A stretch of 64,000 bases of DNA from Escherichia phage ECML-359. The stretch lies in the sequence record OL631482.1; one strand, 5' to 3'. Under the pieces are notes generated by a model. That model ran no database searches and was not told the DNA's origin. It saw nothing but the letters and a program-made list of their open reading frames with translations. This document shows, in pieces, positions 1 through 64,000 of this stretch (position 1 is its first letter; each line of letters begins with the position of its first letter). A program made the translations under genes and the position numbers.

Positions 1-744
1 TCGTAGTTAATAGTTTCGTTTGGATAAAAAATCTTCCGATGCCAGGTGGTTTCATTCGGAATAAATTTCATCTCTTCGGTTTCTGTATCAAATTCCCAGA
101 ATCCGCGCGGGTCATTCTCATCACCTGCTGTTAATGTCCATGGCGTTCCTATGTACTTAACGTTCGCAGCTTCTGAAATGGTATGGAAGTGCCCAGACCA
201 AACTTGCTTGTACTTCTTAAGGAAATCAGGCTCAAGCCCGTGGGATTTCAATCCTTTATAGAAATAAAACCCGGTTAATTCCCAGTGACCGATGCAATAT
301 TCGGCACCAGAAGTTTTGATGTGTTGATGAATGTCAGTCGCGTTCTCGTCACACATCCATGGAATCATATCAATCTGACAACCGTCAAAATCAACAGTCG
401 TTGGCTTGTCGTAGATTTTAACATGGTCATACTTATTCAGGAGTTCGGTGATAGCATTAGGATGAATCTTATTCTTCAGATTCATGTCATGGTTCCCGAC
501 TATCGTGTGCATAGTAATTCCTGCTTCACGAAGGAGTTCCATAATCTCGCGGCTGAATTCCATTGTCTTATGCGTTACGGCCTTACGGACGTCAAAAATA
601 TCACCATATTGAATCCAAACTTTAATTCCATTCGCTTTGGAATATGCAATCGCCTGTAAAATACCATCACGTTGAATGTTTTGAGCCCATGGGTCGTCAG
701 CTTTGACACCCAAGTGCCAATCACCTAAATTTAAAATTTTCATA
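1..744 (-). CDS. 47: recombination endonuclease subunit gp47 (Mre11-like phosphoesterase), 3-prime end cut by window edge
   Basis: Not in ORF track (no stop in window). Reverse translation from ATG at 744 gives MKILNLGDWHLGVKADD...GNHD...GHFH, matching T4 gp47 as recalled. Confidence 0.85.
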
Positions 745-940
745 AGCCAAGCGCCGTTATCGCAGTGCAAAATAAAATTATTGAAATGAACCCGTCAGGA
801 GTAGAAAAGAATCCTATCCAACAAGCTCGTGTGAATGTGTAGAATGCCATGAATAACACAACATATCCTAAAAATAATTCCATATAATCTCCTCAGTTGG
901 TTCATTTTATCATCCCGAATATAAAGCAAAAAAGGAAGCA

Positions 941-1114
941 CTAGGCTTCCTTTCCAATTAATACACCATACAGAGGTTCATGAGAAGACCTGAACTTGAT
1001 AGGCTTATAGGTAATAGTACCTTCATTTTCTGCTTTAATACGAGCGGCTTCAAATTGAAGTATCATCTCATTTTTATCAGATTTAATCTTATCAAAATCC
1101 GTCGAATTCGTCAT
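941..1114 (-). CDS. hypothetical small protein (57 aa)
   Basis: ATG at 1114 with AAGAGG 8 nt upstream; below ORF-track size cutoff; own translation. Confidence 0.3.
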   Translation of the reverse strand: MTNSTDFDKIKSDKNEMILQFEAARIKAENEGTITYKPIKFRSSHEPLYGVLIGKEA

Positions 1115-1269
1115 TCATATGACCTCTTAAAAATCAGGATGTTCGTCTTGAAATATATTACCCAATCGTTTTAATTCGTCGGAAGTAAGAATATCTACAT
1201 CATCAATAGTCATAATACACCTCTTAAACTTTTTCGTATTCGTCATTCATTAACCAGCAGTCCATGTTA

Positions 1270-1470
1270 TCATCGTTGCCACCACTTCTTAAGTTGATGT
1301 GAATCCACCCAAACCTTGGCTACAGGCTCAATCCGAAAAATTTCATCGGAATACTGCCCAACCATTTTATATTCGGTTTCAGTCTGCTTGATACAGATAT
1401 TACCATATGAGCGAAGTCTGAAAGCGGCTCCGACAAGAAGCCGCTTAAAAGGTTTATTTACTAATGCCAT
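1270..1470 (-). CDS. hypothetical protein (66 aa)
   Basis: ORF track; co-oriented with early genes. Confidence 0.4.
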   Translation of the reverse strand: MALVNKPFKRLLVGAAFRLRSYGNICIKQTETEYKMVGQYSDEIFRIEPVAKVWVDSHQLKKWWQR

Positions 1471-1765
1471 TTACGATTTCCCAAATTTGTTTGCGAGTAG
1501 TTTCCCACATCAACTTAATCAGGTCTTCCGTAACTGGTTGGCGGTAAATTCCACGCAGTTTAACTAAAGCATATTTGTATGCTTCAAAATTGTTTTCCAG
1601 CACTGCCCCTTGAGCATGCTTATTCAGTCGTGCAATTTCACGAGCATTCTTTTTCAGAATCTTTGCCGCTTGACTCTGTGCTTCGAGTGCGTTCGCTTCT
1701 TCGAGACGTTCCTGTGCTTCTTCAATCTGCTTATCGGTCAGTTGAGAAATATCTGGAGCTTGCAT
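1454..1765 (-). CDS. hypothetical protein (103 aa)
   Basis: ORF track; co-oriented, helical/charged composition. Confidence 0.5.
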   Translation of the reverse strand: MQAPDISQLTDKQIEEAQERLEEANALEAQSQAAKILKKNAREIARLNKHAQGAVLENNFEAYKYALVKLRGIYRQPVTEDLIKLMWETTRKQIWEIVNGISK

Positions 1766-1766
1766 A

Positions 1767-2018
1767 TTAATCCTTGGGAGTTAACTCAATTGTAAAATAT
1801 AGATTAGCATTATCCACATGATAACGGTAATCAACGTTATTATCCGGCGAAGTAAATTCCAGATTCCGGACGTTTAAAGGGTCGATATCAATTGGAAGAC
1901 CTTTTATGTCTCGCAGATAAAGTTTAATGAAATATGGGAGCGCAGTAAAGTCTTCCTCGATTTTATCTAAAAAATCGGTAATATCAAATTGATGTTCCAT
2001 ATAAAAAATCCAAATCAC
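1767..2018 (-). CDS. hypothetical protein (83 aa; start may be the internal Met at 2000)
   Basis: ORF track; overlaps gp55 3-prime end. Confidence 0.45.
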
Positions 2019-2541
2019 CTTCTTTATCTTTGGCGCTCTTATCAGACCCTGGCGCTTTAACTAAAGAGGATTCGTACTGTGTCATTTTGTCATAGATGTC
2101 CTGGATAAATGTTTCATCAGCCAGAGCCACCATATCGTCGTCACGTGAATCATACACGTTATGAACGAAGTAGCTATATTTCTTTGCCATTTCTTTACGT
2201 TCTTTTTTGATACGCTGAACGAAAGCATTGAAGCAAGCCATTGTTATGTAAGCATGTGGATTATCGTATTTTGTTTCGTCGAAGTTATGAAGACCTTTTA
2301 TTGCGGCCTCAATTCCGTCTGCAATCATTTCTTGCTTCCAGGATTGGGTATATCCGGAGAAGTTGAAACGTTTGCTAAGACCTTCGGCTATAAGCATAAT
2401 TGCCAGACCAATAACATCGTTCTGGCGAATAATTTTATTCGGGTCGGTGTTCGCATTCAGCTTCTGTTTCCACTCCGAAATAGCTTTCAGAAGCTCTTTA
2501 TTATTTACATAGTTATTCTTGGTTAATTTAATTTCGTTCAT
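1984..2541 (-). CDS. 55: late-transcription sigma factor gp55
   Basis: 185 aa; near-identical blocks to T4 gp55 as recalled ([41 protein letters not shown]). Confidence 0.9.
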
Positions 2542-2589
2542 ATCGCCTCGCTTAGTATATGAATATTATATCATCCTTAATACAAAGCA

Positions 2590-2856
2590 TTAGCGAAGTA
2601 AACAGTAAGCCTGAAAGACCTTCTCCATAATTGCCTTAAATTCATGAATGTCAATATAAGGAATAACCTCGGCATCACTAATGAATTCCATCAAACGGTC
2701 ATGCTCGTTGTGGTATTGTCCTTCATTCAGCATACTGATATGGGACTCCCAAGAGCCATACCCTTCTGCGTGCGGAAAGAATGTTATTTTCATGAATTCA
2801 TCCACCCAAAACGTTCCCAGGCCCTGGACGGATATCATTGTATGATTGATGTGCAT
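2590..2856 (-). CDS. hypothetical protein (88 aa)
   Basis: ORF track; tight packing with neighbours. Confidence 0.5.
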   Translation of the reverse strand: MHINHTMISVQGLGTFWVDEFMKITFFPHAEGYGSWESHISMLNEGQYHNEHDRLMEFISDAEVIPYIDIHEFKAIMEKVFQAYCLLR

Positions 2857-3122
2857 CAGTACACCATCTGAGCAGCTTCTAAAACATCGTCAAGCTTATC
2901 AAACTGGTCAACATAATCAATCCCACCTACTTCATCTTTGGCATACAACCAATACTGATGGAATTCATATTCAATAATAAAGTGGTCACCTTCAATCTGG
3001 AGGACACCAACATCATTAAATTGAACTGCATAACCCGCCAGACGTACATCATTCAGGAGTTCTTCTTTCATAGTAATCATTTCCAGGTTTTTCTCATAAT
3101 GAGAGAGTTTAATTTTAATCAT
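2856..3122 (-). CDS. hypothetical protein (88 aa)
   Basis: ORF track; start/stop junction with neighbours. Confidence 0.5.
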   Translation of the reverse strand: MIKIKLSHYEKNLEMITMKEELLNDVRLAGYAVQFNDVGVLQIEGDHFIIEYEFHQYWLYAKDEVGGIDYVDQFDKLDDVLEAAQMVY

Positions 3123-3363
3123 TTAAGTAGTCCAGGAATTCGTCTAATGTCATGCCTTCCGCCCAAGCTATTTTAGGGTCAAGCATTTTCATATAAGTGG
3201 TCTTAGAGCTTATAGGAAGTATCCTGAAATCATAATGACTTCCACGTAGCCTCTTAGCCTCTTTTATAATAGTTTCACTATTAACCATCATAGATGTACG
3301 TTGGAAACCAGATAAAGCTTTAAGGACGATTATGGCTGATACACCTTCTGGTAAATTATTCAT
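3115..3363 (-). CDS. hypothetical protein (82 aa)
   Basis: ORF track; start overlaps upstream stop. Confidence 0.5.
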   Translation of the reverse strand: MNNLPEGVSAIIVLKALSGFQRTSMMVNSETIIKEAKRLRGSHYDFRILPISSKTTYMKMLDPKIAWAEGMTLDEFLDYLND

Positions 3364-3686
3364 TTCGCACCCTTAACAATTTTCAGGTCAACAAAACCTT
3401 TCTTGCGCTGGGACTTCATACGCTTGATAGCTTTATCAGAAACTTCTTTGTTTTCGCGCAGAAGCGGCAGACCAAACGCTACTACATCAAATTCATTCAG
3501 GATATACTGGACAAGGCTTTCACGAATACGCGCTTTACCCATTGTCTGACCTTCTGCAATAATCAGTTTCTGTACATCGCCTTCCCACTGGTCCAGAATC
3601 TCAGGGGTAACAAAACCAGATTTCATCAGAGTGTTAACTTTAGCAAATGCGAAATTAGCGATGATGTTAGTGATAGATGCAGTCAT
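3360..3686 (-). CDS. hypothetical protein (108 aa)
   Basis: ORF track; promoter-like element upstream. Confidence 0.55.
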   Translation of the reverse strand: MTASITNIIANFAFAKVNTLMKSGFVTPEILDQWEGDVQKLIIAEGQTMGKARIRESLVQYILNEFDVVAFGLPLLRENKEVSDKAIKRMKSQRKKGFVDLKIVKGAK

Positions 3687-3734
3687 GATATATTCCTCAG
3701 TCTCATTAAATTAAAATTTTATTATCCTGGGGCC

Positions 3735-3763
3735 ATTATACCATGACCCCGTTGGTTTTTATT
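3735..3763 (-). promoter_or_regulatory. sigma70-type early promoter candidate with extended -10 (TGgTATAAT), weak -35
   Basis: Minus-strand reading catggTATAAT at 3735-3745, about 45 nt upstream of ATG 3686. Confidence 0.4.
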
Positions 3764-3956
3764 GCGCTTTAGCCGCTTTCCAGCCTTCATACATCATTGC
3801 GGCTGATATTAATATCGCTCCTGAGCAACTTGAATATTTGTGATTCCAAAACCAGTTCAGAAAAACTTCGTCATCAATGCCTTGAGCTATCATATTTTCA
3901 AAGAACTGGCGACGAGATTCAGCAATTCGTTGCGATAATTTAGATTCAGGATTCAT
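3759..3956 (-). CDS. hypothetical protein (65 aa)
   Basis: ORF track. Confidence 0.45.
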   Translation of the reverse strand: MNPESKLSQRIAESRRQFFENMIAQGIDDEVFLNWFWNHKYSSCSGAILISAAMMYEGWKAAKAQ

Positions 3957-4181
3957 TTAAATTTTCCAGTTACCGTTTTCATCAATAAATTCAATCCAGT
4001 CATTTACTGACCACTTAGTTGTATCGCCTTTTGGAGCAGAATTTAAAGCGTATAATCCTTGTTTAAAAAGCATTCGTTTGATATTCATGTTTTCCTCAGC
4101 TGTAACGATAGCACTCGTTTGATTTACGTTTTGCAACAAGATGAGAAGTATTATAATCCAAATCATCCTCAACGTATACAT
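3957..4181 (-). CDS. hypothetical small protein (start uncertain; overlaps 4096..4389)
   Basis: ORF track; hydrophobic N-terminus may be an out-of-frame artefact; internal Met near 4088 possible. Confidence 0.35.
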   Translation of the reverse strand: MYTLRMIWIIILLILLQNVNQTSAIVTAEENMNIKRMLFKQGLYALNSAPKGDTTKWSVNDWIEFIDENGNWKI

Positions 4182-4389
4182 CTTTTTTCAACTGACGAAC
4201 TTCTTTACGCAGTTGACGATTCATCTCATTCTTGACTTCTGAATCAACGCCACGCATACGCTTCCATTTGTCTGAACGAAAGATATTTTCTTCAACTTGT
4301 TCCTGACTTACACCATCAGGCGCCTGACGACGCCCTGAATAATAAAAATCTTTTACAGACAATTCTTTACGACGGATAGTTTTACCCAT
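4096..4389 (-). CDS. hypothetical basic protein (97 aa)
   Basis: ORF track; Lys/Arg-rich. Confidence 0.45.
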   Translation of the reverse strand: MGKTIRRKELSVKDFYYSGRRQAPDGVSQEQVEENIFRSDKWKRMRGVDSEVKNEMNRQLRKEVRQLKKDVYVEDDLDYNTSHLVAKRKSNECYRYS

Positions 4390-4391
4390 AG

Positions 4392-4646
4392 TTACCTCAA
4401 CAGTTTGTATCCAATAAGATTTTTAATGTACTGGATATCTTTGACATCCAAATCCAACTTAAGGTCTTTCAGACGGTCGCACAGGGTCAAAAAGGTTACA
4501 TGCTTCCAATTCTTCACTGGGCAGCAATAAGTCTTAGGACCATTTGCAATTTCAATATTCTTATCAGTGACGGTGAGAAAAATTAGGCGCTCATCATCCA
4601 GATTAAGGGTAATGATATTTTTCATTGAGTGTAATTTCAGACTCAT
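4392..4646 (-). CDS. hypothetical protein (84 aa)
   Basis: ORF track. Confidence 0.5.
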   Translation of the reverse strand: MSLKLHSMKNIITLNLDDERLIFLTVTDKNIEIANGPKTYCCPVKNWKHVTFLTLCDRLKDLKLDLDVKDIQYIKNLIGYKLLR

Positions 4647-4819
4647 AATTTAATTTCCTTAGCTATCGAACAAAACACTCCACGGTCACAAATCATTTTA
4701 ATACCAAGGTCAATTATGGTATACCACACATCCAGGCTAGATATTTCAGTTACTAAAACAGCTTTGCCGTTGATTGAATAATACTGGTTGACTTTAATTT
4801 CTTTATCTTCAATAACCAT
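4643..4819 (-). CDS. hypothetical small protein (58 aa)
   Basis: ATG at 4819 directly after promoter cassette with GAGGAAAAC SD; stop overlaps next ATG (ATGA); not in track. Confidence 0.35.
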   Translation of the reverse strand: MVIEDKEIKVNQYYSINGKAVLVTEISSLDVWYTIIDLGIKMICDRGVFCSIAKEIKL

Positions 4820-4887
4820 TTTGTTTTCCTCATCAGTAGTTGATGGGATAATGATACACCGTTCAAAGGGGCTTGTACACCCCTTTT

Positions 4888-5205
4888 TTAATCTTCAATT
4901 AAGTCCTGGTCGTACCCCAGGGATATCAGTTTTGTTTTAAAGGCAGGAATATTTGTCATTTTTTCATCATTGACAAAAATCACTGGGTAACGAATGTTAA
5001 GGGTAGGATATCCAGCACGCTTAGCCAAAGACACGATTAAAGGCCTGTCATAAGCGATTTCAGAGCCTTGTTTGTTAAGGACTGAATAGAATGTATAAGG
5101 AAGGTTTAAGGAGCCCAGAAGGCTCCTGACGTGCATACAACCAGGGCATCGACCGACTTCTTCGGGGATACCATAGATTTCAATCTTAGTCGAGTTTTGG
5201 CCCAC
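4888..5205 (-). CDS. glutaredoxin/NrdH-like redoxin
   Basis: CPGC dithiol motif near N-terminus; sits next to nrdG/nrdD as T4 nrdH does. Confidence 0.55.
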   Translation of the reverse strand: MGQNSTKIEIYGIPEEVGRCPGCMHVRSLLGSLNLPYTFYSVLNKQGSEIAYDRPLIVSLAKRAGYPTLNIRYPVIFVNDEKMTNIPAFKTKLISLGYDQDLIED

Positions 5206-5485
5206 AGGAAATCACTCCTTGGTAGTTCCAGGTTTTAATAACTTCTTCATCGCTGGCGGTTGCATACGGGACATAAATCTGAATAAGGAAACCTGTGTCA
5301 TCGAAAGAGAAATAAACCGTCGGTTTGATTCCATGAATCTCAGATAGAGCATAGATATCTTTAAGGTCTTCTTCTTTATCAGCAAAGAATTTCGGGTCCA
5401 GGTCACAGTCGTGGAAGTACCATTCATCACCGAACTTGTCCCACGCGGTCCAATTAGTAGCTACATATTCTTCAAAACGTTTCAT
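5186..5485 (-). CDS. hypothetical protein (99 aa)
   Basis: ORF track. Confidence 0.5.
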   Translation of the reverse strand: MKRFEEYVATNWTAWDKFGDEWYFHDCDLDPKFFADKEEDLKDIYALSEIHGIKPTVYFSFDDTGFLIQIYVPYATASDEEVIKTWNYQGVISCGPKLD

Positions 5486-5721
5486 TCTTTCACCTTCATC
5501 ATTTTAGCAATAACACTATGCACAGCCTGGATTCGTTTGTCGAACTCAGACCCTTCGAGGCCCTTTTCAGTACTCAGGGCACCAATCATCACAAACAGCA
5601 ATCCAAATGGGATAACCAGGATTAAAAGGCACACAATAAACAGGACAAATGTAATATTGGCCAGGATATCAGAAACAGCATTACGAAATTTATTCATATT
5701 TACCCTTAATTGATTAACCAA
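5482..5721 (-). CDS. hypothetical membrane protein (79 aa)
   Basis: Long hydrophobic segment ILANITFVLFIVCLLILVIPFGLLFVMIGAL. Confidence 0.5.
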   Translation of the reverse strand: MVNQLRVNMNKFRNAVSDILANITFVLFIVCLLILVIPFGLLFVMIGALSTEKGLEGSEFDKRIQAVHSVIAKMMKVKE

Positions 5722-5811
5722 GCATTGATAAGCACTAAACTATACTGCGAATAAAATTCTGGACCAAAATGAAAAATCATATCATTTATAGTATCCATAA
5801 TATAATTAAAT

Positions 5812-6282
5812 TTAATCATGTTTCCACACCCCATTGGTATTTGACCAAAGTCGCTGATTATCTGACCCTCGCCACAGTTTTTTGGTCGGAAGATTTTTCT
5901 CATACTTCCCATCAATAATAACATCAACATATTTAAGCATTTCTAGTTGTTTAATATCTTCAAACTTATATCCTGTCCACATCCAAATGCTTTTATTTGG
6001 ATAAAGATTTTTAACAGTTTGAACCACAGAGTGAATAACATCTCGGTTATCAGGATAGAGAGGGTCTCCTCCAGTTATAGTTAATCCTTCTATATAATCA
6101 TTATTCAAACATTCAATTAATTGTTCTAGTGTTTCACCAGTGAATGGAATACCATTTCTAGCGTTCCATGTTGATTTATTATAACACCCTTCACATTTAT
6201 GCAAACAACCTGTAACGAAAAGAACGACCCTGCAACCAGGGCCATTAATAAAATCACAAGGATAAATTCTATCATAATTCAT
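5812..6282 (-). CDS. nrdG: anaerobic ribonucleotide reductase activating protein (radical SAM)
   Basis: 156 aa; CLHKCEGC radical-SAM cysteine cluster; adjacent to nrdD. Confidence 0.9.
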   Translation of the reverse strand: MNYDRIYPCDFINGPGCRVVLFVTGCLHKCEGCYNKSTWNARNGIPFTGETLEQLIECLNNDYIEGLTITGGDPLYPDNRDVIHSVVQTVKNLYPNKSIWMWTGYKFEDIKQLEMLKYVDVIIDGKYEKNLPTKKLWRGSDNQRLWSNTNGVWKHD

Positions 6283-8096
6283 TGGTGTTTAACCCTATGC
6301 ATGATTTCTTTATTTTTGCCGAGATTAAATCCGCGTTCGTTCGGATTTCCCAAATAACCGCAAGTTCTTCTTATTGTGTTCATCTTTTTAGGGTCAGTTT
6401 CTCCACAAATAGAACAAACAAATCCGTTTTCAGTAGGAGTCATTTCATGGGTACTTCCACACGTAAAACATTTATCTACTGGCATGTTAACACCAAAATA
6501 ATCTAAATGTTGCGCGGCATAATCCCATACAGCCTCAAGACCTTTTAGGTTATTTTTCATATCAGGAAGTTCAACATAAGAAATGTGACCACCTGTCGCA
6601 ATGAAATGATATGGTGCTTCACGAGAAATCTTTTCAAACGGAGTGATATTTTCTTCTACTGAAACATGGAAACTGTTAGTGTACCATCCTTTATCGGTAA
6701 CATCTTTTACACTTCCATATTTTTCAGTATCAAGTTTACAGAAGCGATAACAAAGGTTTTCAGCAGGAGTAGAATACAAGCTAAAAGCAAAACCGGTTCT
6801 TTCAGTCCACTGCTTAAGACGAGCATTCATTTTAGTCAAAATTTCTTGTCCAATATCACGACCGACAAGAATATTCAATTCGTGAATACCAATGTATCCC
6901 AAAGACACTGAACTTCTACCGTTTTTAAATAACTCAATTATATCATCATCGGGTTTAAGACGAACCCCGAATGCACCTTCTTGGTAAAGAATAGGAGCAA
7001 CAGTCGCTTTAACTCCTTTTAAGGAATTAATTCTACACATCAAAGCTTCAAAACACAAATCCATTCGCTCATTGAACAATTCGATAAATTTCTGTTCATT
7101 GAACTGTGTTCCAATATAAGAATCTAACGCAATGCGAGGAAGATTCAGTGTTACAACGCCAAGATTATTACGTCCATCAAGAATTTCATTGCCAGTCGAA
7201 TCTTTCCATAAGCTCAAGAAACTACGGCAACCCATTGGAGAAACAGGAATAGATGAACCGGTGATAGCTTTGTTATTCTTAACTGAAATAATATCAGGAT
7301 ACATCCTTTTGCTTGCACACTCTAGAGCAAGCTGCTTAATATCATAGTTCGGGTCGTCTTTATAAAGATTAACACCTTCTTCAACGAACATAACAAGTTT
7401 AGGGAAAATAGGAGTTATCCCATCGCGACCAAGGCCTTTAATACGATTTTTCAGAATTGCTTTCTGAATCATTCGTTCAGTCCAGTCAGTTCCCGTGCCA
7501 AACGTAATTGTCACAAAAGGCGTTTGCCCATTTGAACTAAAGAGCGTATTTACTTCATATTCATAAGCTTGGAATGCATCGTATACGTCTTTTTCTGTTT
7601 TAGATTGGGCATAATTCAATGCATCAGTGATTTGCCATTTTTCTGCATCTTCAATATGTTTTGCGTATGTACGTTTAACATAAGGAGAAAATACTTTGTC
7701 TACATTAGCAAAAGTCGTTCCGCCATATTGGTGAGAAGCAACCTGTGCAGTAATTTGTGCCATAATTGCAGTAGCAACACCGATTGATTTAGGAGTTTCA
7801 ATCTGTGCATTACCAAGCTTAAATCCGTTCTCAAGCATTCCTTTTAAATCTACTAAACAGCAATTAGTAAATGGAAGAGCAGGGGAATAATCAATATCAT
7901 GGAAATGAATAATTCCACTTTCATGTGCTTTCATAATAAAAGACGCGACCATATTTTTGGCAATGTGTTTAGATACAATACCAGCCATAAGGTCCCGTTG
8001 AGTTGGAAAAACACGAGAATCTTTATTAGCATTCTCGTTTAAAAGGTCTTTATTAGTTTTATGAATCAATCCTTCAATTTCGTTTTCAATTGTCAT
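6279..8096 (-). CDS. nrdD: anaerobic ribonucleoside-triphosphate reductase (class III)
   Basis: 605 aa; C-terminal glycyl-radical motif RRTCGYLG and CxxC zinc ribbon; continuous ORF with no intron. Confidence 0.95.
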   Translation of the reverse strand: MTIENEIEGLIHKTNKDLLNENANKDSRVFPTQRDLMAGIVSKHIAKNMVASFIMKAHESGIIHFHDIDYSPALPFTNCCLVDLKGMLENGFKLGNAQIETPKSIGVATAIMAQITAQVASHQYGGTTFANVDKVFSPYVKRTYAKHIEDAEKWQITDALNYAQSKTEKDVYDAFQAYEYEVNTLFSSNGQTPFVTITFGTGTDWTERMIQKAILKNRIKGLGRDGITPIFPKLVMFVEEGVNLYKDDPNYDIKQLALECASKRMYPDIISVKNNKAITGSSIPVSPMGCRSFLSLWKDSTGNEILDGRNNLGVVTLNLPRIALDSYIGTQFNEQKFIELFNERMDLCFEALMCRINSLKGVKATVAPILYQEGAFGVRLKPDDDIIELFKNGRSSVSLGYIGIHELNILVGRDIGQEILTKMNARLKQWTERTGFAFSLYSTPAENLCYRFCKLDTEKYGSVKDVTDKGWYTNSFHVSVEENITPFEKISREAPYHFIATGGHISYVELPDMKNNLKGLEAVWDYAAQHLDYFGVNMPVDKCFTCGSTHEMTPTENGFVCSICGETDPKKMNTIRRTCGYLGNPNERGFNLGKNKEIMHRVKHQ

Positions 8097-8566
8097 TTTA
8101 AACTCTTTCTAAGCTGCTTCTTAAATGAAGCCATTAATTGTGTTTTGGTGTCAGATTCATTATAAGTCATACCATTCAAAAGCATTTCCCGAATCATTTC
8201 TTCTTTCCCCAGACGACCGAACTCTTTGGCTTTGTCTGTTACAAAATTGGGGTGAATATTGTTTTCGGTATAATCAGATTTCAGATAGACAAGCAAACTC
8301 TCTAACCATTCCAGGTAGTCAACATCGCGACTTTTTAGACCTGAACGGCTGAACTTATGCTTCATTTGTCCTTCTGTTCCATTGCACAGATTGCATAGTA
8401 ACCCGCGAACCTTACCAGCTTTTGGCCCGTTCAATTCGTGGTCATGGTCAAGATGGTTGGCCTGAACATCGGTGTCCAAATCACGGTGGCAAATTGGACA
8501 CTTACCAGCTTGTGCATCATAAAGTTTTTGTTTTTCTTCTTTGTATAATTTGCCAGTCAACAACAT
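8093..8566 (-). CDS. 49: endonuclease VII (Holliday junction resolvase)
   Basis: 157 aa; CPICHRDL...ANHLDHDHELNGPKAGKVRGLLCNLCN matches T4 gp49 as recalled. Confidence 0.9.
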   Translation of the reverse strand: MLLTGKLYKEEKQKLYDAQAGKCPICHRDLDTDVQANHLDHDHELNGPKAGKVRGLLCNLCNGTEGQMKHKFSRSGLKSRDVDYLEWLESLLVYLKSDYTENNIHPNFVTDKAKEFGRLGKEEMIREMLLNGMTYNESDTKTQLMASFKKQLRKSLK

Positions 8567-8777
8567 AATAAACCCTTACCATTATTAGATAAGGGTATTT
8601 ATTAAATCTTATAAAACGCGCGGTGTAACCGTTTAAATTGACGAATCATCTTTTTAGTAGGACGAGTATACAATCCCACACAGGTGGCCATAAACTGGTC
8701 AGTAGGGCTTCCTTTGATAAGAAGTTTCCAGACCTTGTCACCGTTTAACTTTTCGGTATAGACTAATGCAGTTTTCA

Positions 8778-9050
8778 TTAAACAATCCTAAAACAAGGAT
8801 AATGGCATTCAACGTTACCATTATCAATTATCATATACTCAGTGATACAGGTCCATGACCCTTCAATTTCTATGGTATCAAAAAGGTATTCATCTGTTTC
8901 AACAACGTCCCAAACATTACATTCAACGTCAGGGTCAAAACGTTGTCTTAACGCATGGATAACATCACCATTTTTAAATCCTGCGTCTTGAAGCTCTTTC
9001 ATAAAACCTGATTGAGCAGCCGCATGAATATTAACAATTTCTAAAAACAT
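8778..9050 (-). CDS. hypothetical protein (90 aa)
   Basis: ORF track. Confidence 0.5.
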   Translation of the reverse strand: MFLEIVNIHAAAQSGFMKELQDAGFKNGDVIHALRQRFDPDVECNVWDVVETDEYLFDTIEIEGSWTCITEYMIIDNGNVECHYPCFRIV

Positions 9051-9224
9051 TAAAAGGCCTCATCAGCAAAGCGAAGTTGAGCTTCAAGCCAATGGATATA
9101 ATCCGCCGCGGCAAAAATTAAAGCAGATTCTTCATCAGGTAACTTACGGGAATCCGACAGTTCATAAAGTGATTTTTCAATCAGGCGGCCTTTATGACGG
9201 CCAATTTCAATTTTGGTACTCATA
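9051..9224 (-). CDS. hypothetical small protein (57 aa)
   Basis: Own translation from ATG 9224; stop abuts next ATG; not in track. Confidence 0.3.
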
Positions 9225-9340
9225 TCCAAACTCCATATCGATTAAATCATTGTTTGAAGGTTCATTATAATCTATTTCGGAATCGTTGTAAACAGGTTCC
9301 TCTGGCTCGACAGTTTCCCATCGAGCGGTGTACCATGGTT

Positions 9341-9661
9341 TTATAGCGTAATCCATTCTCTGATAGTTTGGGTTACGACACGTTCTTGGAGCTTAACCAG
9401 TTCAACAGTCGGGACCATATGGTCCCAGTCGGTATGATAAGAACCGGTACGAGTTTCGTTTACAGCCACATGCACATTATGTTTTTTGCTGAAATAAATT
9501 GCCTGGCGATATTGGTATTTGCCGGTTTGTGTCCATTCGCCTAATTCAACCGGAACCAGGTAGTCCGAAAATTCAAACTCGTATGATTCAGTAAACGCAT
9601 CATGGTCTTCAATGATTTCGCTTAAAACAGCATCAACATCTAATTCATTTTCAATAGTCAT
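9341..9661 (-). CDS. hypothetical protein (106 aa)
   Basis: ORF track; start overlaps upstream stop. Confidence 0.5.
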   Translation of the reverse strand: MTIENELDVDAVLSEIIEDHDAFTESYEFEFSDYLVPVELGEWTQTGKYQYRQAIYFSKKHNVHVAVNETRTGSYHTDWDHMVPTVELVKLQERVVTQTIREWITL

Positions 9662-9966
9662 TGGTCACTCCAATAGCTTGATACTTCAAAATCAGGCTCG
9701 CCGTCGTCCCAGTACCAGGGACCCACCGGATGCCAATCGCCATGCTTATCTTCTTCATATTCTATAGATTCAAGCCCAACGTATTGCCATTGGACTTCAT
9801 AAGCAGTGCCACCAATTACAACAGTGTTCTCGCCATACGGGTTAGCCACAGCAAAGTCAATACCTTCTTCCTTTGCCAGGGCGACCATGTATTCGTATAG
9901 TTTATATTCCAGGTCGTCTTCGTTGCCATCGCCCAGATAAATTGTTTGTCCTTCTAATTCAATCAT
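9658..9966 (-). CDS. hypothetical acidic protein (102 aa)
   Basis: ORF track; Asp/Glu/Trp/Tyr-rich. Confidence 0.5.
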   Translation of the reverse strand: MIELEGQTIYLGDGNEDDLEYKLYEYMVALAKEEGIDFAVANPYGENTVVIGGTAYEVQWQYVGLESIEYEEDKHGDWHPVGPWYWDDGEPDFEVSSYWSDQ

Positions 9967-10151
9967 AATTCCACCATAAATTCAAATAACTGGTCGCGTA
10001 CACAAGTATCAGTCCAACCCCATTCGTTGGCTTCTTCTTTTAACCAATCCGGGAGATTTGCCAATACGGTTTCTTTACTAGGCGCAGGAGTATCAAACTC
10101 TCTTGCAAACTCTCTTGCGCAGGTTTTATAGGCCATATCAAATTCGGTCAT
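9963..10151 (-). CDS. hypothetical protein (62 aa)
   Basis: ORF track. Confidence 0.45.
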   Translation of the reverse strand: MTEFDMAYKTCAREFAREFDTPAPSKETVLANLPDWLKEEANEWGWTDTCVRDQLFEFMVEL

Positions 10152-10315
10152 TTAAAGTTCCAGAATGAAGCACCAACCAGAAATAAAGGCCAACAAATCA
10201 TAGACGTCAGCCACCAACAAAAGTCACCTGCACCGAAATCATCTAATTTAGCTAGGGTCTTAGCATAACCAATACCGATGATAAGATACAAAATACCCAA
10301 CAATAATTCAATCAT
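10148..10315 (-). CDS. hypothetical small membrane protein (55 aa)
   Basis: Own translation MIELLLGILYLIIGIGYAKTL...; ATG overlaps nrdC stop and stop overlaps next ATG; not in track. Confidence 0.35.
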   Translation of the reverse strand: MIELLLGILYLIIGIGYAKTLAKLDDFGAGDFCWWLTSMICWPLFLVGASFWNFK

Positions 10316-10575
10316 TTAAAATATTCTCGCAGTTCAGTGAATCCGCCAATATGACTTCCGTCAGGAGCAAATACTTGCGGCATGGTCAAACCAATTTGAG
10401 ATTCGCGACCAAGTGCAGCCAGGAGTTGGGCAATCTTCTCATCATCAAACACACCTTTTTCTGGCATAACGTTGATGAACTCGTAAGGTTGTTTTTTAAC
10501 ATCCAAAAAACGTTTTGCATTATCGCAGAATACACAGCGATGAATAGATGAATCATAACCATATACTTTAAACAT
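10312..10575 (-). CDS. nrdC: phage thioredoxin/glutaredoxin
   Basis: 87 aa; MFKVYGYDSSIHRCVFCDNAKR...TMPQVFAPDGSHIGGF matches T4 NrdC as recalled. Confidence 0.85.
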   Translation of the reverse strand: MFKVYGYDSSIHRCVFCDNAKRFLDVKKQPYEFINVMPEKGVFDDEKIAQLLAALGRESQIGLTMPQVFAPDGSHIGGFTELREYFK

Positions 10576-10576
10576 A

Positions 10577-10834
10577 TTATTCCTTAATTCCTAATACTTG
10601 TTTGAAGGTCTCAGTATAATCGGGGTATTGACCGGTTTGTTCTTTATGTTTGACCATAATACCATAAACTTCTGAACGCATATTATTATATGAACGAGTT
10701 AAAGCAGATTTCAATACTGAATAACTATCCGGAAGTTTACCGTGTTCTTTATAATAGGCCAGAGTTAATTCACGGACCGCCTTATCAGCAGCCTCAAGAT
10801 ATTCTTTACGCTTTGCCATTTTCGTCTCGCTCAA
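10577..10834 (-). CDS. hypothetical protein (85 aa)
   Basis: ORF track. Confidence 0.5.
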
Positions 10835-11150
10835 ATTTGTGTTTACAATGTCTGCATTTGTAACGAAGAGTACTAGTCTGCCAATGGACTAACTGGACCT
10901 GTTCAGTTCCGCATTCTGGACAGTTTGGAACACGTTTAGAAGCACGTTCACGCCGACGAACCATAGCCATTACCATATCCCAATCAGGAACCTGACTATA
11001 ATCACCACAGCCATGAATCTTTCCTAACTGCACAAGGTCAGCACCCTCAGCGTTTTCAATAAATTTTAAAAGACCTTTATTAACCCCCGCTGCGGGGGTC
11101 CATTCTGGAAATGCAGTTTCTGCAATATCTTCAGCTAAACGTTGTTTCAT
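10806..11150 (-). CDS. hypothetical protein with C-terminal zinc ribbon
   Basis: CPECG...(x20)...CRHCKH four-cysteine motif. Confidence 0.5.
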
Positions 11151-12136
11151 TTAAGCAGCTCCAGAGCTTGTTCCAGTTTATCCAGACGATTAGTTGATTC
11201 TTCCCAAAGTCGCTTGGCTTTGGTATAGTCTTCAGTTGCCTTTTTATTAACAGCAAGAGCTTTATTATACGCCATTTCCAGAGCAACAATTTCAGGCGCT
11301 TTTTGTTCCACTGGCTCATTATTCAGATTATCAATCAGGTCTTCAAGGGTGGTTTCTTGCGGAGCATTCATAATTTCCTCACTTTTCTTTTTATAAATTT
11401 CTGCAACAGTTGGTTGTTTTGCACATTTAACTTCACGCAATGTCGCCACAATTTTCCAACCTTTCCAACCATGAGTACTGGTGATAGGGTCTACTTTAAT
11501 TTTTTCAACAGTGCGCATATAGTTAAGGGCACACTGCAGCTGTGAAGTAAGCGTGCTCGCGGCATCAAGATACTTTTTGACATTTTCTGGAGTAGCTACC
11601 GGCGTAAAGAATTCATACTTAACTGTAATAATTACCTGGTTTTCACCAGACTCTTTAACCTTTATCATGTGCTCAGCCAAATGGGAGATAGTGCGATAAT
11701 CGCTACCCATCAATTTTGTCGCTGATTTGATGATAGACATTTTGTTATCTCTGAATTCACGAGCCCAGCAATTTGCGAATTCAGAAACAGTATAGCCTTG
11801 TTTATCAAGGTAGTATTTTTCAACATCACCAAACCAATGATATCCAATTGTACCTTTACCATGTCTGGATTCAACGCCAAACTTATTAAGAAGGTCTTTA
11901 TTAACTAGGTATGCCAGGACTCGGGAACCTTTAAAAGTTTTCTTGATATCATCTTTACCCGCACGACTCGCAATAGTCGCGATGTCTTTCTTGAAGCGAC
12001 CAGATGCAACAATCGTCGAGTCAATCTGATTTAACCAGTAATTGATAATTAAAAGGATAGCCGATTCACCTATTAATGGTTTTACTTTTGTATCAATAGT
12101 GGTGTTAAAGGCCTGGATATATTCGTTGCGCGTCAT
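11147..12136 (-). CDS. hypothetical protein (329 aa) with C-terminal coiled-coil tail
   Basis: ORF track; heptad-like C-terminus ending LEQALELLK. Confidence 0.6.
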   Translation of the reverse strand: MTRNEYIQAFNTTIDTKVKPLIGESAILLIINYWLNQIDSTIVASGRFKKDIATIASRAGKDDIKKTFKGSRVLAYLVNKDLLNKFGVESRHGKGTIGYHWFGDVEKYYLDKQGYTVSEFANCWAREFRDNKMSIIKSATKLMGSDYRTISHLAEHMIKVKESGENQVIITVKYEFFTPVATPENVKKYLDAASTLTSQLQCALNYMRTVEKIKVDPITSTHGWKGWKIVATLREVKCAKQPTVAEIYKKKSEEIMNAPQETTLEDLIDNLNNEPVEQKAPEIVALEMAYNKALAVNKKATEDYTKAKRLWEESTNRLDKLEQALELLK

Positions 12137-12194
12137 AGTGTTCTCCTCATAAAGTAGGAATTCATTATACTCCCTCCATCCTTGGAAGTAAACA

Positions 12195-13127
12195 TTATTT
12201 TAATGCTAAAATCGCCGCCTGCAATTTATTGCGTTGTGTTTCCATATTCTTGATGCGATTCATAACATCCTGAATACTCTTTTTCTCATCTTCAATCAGA
12301 CCGTTTAAGCGGTTGACTGATTCCTGGATAGCATCAGCATGATAGCTCTCAATAGGCTTCATTGGTGGGTTAAAGATTTCAAGAGAGCTGTTTGGCTGGA
12401 TTTTCCATTGATACATATTTTTAACTTCCAGTGGTGAAATTTTAGCCTGGTCGTAAGATTTAAACTGACCTGTAACTGCTGGGTTATATGTCGCAGTAGG
12501 GATATGTTCTGCCATTTCTGGTTCCTTTTTCTCTTGATAAGGTGCATAAGACAAAAGATATTCTTTAGTTAATTTAATATCAATGACTATAGTTTTAAGG
12601 AATTTTTCCGTTTGGTGGATATAATTTGTATCTTCTTCAAACGTGTATGCTTCAACAGCATGGCGCATATAAAACAGCGCGATACCCATAACCTCTTTAA
12701 AGGTATCACAAAGAGCAACGTCGCCCTTGGTGGTTGGTTTGAACTTAATCTGTATACCATCATTCTTGATATTGATAATCAAGTTACTGGAGTTAAAATT
12801 ATAGTTCTTGATGTTAACCGGAGCCTTGCGAATACGAAGCCCGCCAGCCAGGATTTCCTTAATGCTCTTACGAACTGTGGCACCAAACAAAAACGCAGGG
12901 CGGCGACAGTAATCATTCAGAGAGTTAATTCTTACAATACGTTGTCCATACCCCTGGGTGGCAGAACCTGATTTGATTTTACCAAAGTTAACCAGAGAAT
13001 TCATCGCGATAAGACGGGTTGCACGACCTTCACGCTGTTCAAATCGAGAATATTCTTTACGTGTTTTAATGTTCATATCATAATCCAAATAATTTTTTAT
13101 AGAGTTTAGCAAAAGGCCAGGCCACAC
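12195..13127 (-). CDS. hypothetical protein (about 300 aa) with C-terminal coiled-coil tail
   Basis: ORF track; likely true start at internal MNIKTRKEY; C-terminus ending LQAAILALK. Confidence 0.55.
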   Translation of the reverse strand: MWPGLLLNSIKNYLDYDMNIKTRKEYSRFEQREGRATRLIAMNSLVNFGKIKSGSATQGYGQRIVRINSLNDYCRRPAFLFGATVRKSIKEILAGGLRIRKAPVNIKNYNFNSSNLIINIKNDGIQIKFKPTTKGDVALCDTFKEVMGIALFYMRHAVEAYTFEEDTNYIHQTEKFLKTIVIDIKLTKEYLLSYAPYQEKKEPEMAEHIPTATYNPAVTGQFKSYDQAKISPLEVKNMYQWKIQPNSSLEIFNPPMKPIESYHADAIQESVNRLNGLIEDEKKSIQDVMNRIKNMETQRNKLQAAILALK

Positions 13128-13314
13128 ACATTATAACAGCGACTACCCAGAATATAGGCCAGCAAAATGTTGTGAACACCGCATCATACTCGTCCCCACT
13201 TTCGTAGGGACTATCAAACTTGTGGAGCAACAGGGTAGTAATAAAACCTATCACAAGATAACCAAAAATAATGCTGATAATCAAAATAGTCATATTAATC
13301 CTTAAGCAATTCAA
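13078..13314 (-). CDS. hypothetical membrane protein (78 aa)
   Basis: Two hydrophobic segments; overlaps neighbour, start uncertain. Confidence 0.4.
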   Translation of the reverse strand: MNCLRINMTILIISIIFGYLVIGFITTLLLHKFDSPYESGDEYDAVFTTFCWPIFWVVAVIMCVAWPFAKLYKKLFGL

Positions 13315-14140
13315 TAACGTTCATCAGTTTCTGACGTTCGGCTTTCGCCGCGTTATTCAGTCCCGACAGACGGAAAATTTCATCATCTTGCTGCTGGATG
13401 GTGATGTTAAGCTCTTCAATCTGTTTAGTGAAAAGCTCAATTTGCTCTGAATATTTTTCATTGCTTCGCACTGGAACAGGTTCCATTTTAGGAGCTTGTT
13501 CTGAAGGGCTGACTTCAAATTGGTCTTTAATTTGGCATAATTTAATACGCTGGACGCCTCCAGTTTTAACATCATAAAAGGTAAGAATACCGTGACATTC
13601 CAGTACAGACAATGCCAAACGAAGATGGAATTTCCAATTATCATATTGACATCCACTAAAAGAAGAAATACTGTATTCACCTTCTTTTTGACCTTTAATA
13701 ACATTAAATAGTTTATAATCTAAAGAATTATTGGTTTTAAAGGTCATTTGTTTATCTTGACCGCTTGCTAAACGAGCGCCTAATGCCAATAAACGGCGCT
13801 GGTTTTTCCAAAGGTCTTTAACCACTTCATCAAACGTCATGGTGTTAATCGCACGACCATAAAGGTCATAACCTTTATTATAATTTTTAAGTAAAATTTT
13901 GGCATTAGCACGAGACAACATACCTGAACGATGAAGAGATTTCATGACTCGGTCTTCTAATGTAAGAAGACCAGTGGTCTTTTCAAAGATTTTAGTGAAT
14001 TCAGCGGAATTAGTACAAACATTGAACTTATTCCACATCATATATAGAACATTTAAAACCACATCTTTGGTGCTTGGTATACGACCAAATTTAACAACTT
14101 TTTTAACTTCAGAACGAATTTCATTAATTGCTTGCGACAT
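13295..14140 (-). CDS. hypothetical protein (281 aa) with C-terminal coiled-coil tail
   Basis: ORF track; C-terminus ending RQKLMNVIELLKD. Confidence 0.6.
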   Translation of the reverse strand: MSQAINEIRSEVKKVVKFGRIPSTKDVVLNVLYMMWNKFNVCTNSAEFTKIFEKTTGLLTLEDRVMKSLHRSGMLSRANAKILLKNYNKGYDLYGRAINTMTFDEVVKDLWKNQRRLLALGARLASGQDKQMTFKTNNSLDYKLFNVIKGQKEGEYSISSFSGCQYDNWKFHLRLALSVLECHGILTFYDVKTGGVQRIKLCQIKDQFEVSPSEQAPKMEPVPVRSNEKYSEQIELFTKQIEELNITIQQQDDEIFRLSGLNNAAKAERQKLMNVIELLKD

Positions 14141-14203
14141 AATAATTTCCTCAATAGATTAATCAAAGGTCAGAACCATTATACCATCCTTGGTATAAAG
14201 CGT

Positions 14204-14728
14204 TTATGCGAGAACCGTCTTTAAACGCTCTTCAAACTTCCGAAGGAGTACCTGGCGCTCTGCTCTTTGTTTGGTATAGGTTTCAATACGCTCTGAAGTG
14301 AGATTGTATTGTTCATTAACTGATTCCCTCATGAATTCAGGAATCTCTTTACATGCTTTGATTTCATTGAACTTATCAAGCACCGCTTGTTGTTCAGCAA
14401 TCAGACCATCATAATATTGGATATCTGATTTGATGTTTTGTACATCAGATTCAGTAGGCATATTTTTCTTCGCTCTTGTCGCCTGATACTCTGCATTAGT
14501 CTCTCTTGACCAGAACAAAGAGCGGTTTTTGTTGGTGTTTTTATACACATCAACAATACCTACTGAATCAACAGTCACAATCCAGTTCCAGGCGTTTTTA
14601 TAAGTTTGACCACCTGATACTGTAATCTCACCCGCACAAGCAACATCATTAAAGAACTTGCTTTGTGCTTCTGATTTAAAATTACCATTATTGTAATTAA
14701 TCAGATTAAAGATTGATTTAGCTTCCAT
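14204..14728 (-). CDS. hypothetical protein (174 aa)
   Basis: ORF track; promoter cassette immediately upstream. Confidence 0.55.
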   Translation of the reverse strand: MEAKSIFNLINYNNGNFKSEAQSKFFNDVACAGEITVSGGQTYKNAWNWIVTVDSVGIVDVYKNTNKNRSLFWSRETNAEYQATRAKKNMPTESDVQNIKSDIQYYDGLIAEQQAVLDKFNEIKACKEIPEFMRESVNEQYNLTSERIETYTKQRAERQVLLRKFEERLKTVLA

Positions 14729-14764
14729 TTTATTCTCCAGTATTTGGTAACTCAGTATGGGAAC

Positions 14765-14793
14765 ATTATACGTCTATCCCCATACCATGTACA
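14765..14793 (-). promoter_or_regulatory. early promoter candidate (-35 TGTACA, 17 bp, -10 TATAAT)
   Basis: Minus-strand reading TGTACAtggtatggggatagacgTATAAT; conserved leader to ATG 14728. Confidence 0.45.
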
Positions 14794-14796
14794 CAT

Positions 14797-15099
14797 TTAA
14801 TTAAAAGTTCTTTCAGTCTTTTCACCACTGAACCAGACGCTCTTAACGGCTTGCTGGGCGCGATGAAGCTGCTCTGCCATATAAACACCAAGGGCCTCAG
14901 CTTTACGTGCCCTGTGAGCTTCTGCGGCGACTATTTGCAACTTATCCATCATGATAAGAGCTTTACATTTCTCCTTCAGAGCATATCGCTTCTTCTCTTC
15001 TGGGGTTTTGACCATTCCTCTTAACTTGTGCATTTTCAACTTAAAATGGTCAGCAGATTTCAGACATGCCTCAATCATGCCAAGTTCATACTTTTTCAT
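14797..15099 (-). CDS. hypothetical basic protein (100 aa)
   Basis: ORF track. Confidence 0.5.
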   Translation of the reverse strand: MKKYELGMIEACLKSADHFKLKMHKLRGMVKTPEEKKRYALKEKCKALIMMDKLQIVAAEAHRARKAEALGVYMAEQLHRAQQAVKSVWFSGEKTERTFN

Positions 15100-15105
15100 A
15101 ATTCC

Positions 15106-15312
15106 TCACTTGCGACGACGTTTTGGTAATGGTTTAGGGAAGAACATTGCTTTACCTGCAGGGGTCAAAGTCACGCGCAAAGCATTACCAATACCAAGGG
15201 ATGCTTTAACCAGACCTTTGGCTTTTAACTCACCAAATGCTTGACGTTGTTCAGGGTCACGAGTGTTAACCATCAGACCTTTTTCACCAGCAGCTTTGAT
15301 TAATTCTAACAT
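15106..15312 (-). CDS. hypothetical basic protein (68 aa)
   Basis: ORF track; C-terminal KPLPKRRRK; promoter cassette upstream. Confidence 0.45.
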   Translation of the reverse strand: MLELIKAAGEKGLMVNTRDPEQRQAFGELKAKGLVKASLGIGNALRVTLTPAGKAMFFPKPLPKRRRK

Positions 15313-15429
15313 TTTATTCTCCGTTTGTTTATTTGGTAACTCAGTATGGAATCATTATGCATCATGACCATCTGGTTGTACACATATACTAAATAAAAAT
15401 ACTTAATAAAACCATAAAGGAGAAAGTTT

Positions 15430-16176
15430 ATGATTTTATCCGGAAGAACTGTTGATGAACTCAATGAAAAAGTCCAGGCTGCCTTGGCTAATAATTGGTA
15501 TTTGTTTGGTTCTACTATGGTGTTGCCGAATACCCCTACAGATAGCAAAGAGCGTTTTTTCCAAACTATGTCCAGCTCGGAAACTCAGATACCGGGCCCG
15601 CCTGGGCCAAAAGGAGACCCGGGTGTACCAGGACCAAAAGGAGACCCAGGCGGGGATGGAAAGTCTTCTTATCAGATATGGCTTGACTTGGGAAATACAG
15701 GAACTGTTGATGATTTTTTAACTGATACAGCAGGAAAGAGGGAAAAATCCGAGGTGTTTTGGAGTGGTATAAACGTTCTATTAACTAATGGTGTGACGTC
15801 AAACATAATTAGTGTTTTAAAGGGGATTCCGCCGACTGCAGGGACTCTATCTCCGTTTTTTAGAACCACTGATGATAAGTTGTGGCCATATAACCAAGAC
15901 AGAAGCCTAATGTTTAAACTCAACCTTATTGGTAATTTTACAGGAGCCTCGCAAGCTCGAAGTATAACATTAAATTTCGTTGGAACCAACGGAAACACTT
16001 ATATACAGAATCGTCCGGAAAATGCTACAGATATTTTGTCTTTTACAACGTTCTTTAGCATTGATAAAGATGGGGCAATGGCTACCAATGGTACAGCTAT
16101 AACTGTTATGCCAAATGGCGGCAACTTTACAATAACATCTGCATTGTTAGTAGCCGAACAAACAGTGACTTCATAA
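15430..16176 (+). CDS. collagen-repeat protein (248 aa), opposite orientation to surrounding genes
   Basis: Eight Gly-X-Y triplets GPPGPKGDPGVPGPKGDPGGDGKS at residues about 56-79; AAAGGAG SD before ATG 15430; hairpin terminator follows stop. Confidence 0.65.
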   Translation: MILSGRTVDELNEKVQAALANNWYLFGSTMVLPNTPTDSKERFFQTMSSSETQIPGPPGPKGDPGVPGPKGDPGGDGKSSYQIWLDLGNTGTVDDFLTDTAGKREKSEVFWSGINVLLTNGVTSNIISVLKGIPPTAGTLSPFFRTTDDKLWPYNQDRSLMFKLNLIGNFTGASQARSITLNFVGTNGNTYIQNRPENATDILSFTTFFSIDKDGAMATNGTAITVMPNGGNFTITSALLVAEQTVTS

Positions 16177-16183
16177 ACAAAAA

Positions 16184-16199
16184 AGGGCCGTATGGCCCT
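16184..16199. terminator. bidirectional hairpin terminator between convergent genes
   Basis: GGGCCgtatGGCCC with A-run upstream on plus (T-run on minus). Confidence 0.5.
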
Positions 16200-16394
16200 T
16201 AGATTGCACTCCAAAAATTATGGAATCTTATAGTATTGATAGCCCAGTTAACAAACATGCGAGTTTGCTTGGGAGTTGGTTTGCATATGTACTTATTGTT
16301 GATTCGTCTGCCAGTTTCCCGACAGACTGCTTCGAGATACCAGCGCCGACCTTTATTAGGTCTTCCATACGATAAGAAGACCTTGATTTCCTGG

Positions 16395-17435
16395 TTATCG
16401 ATAATAGGAATTGTGGTTGTCAAGATATACCTCCTCAACAAACTTGTCCCAGAACTTCATGTCCACCTTCGCAGGCATACCATTCTTAGCAGCCTGGATG
16501 GCCAGGACTTCAACTTCATCAACAGTATTTTCCAACAGGCCTTGAACTACTTTGAAAGGCATATCACCAGCTTTTATTGCTTTAATAATAGAAGCATTTT
16601 TAAGTGGATAAACCAGGTCACCAGTTTGATAGATTTCCTTCAGCTGATATCCAGCTCGGTAAGCATGACTCAATGCTTTCCAGTCAATACCTTCATTGGC
16701 TTCAGCCTTACGAGCACGTTCACCATATTCGGCATCAAGTTTATTCAGAGATTGCTTGAGCTCGATTAAAGACAGGGTGGTTTGGTACTTACGTCCAAGA
16801 ACAGTATAGAACGTTTGAGGACCTGTTTTCTCATGGTTATGAAATACCCATTCACAGAACTCGTTTTCAGGGAGCCGGTGCTTAATATCTTCTACTTTAG
16901 TTCGACGTTGTTTAATAGAACCATCTTCTTGATAATCGACCCACTGTTCAGGAATCTGGTTAACAATTGTCAGTACACCACGCAGTGCAGCCAATCGAGA
17001 ACCTTTAACACCATATTTGGAAGCTTGCTTACGGACGTACCCCAAATAGGCTTTCATGTTAGTTGTATAGAACCGCGAACGGTTGTCTTGAATAAACTTC
17101 CATACATCTGGTAAATCGGATTTGACTACCAGGTCAGCCGGGGTGTGAATCATATCCAGGGCAACGGTTTCGCCTTCGGCAGCCAGTTTAAAGAAATATT
17201 TCAGACTGAATAATTCATGGTCGATATCGTCTTTTGTGTTTTTGGTAGCCGTGTTATTCGTGTTCAGGTTTGTATGATTCATCGCGGTTCCGAGCAGGAT
17301 ATCTCGCGGATGAGGAACAAAGATTTCTTTAAAATCAACATCAGATTCTGGGGTGCTTGTTCCATAAAGGTGGCTACCGAAGTAGCCTTTCATAATAGTT
17401 TTCATTCTTTGTCCTCGAAGTGGATTACTGGGCAC
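16395..17435 (-). CDS. Pol-beta superfamily nucleotidyltransferase-like protein (346 aa; alternative start near 17405)
   Basis: N-terminal GSHLYGTSTPESDVDF fits hG[GS]x9-13Dh[DE]h, with a further DDIDHE acidic cluster about 45 aa downstream. Confidence 0.6.
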   Translation of the reverse strand: MPSNPLRGQRMKTIMKGYFGSHLYGTSTPESDVDFKEIFVPHPRDILLGTAMNHTNLNTNNTATKNTKDDIDHELFSLKYFFKLAAEGETVALDMIHTPADLVVKSDLPDVWKFIQDNRSRFYTTNMKAYLGYVRKQASKYGVKGSRLAALRGVLTIVNQIPEQWVDYQEDGSIKQRRTKVEDIKHRLPENEFCEWVFHNHEKTGPQTFYTVLGRKYQTTLSLIELKQSLNKLDAEYGERARKAEANEGIDWKALSHAYRAGYQLKEIYQTGDLVYPLKNASIIKAIKAGDMPFKVVQGLLENTVDEVEVLAIQAAKNGMPAKVDMKFWDKFVEEVYLDNHNSYYR

Positions 17436-17854
17436 ATCTTAGATTTACGAGCTTTGATATATTGAATGAAAACATTTTCTTTAATTTCCTTTCCTTCACG
17501 TTTAGCTTTAATGCGTTCCCATTCTTTTTCTTCTTTACGTAAATCGTACCAGGCCCATAAATTCATTAGACCATACATTAGACCAAATGCTACCGTCAGA
17601 ATAAGAGCCAGTGTAGCTAGTCCTAAAATAAACCCTAAGCCTAAACCGACCGGGGTGCTTAATACAAAGAAATGCTCTAATACACCTGCACCCGCGACAG
17701 TTAATCCAAAAACCATACTACCGATAAAAACGGCACAAACAAAACAAGCCCAAACCATTTTCCAGAAATAAGCACACAAAGAGTGTGGACGAGAATGACG
17801 GTCATAAAAACGGTCGTGGAAACGAGCGTGCCATGAGTTTGTATTGATAATCAT
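17402..17854 (-). CDS. hypothetical polytopic membrane protein (150 aa)
   Basis: Three or more hydrophobic helices (VWACFVCAVFIGSMVFGLTVAGAGVL, GLGLGFILGLATLALILTVAFGLMYGLM). Confidence 0.5.
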   Translation of the reverse strand: MIINTNSWHARFHDRFYDRHSRPHSLCAYFWKMVWACFVCAVFIGSMVFGLTVAGAGVLEHFFVLSTPVGLGLGFILGLATLALILTVAFGLMYGLMNLWAWYDLRKEEKEWERIKAKREGKEIKENVFIQYIKARKSKMCPVIHFEDKE

Positions 17855-17865
17855 AATAATTTTCC

Positions 17866-18426
17866 TTAAGAGTTCATAGTTGGGATAACAGAGTTCAGAT
17901 AAGAGACTAAAACTTTTAGCTCGTCCTTAGTAAATACCACTTCACTTTCGCCGTCATGTCTTTGGACAATAGATAACAGGTCACGGCCGTTATGTTGATG
18001 CACAGTTAATTCAGTATTATAATCTAGTTCCTCTTCATCGCCTTCAAACGTTTCACTAGAGCGAATCAGTGCATCTTGTCCCGGAACTTTCCATTCAACT
18101 TCCGGTTTACATTCTTCCTGGAAGAGTTTGAAAATACAATCAAAGAATTTATCAGAATCGCTAATGCTCAGGCATTCTATACCATTTTCCAGATTAAACC
18201 CATTTTCATTTTTATAGATATAAGCGTATAGCTCATCGTTAATATCGACAGGAGCACTATTACGTCCATTGAGATAGTCAGCTCTATCCAAAACCATTAA
18301 ATTATAAAGTGGTTTAATATCTTGGATAGTCAGTACGATTTTATCGTCTTCTTGACAAAGCTCGATTGCGTTATTAACCACTTCAGCAGTCAGTTCGCCA
18401 AACAATTCAGTTGTTTCAATAATCAT
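17866..18426 (-). CDS. hypothetical acidic protein (186 aa)
   Basis: ORF track. Confidence 0.55.
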   Translation of the reverse strand: MIIETTELFGELTAEVVNNAIELCQEDDKIVLTIQDIKPLYNLMVLDRADYLNGRNSAPVDINDELYAYIYKNENGFNLENGIECLSISDSDKFFDCIFKLFQEECKPEVEWKVPGQDALIRSSETFEGDEEELDYNTELTVHQHNGRDLLSIVQRHDGESEVVFTKDELKVLVSYLNSVIPTMNS

Positions 18427-18436
18427 TTTCTGTTCC

Positions 18437-18721
18437 TCAACGGTTATGTTTTAAAATACTATAAAGCGCTTCTACTTGGCTTGCATCCAGGTAAATAACA
18501 TCATCATCTTGCTCAATGGAAATCCCACCAGTATTACCTGCAACAAAATTACATTCGCATACTTCAACTGGGCGGTATACGTCACCAACTGGATGCTCAG
18601 GCTCCAGAACAATCACACCATTTTCAGAATTGCCGCTTGGGTCATATAACATTACATTTTCCTCACTAACCACGAAAAGAATAAACCGATTAAAATAGGA
18701 CCTATAATCATTGTTGACCAA
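18437..18721 (-). CDS. hypothetical protein (94 aa)
   Basis: ORF track. Confidence 0.5.
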   Translation of the reverse strand: MVNNDYRSYFNRFILFVVSEENVMLYDPSGNSENGVIVLEPEHPVGDVYRPVEVCECNFVAGNTGGISIEQDDDVIYLDASQVEALYSILKHNR

Positions 18722-18743
18722 GCCCAGGGTTCTAAGTAATAAA

Positions 18744-19001
18744 TCATCTCATGCTCCTGTGCCAACAATTTCTTGGTTCACGTTTAAAAATTTCATCATG
18801 CATTGATTGACAACCAACACAATATATCACACCTTTAATCGCTTGTCTCCGCGCTTCAGGAATTTTTTCGTCGCAGTCAAAACAGAATTCAGCAGACTCC
18901 CTTTCAACTGCAACTTGTGCTCGTGCGTGAACGATAGCGGCTTGGACAACCGCTTCCATCTCTAACTGTTCAGCACCATCTTTTGCAAATCCAACAGCCA
19001 T
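18744..19001 (-). CDS. DksA/TraR-type C4 zinc-finger protein
   Basis: CFDCDEKIPEARRQAIKGVIYCVGCQ: CxxC-x17-CxxC spacing typical of the TraR/DksA family. Confidence 0.5.
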   Translation of the reverse strand: MAVGFAKDGAEQLEMEAVVQAAIVHARAQVAVERESAEFCFDCDEKIPEARRQAIKGVIYCVGCQSMHDEIFKREPRNCWHRSMR

Positions 19002-19183
19002 TATTCTTTCAACTCATTCAGATAAGCAATTAATTCTTCTTTAGAACTATTCAAATCACGCTTGCACTGTTCTATTCCAGAATATGAATAACCTTCACAA
19101 TATTCAACAGCCAGGTCATTGGATGCATTTTCAATGTGCCAGGCGAGTTTGATAATTTTTTCAATCTGTTCAGTAGTTAACAT
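19001..19183 (-). CDS. hypothetical protein (60 aa)
   Basis: ORF track. Confidence 0.4.
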   Translation of the reverse strand: MLTTEQIEKIIKLAWHIENASNDLAVEYCEGYSYSGIEQCKRDLNSSKEELIAYLNELKE

Positions 19184-19187
19184 AATA

Positions 19188-19424
19188 TCACCAGTATTTT
19201 TTGATGGTAGAAATTAATTCTTGGACTTGAGTGGTCTTCAGCTTACACCCACAACCTTTTAAGGTGTCTTTAAGGAGCCATGGCTCCTTGAGCTCATCCT
19301 TTTCCAGGCGGATTCTATATCCGCGGTAATCAGCAAATATGCTTCCGTCATCAAATATCTTAATTTCAAGAATATGATTATTGGTTTCATATTCCAATGA
19401 AACCATGGTATTTGTAAGTTTCAT
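19188..19424 (-). CDS. hypothetical protein (about 78 aa; start at internal MKLTN)
   Basis: ORF track trimmed to the Met abutting the upstream stop. Confidence 0.4.
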   Translation of the reverse strand: MKLTNTMVSLEYETNNHILEIKIFDDGSIFADYRGYRIRLEKDELKEPWLLKDTLKGCGCKLKTTQVQELISTIKKYW

Positions 19425-19627
19425 TATTCCACCACATATGATAATGAGAAAATTGCTGATGAAAGATGAGTAGCATCTTCTTCGCACAGTTCAAATGGAG
19501 CTTTCTGCAAGAGTTCAACCACTTCTTCATCAGTGGCACTGTCCATAAAGATTGCATAATCATTAAGATAGATAACAACCTCATCACCAGTATTAACTGC
19601 ATCAATCTTGATATTTTTAATTCTCAT
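19424..19627 (-). CDS. hypothetical acidic protein (67 aa)
   Basis: ATG 19627 sits directly after promoter cassette leader GGAGAATACA. Confidence 0.5.
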   Translation of the reverse strand: MRIKNIKIDAVNTGDEVVIYLNDYAIFMDSATDEEVVELLQKAPFELCEEDATHLSSAIFSLSYVVE

Positions 19628-19655
19628 TGTATTCTCCTCAGTAGTTGATGGGATA

Positions 19656-19685
19656 ATAGTACACCCTTTTTATGAGGATGTAAAC
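19656..19685 (-). promoter_or_regulatory. early promoter candidate (-35 GTTTAC, 18 bp, -10 TACTAT)
   Basis: Minus-strand reading GTTTACatcctcataaaaagggtgTACTAT, then conserved leader tatcccatcaactactgaggagaa. Confidence 0.5.
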
Positions 19686-19694
19686 CCCCTAAAT

Positions 19695-19722
19695 GAAAAA
19701 AGGTCCACCCGAAGGCAGACCT
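19695..19722 (-). terminator. rho-independent terminator (8-bp stem, UUCG loop, U-run)
   Basis: Minus-strand GGTCTGCCttcgGGTGGACC followed by TTTTTT. Confidence 0.6.
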
Positions 19723-19728
19723 TTTGAA

Positions 19729-20112
19729 TTACTCTAGTGTTAACAGATACTTAGTCTGAAAGAAAACTCCAACGATATCGTCCAGAGTCGATTGAATAGC
19801 CTTAGGTACAACTTTATAGACTCTTTCCGAGCTTTTAATCATTTCATCTAAAAACAAAATTGTATCTTTCGGCAAGTCCGAGGCGGACGGTAATGCAGCT
19901 TTGTATTGTTTCCCGCTGTAACCTAACCATTGCTCACTGAACTGGTCGAGTGGACCTTGGATTTCTGTGAAGTAGAAATCATAAGCTTTATGGCGGGCGT
20001 AACTTTTGGTTTCAAGATGGGCGGATTTAAAATAAGCCAAAGAGACTAACAACCACCCAATATATGAATCCACCTCAGACCCACGACCCGTTACGAAATC
20101 ATCAAATTTCAT
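19729..20112 (-). CDS. hypothetical protein (127 aa)
   Basis: ORF track. Confidence 0.55.
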   Translation of the reverse strand: MKFDDFVTGRGSEVDSYIGWLLVSLAYFKSAHLETKSYARHKAYDFYFTEIQGPLDQFSEQWLGYSGKQYKAALPSASDLPKDTILFLDEMIKSSERVYKVVPKAIQSTLDDIVGVFFQTKYLLTLE

Positions 20113-20443
20113 CTTCCAATTTTACCTTCATTAATTTAGCGTATTCGACTGCAGCCGCACGGCCATCAATTTGACATGTGATTTCATTTACACATTGACT
20201 CTTATTGTTCCATTCAGTTTTAATAAAAGCCCAAAATTGTTCGGACTGCTCGACGCTGGGTTCTTTGAATTGCGAATAGATTTGCATCGCACTATCTGCA
20301 TACTGGGTAAATTTACCATCTGTAGCAGAGGACATATTTGGGCCTAAACAGCCCATTAGTAATAGACTTAGAGAAAGTCCTCGAATAAGGTCCATAAAGG
20401 ACTCCTTATTGTTGGTCATGATTACGCTTTGCAGCCTTAACAT
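20102..20443 (-). CDS. hypothetical secreted protein or lipoprotein (113 aa)
   Basis: N-terminal hydrophobic stretch LSLSLLLMGC with Cys, signal-peptide/lipobox-like. Confidence 0.5.
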   Translation of the reverse strand: MLRLQSVIMTNNKESFMDLIRGLSLSLLLMGCLGPNMSSATDGKFTQYADSAMQIYSQFKEPSVEQSEQFWAFIKTEWNNKSQCVNEITCQIDGRAAAVEYAKLMKVKLEDEI

Positions 20444-20469
20444 AGCGGAATACTAGTTAGTAACTGTAT

Positions 20470-20745
20470 TTATAATCTTTTAAATTTGAAACAATACATT
20501 GCAAATAAATCAGAAAAATGTCTATCAACCCATATTCTTTGCACTGGACTAGTAACAGTCAGCATATAATGTGATTTTTGTAAATTTATTCCATTTTTAT
20601 TCGGGCATTCTTTATTAACAGAATGGTACGTGCTTGCTACTATTTCAATTTCCCTTTCATATCTCTCGCTATCTGTTTGTGTGGGAATAAATGCAATTCC
20701 AGCAATAACAAAAATAGAGATATACGTCCAAACCTTGTATACCAT
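20470..20745 (-). CDS. hypothetical membrane-anchored protein (91 aa)
   Basis: N-terminal TM segment VWTYISIFVIAGIAFIP. Confidence 0.45.
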   Translation of the reverse strand: MVYKVWTYISIFVIAGIAFIPTQTDSERYEREIEIVASTYHSVNKECPNKNGINLQKSHYMLTVTSPVQRIWVDRHFSDLFAMYCFKFKRL

Positions 20746-20752
20746 GCGAACC

Positions 20753-21325
20753 TCAGCTTGTTAATTCGAGCCAATGTTTTCTGCATAAAGATACGTACGA
20801 TTCATTCCCACCGACTAACACTTGCTCGCCGTCCTTTACAGCAGCACCGTCGATTACTCTCGCGGTCATGGTTGCTTTCCGGCCGCAATGACAGACGCCC
20901 TTTAATTCAACCAGTTTATCCGAAATAGCCAGAAGTCTGGCTGAACCGGGAAATAATTGACCCCGAAAATCTGTTCTTAACCCGTAACACATAACGGGGA
21001 TATTGTAATTATCAACCACTTGAGCTAACTGGTCAATTTGCTCTGGTAACAAAAATTGAGCTTCATCGACCAGGACACAATGGATATCCTTTTGAGACTC
21101 GGCCCATTTATAGAATTCAAACAGGTTCATGTCGGCCGTTACCAGGTTTGCTTCCTGGCTAATACCAATACGTGATTTGATTTCAGATTCCGAGTCCCTA
21201 TTATCAATAACAGGTTTTAGCAAAAGCACACTCATTCCACGCTCTTTATAGGAATAAGCTGCAGTCAGCAATGAAGCTGTTTTGCCTGCATTCATTGCTG
21301 CGTAATGATAAATTAAACTCGCCAT
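20753..21325 (-). CDS. tk: thymidine kinase
   Basis: 190 aa; Walker A MNAGKT, hhhVDEAQF, and CxxC...CxxH zinc site CHCGRKA...SLCRKH. Confidence 0.9.
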   Translation of the reverse strand: MASLIYHYAAMNAGKTASLLTAAYSYKERGMSVLLLKPVIDNRDSESEIKSRIGISQEANLVTADMNLFEFYKWAESQKDIHCVLVDEAQFLLPEQIDQLAQVVDNYNIPVMCYGLRTDFRGQLFPGSARLLAISDKLVELKGVCHCGRKATMTARVIDGAAVKDGEQVLVGGNESYVSLCRKHWLELTS

Positions 21326-21334
21326 ATCACCTTC

Positions 21335-21520
21335 TTAAAGCGTATTCACATAAGCTATTAATTCGTTTTCTTTCGCATCAAATCGATTAGCAAATTCTTC
21401 CTGATGGTCGGCATCTATCGGGCCATATTCATCGTAAAAAGCGTTTGCTTCTGTATGCTCATCCAAAAGCTCATGGATAAGCTCAAACAATCTACTTTTC
21501 TGACTAATACTTAAACTCAT
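21335..21520 (-). CDS. hypothetical acidic protein (61 aa)
   Basis: ORF track. Confidence 0.45.
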   Translation of the reverse strand: MSLSISQKSRLFELIHELLDEHTEANAFYDEYGPIDADHQEEFANRFDAKENELIAYVNTL

Positions 21521-21723
21521 TTCGGTTCACCATATCGCACAAATTTAGGATGTTCGCAATAACCAGAATGAAAACCTTCACCCTTATGATTAGAACATCC
21601 TTTATTAGAACAGTACCACCAGTAATCAAATTCACATTCCATTTCGTCGTTGCATAAAGCTGCGATTACTGGCCATTCGCATTTTTCACATTTGGCCGTT
21701 TTAAGAATTCGGGCTTGACTCAT
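21517..21723 (-). CDS. hypothetical Cys/His-rich protein (68 aa), probable metal binding
   Basis: About 10 Cys and several His/Trp in 68 aa (CEKCEW...CNDEMEC...CSNKGCSNH...CEH). Confidence 0.5.
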   Translation of the reverse strand: MSQARILKTAKCEKCEWPVIAALCNDEMECEFDYWWYCSNKGCSNHKGEGFHSGYCEHPKFVRYGEPK

Positions 21724-21897
21724 AATTCAATTCCATCCATAGCCAAAATTCTTTTTCGTTGGGTCTTGAGAGCTTCGTTAGCCCGGTCATAATCTTCTTG
21801 ACTACCGCTAGGCTGTAAAGCCGCTACCTTTTTGGCCAAGTGAATAAGCTTATCCAAGTTTTCAACAATACGTTCTTGTTCTTCATTCAGGCTCATA
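21720..21897 (-). CDS. hypothetical small protein (58 aa)
   Basis: Own translation MSLNEEQERIVENL...; stop overlaps next ATG; not in track. Confidence 0.3.
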
Positions 21898-22347
21898 ATC
21901 CACCACTATTAAATCAATATCAGGAGTAAACATGTCGATTAATTTAGAAACCTTTTCCCAATCTCCACCTGCAATACCACAACCAATGCGAGGAATGTAA
22001 ATTACCGGTTTAAACAAAAGGGTTTCTGCTTGTAGATTTAATTCTATCATACAGTTTACTAAAGCACCATAATCAAGATTAGGACCTGGTTCATATTGAG
22101 TATACAAATTATAACACATACCAAACCCAGTAGGTTTATGTTTAAAAACAATAGACATATCGCCTAATTTATCACGAGAACCATATTCAGTAGTGGTTTT
22201 ATCTATTTCTAAAACTTTTGGATAAGCCTTCGCCAACTGTCCAGCTACACCAGAACCCATTGTGTGGAAGCAGTTGCAACCATGAGCAATAATATTGCCT
22301 TGAAGAAAGAGGGCGACGATATCGCCCTTAATATACTGGGTAATCAT
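21883..22347 (-). CDS. macro-domain-like protein (ADP-ribose binding/processing fold)
   Basis: Two glycine-rich motifs typical of macro domains: NIIAHGCNCFHTMGSGVAGQL and IPRIGCGIAGGDW. Confidence 0.5.
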   Translation of the reverse strand: MITQYIKGDIVALFLQGNIIAHGCNCFHTMGSGVAGQLAKAYPKVLEIDKTTTEYGSRDKLGDMSIVFKHKPTGFGMCYNLYTQYEPGPNLDYGALVNCMIELNLQAETLLFKPVIYIPRIGCGIAGGDWEKVSKLIDMFTPDIDLIVVDYEPE

Positions 22348-22703
22348 TTAGAGTTCAATCCTCTATTATATGAATCCACTAACCTGTCAACCATACTGGT
22401 GCAGGCCGCCTTATATTTTGCACTTGAAAGAATGCAATCCATTTCAAATAATTTCTTTTCATATTTGTTGGATAATACATTCTTTTTCAAAAGTGTATGT
22501 TCAACATCATTTTGGCCATCTTTATATGCCGCGGTGAGCTTGGCACTGAACTGGATTATACAATCCACATTGCTTGCTGCGCAATAATCTTTAGCCGTCC
22601 TCGTTGCATATTCTATGATGCTGTTGTTGTCGTCGCTCTGTACTGAAGCTATTCCTCCCATGCTGAATACTAACCCTATGGCTAAAGTGATAACTCTTAC
22701 CAT
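22344..22703 (-). CDS. hypothetical secreted protein (119 aa)
   Basis: N-terminal signal-peptide-like LAIGLVFSMGGIASVQS. Confidence 0.5.
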   Translation of the reverse strand: MVRVITLAIGLVFSMGGIASVQSDDNNSIIEYATRTAKDYCAASNVDCIIQFSAKLTAAYKDGQNDVEHTLLKKNVLSNKYEKKLFEMDCILSSAKYKAACTSMVDRLVDSYNRGLNSK

Positions 22704-22705
22704 TT

Positions 22706-23248
22706 TTAATCCACCGTTTTTAATAGGCCTCGTGATTTTAAGTAGTTAGCTTTTTCTAGGACCTGTGAAGCATACGTATTACCAGCTTTCACATTCCATC
22801 CTGCGTTATATGATGATAGTGTTTTCCTTATATCCCCCTTATGAATATTCAACCAATATGAAAGCTCAATGTAAGCCCAGCGTGCACTGTTCTCTCTCTT
22901 GCTTATCATCTTGATTATTTCTTTATCTGTCATTGTCCACCCAACCTGTTTCACGCGTTCGCGCACGGTTGGAAGATAATTTTGGAATATACCATATGCG
23001 TGATGCTTATCTTTATTTAATCCAGTATTAATCCCAGCAGAACTCTCCTGCCAGGTTAAACCAGCCATGATATATCCCAAACCATTATGTTGGTGCGGAT
23101 TTTCTTTGTACTTACCATTTTTCTGGAACTGTTCTCCAAACGCATAAGCATATTGGAGGTTTTCCATTTGTTCATTACTGAAAGTAGGCTCTACGCTATG
23201 GGCAGACATACTAACTGTCAATAGTAAGGTGGCGATTACTTTTTTCAT
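22706..23248 (-). CDS. secreted lytic-transglycosylase-like (SLT-domain) protein
   Basis: Signal peptide MKKVIATLLLTVSMSAHS; ES (TWQESSAG), GIFQ and YNAG motifs in SLT-like order. Confidence 0.5.
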   Translation of the reverse strand: MKKVIATLLLTVSMSAHSVEPTFSNEQMENLQYAYAFGEQFQKNGKYKENPHQHNGLGYIMAGLTWQESSAGINTGLNKDKHHAYGIFQNYLPTVRERVKQVGWTMTDKEIIKMISKRENSARWAYIELSYWLNIHKGDIRKTLSSYNAGWNVKAGNTYASQVLEKANYLKSRGLLKTVD

Positions 23249-23258
23249 GAATTCCCCA

Positions 23259-23717
23259 TTAGATATAAATCACTTTTGTGCTAATTTTTCCTTCCAGACG
23301 ATTAGAGTTAACAAACGCCATACGACAACACATGGTCGGAGACTTCCCAGGAATAGCGGGGTTAACTGTCATTCCTAACCACAGGTTCTTGTCTGTAATT
23401 TCCAGACGAAGTGGACGGTAGTTCACATTCGGGTCAATTTGTGCTTCAACTTCCGGGAGTGGTTTCATCTCCAAGAATTCAACGATTTCTTTTACATGTG
23501 GTGTGATTTTTCCAAACAAGTCAAAAACATATTGTTCATCAATTTCACGTTGGATTGCACGGTCCAACAGGTGCGGACTGTACTTAATGAAGAATGCTTC
23601 AAGGCCTGCTTCTTTACAAGCCTTGTTGATAGCATTATTAATTTTGAGGAACTCCGTTTCAAAAATGCGACGAAGTTTATTGCGGCGAATGTAAACACTT
23701 GAATCGATAGTAGTCAT
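23259..23717 (-). CDS. regB: site-specific RNA endonuclease RegB
   Basis: From internal Met: MTTIDSSVYIRRNKLRR...HLLDRAIQREIDE...RPLRLEITDKNLWLG matches T4 RegB as recalled. Confidence 0.85.
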   Translation of the reverse strand: MTTIDSSVYIRRNKLRRIFETEFLKINNAINKACKEAGLEAFFIKYSPHLLDRAIQREIDEQYVFDLFGKITPHVKEIVEFLEMKPLPEVEAQIDPNVNYRPLRLEITDKNLWLGMTVNPAIPGKSPTMCCRMAFVNSNRLEGKISTKVIYI

Positions 23718-23773
23718 GATTATCTCCTTTTGTTTGATGGGATAATCATAACTCATTTCAATCTGCTTGTACA

Positions 23774-24353
<580 letters not shown>

Positions 24354-24357
<4 letters not shown>

Positions 24358-24587
24358 TTCACTTCCTCATCAGATGCATTATCATATTCTACCAAACGGA
24401 GGCCATCATATCCGCCACGAACAGAGATATATGTACTCGGATAAACAATTTCTTTACCATTCCATTGGCCACCGTCCCAACATTCCATAAAGCCTTGTTC
24501 GCCCTGTTCGTGGAACCAGTCAACAAACATCTTCAGAGCTTCTTCAGAACCTTCAATAGTCAATTTAGACATATTTTTTCCAGTCAC
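24354..24587 (-). CDS. hypothetical protein (77 aa)
   Basis: ORF track. Confidence 0.5.
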
Positions 24588-24864
24588 TAATTAATCGCAC
24601 ATCCTGGTCATAGGTCAGGAGGCTACGAGTTATAATACCCTTACACGGTCCAGAAATAAATTCCAGAGTAAAGTAAGGAACCAACTTCATCAAGCGAATA
24701 CTCGGAGCAGTGCAACGAAATCTGGACCCAATAAAAGGTCCAGACAAAAACACATACTCAAAGAAATTAGCTTTATTAAAGATTTCATAATTCTTTACAA
24801 AATCCTCAGACCGAACCTTTGGAATAAAATAGAGTTGGTCAAAAAGCTCTTCATGGGTCATCAT
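24565..24864 (-). CDS. hypothetical protein (99 aa)
   Basis: ORF track. Confidence 0.45.
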   Translation of the reverse strand: MMTHEELFDQLYFIPKVRSEDFVKNYEIFNKANFFEYVFLSGPFIGSRFRCTAPSIRLMKLVPYFTLEFISGPCKGIITRSLLTYDQDVRLISDWKKYV

Positions 24865-25388
24865 TGCATTCCTATCACAAAGAACAGGGGCAGGGGTTTA
24901 GAACCCTGGCACATAAATTTATTCATCATTGTCTGATAAGCTTCATAGAACTTATCCATCGCTGGAAGACGCATTGGCTCTTCAATAATAATCAATAATC
25001 GGGTAACAGACAGCCCACGATACTTGTGAAAATGATCTTCATCTAAAAATGAACGAACAGTATCATATACAACAAAACCAGGTCGTTCAACATTAAGATG
25101 TGGCTGTGCTTTAGAAACCCGCTTTATTATATCACAGATTTCTCGTGAGCGATGCGAAGAACTCGACATAACAATTACATCATTACCCTTAGAAACCCAA
25201 TCCGCAGCGAACTGTGCAATGGCACTTGTTTTACCTGTTTGCCTTCCGCCGTCAAGTCTAAGAGTACCAAACTCTTGCATTCTTGAAGCGGGTTCATACC
25301 AGGTGTATTGGTCTGAATCTAAGCGTTCAATGGCGCGTTCAGCGAAGGCGTGCATTAAGGTTAGATAAATGGGAGTTAAAAATTTCAT
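24861..25388 (-). CDS. small P-loop NTPase-like protein (175 aa)
   Basis: Walker A GGRQTGKTS and Walker-B-like LLIIIEEP. Confidence 0.5.
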   Translation of the reverse strand: MKFLTPIYLTLMHAFAERAIERLDSDQYTWYEPASRMQEFGTLRLDGGRQTGKTSAIAQFAADWVSKGNDVIVMSSSSHRSREICDIIKRVSKAQPHLNVERPGFVVYDTVRSFLDEDHFHKYRGLSVTRLLIIIEEPMRLPAMDKFYEAYQTMMNKFMCQGSKPLPLFFVIGMQ

Positions 25389-25552
25389 AATTGTCTCTTT
25401 TTAAGTTGTGGGGCCGTTCCTTGGCACATAATTCATCCGTGTATCCGTATGTAAACCCCTTACCGCACTTGGGCTCGACCTTATTACAGGTAGGGAAAGG
25501 TCCATCACTCAGAGGACGCGACGTTCATGAGGAGAGGGCCGGCTTGCCTTTA

Positions 25553-25852
25553 TTAGAAAGAACCAGAACCTTTAATTGTGTTCTGGCGACCTTTATTTTC
25601 TAATTCAGAATGGTCGATTTCGTATGCTTGTGCTACACCAAAGGCCTTTTTAACTTTAGCTAAAGAACCTTTAGATGTAACAATATTAAAAGTATTGCCT
25701 TTAGTAAAATCAACCAAATCCACTTGTACACCCTGTTTACCGAGGCTTGCTACAATAGCATCAACATATTGTTGGTCTAAAGTACCTTGGACTCCAATTT
25801 GGAATGCTTTAGGGGCTTTGGCTTCTGTGATAAATTCTTGATAAGTTTTCAT
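25553..25852 (-). CDS. internal-protein-like virion protein with capsid-targeting N-terminus
   Basis: Starts MKTYQEFITEA, the T4 IP capsid-targeting sequence; early promoter cassette upstream. Confidence 0.65.
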   Translation of the reverse strand: MKTYQEFITEAKAPKAFQIGVQGTLDQQYVDAIVASLGKQGVQVDLVDFTKGNTFNIVTSKGSLAKVKKAFGVAQAYEIDHSELENKGRQNTIKGSGSF

Positions 25853-25877
25853 TTATTCTCTCCAAGTTGATGGGATA

Positions 25878-25906
25878 ATTATACACTATCCCATCATAAA
25901 GTAAAC
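25878..25906 (-). promoter_or_regulatory. early promoter (-35 GTTTAC, 17 bp, -10 TATAAT) inside palindrome
   Basis: Minus-strand reading GTTTACtttatgatgggatagtgTATAAT; -10 lies in loop of GATGGGATA/TATCCCATC inverted repeat. Confidence 0.55.
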
Positions 25907-25908
25907 AG

Positions 25909-26172
25909 TTATGCTTTACCGCCAGAAACAATACCAAAGGTCTCAAAGTCCCATTCAATATCATCAACATCAACTTTCTTACCAGCAACAACAAATGCGA
26001 TTTCACGGCGTTTTGCATAGGTGACAATTTCTTTACCATCACCGCCAAAGAAAGAATACCCATTACGCTTCATGGTGCCAAAGTCTTCAGCATCGCCAGC
26101 AAAGGCGCGAACTTTAAAAGCACCAGTAGGAGCTTTGGCAGATTCAGTAATAAATTCTTGATAAGTTTTCAT
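25909..26172 (-). CDS. internal-protein-like virion protein with capsid-targeting N-terminus
   Basis: From internal Met: MKTYQEFITES...; mature part shares GDAEDF..(K/R)NGY motif with 39408..39707. Confidence 0.65.
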   Translation of the reverse strand: MKTYQEFITESAKAPTGAFKVRAFAGDAEDFGTMKRNGYSFFGGDGKEIVTYAKRREIAFVVAGKKVDVDDIEWDFETFGIVSGGKA

Positions 26173-26220
26173 TTTATATTCCATTGTTTGGTTGATAAAA
26201 TCATTATACAACCTTTTTAG

Positions 26221-26637
26221 TTAAGCGTACACAGCTTTCCCATAGTATTTGTACCAGGTAGGCTTTTGAGAAATTTTCTCATTCAGTCTGGCTTGACTGA
26301 TTTCAATTGACCAGATTGATGGTTGATAATCATTCTTCCATTCATCAGGAATATCATTTAAATCTTGTGTAGAAATATCTTTTATGTTAAACCCTCGCTT
26401 TAAACATTCCGCAATAAGTTCTTGATGCCGGTTTTTAAGGAACAAAAGCTTATCATAAAAGAAGGTGACATGACCAGTCCCTAAAAGAAAAGATGATGGG
26501 ATTTTAAAGTCAGACACCTTTTTACCATTTTGCACATGCTTACGAACAGCGCCAAAAACGCGAGGAAGTTCACGATATTCAGCCATAAGATGTTGGTCAG
26601 CGAGTTCAGATACCAGGGTTAAATTAATGCGAGTCAT
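26221..26637 (-). CDS. denV: endonuclease V (pyrimidine-dimer DNA glycosylase)
   Basis: 138 aa; [35 protein letters not shown]...[10 protein letters not shown] matches T4 DenV as recalled. Confidence 0.9.
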
Positions 26638-26663
26638 GTTTGTTCTCCGTAGTTGATAGGGTC

Positions 26664-26692
26664 ATTATAACCCTATCATTTGGAGATGTACA
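26664..26692 (-). promoter_or_regulatory. early promoter (-35 TGTACA, 17 bp, -10 TATAAT) inside palindrome
   Basis: Minus-strand reading TGTACAtctccaaatgatagggtTATAAT upstream of denV. Confidence 0.5.
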
Positions 26693-27181
26693 CTAATATG
26701 CGTCAAAAGTTCCGGTACGGAACGTTTCTATAACTCGTTTGGCTCGGTTCGGAGTCTGGACTTTATACCATCTTGAGTCCGCCAGTTCCTTGGCAGCCGC
26801 TTCCCATGATTTAGCCTTCAGTAATCGCATACCCTTAGGAAAACCAGCAACACCAGCAACACCCATCTGGAATACCATATTAATGAGTGCACAACGACGA
26901 ACTTCATCCAGTACATCATAAACAGGTTTTAAGACAGGATGCCTCAAGATTCCGGCTTTAGCCTTTTCGACCGAACGGTTAAACAGTGTTTCGGCTTCGT
27001 GCTGGGTTATACGACCATTACAAACGCGACCCATGAGCTTATCGAGCTCGGCGCGAGCAACATCTTTAGATGGGTTCTTAGTTATCAGTTGCCCGATGCC
27101 AATGGTCCAATAGCCTTCAGTATCTTTATACAAATCCAACTTACAACCTTCATCTATACGTAACATTTCGAATATATTCAT
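26693..27181 (-). CDS. e: lysozyme (endolysin)
   Basis: 162 aa; [12 protein letters not shown]...[13 protein letters not shown]...[14 protein letters not shown] matches T4 lysozyme as recalled. Confidence 0.95.
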
Positions 27182-27182
27182 A

Positions 27183-27204
27183 ATACCCCCTTATATAGGG
27201 GTAT
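27183..27204 (-). promoter_or_regulatory. leader hairpin occluding the lysozyme SD, with overlapping late-promoter-like AATAAATA
   Basis: 7-bp stem ATACCCC/GGGGTAT ending 1 nt before the e start codon; AAGGGGG SD lies in the loop/3-prime arm. Confidence 0.5.
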
Positions 27205-27207
27205 TTA

Positions 27208-27666
27208 TTATCCGAAAATTTGAGTCATTACCTTGTACATCGATTTGCCCATCACATACTGCCATTGACTCGGTTTAATCAGAGCAAATGCATCGAACTC
27301 TGGAACCGAACTACCATCCGGGAAGGTATGATAGGCAGAGCATTTACTATGTCTGAACTGCTCATGCTCGACCGGAACCGTGTACAGAAACAGGTGAAGA
27401 TTTTTGTTATCTGAATAACGGAATTCACCCAGGTCCTTTAAGAATGCTGGGTCATATTGGGTAAACCCGGTTTCTTCTTCGGTTTCACGGATAGCAGCTT
27501 CAATCGGGGATTCACCAGCTTCAACATGACCCTTAGGGATGTCCCATTTGTGTGCAGGCATACCTGGTTTACGAGAACCAGTCACACGACCCATGAATAA
27601 CTCTTTATCTTCAGTCATGAAAATAATGCCGGCGGATAATTCTTTCACCTTGTTTTTCTTACTCAT
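27208..27666 (-). CDS. nudE: Nudix hydrolase
   Basis: Nudix box GHVEAGESPIEAAIRETEEETGF; start at MSKKNKV after trimming track ORF. Confidence 0.8.
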   Translation of the reverse strand: MSKKNKVKELSAGIIFMTEDKELFMGRVTGSRKPGMPAHKWDIPKGHVEAGESPIEAAIRETEEETGFTQYDPAFLKDLGEFRYSDNKNLHLFLYTVPVEHEQFRHSKCSAYHTFPDGSSVPEFDAFALIKPSQWQYVMGKSMYKVMTQIFG

Positions 27667-27895
27667 CGTCACGTTTCCATGATTGGTTAAAAATATCACT
27701 CATTAAAAATTCAAGTCTATTTTCCAATGAAGGAGATTCACTATCAGAAGTTTGAATTCTGTATTCAGAAATCGGGCGGAACATATCTAAGTCAGTTTCT
27801 AAATCATCTTTGATTTTCTCTTCTGATGTACCAGTATCATAGGAATACAGATAAGAATCACATGACTCGGATTTAATATAAATTGCAATACTCAT
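27659..27895 (-). CDS. hypothetical acidic protein (78 aa)
   Basis: ORF track; ATG overlaps upstream stop. Confidence 0.45.
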   Translation of the reverse strand: MSIAIYIKSESCDSYLYSYDTGTSEEKIKDDLETDLDMFRPISEYRIQTSDSESPSLENRLEFLMSDIFNQSWKRDDE

Positions 27896-28479
27896 TTACG
27901 GCATTCCTCAATAAAGGAGTTCAATGTATTTTTCTTAGTGATATCGTCATATACCTTTTTAACTTTAGAAATACGAAAAGGTACTTCAATAACCATAGTC
28001 CATAAAAATGATGCAATAAGCCCAGCGAGAGCAGTAGAAAAGCACGCACCCATTACAGCTACGGGTGCTTCATTTTTGCCTGTCAAGAAAAACCACAGAA
28101 ACGGTAAAAATAAGATTCCAGCCCAGGCATAAAACCTGGAACAAATTAACTTATCAAATTCATCACTCCAGGTACGAAATCCATATTTCTTGCTATAAGA
28201 AATTAATGGGTCTGGTGTCTGTTCTTTGAGCGGTTCTGGTTGATGCCCATTAATAATGTATCCCATTTTATATTCCTTAATTAAAAGCTCTTTCACATGA
28301 CGATTGCATCGCGACCAATCAACATTTTCCACCTTGATTCCTTCATCACCATCATCAAGGTTCGCCCAATATTTTTTGGTAATCATAAATTCATCTCTTG
28401 ATACAATTATACCTGCATTTTCTGCCCGGCGGATGAAGTTTACATCAACACCCATGCACCCGGGCTCATAAAGGGCCAT
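27892..28479 (-). CDS. hypothetical membrane protein (195 aa) with C-terminal FIEECRK
   Basis: Two C-terminal TM helices (FYAWAGILFLPFLWFFL, VAVMGACFSTALAGLIASFLWTMVI). Confidence 0.5.
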   Translation of the reverse strand: MALYEPGCMGVDVNFIRRAENAGIIVSRDEFMITKKYWANLDDGDEGIKVENVDWSRCNRHVKELLIKEYKMGYIINGHQPEPLKEQTPDPLISYSKKYGFRTWSDEFDKLICSRFYAWAGILFLPFLWFFLTGKNEAPVAVMGACFSTALAGLIASFLWTMVIEVPFRISKVKKVYDDITKKNTLNSFIEECRK

Positions 28480-29171
28480 TACCAGCCCTCCATAGGGAAT
28501 TCCAGATATACTTGAGCATTAACGCGGATTTCATTTGTAATCTTTTTAACACGGTCAGTATTACGAGACACACGACCAAACCAGCGCCACCCGTTACTTA
28601 CTGCGCGAGAACCTGTATGCCATGTCTGCCAATCAAACTGGAGCAATGTGCGGTCAGGAGCATCCCACTTGGTTAATTCATTGGACTCAATTTTTTCCAG
28701 AACTTCTTTATGCCACTGACGATAGATAAGTTCGCCTTCAGGAATCTGACTAAATTGTGCAGTTCCGGTTGCAAAATAAGTAGGACACACATCAGCGTTA
28801 ACAAGACCAAGAATATGTTCAGAATGGTAACGAGGATTATCATAATCAGGTTGCCCTGCGGTAATAAAGTGTTGACCCACCGGAATATCCGGACGTGGTA
28901 CATCGTCATGGTGATAACCTGGGATAGCAGGATACCAACCAGGCATCAGCATATGAACCCGAGAATCAAACACCAAATTATCGGGGCCATCAGTCCATTC
29001 TTTTGGTAGGTTATCAAGAAAACTGCGCGTGATTGGACCACCATGCTCATACGCAAATTCTGGATAGCAGTTAAAGAACATTGGTTCATTTTTGATTTGG
29101 TCATTTTGTACGTTATGTGCAAAACCACCAACTGCACGAGCTTGACTATTAAAAGTTTTCGGACCGTTCAT
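28479..29171 (-). CDS. hypothetical protein with 2OG-Fe(II)-oxygenase-like motif arrangement
   Basis: YHHDD (HxD), downstream His (WHTGS) and RxS (GRVS) in the order seen in 2OG oxygenases; motif-level only. Confidence 0.5.
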   Translation of the reverse strand: MNGPKTFNSQARAVGGFAHNVQNDQIKNEPMFFNCYPEFAYEHGGPITRSFLDNLPKEWTDGPDNLVFDSRVHMLMPGWYPAIPGYHHDDVPRPDIPVGQHFITAGQPDYDNPRYHSEHILGLVNADVCPTYFATGTAQFSQIPEGELIYRQWHKEVLEKIESNELTKWDAPDRTLLQFDWQTWHTGSRAVSNGWRWFGRVSRNTDRVKKITNEIRVNAQVYLEFPMEGW

Positions 29172-29230
29172 AATATTTTCCTCATTGATTGTGGGACCAT
29201 TGTGTCATAGTCCCACTTGGATGTACACAA

Positions 29231-30190
29231 TTATTTTTCGAAAGGACGAATTAAATGCTGGTTAGCTTTGAAACGTTTAACATAGTCTTCATGACCCAGG
29301 GTGTTGTACATATTAACCACTTCCTGGTAATGTTCCCAGGCATACTCGCGGAACCATCCAGAAGTAATGGAGGTGCAGACTTTTTCCAGCGCAATATTGA
29401 AGCTCACGGATGGAGAGATATTGAACTCATTGGGAACCTGCGAACGCTCCAGAGCGAGTACACATGCTTCTTCATAAACCCCTGCCAGTTTAATAATCTC
29501 AGGGAGTGCTTCAAATTTTTCACGCGAGGTCATAACTTCTGAATCATCCTTCATATAGAACTTATATGCAGGCTTATCAGCAAGCGCCACGGCCTCGTGG
29601 ATGGAGTCATGGTCAAGGGTATAGATTGTATCATTAAAGAAAGTTTTCTTGCCCACGTCTAGTTTAGGGTGACTATATGACAATGTTTCTGCCTGGCGCT
29701 GCAGCATGATTTTATGCAGTTCGTCATTAAGAACAACACCCTTATTGCGAAGGTAATTAATATGACTCATTGTCTTCAGGAAGAATGGATTGTTCTTCAG
29801 GTAACGATGAGACAGTTTAATTGCCAGACAAATATCAGGAGTCGCCCAATAGAAACCTGTAAGACGGTCTTTCTTAATATGATTTTCAGCGTATTTCAAG
29901 AGACGATAACTTGAGGTGAAATCTTCATCTTGAAGCTCACCAGTAATTTCTCGTACGTTAGTCAGGGCACGGACAATATAAGCTTCAAAATAGGTTTCTT
30001 TTCCATTGTACATACATTTAAAAGCTTGGACATCAGGGTTATCCACAGGAACATGAGCACCGAACATACGTGCTTTAAAGTGGTTCCAGGAGCCCTGGTC
30101 AGCGATAAAGTCCCAATCAGAGTTTTCAATTTTCTGACTTTCAATCAGACCAGCGTTATGTAATGCACGAGAACCAATAACTAACATCAT
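29231..30190 (-). CDS. hypothetical protein (319 aa)
   Basis: ORF track; no motif recognised. Confidence 0.55.
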   Translation of the reverse strand: MMLVIGSRALHNAGLIESQKIENSDWDFIADQGSWNHFKARMFGAHVPVDNPDVQAFKCMYNGKETYFEAYIVRALTNVREITGELQDEDFTSSYRLLKYAENHIKKDRLTGFYWATPDICLAIKLSHRYLKNNPFFLKTMSHINYLRNKGVVLNDELHKIMLQRQAETLSYSHPKLDVGKKTFFNDTIYTLDHDSIHEAVALADKPAYKFYMKDDSEVMTSREKFEALPEIIKLAGVYEEACVLALERSQVPNEFNISPSVSFNIALEKVCTSITSGWFREYAWEHYQEVVNMYNTLGHEDYVKRFKANQHLIRPFEK

Positions 30191-30206
30191 AATATTTTCC
30201 TCATTA

Positions 30207-30374
30207 GTAAAGACGAGTTACTTCATATTTTCCAAGTGCCGATTTTTTCGCTTCAATTCGTGAGGCAGCAAGATTGGCGGCCTCTAGTGAAGAAAATTGA
30301 ACCACTTGAGAAGTATTCTGTCTTACTCCACCTTGCGGGTGAGTGACAAAAACAATAAGAACATTATACATAAT
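30207..30374 (-). CDS. hypothetical small protein (55 aa)
   Basis: Own translation MYNVLIVFVTHPQGG...; not in track. Confidence 0.3.
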
Positions 30375-30381
30375 ATTTTCC

Positions 30382-30582
30382 TCAAATAATACCGTATGCG
30401 TAAATATCTCTTTTAATGCAGGAAACTACTTCTTCCAAAGAATCACAAACACGTTCTGTGGCGCCTGCGTAATCACCACTGATGGTTACTTTAATACCAT
30501 CAGAAACTTCCTGGAGATTAACCTCCAGTTGGTTGACTTTGGCTTCGTTCAGAACTTTGATTAATTCGTTTGCGATAGACAT
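30382..30582 (-). CDS. hypothetical protein (66 aa)
   Basis: ORF track. Confidence 0.45.
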   Translation of the reverse strand: MSIANELIKVLNEAKVNQLEVNLQEVSDGIKVTISGDYAGATERVCDSLEEVVSCIKRDIYAYGII

Positions 30583-30646
30583 TTTTATTCTCCTGTTCTG
30601 ATAACGCGATTGTCATCAGTTGATAGGAGTATAGTAACACAGTTTT

Positions 30647-30991
30647 TTAGACTTGTATACTGCTTCTACAATATTCTAAAAATAATTTATCGTTGTCTAC
30701 CTTATCCCAACGACGCCAAGATGGATTCCAGACCAGAGCGTTGTCACCGCAATCATTGAGCTTAAAGTGGTCGTAGTACATAGCTATATGTCTGGTTTCG
30801 TCACCAGAGAACCCCAGTATATGCTCACCGTGGGTATGATACATATGATGATGCATTGAGAGGTCGCATTTGTAAAACATCTCACGTTTACCACGAACGA
30901 ACAAGAAGGCTTGCCCATTCATATAGAATTCTTTATCTGTTTTCAAAAGATATTTGAATACCGAATCTTTATGCATAATTCCTCCTACCAC
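30647..30991 (-). CDS. hypothetical His-rich protein
   Basis: HHHMYHTHGEH cluster; start probably at MHKDSVF. Confidence 0.5.
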   Translation of the reverse strand: MVGGIMHKDSVFKYLLKTDKEFYMNGQAFLFVRGKREMFYKCDLSMHHHMYHTHGEHILGFSGDETRHIAMYYDHFKLNDCGDNALVWNPSWRRWDKVDNDKLFLEYCRSSIQV

Positions 30992-31006
30992 ATCCTTGTG
31001 ATTAAA

Positions 31007-31234
31007 TTATTTTCCTAACGAAATACGAGTAGGTTTTTTACCGAAATATTCTTCATAGGAACCATCTAAACGACCCGCTTTAGACCGACAATACGAATCA
31101 TACTTTTTGTAATAAGTCAACTCGTTATTATAACGTGGATGTCTATCAGCCATAATAATACTTAATGGCCAACCTTTGGCATAATCACGAAGACCATTTA
31201 TTTTACGAATATATCTTTTCTTTAATTTTAGCAT
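31007..31234 (-). CDS. hypothetical basic protein (75 aa)
   Basis: ORF track. Confidence 0.45.
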   Translation of the reverse strand: MLKLKKRYIRKINGLRDYAKGWPLSIIMADRHPRYNNELTYYKKYDSYCRSKAGRLDGSYEEYFGKKPTRISLGK

Positions 31235-31452
31235 GAGCTCGGGTGCCAGATTTTACCGTCAGGTTGAGCAACGAAGGTACGACCAGCTTCTTCACCATAA
31301 CAAGAGCTGTTCAGCCAGTCTTCAAGACGAACCTCACCATCATATTCGTCAAGCTCAATACCGAAATCTTGAGCGTTAGCCATATCTTTTACTTTCTTAT
31401 ACAATGCAGCCAGTTCAAGTGCTGCTTTTTCTAATTCATTAATATCAGACAT
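31228..31452 (-). CDS. small protein, member of C-terminal-Cys paralog family (ends WHPSSC)
   Basis: Fourth of four tandem small ORFs ending in SS..C-stop. Confidence 0.5.
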   Translation of the reverse strand: MSDINELEKAALELAALYKKVKDMANAQDFGIELDEYDGEVRLEDWLNSSCYGEEAGRTFVAQPDGKIWHPSSC

Positions 31453-31461
31453 TTTTATTCC

Positions 31462-31659
31462 TTAGCATTCGTAAGAGGATGATACCCAAGAGGTACCACT
31501 AATAGTAATACAACCGTTATAAAGCGTGATATGTCGTTCTAAGTCACGAACACCATCAATGTAGATATCAGCTTCTTCGCGTTCTTCTTTACAAATCTGG
31601 ATAACGTTTTCAATAGCTGCCGCGGCAGTACGGATTGCACAATCTAATTCACGAGACAT
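31462..31659 (-). CDS. small protein, C-terminal-Cys paralog family (ends WVSSSYEC)
   Basis: Start moved to MSRELD with TAAGGA SD from upstream stop junction. Confidence 0.5.
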   Translation of the reverse strand: MSRELDCAIRTAAAAIENVIQICKEEREEADIYIDGVRDLERHITLYNGCITISGTSWVSSSYEC

Positions 31660-31667
31660 ATAATTCC

Positions 31668-31949
31668 TTAACATTCAGAAGAGGAGGACACCCAACCGCC
31701 ATTTTCCAGGTCAGTTGTATAGTCATGAGTGTTAACAATAGCCCATTCAGGATGACCATGTTCTTCCCAATGAGCAAGGTCAGCTTTCAAGGCGCCAGGA
31801 GAATAATAGTCACCGCCCATACCGCGAGCAGGGTATATATTAAAATGAGTCTCATATTTGTTTGCGATTTCCTCGGCACGACGAATAGCTTTATGGATAT
31901 CATTTACTGCGTTAGCCAGTTCTTTATTTTTACGGTAATCATTCATCAT
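31668..31949 (-). CDS. small protein, C-terminal-Cys paralog family (ends GGWVSSSSEC)
   Basis: Shares helix AIxx(A/S)EEIA..Y and G(G/A)WVSSS with neighbours. Confidence 0.5.
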   Translation of the reverse strand: MMNDYRKNKELANAVNDIHKAIRRAEEIANKYETHFNIYPARGMGGDYYSPGALKADLAHWEEHGHPEWAIVNTHDYTTDLENGGWVSSSSEC

Positions 31950-31958
31950 AGCGTTTCC

Positions 31959-32249
31959 TTAGCACATTGCCGAAGAGGAGACCCAAGCACCAACTGTAAC
32001 GACACCGTTTTCAACTTCGCCGCCGTTGTTTTCAATTTCATCTTTAAACCACTGGGAGCACTCATAACCGACAGGATAATATGTACGGCCTGAACCATAA
32101 TCACCGGTACCGAATTGGATACCATATTCATCTGCGATTTCTTCACAGTGTTTTTCAATTTCAGAGGTCTTATTTAGAAGAGAATAGATAGCTTTTTCTG
32201 CAGATTTCTCATCATAATACTTGGGGATAGCAATTTCAATTTTATTCAT
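31959..32249 (-). CDS. small protein, C-terminal-Cys paralog family (ends GAWVSSSAMC)
   Basis: First of the tandem array; ATG overlaps upstream stop. Confidence 0.5.
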   Translation of the reverse strand: MNKIEIAIPKYYDEKSAEKAIYSLLNKTSEIEKHCEEIADEYGIQFGTGDYGSGRTYYPVGYECSQWFKDEIENNGGEVENGVVTVGAWVSSSAMC

Positions 32250-32599
32250 GATTTACATTCCTTAATAAAGGTTTCAAGGTCATTACGTTTTGTTTTGTCT
32301 AGGAACTTATTATACTCAGCCATTGCTGAAGCGTATCTCTTCCGACTAGGAGCATTCAAGGCATTTGTGTGACAGATATCATACACAACAGGGATAAAAT
32401 AAGCCACAACAGCCGGAGCGATTATCATAAAGAAGCCCATCTCAATAGGCATGACTCCCTCGATTGCAGCCATAACCGTGGTCATTACCAGACCAACCAA
32501 ACCACCAAGCATACCGGTAGCAATCCCTAATAATAAATTGGCACCAATATCATATTCAGCCAATTGATAAACATGTGATGCAAGACTAGGCCGTTCCAT
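32246..32599 (-). CDS. hypothetical membrane protein with C-terminal FIKECKS
   Basis: Start trimmed to MERPSLAS; two TM helices. Confidence 0.45.
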   Translation of the reverse strand: MERPSLASHVYQLAEYDIGANLLLGIATGMLGGLVGLVMTTVMAAIEGVMPIEMGFFMIIAPAVVAYFIPVVYDICHTNALNAPSRKRYASAMAEYNKFLDKTKRNDLETFIKECKS

Positions 32600-32981
32600 T
32601 ACGAACCTCCTTAATAAATTCTTCGGCACATTTAATTTTGTGCTCTTCTTGTAGGGAAACACATTTTTGTTCCCACTCTTTAACTCGTCCACGATATCCT
32701 TTATTCATATGATTTTGATGCCACACATTTATCAAAATCATACTCAGGACTGTAATAAAAGGAGCTGCAATTATTAGTGCCCAGGCGACTCCAACACTAA
32801 TGATACCCATATCTCCACAAACAACCATCATTATAACCCCAACGATGCACATGGACAGCGCCCCAAATGGAGGCATAAGGTCTTTATCAATCTTGTCTGC
32901 ATATACAAATTTTTCTGGTTTACTTGGCAGATATAGCGTTCGCATTTTGAACCCCTTTAGCATATTCACGACATTCAGCAA
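32586..32981 (-). CDS. hypothetical membrane protein with C-terminal FIKEV
   Basis: ORF track; TM helices; start may be internal MRTLYL. Confidence 0.45.
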   Translation of the reverse strand: MLNVVNMLKGFKMRTLYLPSKPEKFVYADKIDKDLMPPFGALSMCIVGVIMMVVCGDMGIISVGVAWALIIAAPFITVLSMILINVWHQNHMNKGYRGRVKEWEQKCVSLQEEHKIKCAEEFIKEVRNGTA

Positions 32982-33492
32982 TAAAACGATTAAGTTTACG
33001 TTTCCGTTTACGACTTTCTAATGTGTACTCAGCCGCCAAATCAAGAAGCTCATCTTTATCATAATTTTTAATATCCGTATAAGCGGGACGACGGTCAACC
33101 ATTCCAAAGTGGTCACCATTTTCTAACATCAAATAACACACCAAATGGTCATCATCGTCCGCATTAGTAAGCTGTTTATAATCACTTGGTTCGTTTAAAG
33201 CATATACTGAATAACGTAGTCCAGCGAATTCCACTCGTTGAATACCCAGATTTACATCAATAATTTCCAAGGCATCTGCGAAAGAAAGGTCTTCAGCTAA
33301 AGCAAAAATAAAAGGCAATTTGGTAGTATCGCCGCGACTTGTTGTTCTTCTTAAGAAATCATTGGAATAGCCCAAGTCGCGGCGGATTCTATAAAGAACT
33401 GTGTTAGTTTCAGTGGCAAGACCACTACCGCCAAACCATTCCACATTTGATAAAAGATTATCATATAAAGTCATAATTTTCTCCTCTCCCAA
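32920..33492 (-). CDS. hypothetical protein (190 aa) with C-terminal FIAECRE
   Basis: ORF track; promoter/terminator hairpin upstream. Confidence 0.5.
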   Translation of the reverse strand: MGEEKIMTLYDNLLSNVEWFGGSGLATETNTVLYRIRRDLGYSNDFLRRTTSRGDTTKLPFIFALAEDLSFADALEIIDVNLGIQRVEFAGLRYSVYALNEPSDYKQLTNADDDDHLVCYLMLENGDHFGMVDRRPAYTDIKNYDKDELLDLAAEYTLESRKRKRKLNRFIAECREYAKGVQNANAISAK

Positions 33493-33496
33493 TTAA

Positions 33497-33511
33497 GGGG
33501 GCTTTGCCCCC
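33497..33511. terminator. GC-rich hairpin GGGGGctttGCCCCC, possible bidirectional terminator
   Basis: Perfect 5-bp GC stem with T-rich flank on plus. Confidence 0.45.
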
Positions 33512-33517
33512 TTTATC

Positions 33518-34111
33518 TTACTTAAGTGAATTGATGTATTCTTCAATGTCAGCGGACGTGGTATCCACACCAACCTGTGGACCTTTGAAGGTTTCAACAC
33601 GCATCAAGGTGTCTTCAATATCAATCTTAGTCAATGCAGCGATTTCAACAACATCATCTGCAGTCGCAATACCCAGGGCAGATACCTTACGGGTTTCGCG
33701 GATGTATTCCAGTTTAACAGCTAGTTCCTGACGAGAATCATCCAGCTCTTTAACTTTCAATTTAATTTCATTACGCATTTCAACATAATCGTCTGCCTTC
33801 TTACGAAGTTGTTTAGCAGTGCGACGATACAGGAGACCCAGTTTAGCATGGACCTGGACATCCGCGCCATCAGCAATCAGTTTGCGGATTTCACGCTCTT
33901 TTGAAGCGGCGAGTTGGTCTTTTTCATTCGCTAACTCGCGGATGCGTTTTTCTTCATTAACAGACTTAACGTGGGCGGTCTGGAGCTCAGTAATCTTGTC
34001 AATCAGGGTAGACGCCGCTTGAGTATATTGGTCTTCAATAGACAGGTTTTTTGCCATTGCAGTACCCAGTTTGGAGCGGATGAATTCAACAAGTTTCTTT
34101 AAAGTATTCAT
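33518..34111 (-). CDS. hypothetical coiled-coil protein (197 aa)
   Basis: Long charged heptad-like stretches ([26 protein letters not shown]). Confidence 0.55.
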
Positions 34112-34183
34112 GGTATTTCCTTCAGTTGGTTAATGTTTTATTATCCAGGGAACATACTATCATGTTCCCATTAAAGCACTAAT

Positions 34184-34489
34184 TTAGATTTTGTTTTCCT
34201 GCACACCATAGTAAAGTTCATCAGACACAATATCCAGGATGCGGCGAACATATTCATCATGGTATTGGCAGTCAAAATCAAATGCAACAGTAGTTTCCGC
34301 TTCACGAGTGAATTTAACTTGCACATTCAGGTGATTAACAACGTTAGTTAATTTATCAGTAAAGAACTCTTTTGCTACCGCCTGTTGGACTTGCACTTTA
34401 AACTTGGTGTTACGAATCATATTTTCAGCAGATGCGAAATTACCAGTTTTATCAAAGTCAACAAGCGCCAGGTTGATGATGAATTTCAT
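34184..34489 (-). CDS. hypothetical protein (101 aa)
   Basis: ORF track; promoter cassette upstream. Confidence 0.5.
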   Translation of the reverse strand: MKFIINLALVDFDKTGNFASAENMIRNTKFKVQVQQAVAKEFFTDKLTNVVNHLNVQVKFTREAETTVAFDFDCQYHDEYVRRILDIVSDELYYGVQENKI

Positions 34490-34572
34490 TTTATTCTCCA
34501 GTGTTTTATTTGGTAACTCAGTATGGAATCATTATGCCTTAAAGCAGGGGGCTTGTATACCCCCTTTTTGAA

Positions 34573-35004
34573 TTAAATTTCAAATTCTTTGCGGAAGTTG
34601 GAAGCATAAGACTGAACTGATGCTTTGTTGAATCCAAACTCACGCACAATCATATCAATAACAGCTCTGCGAGCAGCACCATTAGACATATTAACAGTTT
34701 TGAACATATCATAGCATAAATCTTTGTTGCTCATACCGGAGCGTTTAGGTGCCTTACGTTCAGCTTTAGGAGTAGGTTTAACTTCTGGTTTAACCTGTCC
34801 ATCATTCAGACCTTTAAAAATTTTACCTGCCAGAGTTGCCAGTTTAGCAGCTTCGCCACGAGTGATACCAAATACTGCCGGGTTAAATGAAATACCTTCA
34901 GCTGCCAGACGTTTGAAGAACATACGTGCTGCGGATTGTGCTTCAGCTTCAGAAGAGTTGTTTAATGCCAGCTTAACGTACTTAACCAGTTTTGAAGTTT
35001 TCAT
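34573..35004 (-). CDS. hypothetical protein, paralog of 35087..35512
   Basis: Shared C-terminal module NGAARRAVIDMIV...VQSYASNFRK. Confidence 0.55.
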   Translation of the reverse strand: MKTSKLVKYVKLALNNSSEAEAQSAARMFFKRLAAEGISFNPAVFGITRGEAAKLATLAGKIFKGLNDGQVKPEVKPTPKAERKAPKRSGMSNKDLCYDMFKTVNMSNGAARRAVIDMIVREFGFNKASVQSYASNFRKEFEI

Positions 35005-35045
35005 TTTATTCTCCAGTGTTTTATTTGGTAACTCAGTATGGGATA

Positions 35046-35074
35046 ATTATACACTATCCCACTTGGAAGTAAAA
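35046..35074 (-). promoter_or_regulatory. early promoter (-35 TTTTAC, 17 bp, -10 TATAAT) inside palindrome
   Basis: Minus-strand reading TTTTACttccaagtgggatagtgTATAAT, then conserved leader ...actgagttaccaaataaaacactggagaataaa. Confidence 0.5.
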
Positions 35075-35086
35075 CACTTTTCTCAA

Positions 35087-35512
35087 TTATTTTTGAGCTT
35101 TGCGGAAGTTGGAAGCATATGACTGAACAACAGTCTTTTTGATATCATGGGTGTTAACCAGAACATCAATCAGGGCGCGGCGAGCTGCACCATCTGCCAT
35201 ATCAATTTCTGCAAATGCCTGGAAGCAAATGTCACGAGCATTACCAGATTTGGACTGGATTTTTTCTTCTTTAACTTCTTCAATTGGGAATTCAATCATT
35301 TCAGCTTGGATTAATTCAATGATAGATTCTTTTGACTGTTTGGTGTTTACCTTCAGTTCAGAATTAAGGGACTTAGCGATGGCAACAATCTGGGTTGAAG
35401 TCAGATGAATAAGTGCATCTTCACGAATGCAGATTTCACATACTTCGTCGGCAACCATTTTGTTAGTGATGCGGGTAACAGAGAATGCAGAAGTCAGGGT
35501 CAGGAAGTTCAT
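35087..35512 (-). CDS. hypothetical protein, paralog of 34573..35004
   Basis: Start at MNFLTLT after cassette leader; C-terminal DGAARRALIDVLV...VQSYASNFRK. Confidence 0.55.
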   Translation of the reverse strand: MNFLTLTSAFSVTRITNKMVADEVCEICIREDALIHLTSTQIVAIAKSLNSELKVNTKQSKESIIELIQAEMIEFPIEEVKEEKIQSKSGNARDICFQAFAEIDMADGAARRALIDVLVNTHDIKKTVVQSYASNFRKAQK

Positions 35513-35618
35513 TTTATTTCTCCAAAGTTTTGTTTGATTCAGTGTGTAACTCAGTATGGAATCATTATGCATCCAGTCAATTCGGATGTACACTACTTTT
35601 TGAAGAAATATTAAAAAT

Positions 35619-35638
35619 AAACCCGCCGAAGCGGGTTT
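35619..35638 (-). terminator. rho-independent terminator
   Basis: Minus-strand AAACCCGCttcgGCGGGTTT followed by ATTTTTAATATTT. Confidence 0.55.
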
Positions 35639-35640
35639 GA

Positions 35641-36195
35641 TTAGTTCTTATAAAAGCGGAACGGATTTATATGAAAGGCGAGCATAGCCTTAGGGATTGG
35701 TCGGGACAGAAGACTCTTGAGCTTCCAGCCACAATAAACGCGCAGATAAAAGGTGATTCCACCGACCTTGAGATAAGGAACAGAAGCAAAAACACCCCAG
35801 GCATTATCCGTCCACATCCAGAGCCATCCGTGATGAGCTTTATCCGGGGAGCCGGATTCAACATCAGGATTACCTTTATAATGGAATTCTGAATTGCAAT
35901 CACGACCGAGCTTGTGGTAAGCAAAATTGTATGCTTTGTTTCGCCAGAGCCAGGCTACTCGTTGGAAGTAAACACCTAATGGCCATTTTCGGATTTTTGA
36001 CCAACGCTCGACATGACCCCGGTCACCATCAATCGGATTATCATAAGTCATCATCCAATCAAACCCGAACGGAAGTTTACCAGTCTTTTTATTATGGAAT
36101 GGAACTACAAATGGAGCCAGGATAACGGCCAGAATCATGGAGATAAAATCCAGTGGAACTAACAGAATCCAACTCAAATATTTTAACAGTTTCAT
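35641..36195 (-). CDS. hypothetical membrane-anchored protein (about 185 aa)
   Basis: Start at MKLLKYLSWILLVPLDFISMILAVILAPFVV (TM); Trp-rich. Confidence 0.5.
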   Translation of the reverse strand: MKLLKYLSWILLVPLDFISMILAVILAPFVVPFHNKKTGKLPFGFDWMMTYDNPIDGDRGHVERWSKIRKWPLGVYFQRVAWLWRNKAYNFAYHKLGRDCNSEFHYKGNPDVESGSPDKAHHGWLWMWTDNAWGVFASVPYLKVGGITFYLRVYCGWKLKSLLSRPIPKAMLAFHINPFRFYKN

Positions 36196-36284
36196 ACGTT
36201 TCTCTTTAGTTGATTTATAAAAAAGCCCCAACCTTTCGGAAGGGGCTATACCTTGTCGGGGTTCCACCTGCAAGGCAAGTGTTC

Positions 36285-36668
36285 TTATCCGCGAGCGAAT
36301 GCCATTGCGGCGCGTTCGTTGGCACGGTCGGTGATGTTCAAGAATTTATCACGAGCGATTTCGATTGGAGCGCCAACCCAGTCAGCAGCACCATTACCTG
36401 GAGACTGTTTAGGGCGAACCATATAAGTTGAAACTTTAGAACCGGCCAGTTTGGCACCTGGTGCCGCGGCATTTTTAACGTCTTTAGCTTTGATGCCAAA
36501 CCCAGTTACGATACCCCAAGAAACACCATTAACTGGTTTCTTGAACATAACACGGTCACCAATTGAAACACCGGCTTTTTCTGGAGCCACTAAAGAAAAT
36601 TTACCAGCTTCAGTCAGTACGGATTCGGTGATGGTATTGCGATTTAAAAATTCTGCATATGTAAGCAT
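36285..36668 (-). CDS. putative virion internal protein with capsid-targeting-like N-terminus
   Basis: Starts MLTYAEFLNRNTITE, resembling MKTYQEFIxE; consensus late promoter 32 nt upstream. Confidence 0.55.
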   Translation of the reverse strand: MLTYAEFLNRNTITESVLTEAGKFSLVAPEKAGVSIGDRVMFKKPVNGVSWGIVTGFGIKAKDVKNAAAPGAKLAGSKVSTYMVRPKQSPGNGAADWVGAPIEIARDKFLNITDRANERAAMAFARG

Positions 36669-36699
36669 TTTGTTTTTCCATTATTAGGGTTGTTGTTAA

Positions 36700-36707
36700 T
36701 ATTTATA
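36700..36707 (-). promoter_or_regulatory. T4-type late promoter TATAAATA
   Basis: Exact TATAAATA on minus strand 32 nt upstream of ATG 36668. Confidence 0.5.
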
Positions 36708-36901
36708 TTCCATAGTACCGGATGCACCATCCGCTCGGATTTCTCATACTACCGGACGCACCGTCCGCTCTGGAAAAACTCCGTTAAAAGGGTGCGCCGT
36801 TTCAGCTGTGGTAGTAAAGAACCAGAACACAGTAAAACTGTGGGAGGAACTATACTTCAGGGAACGTCAGTCCGACGACTTACCGGTAGCGACCCGGTTT
36901 C

Positions 36902-37141
36902 TCATTCAATTGTAATAGCTAATTTGACTTTAACAACCTTATAATTGGAATCAAGGTCATTGAATTCCATAAAATTTGTTGCTAATCTGCGAGTCGGGAA
37001 ACTTAGATATTTATTATGCTCAGGTGGAGCAGTTAATGCAAACCATGGGACTTGTTTATCATTTTCATCAAACTCATCAAAGCTATAAACCAGCTCGTTG
37101 TTGGTTATATCCATAACTGCATATGATTCACTAATAACCAT
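36902..37141 (-). CDS. hypothetical acidic protein (about 80 aa)
   Basis: Start at internal Met (37141) with GAGGAT SD so it does not overlap tRNA-Arg. Confidence 0.45.
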   Translation of the reverse strand: MVISESYAVMDITNNELVYSFDEFDENDKQVPWFALTAPPEHNKYLSFPTRRLATNFMEFNDLDSNYKVVKVKLAITIE

Positions 37142-37156
37142 AATATCCTCGGTAAT

Positions 37157-37233
37157 TGGTCGGGGTGGTGGGATTCTAACCCACAACCTACGGTTTAGAA
37201 GACCGTTGCTCTATACAATTGAGCTACACCCCG
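37157..37233 (-). tRNA. tRNA-Arg (anticodon UCU), CCA encoded
   Basis: Hand-folded cloverleaf: acceptor CGGGGTG/CACCCCG, D stem GCTC/GAGC, anticodon stem ACGGT/ACCGT, loop CTTCTAA, T stem GTGGG/CCCAC. Confidence 0.8.
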
Positions 37234-37235
37234 GG

Positions 37236-37309
37236 TGGCCCCATCCGGACTTGAACCGGAAACCTGCCAGTTATGAGCCGGATGCTCTAACCAATTGAGC
37301 TACAGGGCC
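37236..37309 (-). tRNA. tRNA with CAU anticodon (Met or Ile2)
   Basis: Hand-folded cloverleaf: D stem GCTC/GAGC, T stem TCCGG/CCGGA with TTCAAGT loop, anticodon loop CTCATAA; one anticodon-stem mismatch. Confidence 0.65.
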
Positions 37310-37314
37310 TAAAA

Positions 37315-37584
37315 TTAAATTACAAATCCAGCGGGAGCATTATCATCTTTAACCATATGCTGAATTGTATGATAAGTCATTTCTTCTGGTGCAACCAGAT
37401 AAGCCGCCGTATTAACCAACGGGATTAATTTGACTTTATTGAATGTTGAACAACCAATTGACATAAAGGTTTCACCTGTTGGATGCTGAATTTCACCAAA
37501 TTGGCACTCATACGAAATAGAGCAACGTTTGGTAGTGGTTGTCTTTGTTTTAGGGTCGTAAAAAGCTAATTTTAATACTAACAT
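37315..37584 (-). CDS. hypothetical protein (89 aa)
   Basis: ORF track. Confidence 0.45.
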   Translation of the reverse strand: MLVLKLAFYDPKTKTTTTKRCSISYECQFGEIQHPTGETFMSIGCSTFNKVKLIPLVNTAAYLVAPEEMTYHTIQHMVKDDNAPAGFVI

Positions 37585-37704
37585 AACACCTCAAGTAAAA
37601 TTAAGTAAAGTAAGTTTGATTAATAGCACATGCTATTATGAAAGGTTCTTTGAGGGAAGAACCTTTGGTAATAGAGGGTACTTATTAATAATAACGCGTT
37701 TTTG

Positions 37705-38187
37705 TTAAAGCATATCAAGCGCTTTAACAGATGGGATTTGGATTTCTTCTTCGATTATATATAGCTTAACATAAGAAATTACACGCATGAAATCGCCAGC
37801 ATATTCGCAAGCCATACCAAGGAGCTCAGTAAGGGCTTCATTCAGGTAGTATTCTTCATCATCGCCATTTAGCAATGCATCTAAATCTTCTACACCCAAA
37901 ACCTTACTTAAAAATTCATGGGTTAACTGACCAGATTTTACGCCAGATTCAATGTGGGCGATAACCAAGTGTTTAACCACATCCCATTTTGAATTACCAC
38001 ATTTGTTGTGGTTGTTGCAATGCGAACCATGGAAAAGTTCCAGGATATATTTGTACTGTTGGATTTCTTGTTCTTCTACGCCAAATACCGTTTGGGTTTT
38101 ATAATTATCACCATCATTTTCCCAGGTTTCAATTTCAATCACATAACCTTTAGGGATGGTCTGACCAAATTTGATATTCATAATCAA
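37705..38187 (-). CDS. hypothetical protein (160 aa)
   Basis: ORF track; HGSHCNNHNKCGNSKWD His/Cys cluster. Confidence 0.55.
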   Translation of the reverse strand: MIMNIKFGQTIPKGYVIEIETWENDGDNYKTQTVFGVEEQEIQQYKYILELFHGSHCNNHNKCGNSKWDVVKHLVIAHIESGVKSGQLTHEFLSKVLGVEDLDALLNGDDEEYYLNEALTELLGMACEYAGDFMRVISYVKLYIIEEEIQIPSVKALDML

Positions 38188-38612
38188 CCTTCATCAACAA
38201 TAGTATGTGTATTAGCATTAACAATCTGCCACCAGTCAAAACGGTTGGAACCATAACAAGGCTTCTTCTCGTTTTCTTTAATGATATCACGCAGTTCATC
38301 TTCAGTCGCAGCTTTTGCAATTAAGTCAGCATAACCGCCACGAGGATAATAGCTATCACCTGCAAAGAGCAAAAAGTTTGTTTTGATATTCTTGAATTCT
38401 TCAAGTGTAATAACTGTTCCATTGGGTTGAACAATATCCACATAACTATACCCTAATTCCTGGGCTTTATCTACCGCCTCAAGCAGGGTGTCGTGTGCCC
38501 ACCCAATTTGACAATCTGGTTTTTCAGATGGGTTTGCCTGATAATCCGCATACACTTTATACATTTTACTCACCTTTGGAGATTTTATCCATAACGAAAG
38601 AGATTGAACCAA
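38184..38612 (-). CDS. hypothetical protein (142 aa)
   Basis: ORF track. Confidence 0.5.
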   Translation of the reverse strand: MVQSLSLWIKSPKVSKMYKVYADYQANPSEKPDCQIGWAHDTLLEAVDKAQELGYSYVDIVQPNGTVITLEEFKNIKTNFLLFAGDSYYPRGGYADLIAKAATEDELRDIIKENEKKPCYGSNRFDWWQIVNANTHTIVDEG

Positions 38613-38751
38613 TTAAAAATGCAACTACTAAAGAGATTATATTCTCAGAAGTTGAAAGCATATTCAACATAAAGCCAGCAAACATGCTAAAACCAAAAGC
38701 GGTAACAGCAACAAGGGCAGTAACATTTCTAATTAATTCGCAACGTTTCAT
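38566..38751 (-). CDS. hypothetical small membrane protein (61 aa)
   Basis: Two hydrophobic segments; directly downstream of promoter cassette. Confidence 0.4.
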   Translation of the reverse strand: MKRCELIRNVTALVAVTAFGFSMFAGFMLNMLSTSENIISLVVAFLIGSISFVMDKISKGE

Positions 38752-38779
38752 TTTATTCTCCTCAGTAGTTGATGGGATA

Positions 38780-38808
38780 ATTATACGCTATCCCATTCAA
38801 AAGTACAC
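38780..38808 (-). promoter_or_regulatory. early promoter candidate (-35 GTGTAC, 17 bp, -10 TATAAT) inside palindrome
   Basis: Minus-strand reading GTGTACttttgaatgggatagcgTATAAT, then leader tatcccatcaactactgaggagaataaa. Confidence 0.45.
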
Positions 38809-39063
38809 TTATTTTTTAGGGATACGATAGTAACGCATCTCAACATCTTTCTGCTTGTGCCACTTTTTGATAAGGTCTTCAGAACCTTTAATGGTAACGA
38901 TGTCATAGCGACCATCATGCGATACTTCAGCACTTAACTGCATGAAGTTGTCTAGTGAACGGCGCAATTCCTCATTAGAAAAACTACCACGCGGGGAACC
39001 AACATAAGCAAACTCAACTTTTGCATCTGCGGCTTCGTTAATAAATTCTTGATAAGTTTTCAT
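38809..39063 (-). CDS. internal-protein-like virion protein with capsid-targeting N-terminus
   Basis: Starts MKTYQEFINEAA. Confidence 0.65.
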   Translation of the reverse strand: MKTYQEFINEAADAKVEFAYVGSPRGSFSNEELRRSLDNFMQLSAEVSHDGRYDIVTIKGSEDLIKKWHKQKDVEMRYYRIPKK

Positions 39064-39088
39064 GTTGTCTCCAGTAGTTGATGAGATA

Positions 39089-39118
39089 ATTATACTGCAG
39101 TTATCCCATCGCGTATAC
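39089..39118 (-). promoter_or_regulatory. early promoter candidate (-35 GTATAC, 18 bp, -10 TATAAT)
   Basis: Minus-strand reading GTATACgcgatgggataactgcagTATAAT, then leader tatctcatcaactactggagacaac. Confidence 0.45.
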
Positions 39119-39119
39119 T

Positions 39120-39362
39120 TTATTTTAAGTCTTCCAGACGTTTTTTCATCTTGGTGCCGTTCTTAGCAATCTCGCCTGCATCAGAACAAAGAGCAAGGAG
39201 AGCTTTAACTTTACCCTGGTCGCCTTTAAAAGATGATGCATCTACTGAATCAGCAAGTTCTTTGATACGTGCAAACAGGCGCTCTGCTTCAGCAAGGGCT
39301 TGACCAAGTTTAACTTCCATACCATGGGAAGATTCTGTTATAAATGTTTGATAAGTTTTCAT
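39120..39362 (-). CDS. internal-protein-like virion protein with capsid-targeting N-terminus
   Basis: Starts MKTYQTFITESS. Confidence 0.65.
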   Translation of the reverse strand: MKTYQTFITESSHGMEVKLGQALAEAERLFARIKELADSVDASSFKGDQGKVKALLALCSDAGEIAKNGTKMKKRLEDLK

Positions 39363-39384
39363 GTTGTCTCCAAGCCATAAAAAG

Positions 39385-39400
39385 GGGATAATTATCCCCT
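39385..39400. terminator. perfect 16-bp palindrome GGGGATAATTATCCCC flanked by A4/T4, terminator-like
   Basis: Looks like a collapsed copy of the promoter-cassette palindrome lacking a separate -10. Confidence 0.45.
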
Positions 39401-39407
39401 TTTGTTA

Positions 39408-39707
39408 TTACATCTTACTACCACGAATTACGCCATAAGCAGCGAAGTCGTCAGTGATATTTTTAGGAGTGTTTTTACCCGTTTCAATGAAAGCGATGCT
39501 TGATTTCTGACTAAAAGAGGTAATTTTGTTATAGTTAGAGTCAAGGAAGGTATAACCATTTTTACGCAGCTGGTCAAAGTCTTCAGCGTCGCCTTTACCT
39601 TTGAAGTCAACCCATTTGTAGGTGTTTTTCTTCTGAAGGCCCAGAGGCCAGGTTTTTGCTTCTGCCAGGTAATTGTTTTCTACCAAAAATTCATGAAAAG
39701 TTTGCAT
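39408..39707 (-). CDS. internal-protein-like virion protein with capsid-targeting N-terminus
   Basis: Starts MQTFHEFLVEN; mature part paralogous to 25909..26172. Confidence 0.65.
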   Translation of the reverse strand: MQTFHEFLVENNYLAEAKTWPLGLQKKNTYKWVDFKGKGDAEDFDQLRKNGYTFLDSNYNKITSFSQKSSIAFIETGKNTPKNITDDFAAYGVIRGSKM

Positions 39708-39715
39708 TTGAAATC

Positions 39716-39988
39716 CTATTTAAGATAAATTGCGTATTTTTTATAACCAGCCGTCTCATGGCGAAGACCCTTGTCATTGGCAAAACGCTCAATGTTATTA
39801 ATTTGGTTCTGGTCAAGTTCTGAAATGCCAAACGCGAAAAAGTTGCGTTTGTTGCCAATTGTTATATGGTCAGTTAAGTCAATGCTATACAGGTGATTGA
39901 TATTGTCAATCATAGCTTTGACTGCTTTACTAATTTTTACTTCTTCATTTAGTTGTGACTCGTTGAAAAATTCATTGAAAGTTTTCAT
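39716..39988 (-). CDS. internal-protein-like virion protein with capsid-targeting N-terminus
   Basis: Starts MKTFNEFFNES. Confidence 0.6.
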   Translation of the reverse strand: MKTFNEFFNESQLNEEVKISKAVKAMIDNINHLYSIDLTDHITIGNKRNFFAFGISELDQNQINNIERFANDKGLRHETAGYKKYAIYLK

Positions 39989-39996
39989 AAGAAACC

Positions 39997-40329
39997 TTAT
40001 TTATAAAGTTTTGCTAGTTCTTTACGTCCGCGAGCAGACATAATAAATTGTTCATCGCCAATTTTAAAATAAGCCATACCGCCGTCAACAGCGATACCAA
40101 TTTCTTTAGTACCTTCTTTGCCTTTCCACTTGCCACCAGATTTCAGGACAGCTTCAACTGCAGCTTTGGAATATTTGGACGTTTGAAAACGTTCATTACC
40201 AATCTGAAAGAAAACACCATCTGCATTTTTGGTTAAACCAAATTTCAGGGAGCCTTCACTATCATCAATTGATTTGGTCTCATTGATGGCGGATTCGGCT
40301 AAAAACTCGTTGTAAGTTTTGATGTTCAT
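39997..40329 (-). CDS. internal-protein-like virion protein with capsid-targeting-like N-terminus
   Basis: Starts MNIKTYNEFLAES; Gly/Lys-rich mature part. Confidence 0.55.
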   Translation of the reverse strand: MNIKTYNEFLAESAINETKSIDDSEGSLKFGLTKNADGVFFQIGNERFQTSKYSKAAVEAVLKSGGKWKGKEGTKEIGIAVDGGMAYFKIGDEQFIMSARGRKELAKLYK

Positions 40330-40364
40330 ATTAACTCCGTTTGTTCATTCGTTGGTGTAGGAAC

Positions 40365-40393
40365 ATAATACTGCACCTACACTTATTTGTACA
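40365..40393 (-). promoter_or_regulatory. early promoter (-35 TGTACA, 17 bp, -10 TATTAT) inside palindrome
   Basis: Minus-strand reading TGTACAaataagtgtaggtgcagTATTAT; arms GTGTAGG/CCTACAC flank the -10. Confidence 0.5.
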
Positions 40394-41084
<691 letters not shown>

Positions 41085-41085
<1 letters not shown>

Positions 41086-41762
41086 TATATTACCTTATTA
41101 ATTTTATCAAAAAGTTCTTCGAGTGTGCCATCGTTTTTAATAACAATGTCACTAGCTAGTGGTGGAAGTCCAGCTTCCGTAATGTGTGTATCGGTAGAAT
41201 GATTTGCTTCATCGCGTTCTACAAAGATTATTGTAGCACCCATCGCCCGAAGCGAATCAAGTTCGTTCTTTTGACGAACATCTGGGACAACGTAATATTT
41301 ATATCCAGAATAGAGGTTGTCAAGATAATCGCACGCAAAAGTTTTAATCCAAAACATGCTGTCGAACTCTGTACAAACGATGTCAGTTCCAAGGGTCTGC
41401 ATGAAACGTCTAACTGTCCAGGGCTCAACATTATTTAGTGTGTGAAATTCAATGATTTTACGAACCATATCTGGATTCGGAAGGTCAAGATTGTATTGTT
41501 GTTTCAACCATTCAAGAGCATCAACCAGAAGAATATAAGCTTCGGTGTTGTTCATTATCAAGGTTTTTTCACGGTCATAACCTTGTCCATCAAAATTTTC
41601 CAGGGTCAAATTGTGTGGCAGGTCTTGACGAATCCACGCTTTATAAAGCGCTTCTTTAATCGGACCTGCAAGCTGCCACTTTGTTCCGTTTTGACTAATA
41701 ACATAATCAGCAGTCGTATCTTTACCACTGCGTTTTTTACCCACAATCGCAATTAATTTCAT
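41085..41762 (-). CDS. 1: deoxynucleoside monophosphate kinase gp1
   Basis: MKLIAIVGKKRSGKDTTADYV...YQLAGPIKEAL matches T4 gp1 as recalled; P-loop. Confidence 0.9.
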
Positions 41763-42358
41763 ACGTTTCTCATAGATGGATGCATTGACTTAGACCTGAT
41801 TTCCTGTTGCATTGCTGCATTACTATCAATCTGTGGTCTACCTTCTATTATTATACCATCAATTTCTACAGCAAAAGACTTAAAGTTAAAAGTTGCTGTT
41901 GCATTGATAGCCGGGTCAGAATCTTCTTTATATGAGTACTGAATCTCTGACAGGTCGGACGGCCATGCTCCATAGTAATGGATTGACATGACAATTTTGT
42001 CCTTGTTGTTATCTAAGATATGAAGCGTGACCGCTTCGGGGCGACCCTTCGGATGCCATGCCTTCGATTCGTGTGTGATGTAGTTGTTGAGCGAGAGCAT
42101 CCATTTATAAATGTCAAGCCATGCTCTTAGGTCTTTGTCACACAGAAAGTTAACAATCAGTGGGTCGAATTCTATTGTACTACCAGGAAGACTGGAGCGA
42201 TTTATACCTTGTGTTCCCCCAGGAACATCTGTCACAGGGATGTGAACACCAGGGAGGGTAACGTCTTGAACGTTGAGTTTAAAGGTCTGTGTGAGGTTTG
42301 AATCGCTTACCTCTAATATAAAGTTAGTCGTGTTAGTTTGATTATATAAACCTGACAT
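41759..42358 (-). CDS. 3: tail tube terminator / sheath stabiliser gp3
   Basis: Start at MSGLYNQTNTTNF (track ORF extends upstream without SD); between gp1 and gp2 as in T4. Confidence 0.8.
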   Translation of the reverse strand: MSGLYNQTNTTNFILEVSDSNLTQTFKLNVQDVTLPGVHIPVTDVPGGTQGINRSSLPGSTIEFDPLIVNFLCDKDLRAWLDIYKWMLSLNNYITHESKAWHPKGRPEAVTLHILDNNKDKIVMSIHYYGAWPSDLSEIQYSYKEDSDPAINATATFNFKSFAVEIDGIIIEGRPQIDSNAAMQQEIRSKSMHPSMRNV

Positions 42359-42443
42359 AATGCACCTTGTTTGCTTTAAAACAATCAGTGTTATAATGGT
42401 TCTAGACCTTTTGTCCTTACCAATAACACTGACCGATAATAGA

Positions 42444-43277
42444 TTATGAATTTCTCCATACTTTCTGGGAAGAGAATCTTTTGCCTTTCGACATAAATTG
42501 TTGCAACGGAAGCATAACAACGTTTGCCCAGTCGCTGGGCTTGATTTCAGTGATAGTACCTTTTATATTGCCAGGTATATATGCTTTAATCATCTGGTCA
42601 GCCCCTTTAAATCCCTTCACCTTTGACCAATCAATCTTCAGATGAGTCTTGTTCGTAATCGTAGGAGTATTAGCATATTGCTTAAGAAGTTCCTCAAGGA
42701 ACTCTTGACGTGCCTTCGGTGGAATATAGTGCAAGTTCAAACCGTACATCAAATTATGCTTACCTAGACCAAGATAAATGATTAACGGATATTTGTCCCA
42801 GTACGGAAGAGTATCCTTATGCTTTGCATCATAGATATAAGCATAAAGTTTGCCTGGTTGAGGTTTAGCCGTTACGTGACCGCGAACTGATTTCTTAATT
42901 GTCTCTGCGAACCATCTGGCGGATTTGGTGTTGCTTGCAGCGCCTTCGTTAGCAATCTTATCTCTTATGCTCTTCCTAAAGCTATTCACCATTATCAGCT
43001 GGCGTTCAGCCTTCGTAAGTTTACCAGCAGGTTTCTTTTTGAGCTTGGATACTTTATAAGCAGTCTGAATTCTTGAATGATACCTCGACATGCTTTTGGT
43101 AAAGGTCGAATAATTGATTCCTTTCTCTTCAGCAAACTTCTTCGAGGTCATTCCCTTTTCTTTTGCTGTATAAAATTCAACCCCTATCTCAACCCATTGT
43201 TGTTCGGATTTACTGGGTTTCGGACCTGGTTTATCTGCAGATTCATTGATAAATGTAAAAATACTCATCCTTTCCAT
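42444..43277 (-). CDS. 2: DNA end-protector protein gp2
   Basis: Basic protein in T4 gp2 position; alternative start ATG 43268 (MSIFTF). Confidence 0.85.
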
Positions 43278-43714
43278 CCTAATTTTTTCAGTGAGTTTTC
43301 AGTGATTATCCTGAACGTTATACCCATTTTATCTGCGGTAGCTTGCGCAGCTTTCCATTTGTCAGAGTTAACACTCCAGGTGTACATCTCGTTAATAAAT
43401 CTCTTTTTACTCGCGGCTGTATTATTAACCGGTTTGGTTGGAGGTCTTGTTTCTTTTAATGGCTTAACTTCAAAAAAGAACTGTTGTCCTGTATCAAACT
43501 TAACCCAGAAATCCATATAATATCTGCGCTTTTTCCCTTCAGCATTGCAGAAGTATGGAATAATCACAGTCTCAGAACCCCATTGAACAACGTTCGGATG
43601 GTTGTCGAGCCATCTCATCAACCACGCCTCCCAGCTTGACCGGTATTGTATTTTCTTCCAGTCGCCCTTATATTTTTCTATATTAGTGGGCTTAAATTTC
43701 CCGGAGTATGCCAT
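43265..43714 (-). CDS. 4: head completion protein gp4
   Basis: 149 aa; [31 protein letters not shown]...[10 protein letters not shown] matches T4 gp4 as recalled. Confidence 0.9.
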
Positions 43715-43762
43715 ATAGCCTCCTAATAAATATTGATATACTTATTTATAAATGGAGGCTTT

Positions 43763-44365
43763 ATGCTTTTTTCATTTTTTAACCCAATTGATTATGATGC
43801 TAAAACAATCAGAAAAAACTCGGCATCATTAACGAAAGAAGATGTCTTAAGCATCCCAATGACTGACATCTTCAGAAACTATCGTGCATATTTTGATAAG
43901 GTCGCGGTTAATTATACACCGAAAACATATTACATCGCCGGAGCTCCGAGACCTGAAGAACTTGCATATCAGCTCTATGGTAATACTCAACTCTATTGGG
44001 TTCTCCTTATGCTTAATAATATCTATGACCCGTATTATGGTTGGATATGTTCACAAGAATCATCATATCAGGCATCAATTCAACGCTATTCGAATATAGG
44101 TGGTAATCAGGTCCTTTATCATGTAAATGAAGACGGTGAAAAATTCTGGAATCTTGTTTCTTATCCTGATAATCCATACACATGGTATGATAAAGGTGAT
44201 AAGAACAAATTATACCCACAGTATGAAGGCCCATTAGCTGCAGTGGATATCTACGAAGATGCTATTCGCAAAAATGAATATAAACGAGAAATAAAGATAA
44301 TCGACCCTAATGATATCGAATCATTTATTTCGGCATTAATCCGCGAGATGGAGAAGGCGCTATGA
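43763..44365 (+). CDS. 53: baseplate wedge protein gp53
   Basis: Start at MLFSFFNPIDYDAKT with GGAGG SD (track start is an upstream TTG); PMTDIFRNY...YWVLLM...DPYYGW matches T4 gp53 as recalled. Confidence 0.85.
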   Translation: MLFSFFNPIDYDAKTIRKNSASLTKEDVLSIPMTDIFRNYRAYFDKVAVNYTPKTYYIAGAPRPEELAYQLYGNTQLYWVLLMLNNIYDPYYGWICSQESSYQASIQRYSNIGGNQVLYHVNEDGEKFWNLVSYPDNPYTWYDKGDKNKLYPQYEGPLAAVDIYEDAIRKNEYKREIKIIDPNDIESFISALIREMEKAL

Positions 44366-46104
44366 TTAATATGTCAGATAGTGTAAGTTGGTTCGTCGGT
44401 GTTGTCGAAGACCGAATGGACCCACTTCAACAAGGTCGTGTTCGGGTTCGGGTATGGGGTATGCATCCATATGAGAAATCACAAGGGCCTGTAAAAGGTA
44501 TCAGAACTGAAGACCTACCATGGATGTCCGTACTGATGCCAACATCATCTGCATCGGTTTCCGGTATTCAAACTGCCATGACTGGTATGGTACCAGGGAC
44601 TCAGGTATATGGTCACTTTTTGGACAAGTGGAAGCTCAATGGATTAGTCCTTGGTACATATGGCTCAGCATCAAGACAGAAGGCAAACACAACAGAAGGT
44701 TTTAGTGACCCCACAGGGCAATATCCACTTTATGTGGGCAATGATGCTGCTGCGCTTAACCGAGGCGGTGAGGTCGGTTATGATGACACTTCAAACGTAA
44801 TACAAGATGCAAACACTGATGTAGGTATTAATCCAGACGGGTTAGATTTAAGCCAAGTTAAGCCTGATGATAATCCTAATTTCACAATAGAAAACATGCT
44901 TCACCGCGATGAAGGTCTTCGTCTGAAAGTATATTGGGACACTGAAGGTTATCCTACTATAGGTATAGGACACTTAATTACACCACAACCTATTAGAGAT
45001 ATGAATCAGATAAACAAAATATTATCTAATCAAATAGGCCGTGAAGTTAAAGGTAACCCTGGTGCAATATCAATGGACGAGGCTTCTAAGTTATTCCAAG
45101 AAGACCTTAAAAAAGTCCAAAATGATATAGGTAGACATAGTGTTGTAGGTCCGGTTTACAATAAAGAAAACCGTTCAAGACAAATGGCTCTTGAAAACAT
45201 GGCTTTCCAAATGGGATTAGGTGGACTTGCTAAATTCCGTGGAATGCTTAGTGCAATGTTAATAGGCGATTATAAAAAGGCATTTGAAGAAGCTCGCAAT
45301 TCAGTATGGTTTAACCAAACTAAAGGACGTGCATCAAGGGTATCAATGATTATCCTCACCGGTAATATGGAATCATACGGTATTATGGCCCCAAAAGAAA
45401 TGGAATTTAATGGGCGTTCTTATAGGATGATTCAAACCTTTGCAGCCCCTACAAATTCCGACCCGGCCGACCCGTGGACTCCAGAAGATACGAGGATTCT
45501 GTTTAAAGAGCCAGAATCAAGTTACAAGGGCGAATATCCTTATGTGCAGACAATGCAAACTGAAGGCGGTCATATTCAGGAATTCGATAATACTCCAGGA
45601 CAAGAACGTTATCGATTGATTCATCCGACTGGTTCCTATGAGGAAGTTGCACCAGATGGTCGTAAGACTTCGAAGACGGTAGCCGATGGCTATTATATGA
45701 CCCAGGGCGATTCAAGCACTTATGTTGGCGGGAATAATAAAGTCAACGTTGGCGGTGATGAAACCTATTACAATATGGCTAACGTTCGTCGTCAGACCGA
45801 TGGAAACGAAACCATCCATATTCGTGGTAACGAAGAGAAAACTGTAGAAGGTAATGGAACACTCAGAGTTAAAGGCAACGTTACTGTTATTGTTGAAGGA
45901 AATGCTGATGTTACTGTTAAGGGTGATGCGACTACCTTAGTAGAAGGTAATGAAACTCGCACGACTAATGGTAATTTAAACTGGACTGTAAATGGTACCG
46001 TATCTTGGACTTGTGCAGGTGCTTGGTCCGAGACTATGGCTTCAATGAGTTCTATTGCATCTGGTCAATATACTATTGATGGTTCGAGGATTGACATTGG
46101 CTAA
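44362..46104 (+). CDS. 5: baseplate hub/cell-puncturing protein gp5 with lysozyme domain
   Basis: 580 aa; WFVGVVED..DP.QQGRVRVR N-terminus, lysozyme core YWDTEGYPTIGIGHLIT, C-terminal beta-helix repeats. Confidence 0.9.
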   Translation: MINMSDSVSWFVGVVEDRMDPLQQGRVRVRVWGMHPYEKSQGPVKGIRTEDLPWMSVLMPTSSASVSGIQTAMTGMVPGTQVYGHFLDKWKLNGLVLGTYGSASRQKANTTEGFSDPTGQYPLYVGNDAAALNRGGEVGYDDTSNVIQDANTDVGINPDGLDLSQVKPDDNPNFTIENMLHRDEGLRLKVYWDTEGYPTIGIGHLITPQPIRDMNQINKILSNQIGREVKGNPGAISMDEASKLFQEDLKKVQNDIGRHSVVGPVYNKENRSRQMALENMAFQMGLGGLAKFRGMLSAMLIGDYKKAFEEARNSVWFNQTKGRASRVSMIILTGNMESYGIMAPKEMEFNGRSYRMIQTFAAPTNSDPADPWTPEDTRILFKEPESSYKGEYPYVQTMQTEGGHIQEFDNTPGQERYRLIHPTGSYEEVAPDGRKTSKTVADGYYMTQGDSSTYVGGNNKVNVGGDETYYNMANVRRQTDGNETIHIRGNEEKTVEGNGTLRVKGNVTVIVEGNADVTVKGDATTLVEGNETRTTNGNLNWTVNGTVSWTCAGAWSETMASMSSIASGQYTIDGSRIDIG

Positions 46105-46138
46105 TATACTTCCAATGAGCACTGACCTAGGAGACTCC

Positions 46139-46636
46139 ATGGAAGGAGCCTCAATCGATGTTACGTTTACAGCTCAATTAGAAACAAACGAAACATTAGT
46201 CGAAATAAATATAACTGAATATGAGGCCACCCCTGGCGTTAATGTTGAGGGTAATCATCTTTATGGTGTTTATGAATCCGTGTTCGGATTTGCGGATGAT
46301 GCACTTAAATATCGGCTTAATGACGAATTTAAAACTGCTGGTTCATGGGAAGACCTTCCTACCGATAAGAGTACTCAATTGTATCTCTGGAGGGCCCCAT
46401 CGAGCCTCCAGAAGGTCTTTTCATACACGGTAACCCTAACCTATGACTTTCAAGAAGAGAGCTCTGGCGGAGACACAGGGAACTCTGGTGGCAGTAATAG
46501 CCGTGCAGTTAATGAGACCGACCCACCTCCTGTGCCAGTAAGAAAGACAATGACAAAAGTTTACACAAAAACTATCGTTGGCAACTGGTCAAGATGGGCA
46601 GATAAATTGCGTTCATACGTATACGCGAGGGATTAA
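46139..46636 (+). CDS. hypothetical protein in gene 5.1 position
   Basis: Start chosen at ATG with GGAG SD just after gp5 stop; track ORF begins inside gp5. Confidence 0.45.
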
Positions 46637-46929
46637 TGGCTGGATTAAGTTTTAATCAATGTGTTACAGCAGGCCACGAAGCATGGCCGCCGACTGTAAT
46701 TAATGCAACTCAAGGTAAAGTATTCACCGGGGGAATTCCAGTATTAGTTGCCGGAGACCCTATTACCGAGCATACCGAAATTAAAAAACCATATGAAACC
46801 CACGGCGGAGTAACACAACCGCGTACATCAAAGGTATTTGTTACTGGTAAGAAAGCTGTTCAAATGGCAGACCCGATTTCATGTGGTGATACTGTGGCTC
46901 AAGCCTCATCAAAAGTCTTTATAAAATAG
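46636..46929 (+). CDS. 5.4: PAAR-like spike-tip protein gp5.4
   Basis: 97 aa as in T4 gp5.4; directly after gene 5 region. Confidence 0.8.
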
Positions 46930-46937
46930 GAAATAAA

Positions 46938-48884
46938 ATGGCTACTCCTACGAATTACCAATTAACAAGAACCGTTAACGCTATCCCAAAAGTATTTGTG
47001 GGAGCTACGTTTGAAGAAATTAAAAAGAATATCATCGACTGGTTATCAAGCCAGGATGAATTTAAGGATTATGATTTCGTAGGTTCGCGAATGAATATCC
47101 TGATTGACATGCTTGCATATAATACATTGTATATGCAGCAGTTTGCTAATACAGCGGTTTATGAATCATTTATCGGAACTGCAAACTTAAGGTCTTCAGT
47201 TGTTCAGGCTGCGCAGGATAATGGATATCTTCCATCTTCTCGCTCGGCTGCAAAGACTTCGGTTATGTTGACATGTTCTCATGCTCTGCAACCATCGAAT
47301 ATTGAAATCCCACGAGGAACTAAATTCCTGGCTTATGCTCGTGATACATCAGCTGACCCTTATGTTTTTGTTACCACGGAAAACGTTATCGCGGTTAAAG
47401 ATATTAACAACCAATACCTTCCGATTGTATCTCTGGCACAGGGTCGTATTATTCGTACGGAACTTTTATATGACCCGAAACAACCTATTCTTATCCGCGA
47501 CCCGGATATTGACCGCAAAGAAGTTAAGTTATATGTGAATGGTGTTGAGTGGGATGACTGGACGAACAAATCAATGGTTCACGCTGGTTCGACTTCCACC
47601 ATATTTTATATGCGTGAAACAATCGATGGCTATACCGAATTTTTCTTCGGTGAAGGCGAATCCACCAAATCTGTGGCCGGTGGCGTTATGGAAGCCAACT
47701 ATATTGGCGGTCTTAAACCTGTGCAAGATTCAACAATTGTTATTGAGTATCTTCGTACTTCCGGGGCAGATGCAAACGGCGCTGTTGATTTCAGTTATGC
47801 TGATACGTTGTCTTATATCACAGTGGATAAGATTACTGAAAACTACAATAATGACCCCGATTATGTCGGTGCTGATGGTGGTGGTGACCCAGAAGATATC
47901 GAACGTATCCGTGAACTGGCTGTTGTTAAACGTGAAGCGCAGATGCGTGCTGTCACCGGAACAGATTATGATACCTTCGTATCCGAAAGATTTGGGTCAA
48001 TTGTACAAGCCGTGCAGACGTTTACAGACGCTAATAAACCTGGATATGCGTTTATATCAGTTAAGCCTAAATCGGGCTTGTATCTCACTGCAGTGCAGCG
48101 CGAGGACATCCAGAACTACCTTAGCGAGTTCAACGTATCAACAATTACACCATCGGTAATTTCTCCGGATTATTTGTTCCTTAAACATAATATCAAAGTG
48201 TCTTATGCGCTGAACAAATTGCAAGAATCTGAACAATGGTTGCAAGCACAAATCATTAATCAGATTGACCGTTATTATATTGATGAAGTTGAAATCTTTA
48301 ACAGAAGTTTTGCTAAGTCAAAAATGCTTACATACGTGGATAATACCGACCATAGTATTCTTGGTTCGTCTGCAACCATTTCGATGGTGCGTGAGGTCCT
48401 GAACTTCTTTAAGACTCCAGAATCCGGCATTAAATACTATAACCAGTATGGCAACCGTTCAGTCGAATCAAGCGAATTTGAATTTGTTCCGACTACAGGT
48501 GAAGCCTATAACGTTCGCATTGTTGCAACTGATAAAGATTCTCGTGGTGATGGCAAAATGGTAATTGGTCCATTCCGTCCGGGTGATGTTATCGAAAACG
48601 TAAACATCCAGCCTTACCTACAAGATGACTTTAATAAAATGGAAGCTCCGACTGACCAAACAGTTTATTACGCAATTGGCGAAATTGACTATTACTCTGA
48701 CTATATTTTTTGGGATATCGCCGCGATTGGATTGACATCCGAGCGCTTTGAAGTTCAATCAATCGAACTTTATGCAAGTCCCAACCAAGATAATATATAC
48801 ACGCAAGATGGTTCACTGATTGTATTTGAGAATGACCTTCGTCCGCAATATACAAAGATTGACCTTGAACCGATTACACTATAA
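46938..48884 (+). CDS. 6: baseplate wedge protein gp6
   Basis: 648 aa; position and size as T4 gp6. Confidence 0.9.
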   Translation: MATPTNYQLTRTVNAIPKVFVGATFEEIKKNIIDWLSSQDEFKDYDFVGSRMNILIDMLAYNTLYMQQFANTAVYESFIGTANLRSSVVQAAQDNGYLPSSRSAAKTSVMLTCSHALQPSNIEIPRGTKFLAYARDTSADPYVFVTTENVIAVKDINNQYLPIVSLAQGRIIRTELLYDPKQPILIRDPDIDRKEVKLYVNGVEWDDWTNKSMVHAGSTSTIFYMRETIDGYTEFFFGEGESTKSVAGGVMEANYIGGLKPVQDSTIVIEYLRTSGADANGAVDFSYADTLSYITVDKITENYNNDPDYVGADGGGDPEDIERIRELAVVKREAQMRAVTGTDYDTFVSERFGSIVQAVQTFTDANKPGYAFISVKPKSGLYLTAVQREDIQNYLSEFNVSTITPSVISPDYLFLKHNIKVSYALNKLQESEQWLQAQIINQIDRYYIDEVEIFNRSFAKSKMLTYVDNTDHSILGSSATISMVREVLNFFKTPESGIKYYNQYGNRSVESSEFEFVPTTGEAYNVRIVATDKDSRGDGKMVIGPFRPGDVIENVNIQPYLQDDFNKMEAPTDQTVYYAIGEIDYYSDYIFWDIAAIGLTSERFEVQSIELYASPNQDNIYTQDGSLIVFENDLRPQYTKIDLEPITL

Positions 48885-48903
48885 GCCTCTTCGGAGGCTT
48901 TTT
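48884..48903 (+). terminator. hairpin terminator/attenuator between genes 6 and 7
   Basis: AGCCTCttcgGAGGCT followed by TTTTT, starting at the gp6 stop. Confidence 0.55.
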
Positions 48904-48912
48904 AAGGAAACC

Positions 48913-51900
48913 ATGATGAGTGTTAAAGCCCCTTATGTAACCAGCTTACGGATTGATAAACTATCTGCTAACCAGGTTAGCATAAAATGGGATAATGTTG
49001 GCGCCAACTTTTATTATTTTGTTGAGATTGCTACGACAAAAGAAAATGGTGTTGCTATTCCAGAAGAAAATCTGTTATGGAGGAATTTAGGTTATACTCC
49101 AGACAATGAATGGTTCGAACAAGATTTTATTCGTCCAGTATCATTTTACAAAATGCGTGTTGCTGTTGCAGCAATGGGTTTTGAACAATCTGATTGGGTT
49201 TATACCGAAGAATTTGAAACCTTTGCAACTAACGCATACACATTTGAGCACATGCGTGAATTTACATTAACAAATAAATTCATCGAAGAAAAATTTACAA
49301 ACAATAACCAAGCTTATATCAACTTTAATAATGATGCAATTATGGCATCGCTGATGTCTGAAGATTTTAGCTTTACTCCTGCGTATTCTCATTTGTCTTC
49401 AATTTCAAACTATGTATTAAAAGAAGACCAATACCACGAAATCCAGGGTAGCATTCAGCCGGTATGTAACGATGTTAATCGTACGATGATTGCTGAACTC
49501 GGTGGCGTACTGTATTTGTTTGAACGATTCCAGACAACTGTCAAAGTCTCCAATGATAAAGGGCAGAACTGGTATTATGTAAAATTGTTTAATGACCGTA
49601 TCGGTAACCCAGTATCGCGCACAATTTATTATCAATCAGATACAACAACTTATGTACTCGGGTATGACCGAATTTTTTACGGTCGCAAATCAAGTGACAT
49701 AAGATGGTCTGCTGATGATGTTCGATTCAGTTCTCAGGACATAACATTTGCAAAAATTGGTTCGGATATCAATCTTGGATTTGATATTGAAATATTTGGC
49801 ACATACGCAAGACTTCCTGCTTATATCTCGACAATTGCCGAAGCAATCACTACGACCGATTCCATGATTTACGTTGCTGGGCGCGACCGCGTGTACAAAG
49901 CTAAATCTTCTGATGCTCCAATTGATAACGACCCCAACTCCCCAACATTCGGTGAAAAATTATTTGAAGCTGGATATAGCACAATAAGTGGTAACCCAAA
50001 AGCTGTTTGTTATAAGATGGATGCAATTGATGGTGAAGTATTTGCATTAATCACGGGGGAAGTAAAAGAAGAGCGACAAGACCCGACTAAACCTGAAAAC
50101 GTTGTCGATTCGTTATCTAAGGGCGTTTATAAATTAAATGCTGACACCGATACATGGACACGAGTTTTTGGTAACACAGAGGATGAACGTCGACGTATTG
50201 AACATGGTTACACAAGCATGTCAACCGACGGAATTGAACTTTTTATCAGTTCAAGTAATTTCCGTTATTCCGTTGAACCAGATACCGAACTCCCTGCTAA
50301 GTATCCTGAAGAAGTTAACGAAGCAGTCAAATATGTGTATGATGAACAATGGATACACGACAAGCATTATTTGATGATGAGTTTTAGGTCGAATAAAGAT
50401 TCAGGTTGGGAAGAGTTTAAACCTGGTCGTATGTCATATTACGCTGAACCGTTCTTTAACTGGTCTCGTCGTGATGATACTCGTTGTTGGATTACCACAT
50501 CAGACAGAGCTCTGGTTGTATATAATGACATGCTATATCAAAAGATTATCGATACCTTTGGTGGTTCATCGCCTGAACGTATTGTACACGAATACTGGAA
50601 TAAAGGCCAAGTAAAAGTTACTTCTCCTAACATCGAATTCAATGGCTTTAAAAAATACGCCTCGGGTATTATGTTACACAAAAATACTGGAGAGCTTATT
50701 GGCTATTTTGAATTTGACTATCGTAGACGTGATGAAGTTAGATTAATCTGGAAACCGAAAGAAGTTATGTTCACTGCAGAATTACAGAACCAGGAACATG
50801 ATATTCCATGGACACCAGATAATGACGAACAAGAGAAAGACCCAGACTTGCGTCCTCTTTTAACAAAGATGGTTCCAGATAGTTATTTGCTCCAGGATAG
50901 CAACTTTGAAAAATTCTGTGAATATTATTTGCAGTTTATCAGTGATGGCTCTGGTACATATTATAACAACCTTTTGAACTTAATTCGCAACCAGTACCCG
51001 CGCGAGGAAGATGCATGGGAATACCTTTGGAGCGAAATGTACAAAAGAAATATATATTTGTCAAAGACCAAGCGTGACGAAGTAGTTCGTTTCTTTGAAG
51101 CAAGACAGTCTGATTTTTGGGCAACTAAGGGGACTGAAGCATCCTATAAATTTTTGTTCAAATTGTTATATAATGAAGACGTTGAAATTGATATTGAATC
51201 CAAGAACGGAACCGAGTATGACATAATCATCGAATCTGATAACATCAGCGAAGATATTGTTGGACAAACAATTTACACACCAACTGGTCGCAGTAACGTT
51301 ACTTATATGGAACGTGACTACAAACAGGGTAAATTGAGATGGCGTATCACGATTCATAACTTACTTGGTCGCTTTATTGTTGGGCAAGAAATTAAATCCG
51401 AAAGGACTTCCTTTGAAGGTATGATTGTTCAGGGTGTTCGTGGGAAAGAATTACTTAGCAACAACATCGATTATATCAACCGAAATCGTTCTTACTATGT
51501 AATGACCATTAAATCAAGTCTCCCAACATCTCGTTATCGTAATGACGTATTGCGATTTGTTCATCCGGTTGGATTTGGATTCGTTGGAATTACATTATTG
51601 ACAATGTTTGTTAATGCTGGTCTGTCATTAAAACATACAGAAACTATTATCAATAAACTGAACAACTATCGTTGGTCGTCTGGTATTCCGTCAGAATGGT
51701 GCGACCGTATCGCAGTTATTGGGGCCGATGGAAACATTGAGCATAGTCCTGTTACAGGTGAAGCAGTATATAATATTGCTCCTAATGCAGGTTTACCATT
51801 CCCATTACCAGCAGATTATGATGCCGAAAACGATTTTTCGGATTTTCATGGAACTCTCCCGTCTGAACGTCGTAAAAAATACAGTCCATTGTTTGACCAG

Positions 51901-52011
51901 TCTGCCGTGACTTTTGCTAACTGGCGCAATTTGGTTAATCAACGTCTTAAGGATGATATTGGTAATCCACGCGACCCGAAAGAACCCACACAGGTAAAGG
52001 TAAATGAATAA
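48913..52011 (+). CDS. 7: baseplate wedge protein gp7
   Basis: 1032 aa from ATG 48913 (same length as T4 gp7); track start lies inside the terminator. Confidence 0.9.
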   Translation: MMSVKAPYVTSLRIDKLSANQVSIKWDNVGANFYYFVEIATTKENGVAIPEENLLWRNLGYTPDNEWFEQDFIRPVSFYKMRVAVAAMGFEQSDWVYTEEFETFATNAYTFEHMREFTLTNKFIEEKFTNNNQAYINFNNDAIMASLMSEDFSFTPAYSHLSSISNYVLKEDQYHEIQGSIQPVCNDVNRTMIAELGGVLYLFERFQTTVKVSNDKGQNWYYVKLFNDRIGNPVSRTIYYQSDTTTYVLGYDRIFYGRKSSDIRWSADDVRFSSQDITFAKIGSDINLGFDIEIFGTYARLPAYISTIAEAITTTDSMIYVAGRDRVYKAKSSDAPIDNDPNSPTFGEKLFEAGYSTISGNPKAVCYKMDAIDGEVFALITGEVKEERQDPTKPENVVDSLSKGVYKLNADTDTWTRVFGNTEDERRRIEHGYTSMSTDGIELFISSSNFRYSVEPDTELPAKYPEEVNEAVKYVYDEQWIHDKHYLMMSFRSNKDSGWEEFKPGRMSYYAEPFFNWSRRDDTRCWITTSDRALVVYNDMLYQKIIDTFGGSSPERIVHEYWNKGQVKVTSPNIEFNGFKKYASGIMLHKNTGELIGYFEFDYRRRDEVRLIWKPKEVMFTAELQNQEHDIPWTPDNDEQEKDPDLRPLLTKMVPDSYLLQDSNFEKFCEYYLQFISDGSGTYYNNLLNLIRNQYPREEDAWEYLWSEMYKRNIYLSKTKRDEVVRFFEARQSDFWATKGTEASYKFLFKLLYNEDVEIDIESKNGTEYDIIIESDNISEDIVGQTIYTPTGRSNVTYMERDYKQGKLRWRITIHNLLGRFIVGQEIKSERTSFEGMIVQGVRGKELLSNNIDYINRNRSYYVMTIKSSLPTSRYRNDVLRFVHPVGFGFVGITLLTMFVNAGLSLKHTETIINKLNNYRWSSGIPSEWCDRIAVIGADGNIEHSPVTGEAVYNIAPNAGLPFPLPADYDAENDFSDFHGTLPSERRKKYSPLFDQSAVTFANWRNLVNQRLKDDIGNPRDPKEPTQVKVNE

Positions 52012-53008
52012 TTCATCTGTAGTTTATCGTTCGATAATTACCTCGAAATTTCGAACTGAAAAAATGTATAACTTTTATAAAATGATTGGTAACGAGCCCG
52101 ACCAGAATACGATGTATGTAACATTCGGTCGTGCTGAACCCTGGGCTTCGAATGAGAATGACCCGGGGTTCGCCCCTCCTTATCCGGTTGATACAGCACA
52201 AGGTGTTGAAGATACTTGGACCAATATGATGGGGGCAGTCAAAGTTTATAAATCAATGCTTGATTGTGTTGTCCCACGTAAAGACTGGGGCGATATCAGA
52301 TATCCTAATCCGCTTAACTTCCAGGTAGGGGAAATTGTTGTAGCTAACAGTGCTCCATATAACCGAACTGATGTTGGTAAAGGTTGGATGGTTTATCGTT
52401 GTGTAGATGTTCCTGATGTTGGGACTTGCTCCATTTATTCCATTATCAATAAAGAAGAGTGCTTAAAACTCGGTGGTAAATGGACGGCGGAATATAACTC
52501 GACGAGAGCTCCAGCAGGGACTGGCGACACTGAAGGACGAGTTGATATGGGCGATGGTTATCTCTGGGAATATTTGTATGAGATTCCGCCTGATGTATCC
52601 ATCAACCGTTGTACTAACGAATATATTGTTGTTCCATGGCCTGAAGAAATCGAAGAAGACCCGTCACGCTGGGGTTACAAAGACAATATCAGCTGGCAAC
52701 AAGATGATTTTGGTTTAATATATAGAATCAAAGGATATACAATAAGATTTAAAGCATTTATGGATTCCATTTACTTCCCAGAATTCAGTCTCCCGGGAAA
52801 CAAAGGCTTCCGACAGCTGTCAATTATATCCAACCCGCTTGAAGTTAAAGTACATCCTAATGACCCAAATATCAAAGCAATCAAAGAATACTATGATGCA
52901 ATTGATTTGGACCGTCATTCTGGGGAAATGATTTATATGGAAAACCGCCCGCCAATTATTCGTGCAATGGACCAGACAGAAGAAGTTAACATTATTTTTG
53001 AATTCTAA
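52004..53008 (+). CDS. 8: baseplate wedge protein gp8
   Basis: 334 aa as T4 gp8; overlaps gp7 stop. Confidence 0.9.
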   Translation: MNNSSVVYRSIITSKFRTEKMYNFYKMIGNEPDQNTMYVTFGRAEPWASNENDPGFAPPYPVDTAQGVEDTWTNMMGAVKVYKSMLDCVVPRKDWGDIRYPNPLNFQVGEIVVANSAPYNRTDVGKGWMVYRCVDVPDVGTCSIYSIINKEECLKLGGKWTAEYNSTRAPAGTGDTEGRVDMGDGYLWEYLYEIPPDVSINRCTNEYIVVPWPEEIEEDPSRWGYKDNISWQQDDFGLIYRIKGYTIRFKAFMDSIYFPEFSLPGNKGFRQLSIISNPLEVKVHPNDPNIKAIKEYYDAIDLDRHSGEMIYMENRPPIIRAMDQTEEVNIIFEF

Positions 53009-53011
53009 CTA

Positions 53012-53033
53012 GGGGCCTTCGGGTCCCTTTTTT
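53012..53033 (+). terminator. rho-independent terminator after gene 8
   Basis: GGGGCCttcgGGTCCC followed by TTTTTT. Confidence 0.55.
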
Positions 53034-53037
53034 ATTC

Positions 53038-53045
53038 TATAAATA
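53038..53045 (+). promoter_or_regulatory. T4-type late promoter TATAAATA for gene 9
   Basis: Exact TATAAATA 27 nt upstream of gp9 ATG. Confidence 0.6.
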
Positions 53046-53072
53046 TAGCTATATCAATAACGAGGCTTACCT

Positions 53073-53942
53073 ATGATTAATCAAACCCCAAAATTATTAG
53101 TAGACATCGGCGAGATTGGTAACGCCAGCACCGGTGATATTCTATATGAAGGCGGTCGTAAACTGAACGTAGATTTAGACAGTTTGTATAATACATTTGG
53201 CGACCAGCGTCTATACTCCGTGAACAATGGAGAAAACACCCAGGTTCTTCACGCGACTGGGTACTATCAAAAAGCTACAAATATCATCGAATGGAACTCA
53301 ACTGTTGCTCTCGGTTCTATGCGTGATGTCAATACTGCCGAAGGTGTTATCACTGCAAGAATTGCAAAAGGTAAAGCAGGCGAAGGTGTTATCTTTATTA
53401 ACTCCAATGGTTCATTATCCACCTCGATGCCTCTGGAAGTTGAACTACAAGGCACGGATTCATTCCTGACCGCTGCAACGAACAAAATGAAATTTACTCA
53501 GCCTTATACAAAAATTACATTGTGGTGTATTGACGATGCTAACGGCGTAGGGACCTGGGACTACAAAATTGAAAGTATGTTTGGTAACCAATCTGTATTG
53601 CTCGACAAAACATACAATATGAGCTCGGTTGTTCGTGATATTCCAATCGCTTACCGCGCAGATTATAAAACTATCAAATTGATGCTTACGGCTATTTCAA
53701 CAGACGAAACTAAATACAAAGCATCAGAAATGTTACTTTACATCGACCTTAAGGACCGCAAGGTATATAGCACAGAATACGCTGTAATCAGACGTGGACA
53801 AGCTAACGACGATGATGAGATATATGCTATCGATTTTAGAATTGATAACCAGGACATCATACAGGCGGCTATAAGCTCACCCACTGCCATGAAGCTCGCT
53901 ATTAAAGTAATTTCCGCCCAAACAATCGGAGTACCGGTATAA
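53073..53942 (+). CDS. 9: baseplate protein gp9 (long-tail-fibre socket)
   Basis: 289 aa; position and size as T4 gp9. Confidence 0.85.
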   Translation: MINQTPKLLVDIGEIGNASTGDILYEGGRKLNVDLDSLYNTFGDQRLYSVNNGENTQVLHATGYYQKATNIIEWNSTVALGSMRDVNTAEGVITARIAKGKAGEGVIFINSNGSLSTSMPLEVELQGTDSFLTAATNKMKFTQPYTKITLWCIDDANGVGTWDYKIESMFGNQSVLLDKTYNMSSVVRDIPIAYRADYKTIKLMLTAISTDETKYKASEMLLYIDLKDRKVYSTEYAVIRRGQANDDDEIYAIDFRIDNQDIIQAAISSPTAMKLAIKVISAQTIGVPV

Positions 53943-55753
53943 TGAAACAGAATTTAAAAATTGGCAATATGGTTGATGATGGTACTGGTGATTACCTTCG
54001 TCTCGGCGGTCAAAAAATAAATAATAACTTTGATGACCTTTATTATCAGCTAGGGGACGGTGAAAATCCCCATGCAGCTGGTGCATGGAAAACTTGGACT
54101 ACGCAAGAAGGCACCGAGTTGTCCGCTGTTATGGGTCGAAGCTATACCATCGATACATCAGCCGGTGCAGTTCGAGTTATCCTTCCAAAAGGAACAACTC
54201 AAGAATACAATTATGTAATTCGCTTGCGTGATGTGTTTGCTACCTGGCAAATCAACCCGGTGACAATTGTTCCTGCAGTTGGGGATACGATTAAAGGCTC
54301 ACCGAATCCAGTAGAAATTAAACGCAACTTAGCTGACCTTGAACTTGTATATTGTTCACCAGGTCGTTGGGAATATATCGATAATAAACAAGTCGATAAA
54401 ATTTCAAATAACGACGTTGCTACAGTTGCATCCCAACAGTTTATTGCCACCGAAGGACAAACTGACTTTATCAATGTGTTTGGTGCTATTCCATATAGCA
54501 TATCGAACTTAGAAGTCAAACATCGTGGTAACGACCTGTTTTATGGTAAAGATGATATTTTCGACCCGGTGAATGCTGAATTTGGTTCCCCTGGTGCAAA
54601 CCCTGGTGAAATCGTTGCGCTTGATGGTAAAAGCATCCGTCTGAAAATGCCATGTGCTGAAGGTGATACTGTTATCATCCGAACATTTAATGATGGTATT
54701 GCTCAATGGCGTAGTTCGTATAATCGTCGTGATATACTTGTTCGTAGTCAAGACAGGACCAAAGAAACAACAATTAATGGTTCTTTGATTGTTACAGATT
54801 TGACAACCAAACACACCTTTACAATTGAAGAACTTGGTATTTCTCCGGGTAGCCCAATTAACCCAAACGCATGTCAGGTATTCATTAACAGTATTTTGCA
54901 ACATCAAGCTGGTACTGCGGGAACTCCAGTATTTTATTGTGAAGGTGCACAAGGTTCTACTGCTGCAGAATGTAGTGCAAATGGTGGTAGCTGGTCTGAA
55001 TCAAACCAGGATTATTTGCTGCAATTTGATGATGATAACCGTATCGAAGGCATTAGCATTTACCGTGAATTTGAAGACGGTGATATTCTGTCGGTCATTT
55101 GGTACAATAACGATATCGGCACAACTATGACCATGGATGAAATCCGTGATGAGACTGATACTCTTTATGTTTCTCAGGGAAATACGTTGAGCCTAACCGG
55201 TCGTGTGCGTATTACAGATTTTGATAATCCGTTTGCACCAAACGTTGAACCAGTCGGTCTTCAGGAAGTTGTTCCATCTTCTGTTGGCGCTATCTTTGAA
55301 TTATTCTATCCGGTCGGTACAATTTACGAAAATACGGTTAACCCAAATAACCCGGTTACTTATATGGGATTTGGTTCATGGAAACGTTTGAAAGAACGTG
55401 TAATTGTTGCCTGGTCAGACGACCCTGCCTCAAACTTCCATACAAACAATAATGACCTGGATTCTGGTGGTAACCCACAAGCGACAGCAGGTGGTACAGG
55501 TGGTAGCGTTGAAGTTCATATTAAAGATATAAACGTACCTAAACTTGAAACTGATGAGAAGGTTTTAGTTGTTGATGATAATGGCCCGATTGTTGTCGGT
55601 GGTTGTCAGGTAGACCCGGATGCACAAGGTCCAGCCTATACCAAATACAGAGAAGACAAAGCCACCATTAACCAGGCGCAAGACCCTCAAGCTCAACCGG
55701 TTTATACAATGCCTCCATATTTGATTGCTCATCGCTGGGTAAGGATTGCTTAA
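53942..55753 (+). CDS. 10: baseplate protein gp10
   Basis: 603 aa; position and size as T4 gp10. Confidence 0.9.
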   Translation: MKQNLKIGNMVDDGTGDYLRLGGQKINNNFDDLYYQLGDGENPHAAGAWKTWTTQEGTELSAVMGRSYTIDTSAGAVRVILPKGTTQEYNYVIRLRDVFATWQINPVTIVPAVGDTIKGSPNPVEIKRNLADLELVYCSPGRWEYIDNKQVDKISNNDVATVASQQFIATEGQTDFINVFGAIPYSISNLEVKHRGNDLFYGKDDIFDPVNAEFGSPGANPGEIVALDGKSIRLKMPCAEGDTVIIRTFNDGIAQWRSSYNRRDILVRSQDRTKETTINGSLIVTDLTTKHTFTIEELGISPGSPINPNACQVFINSILQHQAGTAGTPVFYCEGAQGSTAAECSANGGSWSESNQDYLLQFDDDNRIEGISIYREFEDGDILSVIWYNNDIGTTMTMDEIRDETDTLYVSQGNTLSLTGRVRITDFDNPFAPNVEPVGLQEVVPSSVGAIFELFYPVGTIYENTVNPNNPVTYMGFGSWKRLKERVIVAWSDDPASNFHTNNNDLDSGGNPQATAGGTGGSVEVHIKDINVPKLETDEKVLVVDDNGPIVVGGCQVDPDAQGPAYTKYREDKATINQAQDPQAQPVYTMPPYLIAHRWVRIA

Positions 55754-56418
55754 TGAAAACATTAACGAATAAAAAGGCTGGAGTAATTTCCCGCCTTGCT
55801 AGTTGCTTAGAATTTCAAAATACATCAAAAAATATTACGGCTGTCATGGGTCAACGAGCAATCGGCGGCCCATCTGCAACACAAACAACCGAGGGTATTT
55901 TTTATCCAACAGTTCAGAGCGCAATAGATGATATTGCGTTTCGATATGAGCTTCCGGTTGGCAGTGTAATTACTAATACGAATAACCTTTCTCCTGCGGC
56001 AATCAGTCAGTCGGATAAAATTAAATTTACCGGGTCTATTTCTGGTGCTGGAGTTGGTGATACTGTTTTATTTTTCATTTTTGGTATTCCAGTTGAGGTT
56101 ATTGTCGGGGATTCGGCTGTATTAGTTGCTTCCAAGGTTAACGATGCTTTGTTAGCGGCTGTTGCTGATAGTTTAATTGTGTCAAGCTCTGCAATTGATA
56201 GTGTAGACCAGTCTATATTAAATATTACATATAACGATTATCAAAACCATAATTTTGCACCTTTTGCTCAATATGGTTGTACGCTTAGCCAGACTATTAT
56301 ACAACAACCGCGCGGTGGTTATGGTTCCTGGGAATATCTTGGAACTTCAACCCAGACATTATCAGGTGGCACAGCAGATGGCGCAATTTCACTTTACCAT
56401 TATAAGCGAGTATCGTAA
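55753..56418 (+). CDS. 11: baseplate protein gp11 (short-tail-fibre attachment)
   Basis: 221 aa; position and size as T4 gp11. Confidence 0.85.
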   Translation: MKTLTNKKAGVISRLASCLEFQNTSKNITAVMGQRAIGGPSATQTTEGIFYPTVQSAIDDIAFRYELPVGSVITNTNNLSPAAISQSDKIKFTGSISGAGVGDTVLFFIFGIPVEVIVGDSAVLVASKVNDALLAAVADSLIVSSSAIDSVDQSILNITYNDYQNHNFAPFAQYGCTLSQTIIQQPRGGYGSWEYLGTSTQTLSGGTADGAISLYHYKRVS

Positions 56419-57968
56419 TGACAACGACTAACACGCTAAAACACATTAGCGATAAATCCGAATATAAAACATTCGACCCGACGGGAACAGCTTTCCCGTC
56501 GACTGTTACCAACGTGCAAGAGGCTTTAGGGTCTCTTAATAAAATTGCGTTAGATGGATATATCCCAGCCTCATCCGAAACGACCGCAGGACTCATCAGG
56601 CTAGCCACCACACAAGAAGTTATTGATGGTATTAGTCCAGACTCTGCTGTCACCCCAGCGACCTTAAAAGCTCGTTTAGACATTCCTACGCAAGCTACAG
56701 AAACTTATGTAGGTATTACCCGTTATGCAACCAATGCCGAAGCAATTGCCGGGACAGTAACCGATGCAGCTATTGTTCCATCTTCATTAAAAGCAACAAT
56801 TGATAATGTTTTTACTGTTCGTGTTGGTACTGAAAATAACCTGGGTGTTCTTCGTATTAGTACCGAGGATGCAGCTTTAGCTGGCACAGATGACACAACC
56901 GCTATGTCTCCGTTGAAAGTTGCTCTGGCAATTGGCAAAGCAACAGCGGCGCTTCCAACTTATTCAACTGCCACACAAACTGTTTCTGGTTTAGTACGAA
57001 TTGCTACAAATGCTGAAGTGCAAGCAGGAACCCTGGGTGACGGTGTAGCAATTTCTCCAGCAGGTTTAAATGCTCGTACAGCAACACAAGACCGCGCTGG
57101 GATTATTCGTCTTGGTAATCAGTCAGAGATTAATAACAGTGCTGATGGTGTTGCGGTAACTGGCGCAACTCTTAATGGTCGTGGAGCCACAACCGATAAT
57201 CGCGGCGTCGTTAGATTAACTACTCAGGCTGGGGTTGCTCCTGGTGGTGATGGTGCCGGTGCACTGGCTTGGAATGCTGATGTAATCAACACTCGCGGTG
57301 GTCAACGAATTAATGGAAGTCTTTCTTTAGATTATATTTCCACCGGCAATTTTGATTCCAATACAGCTCATATGGGCGGTCAATTACTTTCTACACAGCG
57401 TTATGCTTCTGAACGGGTTCCAGTTGGAACGGTGATGATGTTCGCAGGTGATAGTGCTCCTCCTGGCTGGATTATGTGTCACGGCGGCACCGTTAATGGT
57501 GACCAATTCCCTGACTATCGAAATACTGTTGGAACTCGTTTCGGTGGCGATTGGACCAACGTCGGTATTCCTGATATGCGTGGTTTGTTTGTTCGTGGTG
57601 CTGGTACCGGTGGACATATTCTGAATAACCGCGGTCAAGATGGTTATGGCAAAGACCGTTTGGGTGTTGGTTGTGATGGTTCATGGGTCGGTGGTGTACA
57701 AGCTCAGCAAATGTCATATCATAAACACGCGGGTGGTTGGGGTGAATACCAACGTAACGAAGCTCCATTTGGTGCATCAGTTTATCAAGGTTATCTGGGT
57801 ACAAGAAAATATGCAGACTGGGATAACGCTTCATATTTTACTAACGATGGATTTGAACTCGGTGGCGGCAGAGATGCTTTAGGTACGTTAAACCGTGAAG
57901 GTCTTATTGGTTATGAAACTCGCCCATGGAATATGTCTTTAAACTATATTATCAAAATTCATTACTAA
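56418..57968 (+). CDS. 12: short tail fibre gp12
   Basis: 516 aa; repetitive Thr/Ala/Gly-rich shaft (IRLATTQEVIDG, TRYATNAEAIAG, VRIATNAEVQAG repeats). Confidence 0.85.
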   Translation: MTTTNTLKHISDKSEYKTFDPTGTAFPSTVTNVQEALGSLNKIALDGYIPASSETTAGLIRLATTQEVIDGISPDSAVTPATLKARLDIPTQATETYVGITRYATNAEAIAGTVTDAAIVPSSLKATIDNVFTVRVGTENNLGVLRISTEDAALAGTDDTTAMSPLKVALAIGKATAALPTYSTATQTVSGLVRIATNAEVQAGTLGDGVAISPAGLNARTATQDRAGIIRLGNQSEINNSADGVAVTGATLNGRGATTDNRGVVRLTTQAGVAPGGDGAGALAWNADVINTRGGQRINGSLSLDYISTGNFDSNTAHMGGQLLSTQRYASERVPVGTVMMFAGDSAPPGWIMCHGGTVNGDQFPDYRNTVGTRFGGDWTNVGIPDMRGLFVRGAGTGGHILNNRGQDGYGKDRLGVGCDGSWVGGVQAQQMSYHKHAGGWGEYQRNEAPFGASVYQGYLGTRKYADWDNASYFTNDGFELGGGRDALGTLNREGLIGYETRPWNMSLNYIIKIHY

Positions 57969-57976
57969 GGACCAAA

Positions 57977-59602
57977 ATGATTAATAAACTCAGTCTCAAA
58001 GAACTGCCGTATAGCATCGGTATTCCAGACGAAGGTCAACAGAGAATTCGTTGGATACAAAACGGCGATTGTATGACTGCGGCCAGTACCAAATATGGTC
58101 ATGATGGTAATTTGAACGCCGCTGCAGTTGGCGTTCAAACAAACGTAGATACACTCGACGACAACTCAAATGCATCTAAAGAAAAAATAAACGAAATTAT
58201 TGATAACGTCAATAATATTCAGGAAGCTTTGAATATAACAACTAACACGGAAGTTGTTAAACAAATTGAAAAAAACCGTACAGATATTCTTGACCTTGAT
58301 GAACGTCAATTTAATACCGAATTGTTATCAAGCGAAACATCTGAAGACCTTAAAAAGTTAAAAGAAGATGTTGGTGTTTATGACCCGTTAACCGATTCAT
58401 ATTATCGCACAGTTCGTAATGACCTCGTATGGATTAAAAATGAATTAGGCCAGTATGTTGACCAAGATATAAATGGTCTCCAGGTTATCGGCAATCCGTC
58501 AAAAGGCATGAAACGCCGCATCATCGATAACAGTTCGGCTATTGTTGCTCATGGAGTTCGTATTAAGACTCTTGAAGATAACTATCATGATTCTGATGTT
58601 GGTTCTCTTAACGTAAAAGTAATTAAAATTCGTGAAGAATTAGGTGAGTCTACTTTAGCAACAGGTAAACCGGCTGTATTTGTTCGACTGAATATTCTTG
58701 ACGACAAAGTAGTCGAAATTGACGAAGATATTGTCAACATTCAAGAAGCTATTGGTTTTGGTAACGGACTTGCAATTACAACTCGCGTTGAAAATCTTGG
58801 TGGACGTGTTTCGGTCAATGAAACAGATATTGCGGATATCAAACCAAGACTTGTTAAGGTTGAAGCTGATATCGGCACCGCTCTGGAACCATTAACAATT
58901 AATGGTCGAATCAGTGCTTTGCGCTCGGATGTTAATGGCTTACAGGTTGTTGTTGGCCAGGATTCAAGCTCTGGTTTACGTGGTACCACTGCATGGCTTT
59001 CTCAGAGAATCGGTACAGAGCAATCTCCGGAGCCAAACACTATCACGTATAAGTTGAATGCGACCACTACACTGGCTAACGAAACTGCATCAGGCCTTCA
59101 GGATGTACAGGCCGAAATCGGTACAAATAGCACTGGTATGAAAGGCTCTATTTTGACTTTAACTAGCCAGATGAATGGTACAAACCCTAACGGTGCTACC
59201 GTGGCTGAACGTGGTGTTCTTCCGGTTGTAATTAACTTGGATATGCTGATGGCGTCCAAGCTGAACGACGCACCATTGGACAATAAGTTATATGGTCGCA
59301 AGCAAGGAAACTGGACTGAAATTATCGATACCAGAACCGAGATTGATGCAATTAAACTCGATACTGCAAAAATTGCACCATTAACCACTCGCGTGACAAC
59401 CCTTGAAGGTACAGTAACTCCGCTCCCTGGTCGCCTGGATGCGGCCGAGGCGAAGATAACTACTTTAGAAGGTAAAGTATCAGCCTTAGAAACAGAGCTC
59501 GCCAAAAGGCCTCCTGTCGCTCCTGCAGCTGATGGTCTCCCTTATGTGCTCGTTGATAATGCATGGGTTCTTTTGTCTACATTCGTGACTGTTGGACCAT
59601 AA
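57977..59602 (+). CDS. wac: fibritin (whisker antigen control, neck whiskers)
   Basis: Start at MINKLSLKELPY with TAAGGA SD; long coiled-coil repeats; C-terminal foldon-like GLPYVLVDNAWVLLSTFV. Confidence 0.85.
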   Translation: MINKLSLKELPYSIGIPDEGQQRIRWIQNGDCMTAASTKYGHDGNLNAAAVGVQTNVDTLDDNSNASKEKINEIIDNVNNIQEALNITTNTEVVKQIEKNRTDILDLDERQFNTELLSSETSEDLKKLKEDVGVYDPLTDSYYRTVRNDLVWIKNELGQYVDQDINGLQVIGNPSKGMKRRIIDNSSAIVAHGVRIKTLEDNYHDSDVGSLNVKVIKIREELGESTLATGKPAVFVRLNILDDKVVEIDEDIVNIQEAIGFGNGLAITTRVENLGGRVSVNETDIADIKPRLVKVEADIGTALEPLTINGRISALRSDVNGLQVVVGQDSSSGLRGTTAWLSQRIGTEQSPEPNTITYKLNATTTLANETASGLQDVQAEIGTNSTGMKGSILTLTSQMNGTNPNGATVAERGVLPVVINLDMLMASKLNDAPLDNKLYGRKQGNWTEIIDTRTEIDAIKLDTAKIAPLTTRVTTLEGTVTPLPGRLDAAEAKITTLEGKVSALETELAKRPPVAPAADGLPYVLVDNAWVLLSTFVTVGP

Positions 59603-59605
59603 CAA

Positions 59606-59625
59606 AAGGGCTTCGGCCCTTTTTT
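59606..59625 (+). terminator. rho-independent terminator after wac
   Basis: AAGGGCttcgGCCCTT followed by TTTTT. Confidence 0.6.
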
Positions 59626-59627
59626 CG

Positions 59628-59635
59628 TATAAATA
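59628..59635 (+). promoter_or_regulatory. T4-type late promoter TATAAATA for gene 13
   Basis: Exact TATAAATA 18 nt upstream of gp13 ATG with AAGAGGAAAA SD between. Confidence 0.65.
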
Positions 59636-59653
59636 CAGTAAAGAGGAAAACAT

Positions 59654-60592
59654 ATGGCAACTGAATCATACAACCCGAAACAATTAAAAGATGCAATCCT
59701 TCGACGTCTTGGTGCTCCAATTACGAATATCGAAGTTACGACCGAACAGGTCTATGATTGCATCCAGCGTGCATTAGAATTATATGGCGAATATCATTAT
59801 AATGGTTATAACAAAGGTTATCAGGCTTTTTATATCGGTCATGATGACGTTTCACAACAGAAATTTCGCGATGGTGTTTTCGATTTAAAAGGCCGTAATA
59901 TTTTTGCAGTAACGCAGATTATTCGTACTAACGTCGGTTCATTAACTTCGATGGATGGTCAAGCTACATATCCATGGTTCACAGATTTTGTTCTGGGACT
60001 GGCCGGGATTAACGGTGGAATGGGTAGCTCATGTAACAGCTTTGGTCCAAATGCTTTTGGCGCGGACCTTGGTTATTTTACACAGCTTATGCAATACCGT
60101 TCAATGATGCAAGACCTGATGGTTCCGCTGCCAGATTACTGGTATAATGACGATACCGAACAACTTAAAATTATGGGTAACTTCCGCCAGGGAGATGTGA
60201 TTGTAATTGAAGTTTATACAAAATCGTATAACGGCGTGGATTCAATGGTAGGTAATACAGCTGGATATGGTTTTGCTTCGGCCGATTGTGATAATCCGTG
60301 GAATGCTGGCGCACAGTGGGATAACCCGGCGCGCAGAATAAGCGGCATGAGAGCAGGTGAGGACCTTGGACTTCAAGATGGCGCATACAACAACCGTTGG
60401 GTGAAAGACTATGCCACGGCGCTCGTTAAGGAAGTTAACGGCAACGTATTGGCTAAACACCAGGGGATGATGATGCCAGGTGGTACCACGGTTGATGGTG
60501 TTCGTTTAATTGAAGAAGCTCGTATGGAAAAAGAACGTCTCCGCGAAGAACTTGACCTGCTGGATGCACCGACTCCTATATTGGTGGGCTAA
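59654..60592 (+). CDS. 13: neck protein gp13
   Basis: 312 aa; position and size as T4 gp13. Confidence 0.85.
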
Positions 60593-61377
60593 TGGCTACT
60601 TATGACGCAAGATTATTCGCCCGGCTCGAAGACGGGACCGGGTATGACAATATCAATGCTACAGAGATATTGAACCCTTATGTAAACTTTATGCATCATG
60701 AAAATACCCAGACTTTAGCCGATGCTATTGTTGCTGAAAGTATTCAGATGCGCGGAATGTCTCTTTATTATATCCCAAGGCAATTCGTTAAACCGGATTT
60801 GTTATTTGGTGAAGACCTCCAGAGTAAATTTGATAAAGCATGGAAATTTGCTGGATATCTGGATACGTTCGATGCATATCAGGGTGACGGTTCTATCTTT
60901 AGTAAATTCGGTATGACTGTGAACGATGAAATTACAATATCGATTAACCCTAACCTGTTTAAACACCAATGTAACGGAACCGAACCTATTGCCGGGGATT
61001 TGATTTATTTCCCTCTCGATAACAGTCTGTTCGAAATTACGTGGGTGCAGCCTTATGACCCATTCTATCAGGTAGGTCAAAACGCCATTCGTAAAATCAC
61101 CGCGAGCAAATACATTTACTCCGGAGAAGAGCTTAAACCTGAATTGCAACGAAATGAAGGTATTAATATTCCAGAATTCAGTGAGCTCGATTTACAACCA
61201 ATCCACAATATCGATGGTCTTACAGATATCAGCGATATCCCTTATGCTGAATCCAATGAGATTAACGCAGAAGCAGCTGAATATGTTAAACCATATTTTG
61301 TGCAGAATGGTCGTGGACTTGAGGCTCCACCTAAGGCAAAACAGGATAGCTTTGACGATAGTTTCTTTGATGAATAA
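60592..61377 (+). CDS. 14: neck protein gp14
   Basis: 261 aa; position and size as T4 gp14. Confidence 0.85.
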
Positions 61378-61420
61378 ATACATTTATTAATGCGCCCGAA
61401 CTGGGCGCCTGGAGGTTACT

Positions 61421-62292
61421 TTGTTTGGGCATTTTTATAATTCGTCTCTGCGTCGCTATATCGTTTTAATGGGCGATTTATTTTCCCATGTACAAGTGGC
61501 CAGAACCAGAGAAGACACTGGACTTAAATATATTAAGGTCCCTATTTCTTATGCTTCAAAAGAAAAATTCATGATGCAGCTTGGAAAATGGACCGCTATT
61601 CAGAATACACCGACTCCTGACATGTCACCACAAGAACGTGCTGCTCAGAAGGCTAAAATCGAGACCGTATTGCCCCGTATGAACCTACATATGGTTGACT
61701 TGATGTATAACGGGCAATATAAAACGGCTCTCCAGAATCACACACAGGCGCGATTTGCTAATAACGACCCTCGCAAGCAGATATCTCAATATTCTCCTGT
61801 GCCGGTCAAAATGATTTTCGAGCTTGGAATATATACAAGGCATCAAGATGATATGTTCCAGATTATCGAACAAATCATGCCTTACTTCCAACCACATTTT
61901 AATACAACTATCACCGAACTTTACACGAATGAAATTACATTCGAACGTGATATAAGAATCGTATTGCAGTCCATAGCAATGGATGAGCAAATTGAAGGTG
62001 ATGCAATGACTCGTCGTAGACTCGAATGGTCCATTATGTTCGAAGTTAACGGTTGGTTATATCCACCGGTCAAGGAAGTAGCCGGGGAAATCCGTACTAT
62101 CTATCTTGACTTCTTTGCAAATTCCAGAGAGCTTGCACCGGAGGGCAATTTCGAATCTGTTGACTCGGAAGCTGTTCCACGAGACGTCGACCAAGAAGAC
62201 TGGCAAGGTGAATCTGTTCAAACATATTCGCAGGATATTCCTGTACCGGTTGACCCAGCGCCGCCAGCCCCAAGAAAAAATAGGGTACCACT

Positions 62293-62296
<4 letters not shown>
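61421..62296 (+). CDS. 15: tail sheath stabiliser/tail completion protein gp15 (apparent TTG start)
   Basis: (M)[12 protein letters not shown] matches T4 gp15 N-terminus MFGYFYNSSFRRY as recalled; GGAGG SD 6 nt upstream; no in-frame ATG upstream. Confidence 0.8.

Positions 62297-64000
<1,704 letters not shown>

Follow-up and report, generated by a model that had tools for sequence, protein, structure and literature searches.

Five Putative Internal-Protein Genes at the ipI Locus of the Gaprivervirus Escherichia Phage ECML-359

Five consecutive minus-strand open reading frames of 84, 80, 99, 90, and 110 amino acids were located in the ORF list at positions 38809-40329 of the 64,000-nucleotide stretch of DNA that was analyzed (the window; sequence record OL631482.1). 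The phage is a Gaprivervirus, a T-even phage of the VR7/SP18 type. The array is best described as a hyperplastic "ipI locus" with five interchangeable internal-protein cassettes, the products of which would be packaged in the head, injected with the DNA, and directed against host nucleases. A probability of about 0.82 is given to this reading, which draws on sequence and on analogy with T4. An earlier note, made from the sequence alone, had proposed a set of packaged anti-defence proteins, and this proposal is supported on all of the points that can be checked in silico (position, protein families, leader residues, and packaging machinery). The coordinates and sizes in that note were reproduced exactly, and at the start of each ORF is a capsid-targeting sequence (CTS) of the T4 type. 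The claimed enlargement relative to T4 was also borne out, as T4 has a single ipI gene where five genes are found here.

Position and Identity of the Array

The array is located between gene 57B and tRNA.4, the syntenic site of T4 ipI, and the gene order tRNA.4 - ip - 57B - 57A - 1 - 3 is the same as in T4. Gene 57B (40394-40849, minus strand) was identified as the anti-CBASS nuclease Acb1 using Pfam (PF23474 at 1.2e-59) and synteny. The other conserved flank, tRNA.4 (38566-38751, minus strand), encodes a small membrane protein and was identified using PHROG 1692 and the VR7 annotation. The five genes are closely packed and are preceded by Shine-Dalgarno sequences. Matches to PHROG families of internal head or virion proteins were obtained in a profile search for four of the five products. 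The 80-, 90-, and 84-aa genes are homologous to the named Ip5, Ip9, and Ip6, respectively, the 84-aa gene being a divergent Ip6. Homologues of each ORF are present in 14 to 494 phage records per family, and every exact array protein is already contained in GenBank. Scans of the five proteins against Pfam and NCBIfam gave sub-threshold noise or nothing, and a phmmer search against all PDB sequences gave no meaningful relative. The other T-even ip locus, next to e/denV, is also occupied in the window.

The array is a rediscovery of the T-even ip locus known since 1994, and the idea is not new. The polymorphic ip locus of the T-even phages, with genes of the Ip4-Ip13 type, was reportedly described by Repoila et al. 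in 1994 (EMBO J 13:4181). The variable internal-protein locus of these phages is also described in PMC3012670. The literature and GenBank already contain the locus, its tag, and the concept, as well as most of the gene families, and existing knowledge is confirmed here rather than extended. The additions are a 110-aa CTS family, a leaderless Ip9 cargo, leader-to-leader gain and loss of genes, and two further CTS genes at 25553-26172.

Capsid-Targeting Leaders and Packaging Machinery

The leader pattern occurs at 7 of the 1,615 start sites in the window that are followed by at least 40 aa before the stop codon; 0.0235 matches were expected from residue shuffles, with a maximum of 2. As summarized in PMC9026906, the determinants of the CTS (Mullaney & Black 1996) are about 10 N-terminal residues with an aromatic residue at position 4 and Phe at position 7. 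Tyr or Phe at position 4 and Phe at position 7 are present in all five array leaders and in the two extra genes. Glu-10 is kept by all of the leaders, in the 110-aa protein only with an offset of two residues, and Ile or Leu is found at residue 8 in four of the five array leaders, as experimentally defined for IPIII. The array and extra leaders are identical to MKTYQEFIAE at 5-9 of 10 positions. The earlier note had assigned a leader of this type to IPI, IPII, and IPIII of T4. MKTYQEFIAE does belong to IPII and IPIII, but the leader of IPI is 19 residues long (MKTFKEF...ITE↓A).

In four of the five proteins, the leader ends in an L/I-X-E site (INE↓A, ITE↓S, LVE↓N, and LAE↓S) at which cleavage by the gp21 protease is predicted. 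This motif is found in these four at residues 8-10, with the 110-aa leader offset by two, but the 90-aa leader has FNE at this place. The Phe that replaces Leu or Ile at position 8 of the 90-aa leader and the two-residue displacement of the 110-aa leader both count against the main reading. A second, canonical site, LNE↓E, is present at residues 13-15 of the 90-aa protein, and the RB15 orthologue has ISE.

The mature parts are 70-98 aa in length, with pI values of 8.0-9.3, and are thus small and mostly basic. The statement that they are mutually dissimilar within the array holds, the best mature-versus-mature blastp E-value being 0.66. The leader is conserved across genera, and the cargo falls to 51% identity. 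The leader protein sequence, including residues 4, 7, 8, and 10, is kept although the leader DNA has diverged to 63-65%. In the AF2 models of the 110-aa and Ip9 proteins, the leader forms a helix, and the linker after it drops below a pLDDT of 50 where the cut is predicted.

The genes for the prohead machinery lie outside the 64-kb window and were taken from the annotation of EAWsc9, a phage with 98.8% identity across the locus. There, gp68, the gp21 prohead core protease, and the gp22 scaffolding protein are encoded at 6424-8341. A literature search for gaprivervirus virion proteomics returned none, and we infer packaging and cleavage of the five proteins from their sequences and from T4. Each product would consist of two parts, an N-terminal CTS leader of about 10-12 residues and an unrelated small cargo domain. 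By the route established for T4, the leader would bind the gp22 scaffolding core so that the protein enters the prohead, and the gp21 protease would cut behind the Glu of L/I-x-E. Once released, the cargo would remain in the head with the DNA, be ejected with it into the next host, and thus act before the expression of any phage gene.

Named Cargo Families and the 99-aa Protein

The 90-aa protein is Ip9 (39716-39988, minus strand; PHROG 7673 at 9.5e-56). It starts with MKTFNEFFNES, of which MKTFNEFFNE is the leader, and it is 78% identical to Ip9 of RB15 (Q38376). The VR7 and VR26 orthologues are annotated ip9. The AF2 model of this protein has a pLDDT of 83.2. The Ip9 cargo is also found without a leader in the unrelated siphovirus Bas70 and in metagenomes, where the profile match begins only at position 20. 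Bas70 has no T4-type prohead machinery, and it is precisely here that the leader has been lost. A further leaderless homologue, P0031, is on a contig of 858 bp and is uninformative.

The 99-aa protein (39408-39707, minus strand) has the leader MQTFHEFLVE↓N and matches PHROG 2667, "internal head protein", at 5.9e-21. A second putative site, LAE↓A, is present at residue 16. The label "homing endonuclease" given to this protein in EAWsc9 was unsupported by any profile search.

The 80-aa protein is Ip5 (39120-39362, minus strand; leader MKTYQTFITE↓S; PHROG 3499 at 2.4e-41), and its cargo is predicted to be helical. The ip5 annotation is found in VR26 and PP01. The VR26 protein is near-identical, with one substitution in the leader, and the mature part is 90% identical to that of the tequatrovirus copies (PP01 ip5). 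The Ip5 mature part occurs in 494 phage records. In Bas37_0261 a mature part that is 90% identical is attached to a different, longer leader. One Ip5 cargo is thus joined to two different leaders, which argues for modularity of tag and cargo.

The 84-aa protein (38809-39063, minus strand) has the leader MKTYQEFINE↓A, adjoins tRNA.4, and is a divergent member of the Ip6 family (PHROG 8111, "internal virion protein", at 1.6e-15). Over 59 aa its mature part shares 41% identity (E 6e-11) with Bas37_0260, to which Ip6 of VR7 is 78% identical, and this allele is found in only 14 phage records. By sequence it is related to, but diverged from, Bas37_0260, an inhibitor of McrBC. The target of the 84-aa protein may differ from McrBC, since the identity is only 41%.

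Predicted Targets and the 110-aa Protein

To our knowledge, targets are known for only four internal proteins, namely Ip1, Ip2, and Ip3 (GmrSD variants) and Bas37_0260 (McrBC). Each of Ip1, Ip2, and Ip3 blocks its own GmrSD variant (PMC12373910). Inhibition of McrBC was reported for Bas37_0260, an Ip6-family protein of phage KarlGJung, together with a packaging signal (bioRxiv 10.1101/2025.11.20.689424). Judged from these characterized relatives, each cargo of the array would neutralize a different early-acting host nuclease, chiefly modification-dependent restriction enzymes of type IV. Internal proteins are the earliest-acting counter-defence of a phage because they are delivered as finished proteins with the DNA.

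The blocking of GmrSD by T4 IPI* was offered as the example in the earlier note. The anti-defence reading itself is the published consensus, but the glucosyl-hmC case is probably not transferable to a clade that lacks gene 42, alpha-gt, and beta-gt at the syntenic sites. In EAWsc9, gene 42 and beta-gt were not found between uvsX and imm/43, and alpha-gt was not found between 47 and 55. The DNA of VR7 is reported to have "modified cytosines in unglycosylated DNA" (PMC6326788), and the Gaprivervirus phages are listed without known enzymes for non-canonical bases (PMC8056088). By proxy, from EAWsc9 gene content and the VR7 report, the DNA of this phage would not contain glucosyl-hmC. McrBC-like enzymes are therefore more plausible targets than GmrSD specific for glucosyl-hmC, because the DNA of the clade appears to be modified but unglycosylated. 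The label "phytanoyl-CoA dioxygenase" at 28479-29171 was considered as a clue to this modification and was rejected, as it has no Pfam support. VR7 is fully restricted by BREX (PMC6326788), and the set of internal proteins thus does not cover every defence. The array cassettes are candidate inhibitors awaiting targets and are relevant to the choice or engineering of therapeutic T4-like phages.

The 110-aa protein (39997-40329, minus strand) starts with MNIKTYNEFLAES and has the leader MNIKTYNEFLAE, followed by Ser at the predicted cut. The family is unnamed in public records, where it is "hypothetical" and often mis-started as a protein of 121 aa. It is a genuine CTS family that was hitherto never annotated. 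The label "profilin" in EAWsc9 was unsupported by any profile search. A Whirly/PUR-like fold is tentatively predicted for the protein; such a fold would consist of two tandem beta-beta-beta-beta-alpha repeats and would resemble MRP1/2, p24, and Pur-alpha in structure. The AF2 model was built from 12 sequences and is only moderately confident, with a pLDDT of 76.7 (53-67 for the other four models).

This predicted fold is of a nucleic-acid-binding type and is not an obvious enzyme-inhibitor fold, which counts against the main reading. It is possible, if on balance improbable, that all five proteins are packaged and injected and that not all of them are restriction inhibitors, with at least the 110-aa protein acting on nucleic acid. 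Such a protein could, for example, protect or coat the incoming DNA or its single-stranded ends, assist in the condensation or ejection of DNA, or serve in takeover by binding host RNA or single-stranded DNA. Besides the moderate confidence of the model, SsgB has the same fold and yet binds protein instead of nucleic acid, and the internal proteins with known targets have so far all been inhibitors of type IV restriction. A more far-reaching proposal is that T-even phages have acquired the cargo domains, as anti-defence modules that are portable and work by themselves, through fusion to a delivery tag; the leaderless Ip9 domain as an early siphovirus gene and the Ip5 cargo with its two leaders would be instances of this. 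It is further proposed that the array of this non-glucosylating clade includes several inhibitors of defences not yet tied to internal proteins, and that the invariant 110-aa protein is an injected binder of single-stranded nucleic acid. This proposal is speculative and is considered doubtful. If it were true, the 110-aa Whirly/PUR-like protein would represent a new functional class, protecting the incoming genome or serving as a decoy for a DNA-sensing defence. The testable leads are McrBC variants as targets of the diverged Ip6 allele, the unannotated 110-aa family with its predicted Whirly-like fold, and the leaderless relatives of Ip9.

Promoter Cassettes and Expression

Cassettes were located using a flexible regular expression. 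It had been noted that several of the genes have their own promoter cassette. This applies to the 110- and 84-aa genes, and also to tRNA.4 downstream, but the 90- and 99-aa genes follow 8-nt spacers and the 80-aa gene follows a terminator hairpin. An early-promoter-like element, TGTACA-17-TATTAT, with its -10 within a stem-loop, is found upstream of the 110-aa gene (40355-40393, minus strand). The terminator-like hairpin, GGGGATAATTATCCCC plus a T-run, is between the 99- and 80-aa genes (39375-39403, minus strand), with a dG of -13 kcal/mol and a z of -3.0, and is related to the cassette stem (repeat family D4). The 84-aa gene is preceded by a PeSL-type cassette, GTATAC ... GGGATA-loop-TATAAT-TATCTC ... 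CAACTACTGGAG (39077-39118, minus strand; D3), which fits the published PeSL description (PMC4122927). A second copy (38768-38808, minus strand; D3) is located upstream of tRNA.4 at the distal boundary of the array.

In published PeSLs (PMC2839356, PMC4122927), an early sigma-70-like promoter has a stem-loop over its -10, and the same is seen in the window cassettes. These cassettes occur at no fewer than 8 sites in the window, where they flank variable genes and lie at indel boundaries. They differ in the window consensus, GT(G/T/A)TAC...GGGATA-loop-TATCCC...CAACTACTGGAG, and in that the second joint here is leader-coding DNA, which mediates a precise ATG-to-ATG gene indel.

Early-type promoters are the only ones recognizable beside the array genes, which counts against the main reading; late expression would have to depend on read-through, with the box at 41296-41303 as one candidate source. 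A single perfect late box, TATAAATA, is present at 39998-40005, only 10 nt ahead of the ATG of the 90-aa gene. It was rejected as a dedicated late promoter of this gene because it is too near the ATG and because the same nucleotides encode Tyr-Lys-stop in the 110-aa gene. A chance occurrence or a role for genes farther downstream is the likelier explanation.

These promoters alone would also suit unpackaged, early cytoplasmic accessory proteins, the N-terminal motif of which is a vestige or a signal for recombination or translation initiation. The leaderless Ip9 homologue evidently works from the early region of a siphovirus, and leader-coding DNA does serve as a recombination joint. However, the same two promoter/stem-loop cassettes flank T4 ipI, the product of which is the standard example of a protein that is packaged, processed, and injected. 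Conservation of leader residues 4, 7, 8, and 10 over diverged DNA, loss of the leader in Bas70, and the packaging signal and anti-restriction phenotype of Bas37_0260 likewise oppose this alternative, which is considered very unlikely. An origin of the ORFs or of their shared N-termini by chance in an AT-rich intergenic region, to which nothing but their small size points, is refuted by the count of motif matches, the homologues in 14 to 494 records, and the Shine-Dalgarno sequences, and is given practically no weight.

Comparison with Known Internal Proteins

The array resembles the gene for T4 IPI/IPI*, the inhibitor of GmrSD-CT596, in its locus (57B-tRNA.4), its flanking cassettes, and its targeting propeptide with a gp21 site. 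Mature IPI* is small and basic, with 76 aa, in keeping with the sizes of the mature parts here. It differs in its 19-residue leader, in the single gene, and in the substrate context of glucosyl-hmC DNA, which is probably absent in this clade. A comparison of the mature domains with T4 IPI* in a 10-sequence database gave no similarity (best E 0.45). The phmmer search of the PDB, with hits accepted to an E-value of 10, retrieved no IPI* entry for any of the five from a copy that may not include the IPI* structure.

T4 IPII and IPIII (Ip2 and Ip3) inhibit GmrSD-ECOR21/BrxU and GmrSD-ECOR17, respectively, and their leader, MKTYQEFIAE, is like those of the array. Their locus, the second ip locus next to e/denV, has its counterpart at 25553-26172 of the window. 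The resemblance does not extend to the mature domains, which are unrelated, and the second-locus genes of the window are downstream of denV and not between e and denV. Bas37_0260 of KarlGJung is like the 84-aa protein in adjoining tRNA.4 and in having the same leader and a homologous mature part, but the 84-aa protein is strongly diverged, is 7 aa longer, and has a different C-terminus. The polymorphic T-even ip genes, such as Ip5 of RB51/PP01, Ip9 of RB15/RB32, and Ip6 of T6, represent the same phenomenon, with no essential difference; the array is one particular five-cassette combination in a gaprivervirus. The Dar proteins of phage P1 likewise counter restriction, are loaded into the capsid beforehand, and enter the host together with the DNA. 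According to the abstract of PMC12810830, they are unrelated proteins of an unrelated phage family, and their packaging follows a DarA/Hdf-dependent hierarchy instead of relying on a cleavable 10-residue tag.

Cassette Exchange and the Second ip Locus

Alignment of the same locus in related phages, a check proposed in the earlier note, gave differing subsets of genes in constant order with leader-to-leader breakpoints. Ten relatives have 4-6 array genes each, from at least 7 families, and the order is always fixed. The 99-aa gene is a variable cassette that is missing from UPEC07, P8, and VR26, with breakpoints from leader to leader, and SP18 has an N-terminally truncated pseudogene of it. A 345-bp indel spans exactly the distance from one ATG to the next, and four repeat families, D1-D4, were recognized. 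These alignments show an array that has been assembled and reassembled by recombination at two kinds of repeated joint, the leader-coding DNA and the PeSL cassette. Recombination at repeated joints thus accounts for the different subsets in the same order in related phages.

Two CTS genes at the second ip locus (25909-26172 and 25553-25852, both minus strand) had been missed in the earlier note. The first encodes an 87-aa protein with the leader MKTYQEFITE↓S that shares 36% identity (E 3e-14) with its paralogue, the 99-aa protein of the array. The other encodes a 99-aa protein with the leader MKTYQEFITE↓A, has its own PeSL cassette at 25866-25906, and is absent from the near-identical phage EAWsc9.

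Results

Leader Sequences of the Internal Proteins

The five minus-strand ORFs of the internal protein array (38809-40329; 84, 80, 99, 90, and 110 aa) were found with the coordinates, lengths, and N-termini reported in the earlier note. Among 1,615 start codons in the window with an open frame of 40 or more codons, 7 match the leader motif M-x(0-3)-[KQ]-T-[YF]-x-[ET]-F, versus 0.0235 chance matches expected from residue shuffles. Five of the seven matches constitute the array, and the shared N-terminus is thus highly specific. The other two occur in adjoining minus-strand genes of a second locus that the earlier list did not contain: an 87-aa gene (25909-26172, minus strand) and a 99-aa gene (25553-25852, minus strand) with its own promoter-early stem-loop (PeSL) cassette. 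Both carry the leader MKTYQEFITE.

The capsid-targeting sequence (CTS) was mapped experimentally on IPIII, where packaging needs only the first 10 residues; residues 4 and 7 are used for targeting, residues 8 and 10 for processing, and the gp21 protease cleaves after L/I-X-E (PMC9026906). In all seven leaders position 4 is aromatic, position 7 is Phe, and position 10 is Glu. Ile or Leu appears at position 8 in six of them; the exception is the 90-aa protein (Phe), in which a canonical L-N-E is located five residues beyond the leader position 8-10 site. In the 110-aa leader the motif is displaced by two residues, MNIKTYNEFLAE. The AlphaFold models of the 110-aa and 90-aa proteins both present the leader as a short helix; the linker after it, in which the predicted cut site lies, is modelled with low confidence. 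By analogy with T4, the array products are predicted to be packaged, cleaved, and injected as internal proteins. The prohead machinery is encoded beyond the window; in Escherichia phage EAWsc9, genes for gp68, the scaffold protein, and the prohead core protease are annotated. The literature yielded no virion proteomics for the gaprivervirus clade.

Genomic Context and Known Families

Identity of the region is 98.8% with EAWsc9 and 94-99% with further Gaprivervirus members such as VR7, SP18, and VR26. The array is flanked by 57B and tRNA.4, with 57A, gene 1, and gene 3 coming next. A single ipI gene occupies exactly this position in T4. The T4 ipII/ipIII locus is the counterpart of the second pair, adjoining e and denV. 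Gene 57B (40394-40849, minus strand), directly upstream of the array, encodes the anti-CBASS nuclease Acb1 (Pfam PF23474, 1.2e-59), which places the array within a larger counter-defence neighbourhood. Only two tRNA genes are present in the window (Arg-TCT and a CAT-anticodon tRNA annotated as Ile2 in EAWsc9; 37157-37309, minus strand), compared with eight in the T4 cluster.

Four of the five array proteins match the PHROG families "internal head" or "internal virion protein". In deposited records the 80-aa gene is named ip5 and the 90-aa gene ip9, and the name ip6 is given to a 77-aa gene related to the 84-aa one. UniProt Q38376, "Ip9 [Enterobacteria phage RB15]", shares 78% identity with the 90-aa protein. 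The exact sequences of all seven CTS proteins are already in public databases; the array families have been sequenced and mostly named.

The polymorphic internal protein genes of T-even phages are described as a conserved CTS on otherwise unrelated small proteins (PMC3012670, PMC9026906, PMC4122927, PMC12373910), a set that later summaries trace to Repoila et al. 1994. The count of reported Ips stands at 10 or more; among these, IPI*, Ip2, and Ip3 are inhibitors of distinct GmrSD-type type IV restriction enzymes (PMC12373910). Since polymorphic CTS proteins that inhibit type IV enzymes are thus described, the interpretation of the array as CTS-tagged internal proteins with an anti-restriction role is the established view, in agreement with the locus and the families. 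The array is a textbook polymorphic internal protein locus in a gaprivervirus.

Relationships of the Cargo Domains

The mature parts had been called mutually dissimilar, and no pairwise similarity was detectable inside the array (best E 0.66). Clear paralogy links the 99-aa array protein to the 87-aa protein encoded at the second locus (36% identity over 61 aa, E 3e-14). Sequence comparison of the five array proteins revealed no resemblance of the mature domains to T4 IPI*, IPII, or IPIII, and no relative for any of them among solved structures. The Ip9 model (pLDDT 83.2) is a small alpha/beta sandwich for which no informative structural neighbours were obtained.

Canonical MKTYxEF(L/I)TE opens every homologue of the 110-aa protein in T4-like phages of Edwardsiella, Salmonella, Citrobacter, and Serratia, and their cargo identity falls to 51%. 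Because the canonical leader is kept while the cargo diverges, this is a genuine CTS family, annotated as an internal protein in no record. Its recognition as such, with a predicted Whirly-like fold, is a modest addition. The gene is "hypothetical" across public records and "profilin" in EAWsc9; neither this label nor "homing endonuclease" for the 99-aa array gene has any support. Several records use a start 11 codons upstream (121 aa; 39997-40362, minus strand), which sits within the promoter hairpin and masks the leader.

The 84-aa protein occupies the same position as Bas37_0260, a 77-aa gene adjoining tRNA.4 in Bas37 (phage KarlGJung, MZ501089) that is 78% identical to VR7 Ip6. The mature part is 41% identical to Bas37_0260 over 59 residues (E 6e-11), and the 84-aa protein, judged from its sequence, is a diverged homologue. 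This allele was found in 14 phage records only. Bas37_0260, a CTS gene at the Bas37 ipI locus, inhibits McrBC (bioRxiv 10.1101/2025.11.20.689424), and the internal proteins of known function now number four: IPI*, Ip2, Ip3, and Bas37_0260. The tie to this newly characterised anti-McrBC Ip6 family adds modestly to what was known.

Independence of Leader and Cargo

Bas37_0261, the neighbour of Bas37_0260 (2364-2621 of the examined stretch), contains an Ip5 cargo 90% identical to that of the 80-aa gene (39120-39362) behind a longer, 15-residue, IPI-like leader, MKTFKEFATKTTITE followed by S, versus the 10-residue MKTYQTFITE in the window. Two different tags are thus found on one Ip5 cargo, and therefore leader and cargo recombine independently.

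An exhaustive HMMER search of 1.84 billion proteins returned only nine Ip9-family representatives, some with the leader and others without. A leaderless copy, 49% identical, is located in the early region of the unrelated 43-kb siphovirus Bas70 (PQ850619; 2507-2725 of the examined stretch), and further leaderless cargo homologues were found in metagenomes. The profile match begins only at position 20 in the Bas70 and metagenome homologues, which consequently lack exactly the CTS leader. These leaderless relatives, another modest addition, support a design of a delivery tag plus a self-sufficient cargo. Ip7 of phage OLB35 is chimera-like: the last 36 residues at its C-terminus resemble Ip9 (about 80% identity), and its N-terminal half, by eye, is similar to the second-locus 99-aa protein (25553-25852). 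This suggests that recombination may occur within cargo domains too.

Gene Gain and Loss

The same locus was compared, as the earlier note had proposed, in ten relatives, which contain 4 to 6 CTS genes from at least seven families in constant order. The 110-aa and Ip9 genes do not vary among them; the other genes do. In SP18 the 99-aa array gene is an N-terminally truncated pseudogene. It is absent from UPEC07, P8, and VR26, where its upstream junction continues from the start codon with the coding sequence of Ip5 (...aataggatttcaaATGaaaacttatcaaaca...). The present/absent unit spans 345 bp between the ATGs of two successive leaders (39362-39707) and contains the 99-aa gene together with the terminator and the RBS that follows. 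Because the breakpoints fall exactly at two start codons, the leader-coding DNA is itself a recombination joint; these leader-to-leader breakpoints are likewise a modest addition. A repeat finder independently picked out both elements: families D1 and D2 correspond to the leader-coding DNA with its RBS, and D3 and D4 to the cassette. EAWsc9, otherwise near-identical, lacks the 99-aa gene of the second locus and its cassette.

Likely Targets

EAWsc9 has neither gene 42 nor beta-gt between uvsX and imm/43, and alpha-gt is likewise missing from the interval between genes 47 and 55. Gapriverviruses are described as being without known non-canonical-base enzymes while keeping DenB, Alc, and dCTPase (PMC8056088). 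The cytosines of VR7 DNA are described as modified but unglycosylated, and BREX restricts VR7 more than 10^11-fold (PMC6326788). Because the clade is without these genes and VR7 DNA is unglycosylated, this phage is unlikely to have a glucosyl-hmC-specific enzyme as a natural enemy. More plausible targets are McrBC-like and BrxU-like enzymes, which act against modified cytosine that is not glycosylated. A caveat is therefore added here: for this clade, GmrSD specific for glucosyl-hmC is probably not the target that matters. Two EAWsc9 annotations considered as DNA-modification candidates were rejected as unsupported: the "phytanoyl-CoA dioxygenase" (28479-29171, minus strand) has no Pfam match, and the "nucleotidyltransferase" (29231-30190, minus strand) matches only DUF7277 and DUF7275.

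Promoters and Cassettes

Several array genes had been assigned their own promoter cassettes. This holds for the 110-aa and 84-aa genes; the 90-aa and 99-aa genes follow their predecessors after 8-nt spacers. The 110-aa gene has an early-type promoter, TGTACA-17-TATTAT, with the -10 element within a hairpin. A strong terminator-like hairpin (dG -13 kcal/mol) follows the 99-aa gene, with the 80-aa gene next. The promoters recognisable next to the array genes are all of early type. The only perfect T4 late-promoter box in the array, TATAAATA (39998-40005, minus strand), is a candidate that overlaps the last codons and stop of the 110-aa gene and ends 10 nt before the 90-aa ATG, too near to be a convincing promoter. 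Late supply would presumably depend on read-through from late promoters lying upstream, e.g., the box at 41296-41303.

The cassette GTATAC ... GGGATA-loop-TATAAT-TATCTC ... CAACTACTGGAG is located upstream of the 84-aa gene, with a second copy before tRNA.4, and is also found at no fewer than eight other window sites. T4 ipI is flanked by the same cassette, and the array cassette fits the PeSL class as published (PMC4122927). Further copies of the promoter/stem-loop cassette (GTxTAC ... stem-loop with TATAAT ... CAACTACTGAGGAG), at 4839-4856, 14765-14794, 19644-19661, 23733-23750, 26664-26693, and 35046-35060 (all minus strand), precede other small early genes across the window.
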